Shown: positions 1 to 9,709 of the stretch, piece by piece
Numbering within the stretch: the first letter of the stretch is position 1
Layout: each line of letters begins with the position of its first letter
Notes under the pieces: generated by a model
What the model was told of the DNA's origin: nothing
What the model saw: only the letters and a program-made list of their open reading frames with translations
Databases searched by the model: none
Translations under genes and position numbers: made by a program
Assembly (NCBI GenBank): GCA_016840425.1
Contig: JAEOSI010000069.1
Location: 1 to 9,709 of the forward strand
Source of the DNA: Candidatus Wukongarchaeum yapensis
GTDB lineage: Archaea; Asgardarchaeota; Wukongarchaeia; Wukongarchaeales; Wukongarchaeaceae
Direction of reading: 5' to 3'
Length of the DNA: 9,709 nucleotides

Positions 1-284
1 AGTATTACCTCTTGTTCACTCAAGATTCTATCTCTGAGGAGGGGATGGAGGGATTTGTAAGTAAGAATATCTACGTCTCTTCTTAGCAATTCCTCAAGTT
101 CAAGTTTTAAACCTACAAGGTCTAACAAACTCTTCCTTCCCTCAAACTCGACAAGTAAATCTATATCACTTTTTTCATCCGCTTCTCTTCTCACAATAGA
201 ACCAAACAAACTCGCCTTCTTTACCCCATGTTTTTGCAACACCTGTACGATTATATCTTTTATTTCTTCAATTTGAGAATTCAT
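1..284 (-). CDS. Minimal nucleotidyltransferase (MNT, HEPN/MNT antitoxin type); runs off the left edge just before its stop
   Basis: Not in the ORF track; translated by hand from ATG at 284: MNSQIEEIKDIIVQVLQKHGVKKASLFGSIVRREADEKSDIDLLVEFEGRKSLLDLVGLKLELEELLRRDVDILTYKSLHPLLRDRILSEQEVI... It has the Pol-beta-fold GS-x10-DxD motif (GSIVRREADEKSDID), a second VD motif and a size of about 95 aa. A GGGGGG RBS-like run lies 6 nt upstream. Confidence 0.9.
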   Translation of the reverse strand, partial: MNSQIEEIKDIIVQVLQKHGVKKASLFGSIVRREADEKSDIDLLVEFEGRKSLLDLVGLKLELEELLRRDVDILTYKSLHPLLRDRILSEQEVI

Positions 285-335
285 TTTTTGTCCCCCCTAA
301 TGTTTTTAATCTCTTTAAATTCTTGTTTTTTTAAT

Positions 336-345
336 TTTTATAAAA
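336..345. promoter_or_regulatory. Palindromic TATA-like box (TTTTATAAAA), candidate promoter for the MNT gene, possibly bidirectional
   Basis: Perfect 10-bp palindrome about 52 nt upstream of the MNT ATG. This spacing leaves a short leader containing the RBS. Confidence 0.35.
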
Positions 346-472
346 TTCTTTCTTTATCTTTTTGAACAAGAAATTTTCCCGCATGAAAGAGCTAATAAGG
401 GTAAGAGTTATTTTCCTTTTGAATTATATTGATAGGAGTAGCTTAGGCGGGGTTTTATTGGAATTATCGGCG

Positions 473-495
473 AGAATAATTAACGTTATTATTCT
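473..495. repeat. Inverted repeat AGAATAAT-taacgtt-ATTATTCT
   Basis: Perfect 8-bp arms at 473-480 and 488-495. Removing one T gives a perfect 22-bp palindrome. It lies about 35 nt downstream of the radA stop. The repeat is directly visible; its function is unknown. Confidence 0.6.
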
Positions 496-528
496 ATTGA
501 AAGTGATTTTTAAGGGTTTTTTGGTGTT

Positions 529-1491
529 TTAAGGGTCTATGATGCCGCCTTCTGCGATTTTGAAGGTGGTTTCTGATTCTGGTAGGCATGGGCTGTCGAA
601 TATTCTTGCTACTCTGAGTTCTCCTTTTCCTTTTCTTAGGTAGACGCGGGTTGTGGCTGCGTGGGCCATTACGTGTCCTCCTACGGCTATGGTTGGGTCT
701 CCGAAGAAGGCGTCTGGTCTGGCCATGACTTGGTTTGCAACGATTACTGCTGCGTTGTTTATTTCTGCGAATCGGAGTAGTTGGTGTAGGTGTTTGTTTA
801 GCATTTGTTGCCTGCTTGCAAGGCTCTCTCTTCCCACGTATTCGGCTCTGAAGTGGGAGGTTAGGGAGTCTATTACGAGGAGGCGGATGTTTTTTTCTTT
901 CGCCATTTTTGCCGCTTTATCAGCGAGGGCTATTTGATGGTCTGTGTTAAAGGCTCTTGCCACGTATATTCCTTTCATGATTTCTTGGGGGTCTTTTCCA
1001 ACTCTTTGGGCCATGGAGATAATTCTTTCAGGGCGAAAAGTTCCTTCAGAGTCTATGTAAACTGCTTTGGCTTCTATTCCTCCTTCTTCTTCGGGTAGTT
1101 GAGCGGTTACAGTGCACATATGGCATAGTTGTGTTTTTCCTGTGCGGAATTCGCCGAAAAATTCTATCATTGCACTTGTCTCTATGCCTCCTCCGAGGAT
1201 GTTGTCTATGTTTTTGCTTCCTGTTGCGATTTTTTTAGTGTTTTGTCTGTCTTTTAAAACTTCTTCTGCCGACTTGAATCCGAGGTCTAAGGATTTTCTA
1301 GCTGCTTGTATTATTTTTGCAGCAATAGTGTCGCCAAGCCCTGTTACTGCTACAACTTCTTGTGGTGTAGCAACAGCTACGGATTCAAGGTTTAGGTATC
1401 CTGCTTCTCGAAGTTTTTCAGCTGTTGCCGGTCCTACTCCCGGTAAACTTTCAAGATCTTCAGATTCAGACAAGAGTTTTTCCACCACCAA
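529..1491 (-). CDS. radA: DNA repair and recombination protein RadA (Rad51/RadA family recombinase)
   Basis: N-terminal HhH domain (LESLPGVGPATAEKLREAGY), FxxA polymerization motif (FKSA), Walker A GEFRTGKT, YIDSEGTFRPERI, Walker B LLVIDS, L2 region NQVMARPDAFFGDP, and YLRKGKG. No intein. Start is TTG at 1491 or an adjacent GTG (1488/1485). Confidence 0.97.
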   Translation of the reverse strand: MVVEKLLSESEDLESLPGVGPATAEKLREAGYLNLESVAVATPQEVVAVTGLGDTIAAKIIQAARKSLDLGFKSAEEVLKDRQNTKKIATGSKNIDNILGGGIETSAMIEFFGEFRTGKTQLCHMCTVTAQLPEEEGGIEAKAVYIDSEGTFRPERIISMAQRVGKDPQEIMKGIYVARAFNTDHQIALADKAAKMAKEKNIRLLVIDSLTSHFRAEYVGRESLASRQQMLNKHLHQLLRFAEINNAAVIVANQVMARPDAFFGDPTIAVGGHVMAHAATTRVYLRKGKGELRVARIFDSPCLPESETTFKIAEGGIIDP

Positions 1492-1513
1492 AATAAAAAA
1501 ATAACTCTTAATG

Positions 1514-1520
1514 TTTTATA
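1514..1520 (-). promoter_or_regulatory. Candidate TATA box (TATAAAA) for a leaderless radA transcript
   Basis: TATAAAA on the minus strand, preceded by a purine-rich BRE-like stretch (GGAAAAAAATAG), 23-26 nt before the TTG/GTG starts. No RBS is visible before radA. Confidence 0.3.
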
Positions 1521-1591
1521 CTATTTTTTTCCTTTATAAAAAAGGCTATAAAATGATAAAATGTTTTCTCGATTCTTTTCTTACTGTCATA

Positions 1592-1599
1592 TTTATATA
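1592..1599 (+). promoter_or_regulatory. Candidate TATA box (TTTATATA) in the radA/nuclease divergent region
   Basis: Matches the canonical archaeal TATA consensus, about 130 nt upstream of the nuclease ATG. It also reads as TATA-like on the minus strand, so its direction is uncertain. Confidence 0.3.
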
Positions 1600-1729
1600 A
1601 CTTTTGAGGAGAGAGAGGTCCTTGAAAGTGAACAGAAATACTCATTAGAAATAAAAATTAAGGTTTTTTTGTGATCAATAATTTTTAGTTTTAGTTTGCT
1701 TGTTTATTGTTGTTCGATGGGGTTTTTTT

Positions 1730-2617
1730 ATGGGAAAAATAGTGGTGGACCGGTTTAACGTTAAGGCTTCTTTGTATCTTCTCACTCATGCTCATACTGA
1801 TCACATGCGAGGGTTGAGAAAAGGATGGAGTAAGGGACCTATTCTTTGTAGTGAGGAGACGGGTAGGGTGATTCAGGCGCTTTATGGTGTTCCTAAAAGT
1901 TTGATACCTACTATAGCACCCGGGGAAGAGATTAAGGTTTTTGGGGCTGTGATAAAGGCTTATGATGCGAATCATTGTCCTGGGGCGCTTATGTTTAAGG
2001 TGGAACGGGAGGAGGAAGGGGATGATAAGGGTAAGGTGGAGGTTTATACGGGGGATTTTCGTTTAAACGATAGGATGAGGGGGATTTTACACGAGTTTGA
2101 AGGGGCAGATGTTTGTTACTTGGACATGACTTATAACAATCCTTGTTTTATGTTTCCTCCTCAATCCCATGCGATTCAGCAAGTTATAGAGGTTTTAGAA
2201 ACATGTGAAGGTAAAGATTCTTTTGTAGGTATTTATAATATTGGGAAAAACAAGGTAGTTAAAGCTGTCTCTAAACATTTCGGTGTCCCTGTTTATGTAC
2301 CTGAGAGAACTTATAGGGTATATCAAGCTTTAGATATGGGGGAGATTGTTACAAAGAATATGGAAGATACTTGTATTTCTGCTTATTCCCGTGGTTTTTT
2401 AGAGAAGCCGAAGGTTGATAGTCCCCTGTTTTACAAGATATCTATGGGTTATACGGTGATACCTACTGGGTGGGCTTGTATAATGAAGCCAAGAAATCGG
2501 AGGGGTAGGAGGATTGAGTATGTTGCCTATTCGGAGCATAATGATTATTATGAACTTCAAGAGTTTATAAAAACGATAAAACCGAAGAAGATTGTGAATT
2601 TTCACCGTGGAAAGTAG
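1730..2617 (+). CDS. Metallo-beta-lactamase/beta-CASP nuclease, SNM1/Pso2/Apollo/Artemis (DRMBL)-like; 295 aa
   Basis: Motifs VVDRF, LTHAHTDH (HxHxDH), DANHCPGA, YTGDFR, YLDMTY..P.F.FP.Q, GIYNIGK, IPTGW, AYSEH and FIKTIKPKKIV occur in the order known from SNM1-family nucleases. ATG at 1730 is preferred over the ORF-track TTG at 1700. The fold call is firm; the SNM1 subfamily call rests on remembered motifs. Confidence 0.85.
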   Translation: MGKIVVDRFNVKASLYLLTHAHTDHMRGLRKGWSKGPILCSEETGRVIQALYGVPKSLIPTIAPGEEIKVFGAVIKAYDANHCPGALMFKVEREEEGDDKGKVEVYTGDFRLNDRMRGILHEFEGADVCYLDMTYNNPCFMFPPQSHAIQQVIEVLETCEGKDSFVGIYNIGKNKVVKAVSKHFGVPVYVPERTYRVYQALDMGEIVTKNMEDTCISAYSRGFLEKPKVDSPLFYKISMGYTVIPTGWACIMKPRNRRGRRIEYVAYSEHNDYYELQEFIKTIKPKKIVNFHRGK

Positions 2618-2631
2618 AATTATGGCACCTC

Positions 2632-2638
2632 TTTTTTT
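2632..2638 (+). terminator. Oligo-T tract, candidate archaeal terminator for the nuclease gene
   Basis: T7 run 15 nt after the TAG at 2617, in the 39-nt convergent gap. Confidence 0.3.
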
Positions 2639-2656
2639 ACGCATTATTGTTTTAGT

Positions 2657-3493
2657 TTATGCTGTCTTTGGTGTCATTTTTACTTTTTCTTCTTCTGTTG
2701 TTGTTATTGTTTTTTCTTCTTCTTCGTTGCTTTCTTTTAGCATGTAGTTTATGGCGAAGTACCAGAAAATTGTCATCCATAAAAGGAAGAGGAGGAACCC
2801 TAAGTAGTCGTGTACTCTCATCATTGTGTTGTATCCGTAGTAGTATCCTGTGAGGCTTATGATTGTTAGGCGGATCCAGTTTGTTGTTAACGTGCCTATT
2901 CCACCGATTAAGAAGCTTATTCCTACCCTTTTTTTAGAGGATGCGTGACGCCCTATGTAAAGAATCATTATGGCAAAGACTATGAGGAATATGGTGGTTG
3001 AATGCACCCCGCTACATCTTGCATCTATGTAGATCGCTGAGACTTTTGAGGGGTTTTCCAGGTAGATGATTCCCATTTGGTCACCGTCTGCTGTTTCGTA
3101 AAAGGCATAGTCCGCTTCATAGTTTAAAAGGCGTAGAATATGTATTGTGGCGATTACTGCAAGTTTAACCATCTCATCCGCCATTTTTGTGTGGAGTATT
3201 ACTTCATCAAAGTGGGTTATTAAAAAGATCCAGAAAACGAAGATACCCGCAATTAAGGGCACAATCAACTCTTCCAAGGTTTTAAATTTTCTTTTTTCAT
3301 GCAGAAGCAAAAAAGCGCCAATACCTAAAAAAAGAAGACCTAAAGGCGGTAAAAAATCGTTATGGGTATGCTCATAAAGAAGGTATAAAAAGAAGGCTAT
3401 TGACCAAGACGTTATCCCTAGAATAACGCCTTTAAAACGCCTAAAAAAGGATTTCAACCCAAAAAATGAACCTTTTTCACTTGTCAATACCAC
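2657..3493 (-). CDS. Exosortase/archaeosortase family intramembrane transpeptidase
   Basis: Multiple TM helices with the family's Cys/Arg/His triad in the expected context: IDARCSGVHS, TNWIRL, RVHDYLG. GTG start with a GGTG RBS 7 nt upstream. Acidic low-complexity C-terminal tail. Confidence 0.9.
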   Translation of the reverse strand: MVLTSEKGSFFGLKSFFRRFKGVILGITSWSIAFFLYLLYEHTHNDFLPPLGLLFLGIGAFLLLHEKRKFKTLEELIVPLIAGIFVFWIFLITHFDEVILHTKMADEMVKLAVIATIHILRLLNYEADYAFYETADGDQMGIIYLENPSKVSAIYIDARCSGVHSTTIFLIVFAIMILYIGRHASSKKRVGISFLIGGIGTLTTNWIRLTIISLTGYYYGYNTMMRVHDYLGFLLFLLWMTIFWYFAINYMLKESNEEEEKTITTTEEEKVKMTPKTA

Positions 3494-3639
3494 TTAAAAG
3501 CACCTAAAAGAAATAAAATCGCAAAACTCCATTATCTAACTATTTTAAGCGTTTAAAATCTCTGCTTTCTCCATTTATAACACTATTATTTTTTGAACTT
3601 TAACGTTTCCTTTCCTTTTTTTATCGTTGTTGTTTTTTG

Positions 3640-5028
3640 TTAATCGTTCGGTTTTCCAACGGCCATATATATTACGTCCTTAAACTCTGAGACACGCTTT
3701 GATTCAAAAACTTGCCTACCGTCAACTATCACAAGAGGTTTTTTACCCGCCTGATTTACAAGTTTTTCGAGGTCTAACTCCTTATATTGTGCGTGATCCG
3801 TAGCAATTATTATACAATCAGCACCATCAACCGCTTTCATGATGTCTGGCTCAAATCTAAAAGGGAACATTCTTCCCTCATCAGCATCCCAAAGCACATC
3901 ATTAACTGTCACTAAAACCTCCCTCTTCTCCAGCTCTTTTACCAAGTCGAAGGTGGGCGAAAATCTACTCTCTTTTACCCCGCCTCTATAAGACAAGCCT
4001 AAAATCACCACTTTCGTCCCTTTAATCTCTTTCCCTATTTTCCCTAACCCTTTCTCAACTAGGTTTATTACGTGGAGAGGTGCTTCTTCATTAACCTTTC
4101 GAGCAGTCTTTGTAACCTCAACCTTTACCCTCATCTCCTCAGCTATCTTTATCACAAAATGGGGATAAACCGGTATACAATGCCCTCCAACCCCCACACC
4201 TGGATCGTGAAGATGGCAAAAAGGCTGGGAATTAGCAGCTTTTTTGACCTCAAAGTAATCCACGTCAAACCTTTCACATAAACGTGCAAGCTCATTGGCT
4301 AGTGCAATATTAGCATCCCTATAAATACCCTCAAAAACCTTAGTGGTCTCAGCAGCTTCAACACTGCTCATCTTAATAACTCCTCGCTCGCAAAAAATGG
4401 CATAAAACGCCCCTGCAACCTCCGTGCTCTGCTCATTTATCCCCCCCACAATCTTTGGATATCTTTTTGTCACATCCTCAATAACTCGCCCAACATAAGT
4501 ACGTTCAGGACTATAAACCAAGCCAAAATCTCGCCCGGCCTTAAGATTAGAACCTTTCTCAATGATGGAACGAACAAATCCGTTTGTGGTGCCTGGAGGA
4601 ACAGTACTCTCGATTATAACCACGCTACCCTTCTTCAATCCTCTCGCGATCGCCTCAGAAACAGTTAAAAGAGCGTTAAGATCAGGATCCTTACTCTCCT
4701 CATCCACCACCACAGGAACAATAACCACGATAAAATCAGCAAGTTGAACAGCCTTAACCAGATCCGTAGTAGCCCAAAGCCTTCCCTCCTTGACAAAACG
4801 CTCAATTCCCTCCCTCACTCCAGGCTCCGCTAAAAGCTCAGTACGCCCTTCATTAATCATCGAAACAACACGCTCATCAACATCAACACCAACAACTTTC
4901 GCCCCCGCAGAAGCAAAAATAACCGCTAAAGGTTGCCCCATCTTCCCCAAACCATAAACAGCAACAGTAATCCTCCCCTCACTAACAAGTCTAGGAATAT
5001 CTAAAGAAGATGCATAAAAAACGCTCAT
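3640..5028 (-). CDS. Nucleotide-sugar 6-dehydrogenase (UDP-N-acetyl-D-mannosamine/glucosamine dehydrogenase, WecC/WbpA-like)
   Basis: Rossmann motif VYGLGKMG, then ESTVPPGTT, SPER, KVFEGIYRDANIALANELA, catalytic PGVGVGGHCIP and LGLSYRGGVKESRFSP. ATG at 5028 (GTG at 5031 is the alternative). The exact sugar cannot be determined from motifs. Confidence 0.92.
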   Translation of the reverse strand: MSVFYASSLDIPRLVSEGRITVAVYGLGKMGQPLAVIFASAGAKVVGVDVDERVVSMINEGRTELLAEPGVREGIERFVKEGRLWATTDLVKAVQLADFIVVIVPVVVDEESKDPDLNALLTVSEAIARGLKKGSVVIIESTVPPGTTNGFVRSIIEKGSNLKAGRDFGLVYSPERTYVGRVIEDVTKRYPKIVGGINEQSTEVAGAFYAIFCERGVIKMSSVEAAETTKVFEGIYRDANIALANELARLCERFDVDYFEVKKAANSQPFCHLHDPGVGVGGHCIPVYPHFVIKIAEEMRVKVEVTKTARKVNEEAPLHVINLVEKGLGKIGKEIKGTKVVILGLSYRGGVKESRFSPTFDLVKELEKREVLVTVNDVLWDADEGRMFPFRFEPDIMKAVDGADCIIIATDHAQYKELDLEKLVNQAGKKPLVIVDGRQVFESKRVSEFKDVIYMAVGKPND

Positions 5029-5127
5029 CACTAAAAAACTCTCCTCATAAAAACAAGGGCTTGAATAATAGTTCTCAAACTAACTAAAAAACTCTTATAA
5101 GATTTATTATTTTTTAGGTAGTTTCAT

Positions 5128-5168
5128 AAAACAAAAATTAAAAAACTGAAAAACAAAAAAAGAAAAAA
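5128..5168 (-). terminator. Long U-rich tract downstream of the membrane-protein pair
   Basis: About 40 nt of nearly continuous T runs on the minus strand, starting 30 nt after the stop at 5198. It suggests the pair is transcriptionally separated from the dehydrogenase. Confidence 0.4.
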
Positions 5169-5197
5169 TTATTCTCATAGAGGGAGGACAAAACTCT

Positions 5198-5524
5198 TTA
5201 AAATATGGTCCTATCTTCGACTTTTTTCCTCCAGAATCTGCCCCATCCTAAAAGGACAAAAGAAGCGACGAGAGCCCCGACTCCGATAAAGATTCCTAAA
5301 AAGACAGAAGCATCTTCAACATCGCCCTCTGAGAAATATATGTTTAAAATTCCATATAGGAGACCGATGAAACCTACTACTACTCCAAGAACCGAAATTA
5401 TTATGAAACGTGTAGCATACCATTCGATTTGGGAGTAAACTTGGTCTATTATTTCCTCCCAAGTCGGTATAGGCTTTCTAACCTTTTTCGGTTTCGTAGG
5501 AATAACTACTTCTTTTTCAGACAT
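5198..5524 (-). CDS. Hypothetical 2-TM membrane protein A (108 aa), paralog of the adjacent gene
   Basis: ATG with a purine-rich RBS (GAAGGGAAGG), two hydrophobic Gly-rich segments, a WGRFW motif and a basic tail. Aligns without gaps to protein B. Confidence 0.8.
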   Translation of the reverse strand: MSEKEVVIPTKPKKVRKPIPTWEEIIDQVYSQIEWYATRFIIISVLGVVVGFIGLLYGILNIYFSEGDVEDASVFLGIFIGVGALVASFVLLGWGRFWRKKVEDRTIF

Positions 5525-5541
5525 AACCTTCCCTTCTTTCT

Positions 5542-5826
5542 TTATTTTCCATATTTTTTCTTCAATCTTTTTCCTTCACTTCGCATCCAGTAGAGACCCC
5601 AAAACACTAAGAATACGCCTATGAGAATGAAAGCTACACCAACGAAAAACCCACCGGCTATAGAAAAGGAGGTCGCTTCCTTACCATAAATAGCGAAGGC
5701 AAGAATTGAATAGACAATGCCTATAGCTCCTACAGCTACTGCCAAAACACTAAAGACAATGTATTTTGCTGCTATTGCGATTATATCAGCACTAGTTTCC
5801 AAATCTATATCTTTTGATTCAGACAT
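5542..5826 (-). CDS. Hypothetical 2-TM membrane protein B (94 aa), paralog of the adjacent gene
   Basis: GGAGG RBS at 5833-5837, 6 nt before ATG 5826, so the start is moved from the track's GTG 5853. Two TM segments, a WGLYW motif and a basic tail; 17-nt gap to gene A. Confidence 0.8.
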   Translation of the reverse strand: MSESKDIDLETSADIIAIAAKYIVFSVLAVAVGAIGIVYSILAFAIYGKEATSFSIAGGFFVGVAFILIGVFLVFWGLYWMRSEGKRLKKKYGK

Positions 5827-5938
5827 CTTAATCCTCCACAATTCACGGACCAAATCTTATAAATTTTACTTATAACACTTTAAGGGTTTAACAACATTAG
5901 TCGAATTTAAAATTTTTCACCATTTTGAAAAAATTTTG

Positions 5939-6910
5939 TTAGAAAGGGTTGTTAAGCTCATCAAGTTCAAAATCTGACCGGGCTACATAAGATATATATC
6001 CTTTATTTGAAGCCTTCGTCAAATAATCGTCTATTCTATGCTTATTCTCTCCAAAGTACCCTGTACCATCATCAACATAATCCACAGAGAAAACAACCTT
6101 ATCCGCACCACTTATATCATCCAAATATTGGATTCTTTCCTCTACATCACTAGAGGGCAGAGGAGTTATACCATCATACCATATCGACTCAACTCCTATC
6201 CCCGATATTGTTTCCAAATACGAACCATCCGCATCGTAATCCAATATTCTCTCTCCATTTTGAGGTATTATGTAAAAGCCCGCTTTACCTTTTTCATCCC
6301 TGCAATAGGAGGCAATCTCTACGAGAAAATCTATCATTCTCCCTGCAGTTTCTTTCTCAGAAGGATGTATATCTTCGCCATTATCAGGGTCACTCCAATA
6401 TTCAAATCCGTCTATGATGTCAAGGTAAACGCCTAAGAAGCCTTGATTTATGACCTTGTCTAAGTATTCTTTTACGATCGTTTTCCATCTCTCTTCCCAG
6501 TACTTTACTTTGTAATTACCTACCCATTCAGTGTTCTCTTTTCCTAACCAACTTGGTGGATTTTTGTTCCATTCATCTTGCCAATAAAAACGATAATCTT
6601 CAGCTTCTCCGATGCTGATATATGCAATAGGTATTATGCCGTTTTCTTCTATATTATTGATCTCTTCAAGCGTGTATTTGTTTTCCTCTGTCCCGTCAGC
6701 GGAGTAGTCCATAACTATTAAGTCGAAATCTGAACTAGCAATCAGGTCTGGATCAGCGTCTTGAAGCTGGTATACCCAGCTTTCAACATCGACAAGCGGT
6801 TGATCTTGTATATCGTAGCTATAATCATTACCGTTTTTATAGTGAGTGTAGGCCATGAAAGCGGATAAAGTAGCTACCATTATCACTGCTAATGTTATTA
6901 TTTTCTTCAT
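5939..6910 (-). CDS. Secreted GH114-family glycoside hydrolase (MJ1477/TM1410-type, putative endo-alpha-1,4-galactosaminidase)
   Basis: N-terminal signal/anchor (MKKIITLAVIMVATLSAF), WVYQLQ, AYISIGEAEDYRFYW, ENTEWVGNYKVKYW, GVYLDIIDGFEY, IIPQNG and GIGVES. Very acidic. GGAGG RBS upstream. Confidence 0.88.
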   Translation of the reverse strand: MKKIITLAVIMVATLSAFMAYTHYKNGNDYSYDIQDQPLVDVESWVYQLQDADPDLIASSDFDLIVMDYSADGTEENKYTLEEINNIEENGIIPIAYISIGEAEDYRFYWQDEWNKNPPSWLGKENTEWVGNYKVKYWEERWKTIVKEYLDKVINQGFLGVYLDIIDGFEYWSDPDNGEDIHPSEKETAGRMIDFLVEIASYCRDEKGKAGFYIIPQNGERILDYDADGSYLETISGIGVESIWYDGITPLPSSDVEERIQYLDDISGADKVVFSVDYVDDGTGYFGENKHRIDDYLTKASNKGYISYVARSDFELDELNNPF

Positions 6911-7003
6911 TTTTAGGACTGCCCTCCAAAAACCTCCTTAATTTAAAATTATTAGAGAAAATATAAAAATTACTGGGAGAGGAAGGGGTTGTTTAAAGAT
7001 TTT

Positions 7004-8188
7004 TTAGTTTTTGAGGGCTAGGGTTTTTTGGTAGAGGTTTAGGGTTTTTTTTGCTATGTTTTCCCAGCTGAACTCTTTTCTTGCTTTTTCTTTTGCTTTT
7101 TTTGCTATTTTTTTTGATAAGAGTTTGTCTTCAAGGAGAATTATTATGCCTTCTGCTAAAGCTTTTGGGTTTCTTGGCTCTACTAAGTAACTTGTGGTAA
7201 GGTGTTCTGTTATCTCTCTTATACCGTTTATATTTGTGGCGATGACTGGTTTTTCCATGGCCATTGCTTCCATTACGAGGACTGAGGTTGCTTCCACGAT
7301 ACTTGGCACTGCTACTATGTCTGCTGCAGCCATGTAGTTTGGGATTTTTTCGTGGGGTAAGCTTCCCAAAAAAAGGATGTCTTCGCCTATTTTGAGCCCT
7401 AAATCTTTTGCTTTTTTTACGAGTTTTTGTTTTTCCGGTCCTTCTCCTATGATTACGAACCTTACCTTGTGTCGTTTTAAAACTATTGGAGCGCTCTCTA
7501 CCAGATATTTTACGCCACATTTTGGGACAAGACGCCTTGCAGTCATTATTATTGGAAGATCCCTTGGAATGGCGTCTGTTAGGGGTTTATTGGGAAAAAA
7601 TCGGTTTAGGTTTACTCCGTTGAATATGACGTGAACTTTTTCTTTTCCTACGCCCCATTCTACAACTTTTTTTGCGAAAGAGGATTCTGTGTGGATTTGA
7701 GCATCTACAAGCTTTCCCACGAGGGTTGCTATTATTCTTTCTGCTGCTTTGTATACTCTTGCTTTTCTTTTACTTCTTAGAAGATGCCATACTTCGTAGT
7801 AGGAACCATGGATCGTGTTTATGCTAACTGCATGTTTTAGTTTTCCTACGAGGTAAGCTGTTAGACCTGCTGTGTATATATGTCCATGAATTATGTCAAA
7901 TCTTTCTTGGAAACCGAGAATTTTTTGAACAGCTAGAGGTGGAAAGAGTAGCTGTCTTGTAAAGGTTAGAACATCCGGATTCCAAGTTCTTTTCATCAAT
8001 CCAAATTTTTCTGTCCGAATTACGCGTATTCCATCAATCCAAACTTCTTTTTTTGTGTGAGGAGTGTTTCCTGTAAGAAAAGTCACACTTTGACCCATTC
8101 TTACCAAAGCTTTTGAAAGCTCAACAATGTGAACCTCTACACCTCCTGTAAAAAAAGCATCATCCAAGGGACCTAATTCGTAAGCCAT
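7004..8188 (-). CDS. Glycosyltransferase family 4 (GT-B, retaining)
   Basis: GGVEVHIVEL, IIHGH, FNGVNL, ARRLVPKCG, and the Ex7E motif in VPSIVEATSVLVMEAMAMEKPVIAT; FSWENIA near the C-terminus. The true start may be a few codons upstream (CTG at 8200; see findings). Confidence 0.93.
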   Translation of the reverse strand: MAYELGPLDDAFFTGGVEVHIVELSKALVRMGQSVTFLTGNTPHTKKEVWIDGIRVIRTEKFGLMKRTWNPDVLTFTRQLLFPPLAVQKILGFQERFDIIHGHIYTAGLTAYLVGKLKHAVSINTIHGSYYEVWHLLRSKRKARVYKAAERIIATLVGKLVDAQIHTESSFAKKVVEWGVGKEKVHVIFNGVNLNRFFPNKPLTDAIPRDLPIIMTARRLVPKCGVKYLVESAPIVLKRHKVRFVIIGEGPEKQKLVKKAKDLGLKIGEDILFLGSLPHEKIPNYMAAADIVAVPSIVEATSVLVMEAMAMEKPVIATNINGIREITEHLTTSYLVEPRNPKALAEGIIILLEDKLLSKKIAKKAKEKARKEFSWENIAKKTLNLYQKTLALKN

Positions 8189-8312
8189 GAGGATGTTCAG
8201 CGTGCATTTAACCTCCTAAAAAGCCAAAGACGAAGATTTTAAATCTTTTTTTGGGATCTTTTAAAGTATACAAGTAAAAGAAAGATAGTGTTGTTTTGCT
8301 TCTTAGTGTTAG

Positions 8313-8320
8313 TTTTATAA
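8313..8320 (+). promoter_or_regulatory. Candidate TATA box (TTTTATAA) for a leaderless methyltransferase transcript
   Basis: Ends 25 nt before the GTG at 8346, the spacing expected for a leaderless archaeal mRNA. Confidence 0.4.
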
Positions 8321-8345
8321 CTAAATAAAAGTATGGTGAGAAGAA

Positions 8346-9194
8346 GTGAGGGGTGAAAAAAACAGGATTTACCTCATGGATTGTTTAGAAGGTATGAAGA
8401 CGCTCTTAGACCCAGAAGAGGTTGATGTTATAGTTACCTCTCCTCCATACAACATAGGGGTGGAGTACAACAAGTATGATGATACCATTCCAAGGGAGAA
8501 TTATTTAAACTGGATGGAGGAAGTTGCCAAAGAATGTAAAAGGGTTTTGAAACGTGAAGGTTCTTTCTTCTTAAATATAGGACACAAACCTACAGATCTT
8601 TGGGTTCCTTGGGAGGTTGCTTTTACACTAAGGAAATATTTTACGCTTCAGAACGTAATTACTTGGGTTAAGTCTATAGCTATCCAGAAAGAGGATGTTG
8701 GGAAATATCCGAATATTAAGGGAGATATAACTGTTGGTCATTACAAGCCTATCGGCGGGGAGCGTTTCCTAAATGACTGCTTTGAATATATATTCCACTT
8801 TACGAAGTCTGGTGATGTTAAGCTTAACAGGTTAGCTATAGGCGTTCCATATCAAGATAAATCCAATATCGGAAGATGGAAGTCTGCAACCAAAGACTTA
8901 AGATGCAGGGGGAACACATGGTTCATTCCCTATGAAACGATAAAGTATAAGCACAAAGAGAGACCGCATCCCTCCACGTTTCCACCAAAGTTACCCATGA
9001 TGTGCATAGAGCTACATGGATTAAATAAGACAGATCTTGTTTTAGACCCGTTCATAGGTATAGGGAACACAGCCATAGCATGTATGAAACTTGGTGTGAA
9101 TTACATAGGTTTCGAGATAGATGAAATATACGTTAAGATAGCTGAACAAAGGATTAGAGGAAAACTCCTATATTATGCGAGCGAAACTCTCTAA
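8346..9194 (+). CDS. Site-specific DNA methyltransferase, beta class, probably N4-cytosine (N6-adenine not excluded); no adjacent restriction enzyme
   Basis: Catalytic motif IV VTSPPYN near the N-terminus, HPSTFP, and SAM-binding motif [12 protein letters not shown] plus GFEID near the C-terminus, which is the beta-class motif order. Confidence 0.92.
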
Positions 9195-9246
9195 ATATGT
9201 TCTCTCTATATGAATTGTTAGCTTGGTTTTCTTAGGGGTCTTTTAG

Positions 9247-9709
9247 TTGGTTTTAAAGGGTGTTTCTATTGTTATTCCTGCTTGTAATGAAGTTTCTACG
9301 GTTAGGGATGTTGTGAACGATGTTGTAAATGTGGTTTCTCGTATTTCTGGCATCTCTTTTTTTGAGGTTATTCTGGTTGATGATGGGTCTACGGATGGTA
9401 CTTTTGAAGTTGTCAAGGATCTTGGTGTAGTTGTCTTAAGGAATAAGGTTAATAGGGGTAAGGGTTATTCTTTAAGAAGGGGCTTTAAGAGGGCTAGGGG
9501 GAAGGTAATTGTCACCCTCGATGCTGATGGATCTCATTTCCCTGAAGATTTGCCATTGGTTCTTACTCCCCTATTAAAGGGAGAGGTTGATATGGTTATA
9601 GGGTCAAGGTTTGGGCATAAACAAGCTTTTTTCACCCGTGCCCTTAATATTGCTGGGAACTCCTTGTTTAACATCTTTTTTTACATTCTTACGGGTAGGA
9701 GGTTTTCTG
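9247..9709 (+). CDS. Glycosyltransferase family 2 (DPM/polyprenol-phosphate glycosyltransferase-like); runs off the right edge
   Basis: Not in the ORF track; translated by hand from TTG at 9247, directly after an in-frame TAG: (M)VLKGVSIVIPACNE...EVILVDDGSTDGT...NRGKGYSLRRGF...VTLDADGSHFPEDL...DMVIGSRF. It has the DDGSTD and DxD motifs; GGGG RBS-like run upstream. Confidence 0.93.
   Translation, partial: MVLKGVSIVIPACNEVSTVRDVVNDVVNVVSRISGISFFEVILVDDGSTDGTFEVVKDLGVVVLRNKVNRGKGYSLRRGFKRARGKVIVTLDADGSHFPEDLPLVLTPLLKGEVDMVIGSRFGHKQAFFTRALNIAGNSLFNIFFYILTGRRFS

Follow-up and report, generated by a model that had tools for sequence, protein, structure and literature searches.

The DNA analysed here (the window) is a 9,709-nt stretch of contig JAEOSI010000069.1 of Candidatus Wukongarchaeum yapensis, and it encodes a compact nuclease of the SNM1/Pso2 type next to a divergently oriented gene for a RadA paralogue. 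Both are probably genuine DNA-repair genes that were placed side by side by a rearrangement within a single genus of Asgard archaea, and not the parts of a conserved module. Since the pairing occurs in one genus only, the notable part of the locus is the eukaryote-type nuclease rather than a radA–nuclease module.

Layout of the locus

The radA gene (529–1473) is located on the minus strand and the gene of the 295-aa metallo-beta-lactamase/DRMBL nuclease (1730–2617) on the plus strand; they diverge from an AT-rich spacer and therefore cannot form an operon. The gene identities and the head-to-head layout reported in the preliminary description were confirmed by Pfam and NCBIfam matches, by the coordinates, and by junction-spanning contigs. 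The junction was bridged by contigs from three other public studies, X1 (577–2800), X2 (1133–2800), and X9 (1133–2237). Since independent metagenome contigs span it, an assembly artefact can be dismissed. Contigs of metatranscriptome X20 covered only 548–990, within radA, and 2731–2800; RNA-library contigs of this kind cannot show transcript starts, strand, or absence. The other genes of the window form a cell-envelope glycan cluster, not a repair island.

Two close relatives were used for comparison: G001, which belongs to the same genus (g1) as the genome studied (G000), and L117, a metagenome contig with a nuclease 86% identical to that of the window. Genome G002 represents the only other genus of the class. 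Archaeosortase and sugar dehydrogenase genes downstream are also syntenic across the three lineages.

Identity of the nuclease

The nuclease reading frame extends from 1700 to 2617 on the plus strand, and residue numbers given below refer to this 305-aa frame. Position 1730 begins an ATG in the window and in L117 and a GTG in G001, and ATG at 1730 is most likely the start of the gene, judged by this sequence comparison. Pfam domains Lactamase_B_2 and DRMBL (27.5 bits; cutoff 22) were detected. The best solved relative was human SNM1A (E 1.8e-29), followed by Apollo (1e-22), with CPSF73 reaching merely 4.8e-4. The AF2 model of the protein had a pLDDT of 89.9, and a Foldseek search with it returned SNM1A (TM 0.81), Apollo, Artemis, and then CPSF73, in this order; the best 20 Swiss-Prot structure matches were all eukaryotic SNM1, Apollo, LIG6, or Artemis proteins. 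By both sequence and fold, the nuclease is of the SNM1/Pso2/Apollo type rather than of the CPSF73 or RNase J type.

Metallo-beta-lactamase motifs 1–4, namely D17, H30-x-H32-x-D34-H35, H92 (in NHCPG), and D119 (in TGDFR), were invariant in 33 family members, as were D142 of beta-CASP motif A (LDxTY) and H280 of motif B (YSEH), both of which align with their SNM1A equivalents. The protein consists only of the metallo-beta-lactamase core and the beta-CASP insert and is thus a minimal stand-alone member of the SNM1 family.

In beta-CASP enzymes, the residue at motif C is Val in DNA-type and His in RNA-type members. The nuclease has His302 and not the DNA-type Val at what we take to be this position, placed by eye by continuing along the SNM1A sequence; the SNM1A alignment itself ends at KPKKIV/KPQKII, short of motif C. 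A His at motif C is the state of the RNA-processing members, and a weak Pfam RMMBL match was found at 271–299 (E 1.5e-4). Both would fit an enzyme that acts on RNA like archaeal aCPSF1/2 and RNase J, to which the radA neighbour would be irrelevant. We regard such an activity as very improbable, because the similarity to SNM1A and Apollo is stronger than that to CPSF73 by about 25 orders of magnitude, CPSF73 came only after SNM1A, Apollo, and Artemis in the order of folds, and the conserved Asgard neighbours described below are of DNA type. Moreover, the majority of family members terminate one residue short of motif C, and the residue at that position is therefore neither essential to nor informative for the compact family.

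The RadA paralogue

The neighbour was identified as RadA by the NCBIfam equivalog models NF003301 (470 bits; cutoff 259) and TIGR02236 (460 bits; cutoff 361). Pfam detected the Rad51 domain (4.8e-95) and an N-terminal helix-hairpin-helix domain (HHH_5). The RecA/Rad51 ATPase core has Walker A GEFRTGKT and Walker B LLVIDS, with G113, G118, K119, and D208 invariant, and from its sequence the protein looks catalytically intact. The longest open reading frame reaches 1491; its fifth codon is TGA in both G001 and L117. The in-frame TGA in both relatives places the conserved start at the TTG at 1473–1471, which gives a protein of 314 aa.

The protein resembles archaeal RadA and Rad51/Dmc1 in passing both equivalog models and in its helix-hairpin-helix N-domain and Walker motifs; it differs in being one of three full-length RadA paralogues of the genome (window copy, C108, and C118). 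In the RadA tree, the window copy and that of G001 form their own long branch, whereas C108 and C118 group with the copies of G002, and the window copy has no orthologue in G002, the only other genus of the class. A lineage-specific RadA paralogue is what a dedicated pairing might be expected to use.

Three RadA paralogues also allow for redundancy, and an insertion of about 45 nt, private to this genome, parts the nuclease from a conserved upstream block. From these features one could argue that either gene is decaying or non-functional, with RadA a redundant copy or the nuclease a relic, and that the neighbourhood has no functional meaning. We consider this extremely improbable. Both frames are intact and every catalytic residue is retained, and with 470 bits on the equivalog, the window RadA equals paralogue C108 (466 bits). 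Amino-acid identity is 95% for radA and 86% for the nuclease, compared with 77% and 73% at the respective four-fold degenerate sites; this excess in both genes indicates purifying selection.

Distribution and genomic neighbourhood

An SNM1-like gene was detected at E ≤ 1e-22 in 26 of 400 Asgard genomes. The carriers were all three genomes of the window's class, 21 of the 22 genomes of family f21, and both genomes of family f22. Outside the Asgard archaea, the compact SNM1-type enzyme occurs in Planctomycetota and in a small number of further bacterial phyla; about 35 clusters of compact prokaryotic representatives were listed. Synteny was surveyed over 1.5–8 kb on each side of the SNM1-like gene at about 45 further distinct loci of Asgard archaea and bacteria. 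The radA gene adjoined the SNM1-like gene only in genus g1 (G000 and G001/L031) and on contig L117. The adjacency was missing in G002 and on contig L118, which represent the second genus of the class, in 23 of 24 genomes' worth of loci sampled from f21 and f22, and in 18 or more bacterial loci; in none of the f21, f22, or bacterial loci examined was radA near the SNM1-like gene.

In the two other Asgard families (f21 and f22), the conserved partner of the SNM1-like gene is an ATPase with helix-hairpin-helix and MutS_V domains (HhH-MutS-like). Its gene follows directly downstream, in the same orientation, in 13 g36 loci as well as in G107 and G108, and the neighbours in G107 further include RecJ-like DHH and Metallophos genes. 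The nuclease of the window and that of this Hodarchaeales-type pair are orthologues within one Asgard clade; however, the pair is split in the genome studied, with the orthologue of the MutS-like gene on contig C92 (3806–5956), beside unrelated genes, and the nuclease facing a radA paralogue. Neighbours of the bacterial SNM1-like loci were heterogeneous, with none recurrent and no repair genes. In a PADLOC search, neither the nuclease nor RadA nor the MutS-like protein matched a defence system.

The preliminary description saw in the two genes a co-regulated divergent pair, with end trimming or crosslink unhooking by the nuclease on behalf of RadA. In such a unit, the product would pass to this particular RadA paralogue, and the conserved spacer would hold the shared control site. 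Such a unit would make mechanistic sense, since in homologous recombination 5' resection is followed by RadA loading, and its RadA partner would be a genus-specific paralogue. The arrangement is not unique to this genome, as it recurs in G001 and L117, and its survival in three species-level lineages with nuclease identity down to 86% counts against the reading of the locus as a non-module. The three lineages are closely related, however, and shared gene order is then expected without selection; at every other SNM1-like locus examined, including those of the other genus of the class, of f21 and f22, and of bacteria, the pairing was absent, and where a partner is conserved elsewhere, it is the MutS-like ATPase. 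We therefore find a co-regulated unit unlikely. The broader proposal of a conserved, co-regulated radA–SNM1 module ancestral to the eukaryotic pathway was not upheld, as the adjacency is confined to g1 and L117. Gene order does not define a radA–SNM1 pathway here, and the MutS-like ATPase is the better-supported partner of the nuclease.

The spacer and its candidate control elements

The spacer measures 238 nt (1492–1729), in agreement with the original measurement, or 256 nt from the corrected radA start, and has a G+C content of 23.5%. Its alignable part is 89–92% identical across G000, G001, and L117, compared with 73–83% at four-fold degenerate sites; between the window and L117, the values are 89% and 75% (Fisher p 9e-5). 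Identity above that of four-fold sites indicates constrained elements in the spacer. This conservation favours co-regulation of the two genes to some extent: a shared regulatory region could account for it, and joint control would be compatible with it. Judged by the alignment, the spacer may hold a control element that is shared or adjacent.

On the minus strand, a Shine-Dalgarno-like run, GGTGGTGG (1482–1489), lies 9–16 nt upstream of the radA TTG and is invariant in the three lineages; it may serve as the ribosome-binding site. The sequence TATAAAA (1514–1520, minus strand), about 44 nt upstream of the TTG and invariant in G000, G001, and L117, is a candidate radA TATA box, a role suggested by the usual archaeal spacing between TATA box and start. 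The palindromic TATA sequence TTTATAAA cited previously is indeed present at 1533–1540, where three DNA runs carry an extra A, but it is not conserved and reads TTTTTAAA in both relatives. On the plus strand, TTTATATA (1592–1599) is the only exact TTTAWATA in the spacer and is invariant in the three lineages; it is 131 nt away from the nuclease ATG. In the whole window, TTTAWATA was seen twice against 2.8 expected. TATA-like strings are thus not above chance level; this and the unconserved palindrome speak against a co-regulated unit.

The block 1622–1668 is identical in the three lineages save for one change at 1652. It contains AAAAATTAAGG (1653–1663), a candidate TATA box located about 29 nt before the nuclease start in both relatives. 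The G000-only insertion of about 45 nt (1676–1720) increases the distance between this block and the start of the nuclease gene. Rfam gave no match in 1400–1800 at E ≤ 1. A search for a second genomic copy of the conserved block, as a possible regulon motif, returned chance-level short matches only, and inverted or direct repeats in the spacer were limited to low-complexity A/T runs. A hairpin at 1600–1629 (z = -1.95) was considered as an RNA element and dropped, because substitutions in the relatives break its pairs without compensation.

Relationship to known nucleases and origin

The nearest known systems are human SNM1A (DCLRE1A; PDB 5ahr, 4b87, 8cg9), SNM1B/Apollo (PDB 5aho, 7a1f), and yeast Pso2. 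The Asgard nuclease shares with them the metallo-beta-lactamase and beta-CASP catalytic domain over about its whole length, at 28–29% identity, and it has the same kinds of metal motifs 1–4 and of beta-CASP motifs A and B. It differs from these proteins of 532–1040 aa in its length of 295 aa, without the UBZ, PIP, and TRF2-binding extensions, in its archaeal origin, and in the His in place of Val at motif C. The N-terminal SNM1 domain of LIG6 (Arabidopsis LIG6, F4HPZ9; Pelomyxa ‘DNA ligase 6’) is among the top eukaryotic relatives of the compact family (TM 0.82 at 30% identity; 231 bits to the compact-family profile). The LIG6 domain is fused to an ATP-dependent ligase, whereas the Asgard nuclease stands alone with no ligase nearby.

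A metallo-beta-lactamase-fold repair nuclease of similar size is TIGR04122, the bacterial ligase-associated DNA damage response exonuclease of Lhr-MPE-LigC-Exo clusters. It was the sole NCBIfam match of the nuclease, at 73.8 bits and far below the cutoff of 325, and no ligase or Lhr gene was linked to the nuclease in the window or in the related loci examined. Membership in TIGR04122 was rejected on these grounds.

SNM1A, Apollo, Artemis, and Pso2 are usually taken to have arisen in eukaryotes. A comparative study places the origin of DCLRE1B in ‘early eukaryotes’ (PMC3969565). Our search of the literature on SNM1, DCLRE1, Pso2, DRMBL, and beta-CASP turned up no account of an SNM1 from Asgard archaea or of a compact prokaryotic one; many subscription papers lay outside this search, and it is no proof of novelty. 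In our tree, which was rooted with metallo-beta-lactamase proteins of about 320–350 aa (P0052–P0055) as the outgroup to the SNM1-type clade, all Asgard SNM1-like copies formed one clade (support 98/95), and the backbone among Asgard, bacterial, and eukaryotic clades was without resolution. Forcing Asgard and eukaryotic sequences together cost 18.3 lnL units (AU p 0.10), which neither supports nor rejects their sisterhood or vertical descent.

One could go further and suppose that the g1 nuclease was rewired from its MutS-like partner to a dedicated RadA paralogue, with control through the 1540–1670 block, as a resection/unhooking-to-strand-exchange unit mirroring Pso2/SNM1A upstream of Rad51, and that the Asgard clade was the vertical source of eukaryotic SNM1. 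We judge this combination quite improbable. The Asgard enzyme bears on the origin of the eukaryotic crosslink and end-processing nucleases. It is compact, has all its motifs intact, and is inherited as a single clade in a few Asgard lineages of the Heimdall/Hod type, and it offers a small, tractable prokaryotic model of the family.

Proposed mechanism

For the nuclease, we infer the following from SNM1A and Apollo. The HxHxDH motif, H92, D119, and H280 would hold a two-metal centre, and the enzyme would hydrolyse DNA in the 5'→3' direction, beginning at a 5'-phosphate; it would thereby trim ends that are damaged or blocked and might also digest past lesions. In Asgard archaea, its conserved genomic partner is the HhH-MutS-like ATPase gene, which in this genome is separated from it on C92. 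The window RadA may form presynaptic filaments on the 3' tails left by 5' resection. RadA loading on tails made by resection renders a relay from resection to strand exchange biochemically plausible, and gene order is no proof of it. A complex prediction for RadA (alignment A3) with the nuclease (A1) gave a score of 0.00 (mark 0.32), which is no answer and has no bearing either way. Each gene probably has its own promoter beside its start, that of radA at 1514–1520 and that of the nuclease at 1653–1663 or in the inserted DNA, and the approximately 100 nt between the two candidate promoters would hold the conserved elements.

Gene layout around radA and the nuclease

The divergent arrangement of radA and an SNM1-like nuclease gene, which the preliminary description proposed as a candidate co-regulated crosslink- and end-processing repair module, was present as described when read from the sequence. 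The RadA ORF (529–1491, minus strand) matched the NCBIfam equivalog NF003301 (470 bits, cutoff 259), TIGR02236 (460 bits), and the Pfam domains Rad51 and HHH_5. In G001, a genome of the same genus, and in L117, a metagenome contig encoding an 86% identical nuclease, the fifth codon of this long ORF was TGA; the conserved radA start is therefore the TTG at 1473–1471, which is preceded by GGTGGTGG. With this start, the spacer, initially measured as 238 nt, is 256 nt long. The nuclease ORF (1700–2617, plus strand) carried Lactamase_B_2 and DRMBL domains, and its start at position 1730 was ATG in the window and L117 and GTG in G001. The radA-nuclease junction was real, being bridged by contigs of three other studies.

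The window is the entire contig C41 of the metagenome-assembled genome (G000) of an Asgard archaeon, with a size of 2.16 Mb and 92% completeness. The remainder of this contig is a cell-envelope cluster (2657–9708), not a repair island, and encodes GH114, GT4, and GT2 along with an NDP-sugar dehydrogenase, a pair of small membrane proteins, and an archaeosortase-like protein that scored under the ArtC cutoff. Inside the cluster lies a gene for a type II-like N4/N6 DNA methyltransferase (8346–9194), with no nuclease partner in view. A Pol-beta-type (MNT-like) nucleotidyltransferase gene at 3–284 (minus strand), truncated by the contig end, matched the PADLOC candidate defence family PDC-S09 (1e-29).

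Identity, distribution, and origin of the nuclease

A phmmer search of the nuclease against all PDB sequences retrieved human SNM1A (1.8e-29), Apollo (1e-22), Artemis (3e-10), and CPSF73 (5e-4). Its AlphaFold2 model, built from a 33-sequence alignment (pLDDT 89.9), was placed by Foldseek closest to SNM1A (TM 0.81), Apollo, and Artemis, ahead of any RNA-processing beta-CASP enzyme, and the top 20 Swiss-Prot matches were without exception SNM1, Pso2, Apollo, LIG6, or Artemis proteins from eukaryotes. MBL motifs 1–4 and beta-CASP motifs A and B were invariant across the family. These matches and the intact motifs agree with the SNM1-like identity first proposed, and the protein is a complete SNM1-type catalytic domain. 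With the model of the bacterial ligase-associated exonuclease it scored 73.8 bits, far under the cutoff of 325. At the motif C position the window protein has His302 (numbered on the 305-aa ORF), whereas SNM1A has Val; most relatives terminate just short of this position, so the residue there cannot be a family requirement. Three homologues resembling that of G002, a genome from the other genus of the same class, had a C-terminal tail with QATL, QSTLF, or QSTFL as its last residues (P0008, P0009, and P0015). To judge from sequence, these endings resemble a degenerate PCNA-interacting (PIP) motif; the tail is missing from the window protein.

The family is compact (~290 aa). Searching 1.84 billion representatives with the family profile yielded ~35 compact clusters above 240 bits and, under them, a continuum of long proteins at 200–230 bits, of which the named ones were eukaryotic, e.g., Pelomyxa DNA ligase 6, crustacean DCLRE1A, and an orchid protein. 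Among species-representative genomes, the compact family occurred in G001 and G002 within its own class, which comprises only three species genomes in the grouping of the search tool (G000, G001, and G002), and otherwise in bacteria, mostly Planctomycetota/Phycisphaerae but also Spirochaetota, KSB1, Eisenbacteria, and Riflebacteria. The distribution of the SNM1-type nuclease in Asgard archaea is restricted and clade-wise: 26 of 400 genomes carried such a gene (E<=1e-22), namely 3/3 of its own class, 21/22 of the family f21 (a single genus), and 2/2 of the family f22.

In the maximum-likelihood tree, the Asgard copies formed one clade (98/95) and the eukaryotic ones another (100/99); the backbone joining both to the bacterial groups had no resolved order. 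A topology forcing Asgard archaea and eukaryotes together was not rejected (AU p 0.10), and vertical descent of the nuclease from Asgard archaea to eukaryotes is possible. The nuclease belongs to a known family, in which it is a new, Asgard member; no paper describing an Asgard SNM1-type nuclease was found in the accessible literature. P0062 from the coral Acropora digitifera (1141 aa) scored 364 bits on the compact prokaryotic profile, well above the other eukaryotic matches (~200–230 bits), yet the tree placed it within the eukaryotic clade.

Gene neighbourhood and proposed function

RadA was searched by tblastn within 1.5–8 kb either side of SNM1-like genes in two overlapping sets of 30 and 48 loci, together ~45 distinct SNM1-type places. 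A conserved radA-SNM1 pairing was not borne out: among these places RadA adjoined the nuclease only in G001, to which contig L117 is added, with the gene order of the window (radA, nuclease, archaeosortase, sugar dehydrogenase). In G002, the nuclease had an aldo-keto reductase gene on one side and a UPF0047 gene on the other, and all five RadA-like matches were on other contigs. The G002-like contig L118 had no reductase gene; the flanking genes of its nuclease were UPF0047/YjbQ and an ELP3-type radical-SAM gene.

At 13 f21 loci and in both f22 genomes, a gene for an ATPase with HhH and MutS domain V (~735 aa) followed directly downstream on the same strand, as in G107:C80:1-5279 (L087), G108:C600 (L064/L089), and L074:7923-11112. 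From this survey we conclude that the conserved partner by gene order is the MutS-like ATPase and that the placement beside radA is new at the level of the genus. In G107, genes for a RecJ-like DHH/DHHA1 protein and a calcineurin-like phosphoesterase were located upstream of the nuclease, and the four genes possibly form a nuclease/ATPase operon. The MutS-like orthologue of G000 is encoded on contig C92, where its neighbours are genes for an RNA polymerase subunit and a SAM hydroxide adenosyltransferase. The bacterial homologues had no recurrent neighbours and no adjoining repair genes.

By analogy with the characterised eukaryotic enzymes, the two-metal centre of the nuclease would cleave DNA 5'→3' from a 5'-phosphate and could trim blocked ends. 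Synteny in the other genomes suggests that it may cooperate with the HhH-MutS-like ATPase. Transfer of the resected DNA to RadA is biochemically plausible, though conservation gives no pointer to it. The original observation stands and its interpretation has partial support; the gene pair is no new system.

The RadA paralogue

G000 contains three full-length RadA paralogues with HhH and Rad51 domains: the window copy (C41:529-1473), C108:12830-13765 (60% identical), and C118:3631-4557 (44% identical). Four or five copies were present in G002, and 2–5 are common among Asgard genomes. In the RadA tree, the C108 copy grouped with two G002 copies (93/94) and the C118 copy with another (100/100); the window copy, which has no G002 orthologue, formed a private long branch with its G001 orthologue, its deeper placement being unsettled. 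The window copy looks functional by its sequence, with Walker motifs kept and a RadA model score of 470 bits vs. 466 for C108. Both radA and the nuclease gene are under purifying selection; their amino-acid identity far exceeds four-fold-site identity.

The intergenic spacer

The G+C content of the spacer was 23.5%, so TATA-like strings are expected; TTTAWATA occurred twice in the window vs. 2.8 expected. The palindrome TTTATAAA, stressed in the preliminary description, is indeed located at 1533–1540; it was altered in both relatives (G001 and L117). Among G000, G001, and L117, the alignable spacer was 89–96% identical (89–92% in the two comparisons with the window), and identity at four-fold degenerate sites in the genes on either side was 73–83%. 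Between the window and L117, mismatches numbered 21/193 in the spacer and 81/325 at four-fold sites (Fisher p 9e-5). Spacer identity above that of four-fold sites indicates that the spacer is under constraint, and this is the sole evidence keeping co-regulation of radA and the nuclease alive.

Invariant in the three sequences were TATAAAA at 1514–1520 (minus strand), well placed for radA, and TTTATATA at 1592–1599; a near-invariant block spanned 1622–1668. The end of this block, AAAAATTAAGG, lies ~29 nt ahead of the nuclease start in G001 and L117. In G000 alone, an insertion of ~45 nt (1676–1720) between the block and the nuclease ATG displaces it. The central block had no Rfam match and no second copy anywhere in the G000 genome. 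A modest hairpin in the spacer was rejected, compensatory changes being absent among the relatives. A tiny plus-strand frame (TTG AAA GTG AAC AGA AAT ACT CAT TAG, 1622–1648) was found right after a GGAGAGAGAGG run. The wider stretch 1540–1670 was conserved above synonymous sites in all three lineages.

What the first reader, a model, noticed from the sequence alone, without database searches (positions are those of the whole stretch)
1730..2617. Minimal SNM1/Apollo/Artemis-like nuclease with an RNA-type histidine at beta-CASP motif C
Seen: DANHCPGALMF (1964-1996), YTGDFR, YLDMTYNNPCFMFPPQ, GIYNIGKNKV, IPTGW and AYSEH (YSEH at 2528-2539). These follow SNM1A as I recall it (DANHCPGAVM, HTGDFR, YLDTTY.SPEYTFPSQ, GTYSIGKEKV, PTGW, PYSEH), not aCPSF/RNase J (AGHxxG, SxH). 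However, KPKKIVNFH puts His (2603-2605) where SNM1/Artemis have Val and RNA-acting CPSF73/RNase J have His. The protein is only the 295-aa catalytic core, with no accessory domains. Inference: an evolutionary intermediate between RNA- and DNA-acting beta-CASP enzymes, possibly dual-specificity and a possible eukaryotic-signature protein. The retained YxxGK suggests 5'-phosphate-dependent 5'-3' exonuclease activity.
Basis: partly seen in the sequence, partly recalled or inferred. Interest (0 to 1): 0.7.

Follow-up and report, generated by a model that had tools for sequence, protein, structure and literature searches.

The report
Minimal SNM1-type nuclease in Asgard archaeon
An Asgard archaeon carries a stripped-down relative of the human DNA-repair nucleases SNM1A/Apollo.

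Summary
ORF 1730-2617 (+) encodes a 295-aa MBL/beta-CASP protein, and every motif sits at the stated coordinates. Its closest solved relatives are human SNM1A (E 1.8e-29; predicted-model TM 0.84) and Apollo, well ahead of CPSF73. His292 (2603-2605) occupies motif C, the position of CPSF73 His418 and of Val in eukaryotic SNM1.

The protein belongs to a small prokaryotic "mini-SNM1" family. It is found in Asgard archaea (a congeneric MAG is labelled Hodarchaeota) and in Planctomycetota, Spirochaetota and other bacteria.

In that family motif C is not conserved:
- 18 of 63 representatives stop exactly at that codon.
- 9 of 63 have His; others have Asn, Arg, Glu, Cys and so on.
- On the tree, His needs 12 state changes.
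- The nearest relatives of this protein have His, Cys or a stop.

So the His is best read as a scattered ancestral remnant, not a specificity switch.

Eukaryotic SNM1 forms one clade (100/99). It sits next to bacterial members, not next to this protein, but an Asgard+eukaryote grouping is not rejected (AU p 0.08-0.11).

The most likely function is a 5'-phosphate-dependent 5'-3' DNA exonuclease. The scan has already flagged 303-aa versions of this family in other archaeal genomes.

The parts
1730..2617 (+). Gene for the 295-aa mini-SNM1 (MBL + beta-CASP) nuclease, stop codon TAG included
   Evidence: Pfam Lactamase_B_2 32.8 bits and DRMBL 27.6 bits. PDB SNM1A 1.8e-29. AF2 model pLDDT 94.9.
1787..1804 (+). 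MBL motif 2, HAHTDH (His20, His22, Asp24, His25), metal ligands
   Evidence: Invariant columns in alignments A1 and A2. Coordinates.
1964..1996 (+). DANHCPGALMF with motif 3 His82
   Evidence: His82 and Gly85 are invariant; Ala80, Asn81 and Cys83 are nearly invariant. Coordinates.
2045..2062 (+). YTGDFR with motif 4 Asp109
   Evidence: Asp109 is invariant. Coordinates.
2117..2134 (+). YLDMTY with beta-CASP motif A Asp132
   Evidence: Asp132 is invariant in A2. Coordinates.
2231..2257 (+). IYNIGKNKV. Tyr169 and Lys173 correspond to Apollo Tyr182 and Lys186 of the 5'-phosphate pocket.
   Evidence: Alignment to Apollo. Pocket residues defined in PMC8450094. Lys173 is invariant and Tyr169 at least 90% conserved in the family.
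2459..2473 (+). IPTGW. Thr246 corresponds to Apollo Thr257. The PTGW wording matches SNM1A.
2528..2539 (+). YSEH: Ser268, Glu269 and motif B His270, corresponding to Apollo Ser274, Asp275 and His276
   Evidence: Ser268 and His270 are invariant. Alignment.
2603..2605 (+). His292 (CAC) at the motif C position, three residues before the C-terminus
   Evidence: Lies at motif B His +22. Aligned with CPSF73 chain residue 418 and with the eukaryotic Val. Kept in all four Hodarchaeota-type orthologues. Mean pLDDT of the last five residues is about 61.
1492..1729 (.). AT-rich 238-bp spacer shared with divergently transcribed radA; presumed promoters of both genes
   Evidence: Sequence read. The same arrangement occurs in the congeneric genome (L002). 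Promoters were not tested.
529..1491 (-). radA (HhH + Rad51/RadA recombinase), head-to-head neighbour; context only
   Evidence: Pfam Rad51 317.9 bits and HHH_5. The linkage is seen only in the same genus. It is absent at the G014 and P0005 loci.

Best explanation
The gene encodes a stand-alone, minimal SNM1/Apollo-type metallo-beta-lactamase/beta-CASP nuclease of an Asgard archaeon. It belongs to a small prokaryotic family (Asgard archaea and several bacterial phyla) that is the closest known prokaryotic relative of the eukaryotic SNM1A/Apollo/Artemis catalytic core.

Shown here:
- All metal-binding and catalytic motifs (MBL 1-4, beta-CASP A and B) are intact.
- The residues that form the 5'-phosphate pocket of Apollo and SNM1A are conserved.
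- The predicted fold superposes best on SNM1A.

Inferred: the enzyme binds a 5'-phosphorylated DNA end in that pocket and removes nucleotides 5'-3' by metal-activated hydrolysis. This would trim damaged, blocked or cross-linked ends ahead of recombinational repair.

His292 at motif C is most likely a retained ancestral ligand of the second metal site. It may give this orthologue a fuller two-metal centre. It is dispensable in the family and is not a determinant of RNA versus DNA choice.
For: SNM1-type identity:
- PDB matches by sequence: SNM1A 1.8e-29, Apollo 1e-22, Artemis 3e-10, CPSF73 4e-4.
- Family profile against PDB: Apollo 9e-69, SNM1A 3e-64, Artemis 2e-38, best CPSF-type 3e-17.
- The AF2 model (pLDDT 94.9) matches SNM1A at TMq 0.84, Apollo 0.79, Artemis 0.75 and CPSF73 0.65.
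- Pfam DRMBL hits 49 of 49 family members; RMMBL hits 12 of 49.
- The family plus eukaryotic SNM1 forms a 100/100 clade against ligase-associated-type exonucleases.

Exonuclease mechanism:
- Tyr169, Lys173, Thr246, Ser268, Glu269 and His270 align with Apollo Tyr182, Lys186, Thr257, Ser274, Asp275 and His276.
- Those Apollo residues bind the 5'-phosphate, which Apollo requires for 5'-3' exonuclease activity; mutating pocket residues impaired nuclease activity (PMC8450094).
- These positions are invariant or at least 90% conserved in the family.

Motif C is dispensable:
- At motif B His +22, 18 of 63 prokaryotic representatives end, 9 have His, 8 Asn, 5 Arg, 4 Glu and 3 Cys.
- The stop codon sits exactly at that codon, and no His follows it.
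- His needs 12 changes on the tree and truncation needs 9.

The gene is native to the lineage:
- radA, the nuclease and the exosortase gene are syntenic in the congeneric MAG labelled Candidatus Hodarchaeota.
- All 3 genomes of the GTDB class carry the gene.
Against: No biochemical data exist for any member of the prokaryotic family, so substrate (DNA or RNA), polarity and 5'-phosphate dependence are all inferred from human enzymes at 25-29% identity.

His292 is kept in all four orthologues of 86-98% identity while the residues after it vary. Some lineage-specific role for it is therefore possible.

The protein gives a marginal Pfam RMMBL hit (22.2 bits against a cut-off of 21.6).

The link to recombination is weak. 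The radA adjacency is conserved only within the genus, and bacterial members have no conserved neighbour.

The model is not confident about the last five residues (pLDDT about 61), so the geometry of His292 relative to the metal site is unknown.
Confidence: 0.62

Rival explanations
1. The protein is an evolutionary intermediate between RNA-acting (CPSF73/RNase J) and DNA-acting (SNM1) beta-CASP enzymes. The motif C His would give it dual RNA/DNA activity, and it would be ancestral to eukaryotic SNM1.
For: - His292 aligns with CPSF73 chain residue 418 and with the eukaryotic Val.
- The literature rule is His for RNA enzymes and Val for DNA enzymes at motif C (PMC3095777).
- There is a marginal RMMBL hit.
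- In the outgroup-rooted tree the two Asgard clades branch first within the SNM1-like clade, with weak support of 82/13 and 85/95.
- Grouping Asgard with eukaryotes is not rejected: AU p 0.114 and 0.082.
Against: - His is scattered, with 12 changes for 14 His rows.
- Within this protein's own clade the position is His, Cys or a stop.
- His-bearing Spirochaetia members with C-terminal extensions sit next to the eukaryotic clade (97/92), so they are closer to it than this protein is.
- Everything except this one residue scores as SNM1-type.
- The motif C His is a zinc ligand (PMC3095777); that such a ligand does not contact the sugar is my inference, so it does not by itself predict RNA use.
- Ligase-associated-type exonucleases, the outgroup, also vary at this position: His in 5 of 15.
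Confidence: 0.12
2. On origin: the Asgard copies, this one included, are part of a patchy, horizontally exchanged prokaryotic gene family. Eukaryotic SNM1 derives from, or was donated to, bacterial members and not the Asgard lineage. On this view the gene is not an Asgard-derived eukaryotic-signature protein.
For: - In the careful tree the eukaryotes (100/99) are sister to Coatesbacteria and Spirochaetia sequences (97/92). That group then joins a Riflebacteria/Spirochaetota/Phycisphaerae clade (99/82).
- The distribution in Asgard is patchy: strong hits (listed E-values 9e-34 or better) in 4 of 30 sampled families.
- The bacterial contigs carry ordinary bacterial genes, such as a hybrid histidine kinase and a formyltransferase.
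- The bacterial sisters share a C-terminal extension past motif C with eukaryotes.
Against: - The AU tests do not reject Asgard+eukaryote groupings (p 0.114 and 0.082).
- This is a single-gene tree of 308 columns, with compositional outliers and an unsettled bootstrap.
- The direction of any transfer cannot be read from this tree.
Confidence: 0.45
3. It is a member of the ligase-associated DNA damage response exonuclease family, or an aCPSF2-like RNA nuclease, that only superficially resembles SNM1.
For: NCBIfam TIGR04122 (Xnuc_lig_assoc) is the best NCBIfam hit, at 73.7 bits. That family often has His at motif C.
Against: - 73.7 bits is far below the 325-bit cut-off.
- The protein separates from ligase-associated-type sequences by a 100/100 branch.
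- There is no ligase gene beside it.
- There is no Pfam Beta-Casp (PF10996) hit, whereas an aCPSF2-like protein in a related genome hits Beta-Casp at 63.8 bits and RMMBL at 38.8 bits.
Confidence: 0.04

Closest known systems
Human SNM1A (DCLRE1A) and SNM1B/Apollo (DCLRE1B) catalytic cores; yeast Pso2
   Same: - Same MBL + beta-CASP fold (TMq 0.84 and 0.79).
- Same motifs 1-4, A and B.
- Same DANHCPG, TGDFR, PTGW and YSEH wording as SNM1A.
- Conserved 5'-phosphate pocket residues (PMC8450094).
- Pfam DRMBL hit.
   Different: - 25-29% identity in the Foldseek structural alignments.
- About 35-45 residues shorter than the crystallised human cores of roughly 330-340 aa (target lengths).
- It ends three residues after motif C.
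- No accessory regions. That the human proteins carry PCNA-, ubiquitin- and TRF2-binding parts is from my own knowledge.
- His instead of Val at motif C.
- It lies outside the eukaryotic clade (100/99).
Prokaryotic mini-SNM1 family: unnamed DRMBL proteins of about 280-310 aa in Asgard archaea, Planctomycetota, Spirochaetota, KSB1, Eisenbacteria, Riflebacteria and Coatesbacteria
   Same: This is the family the protein belongs to: 33-43% identity over the full length (A2 rows outside its own genus), the same length and the same invariant residues.
   Different: Most members lack the motif C His. Many stop exactly at that codon. The 303-aa Asgard versions lie upstream of an HhH-MutS-type ATPase gene, whereas here the neighbour is radA.
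Ligase-associated DNA damage response exonuclease (NCBIfam TIGR04122) and its Asgard look-alikes
   Same: Small stand-alone beta-CASP nucleases with the same motif spacing (motif C at motif B +22), often with His in a THG context. They are the nearest outgroup.
   Different: They are separated by a 100/100 branch. This protein scores 73.7 bits against a 325-bit cut-off. They lack PTGW and YSEH, and they carry 40-78 residues after motif B.
CPSF73 / aCPSF1 / aCPSF2 / RNase J (RNA-acting beta-CASP enzymes)
   Same: MBL + beta-CASP architecture. His at motif C, where it is a zinc ligand (PMC3095777).
   Different: Much weaker similarity: E 4e-4 on 32 residues and TMq 0.65. There is no Pfam Beta-Casp domain hit. 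Those enzymes have much larger beta-CASP inserts and extra domains.

Membership tests
SNM1/PSO2/Artemis (DRMBL) nucleases, broad sense | MBL motifs 1-4 (Asp; HxHxDH; His; Asp) | tested here: met
   Asp7, His20, His22, Asp24, His25, His82 and Asp109 are invariant columns.
SNM1/PSO2/Artemis (DRMBL) nucleases, broad sense | beta-CASP motif A (acidic residue) and motif B (His) | tested here: met
   Asp132 and His270 are invariant in A2.
SNM1/PSO2/Artemis (DRMBL) nucleases, broad sense | Val at motif C (Callebaut rule, as cited in PMC3095777) | tested here: not met
   His292 occupies motif B +22. The eukaryotic clade has Val in 66 of 69 sequences.
SNM1/PSO2/Artemis (DRMBL) nucleases, broad sense | Pfam DRMBL (PF07522) above the gathering score | tested here: met
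   27.6 bits against a cut-off of 22. 49 of 49 family members hit it. RMMBL also passes marginally on the same stretch (22.2 against 21.6).
SNM1/PSO2/Artemis (DRMBL) nucleases, broad sense | Closest solved structures by sequence and by fold are SNM1A/Apollo/Artemis | tested here: met
SNM1A/Apollo exonuclease subtype | 5'-phosphate binding pocket (Apollo Tyr182, Lys186, Thr257, Ser274, Asp275) | tested here: met
   Tyr169, Lys173, Thr246, Ser268 and Glu269 align with these residues. The pocket is defined in PMC8450094. This is sequence-level evidence only.
SNM1A/Apollo exonuclease subtype | 5'-phosphate-dependent 5'-3' exonuclease activity on DNA | not testable with these tools
   Needs an enzyme assay.
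Eukaryotic SNM1 clade (orthology with SNM1A, B or C) | Branches inside the eukaryotic clade | tested here: not met
   The eukaryotic clade (100/99) excludes it. It sits in an Asgard clade with 98/90 support.
Ligase-associated DNA damage response exonuclease (TIGR04122) | Score above the equivalog cut-off, and a neighbouring ligase/Lhr operon | tested here: not met
   73.7 bits against 325. The neighbours are radA and an exosortase-type gene.
aCPSF/RNase J RNA-acting beta-CASP | Pfam Beta-Casp (PF10996) plus a clear RMMBL hit | tested here: not met
   No Beta-Casp hit and only a marginal RMMBL hit. A true aCPSF2-like protein scores 63.8 and 38.8 bits on these models.

The most novel reading that the evidence does not exclude
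Eukaryotic SNM1A/Apollo/Artemis/Pso2 nucleases descend vertically from an Asgard mini-SNM1, and the Hodarchaeota-type protein preserves the ancestral state. That state would be a bare catalytic core with a complete two-metal site, including the motif C His, and possibly still able to cut both RNA and DNA. This would make SNM1 a new Asgard-derived eukaryotic-signature repair protein and give a living model of the RNA-to-DNA transition in beta-CASP enzymes.
Probability: 0.1. Interest if true: 0.75.

Novelty: new variant of a known kind. Interest (0 to 1): 0.45.

Why it matters
SNM1-family nucleases are usually discussed as eukaryotic enzymes of cross-link repair, telomere processing and V(D)J recombination. 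That framing is from my own knowledge.

This gene and its relatives show a compact prokaryotic version of the same enzyme. It is present in Asgard archaea and several bacterial phyla. Full-text searches of the held library found no paper that describes it.

The family offers three things:
- Small, probably easy-to-express models of the SNM1 catalytic core.
- A natural experiment on motif C. His, Cys, Asn, Val or an outright stop all occur there, which suggests the textbook "His = RNA, Val = DNA" rule reflects loss of a dispensable metal ligand and not a specificity code.
- A testable question about where eukaryotes got their SNM1 genes.

None of this makes the particular His in this protein special.

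Tried and rejected
- **Conserved partner genes.** radA is adjacent only in the same genus. The G014 locus has UPF0047 and an aldo-keto reductase. The P0005 locus has an ELP3-like gene. Bacterial loci share no neighbour. The HhH-MutS-type ATPase sits directly downstream in the 303-aa Asgard clade. In this genome it lies on another contig, unlinked.
- **Read-through of the stop at motif C in truncated members.** No His or conserved sequence follows the stop. The "stops inside" flagged are just the normal stop codons.
- **Geometry of His292.** The tools return no model coordinates, so its distance from the metal site could not be measured. The tail has low confidence.
- **Literature.** I searched for Asgard, archaeal or prokaryotic SNM1/DRMBL proteins. 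Nothing specific turned up; one review only lists generic MBL-fold proteins in Asgard.
- **Phylogeny.** The quick tree gave one Asgard clade inside the prokaryotes. The careful tree split it into two basal clades. I treat neither arrangement as settled.
- **Protein-protein prediction.** No job was sent, because I make no binding claim.

Full report
**What is there**

The window is a whole 9.7-kb contig (G000:C41). Positions 1730-2617 on the + strand hold an open 295-aa frame ending in TAG. The longer TTG-initiated frame from 1700 is unlikely. Orthologues begin MGNIVVDRF, and the congeneric locus has GTG at the codon corresponding to the ATG at 1730.

**Which family**

- Pfam gives Lactamase_B_2 (32.8 bits), DRMBL (27.6; cut-off 22) and a marginal RMMBL hit on the same C-terminal stretch (22.2; cut-off 21.6).
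- The best NCBIfam hit is the ligase-associated exonuclease model, at 73.7 bits against a 325-bit cut-off.
- Against solved structures, the sequence matches human SNM1A at 1.8e-29 over residues 14-289, Apollo at 1e-22 and Artemis at 3e-10. CPSF73 matches only at 4e-4, on residues 261-292.
- A profile of 49 family members gives Apollo 9e-69, SNM1A 3e-64, Artemis 2e-38 and the best CPSF-type chain 3e-17.
- An AlphaFold2 model built on that alignment is confident (pLDDT 94.9, pTM 0.91) except for the last five residues, which average about 61.
- Foldseek ranks SNM1A (TMq 0.84), Apollo (0.79), Artemis (0.75) and then CPSF73 (0.65).

The "SNM1-like, not aCPSF/RNase J-like" part of the finding therefore holds.

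**The histidine**

The CPSF73 match pairs query 261-292 with chain 387-418. This puts His292 opposite residue 418, if the chain numbering is native. That residue 418 is the motif C zinc ligand is from my own knowledge.

Motif C lies exactly 22 residues after the motif B His, without gaps, in this protein, in the eukaryotic clade and in ligase-associated-type exonucleases. Eukaryotic sequences have Val there in 66 of 69 cases. PMC3095777 restates the Callebaut rule (His in RNA enzymes, Val in DNA enzymes) and shows the motif C His as a zinc ligand.

**Whose genome**

- The neighbour at 529-1491 (-) is a RadA/Rad51 recombinase with an HhH domain.
- The congeneric genome G001 carries the same radA-nuclease-exosortase arrangement. 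Its contig is JBHLKN010000063.1, "Candidatus Hodarchaeota archaeon DZ1B.339".
- The order-mate G014 is labelled Candidatus Heimdallarchaeota.
- The window is therefore from an Asgard archaeon. These names are the submitters' labels. The GTDB class holds only three genomes, and all three carry the gene.

**The family**

- An exhaustive search of 1.84 billion representatives found 60 hits at E 1e-30 or better. About 45 are clusters of 280-310-aa proteins; they are followed without a break by long eukaryotic proteins.
- Sampled members of the eukaryotic group are named SNM1A-like, SNM1-like or DNA ligase 6, or come from protists.
- Named prokaryotic members come from Planctomycetota, Spirochaetota, KSB1, Eisenbacteria, Riflebacteria and Coatesbacteria, as well as Asgard archaea.
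- Within 301 sampled genomes of the phylum, strong hits (listed E-values 9e-34 or better) occur in four of 30 families. One genus has them in 20 of 21 genomes; NCBI calls its members Heimdallarchaeota or Promethearchaeota archaeon.
- The weaker hits in other Asgard families are ligase-associated-type exonucleases.
- The earlier scan notes show that the 303-aa Asgard version had already been flagged in several other genomes.

**Motif C across the family**

This is the result that decides the interpretation. At motif B +22 the 63 prokaryotic representatives show the following:

| State at motif C | Count of 63 |
|---|---|
| Protein ends here (stop codon) | 18 |
| His | 9 |
| Asn | 8 |
| Arg | 5 |
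| Glu | 4 |
| Cys, Leu, Val | 3 each |
| Other residues | 10 |

- In the truncated forms the stop codon occupies exactly that codon, and nothing conserved follows it.
- His-bearing members mostly keep the ancestral-looking "xHG" context (PIHG, KIHG, LHGK).
- Within this protein's own clade, P0005 has His, P0006 and P0012 have Cys, and L003 and P0007 stop.
- On the careful tree, His needs 12 changes for 14 His rows and truncation needs 9 changes for 18 rows.
- The outgroup also varies, with His in 5 of 15.

The simplest reading is an ancestral metal-ligand His that has repeatedly decayed in a lineage that no longer needs it. Eukaryotes fixed Val; this archaeon happens to retain His. The four orthologues at 86-98% identity all keep His while the residues after it vary. 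A modest local role, such as a fuller second metal site, is therefore possible but unproven.

**Phylogeny**

I built a careful IQ-TREE analysis (LG+C20+F+G4 PMSF, 111 rows, 308 columns), rooted on ligase-associated-type sequences.

- The SNM1-like ingroup has 100/100 support and the eukaryotic clade 100/99.
- Eukaryotes are sister to Coatesbacteria and Spirochaetia sequences (97/92). That group then joins a Riflebacteria/Spirochaetota/Phycisphaerae clade (99/82).
- The Asgard sequences form two clades. One is the 303-aa group with its relatives (97/95). The other is this protein with L003, P0005 and P0006 (98/90). Both branch near the base with weak support.
- The bootstrap had not settled, and several rows have deviant composition. 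P0107 was left out as a long branch. Near-duplicates at 75% identity or more were dropped, and the eukaryotes were thinned to 34 rows.
- AU tests do not reject holding this protein's clade with eukaryotes (p 0.114) or all Asgard with eukaryotes (p 0.082).

The gene is thus a close prokaryotic relative of eukaryotic SNM1, but vertical Asgard ancestry is neither shown nor excluded. The best tree favours a bacterial connection. The bacterial sisters of eukaryotes also carry a 10-17-residue extension beyond motif C and include His-bearing members. If anything, they look more "intermediate" than this protein does. Their contigs carry ordinary bacterial genes.

**Likely mechanism**

The Apollo structure with bound nucleotides defines a 5'-phosphate pocket (Tyr182, Lys186, Thr257, Ser258, Ser274, Asp275). 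Apollo strictly requires a 5'-phosphate for 5'-3' exonuclease activity, and substitutions in the pocket impaired nuclease activity (PMC8450094). In the alignment these residues correspond to Tyr169, Lys173, Thr246, Gly247, Ser268 and Glu269. The PTGW and YSEH wording is that of SNM1A, and these positions are invariant or nearly so in the family.

I therefore infer a 5'-phosphate-dependent 5'-3' DNA exonuclease working by the usual MBL metal-activated hydrolysis. The conservation is shown here. The activity, the substrate and any repair role are inferred.

**Context**

The head-to-head radA is suggestive but is conserved only within the genus. In the 303-aa Asgard clade the nuclease gene is followed by a 731-aa protein with N-terminal HhH motifs and a MutS domain V ATPase. 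This genome has that gene (35% identity) on another contig. Both contexts point loosely toward recombination or branched-DNA processing, not RNA metabolism.

**Verdict**

The "SNM1-like minimal core" reading is supported. The "RNA/DNA intermediate because of the His" reading is not supported. Eukaryotic-signature status remains open. This is a new variant of a known kind of enzyme. Its moderate interest lies in the prokaryotic family as a whole, not in this residue.

Noticed in passing
L021:4534-7723 (G258), also L004, L005/L044 and the other loci of genus g32: In the 303-aa Asgard clade the mini-SNM1 gene is followed about 80 nt downstream, on the same strand, by a 731-aa protein with N-terminal HhH motifs and a MutS domain V ATPase. 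That protein is distantly MutS2/KamC-like and shows no mismatch-binding domain. It looks like a conserved two-gene unit. Earlier scan notes saw the same arrangement in other genomes.
   Followed up: partly
G000:C92:3806-5956 (-), locus L023:1483-3696: This genome encodes the HhH-MutS-type ATPase (737 aa, 35% identity to the g32 protein). It is unlinked to the nuclease and lies next to a SAM hydroxide adenosyltransferase gene and an RNA polymerase subunit D gene.
   Followed up: partly
Family-wide (P0009, P0013, P0021, L003, L006-L020, L026-L028 and others): Eighteen of 63 family representatives end exactly 21 residues after the motif B His, so the stop codon occupies the motif C codon. All three stop codons are used, and this needs at least 9 independent changes on the tree.
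   Followed up: yes
P0005, P0006, P0012 C-termini; L051, L052, L059 C-termini: Close relatives of this protein carry a 20-25-residue tail ending in Q[AS]T[LF]. Several ligase-associated-type Asgard exonucleases end in PIP-box-like peptides, for example QLELSDFL in L052. The window's protein has no such tail.
   Followed up: no
L046:2346-2864 and the matching ORF in L039: In Spirochaetia the mini-SNM1 gene is immediately preceded by an ankyrin-repeat protein gene, with start and stop overlapping. Ankyrin repeats are a eukaryote-like domain, and these are the bacterial lineages that branch next to eukaryotic SNM1.
   Followed up: no
P0074 (1141 aa, metagenomic): A long protein with two SNM1-like stretches within its first 627 residues (summed score 403.6 bits against the family profile). 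It may be a tandem duplication. Its origin is unknown.
   Followed up: no
window 2657-9709: The rest of the contig is a surface-glycan locus: an exosortase/archaeosortase-type protein, a UDP-glucose/GDP-mannose dehydrogenase, GH114, GT4 and GT2. It also holds an N4/N6 DNA methyltransferase (8346-9194) with no nuclease partner in view, and two small paralogous membrane proteins (5198-5853).
   Followed up: no
window 3-284 (-): A partial Pol-beta-type nucleotidyltransferase ORF runs off the contig end. Its type suggests the MNT half of an MNT/HEPN pair.
   Followed up: no
L021:9222-10604: A canonical aCPSF2-like beta-CASP RNase gene (Beta-Casp 63.8 bits, RMMBL 38.8 bits) lies about 3.8 kb from the mini-SNM1 gene in G258. 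It served as an internal contrast for the Pfam scores.
   Followed up: partly
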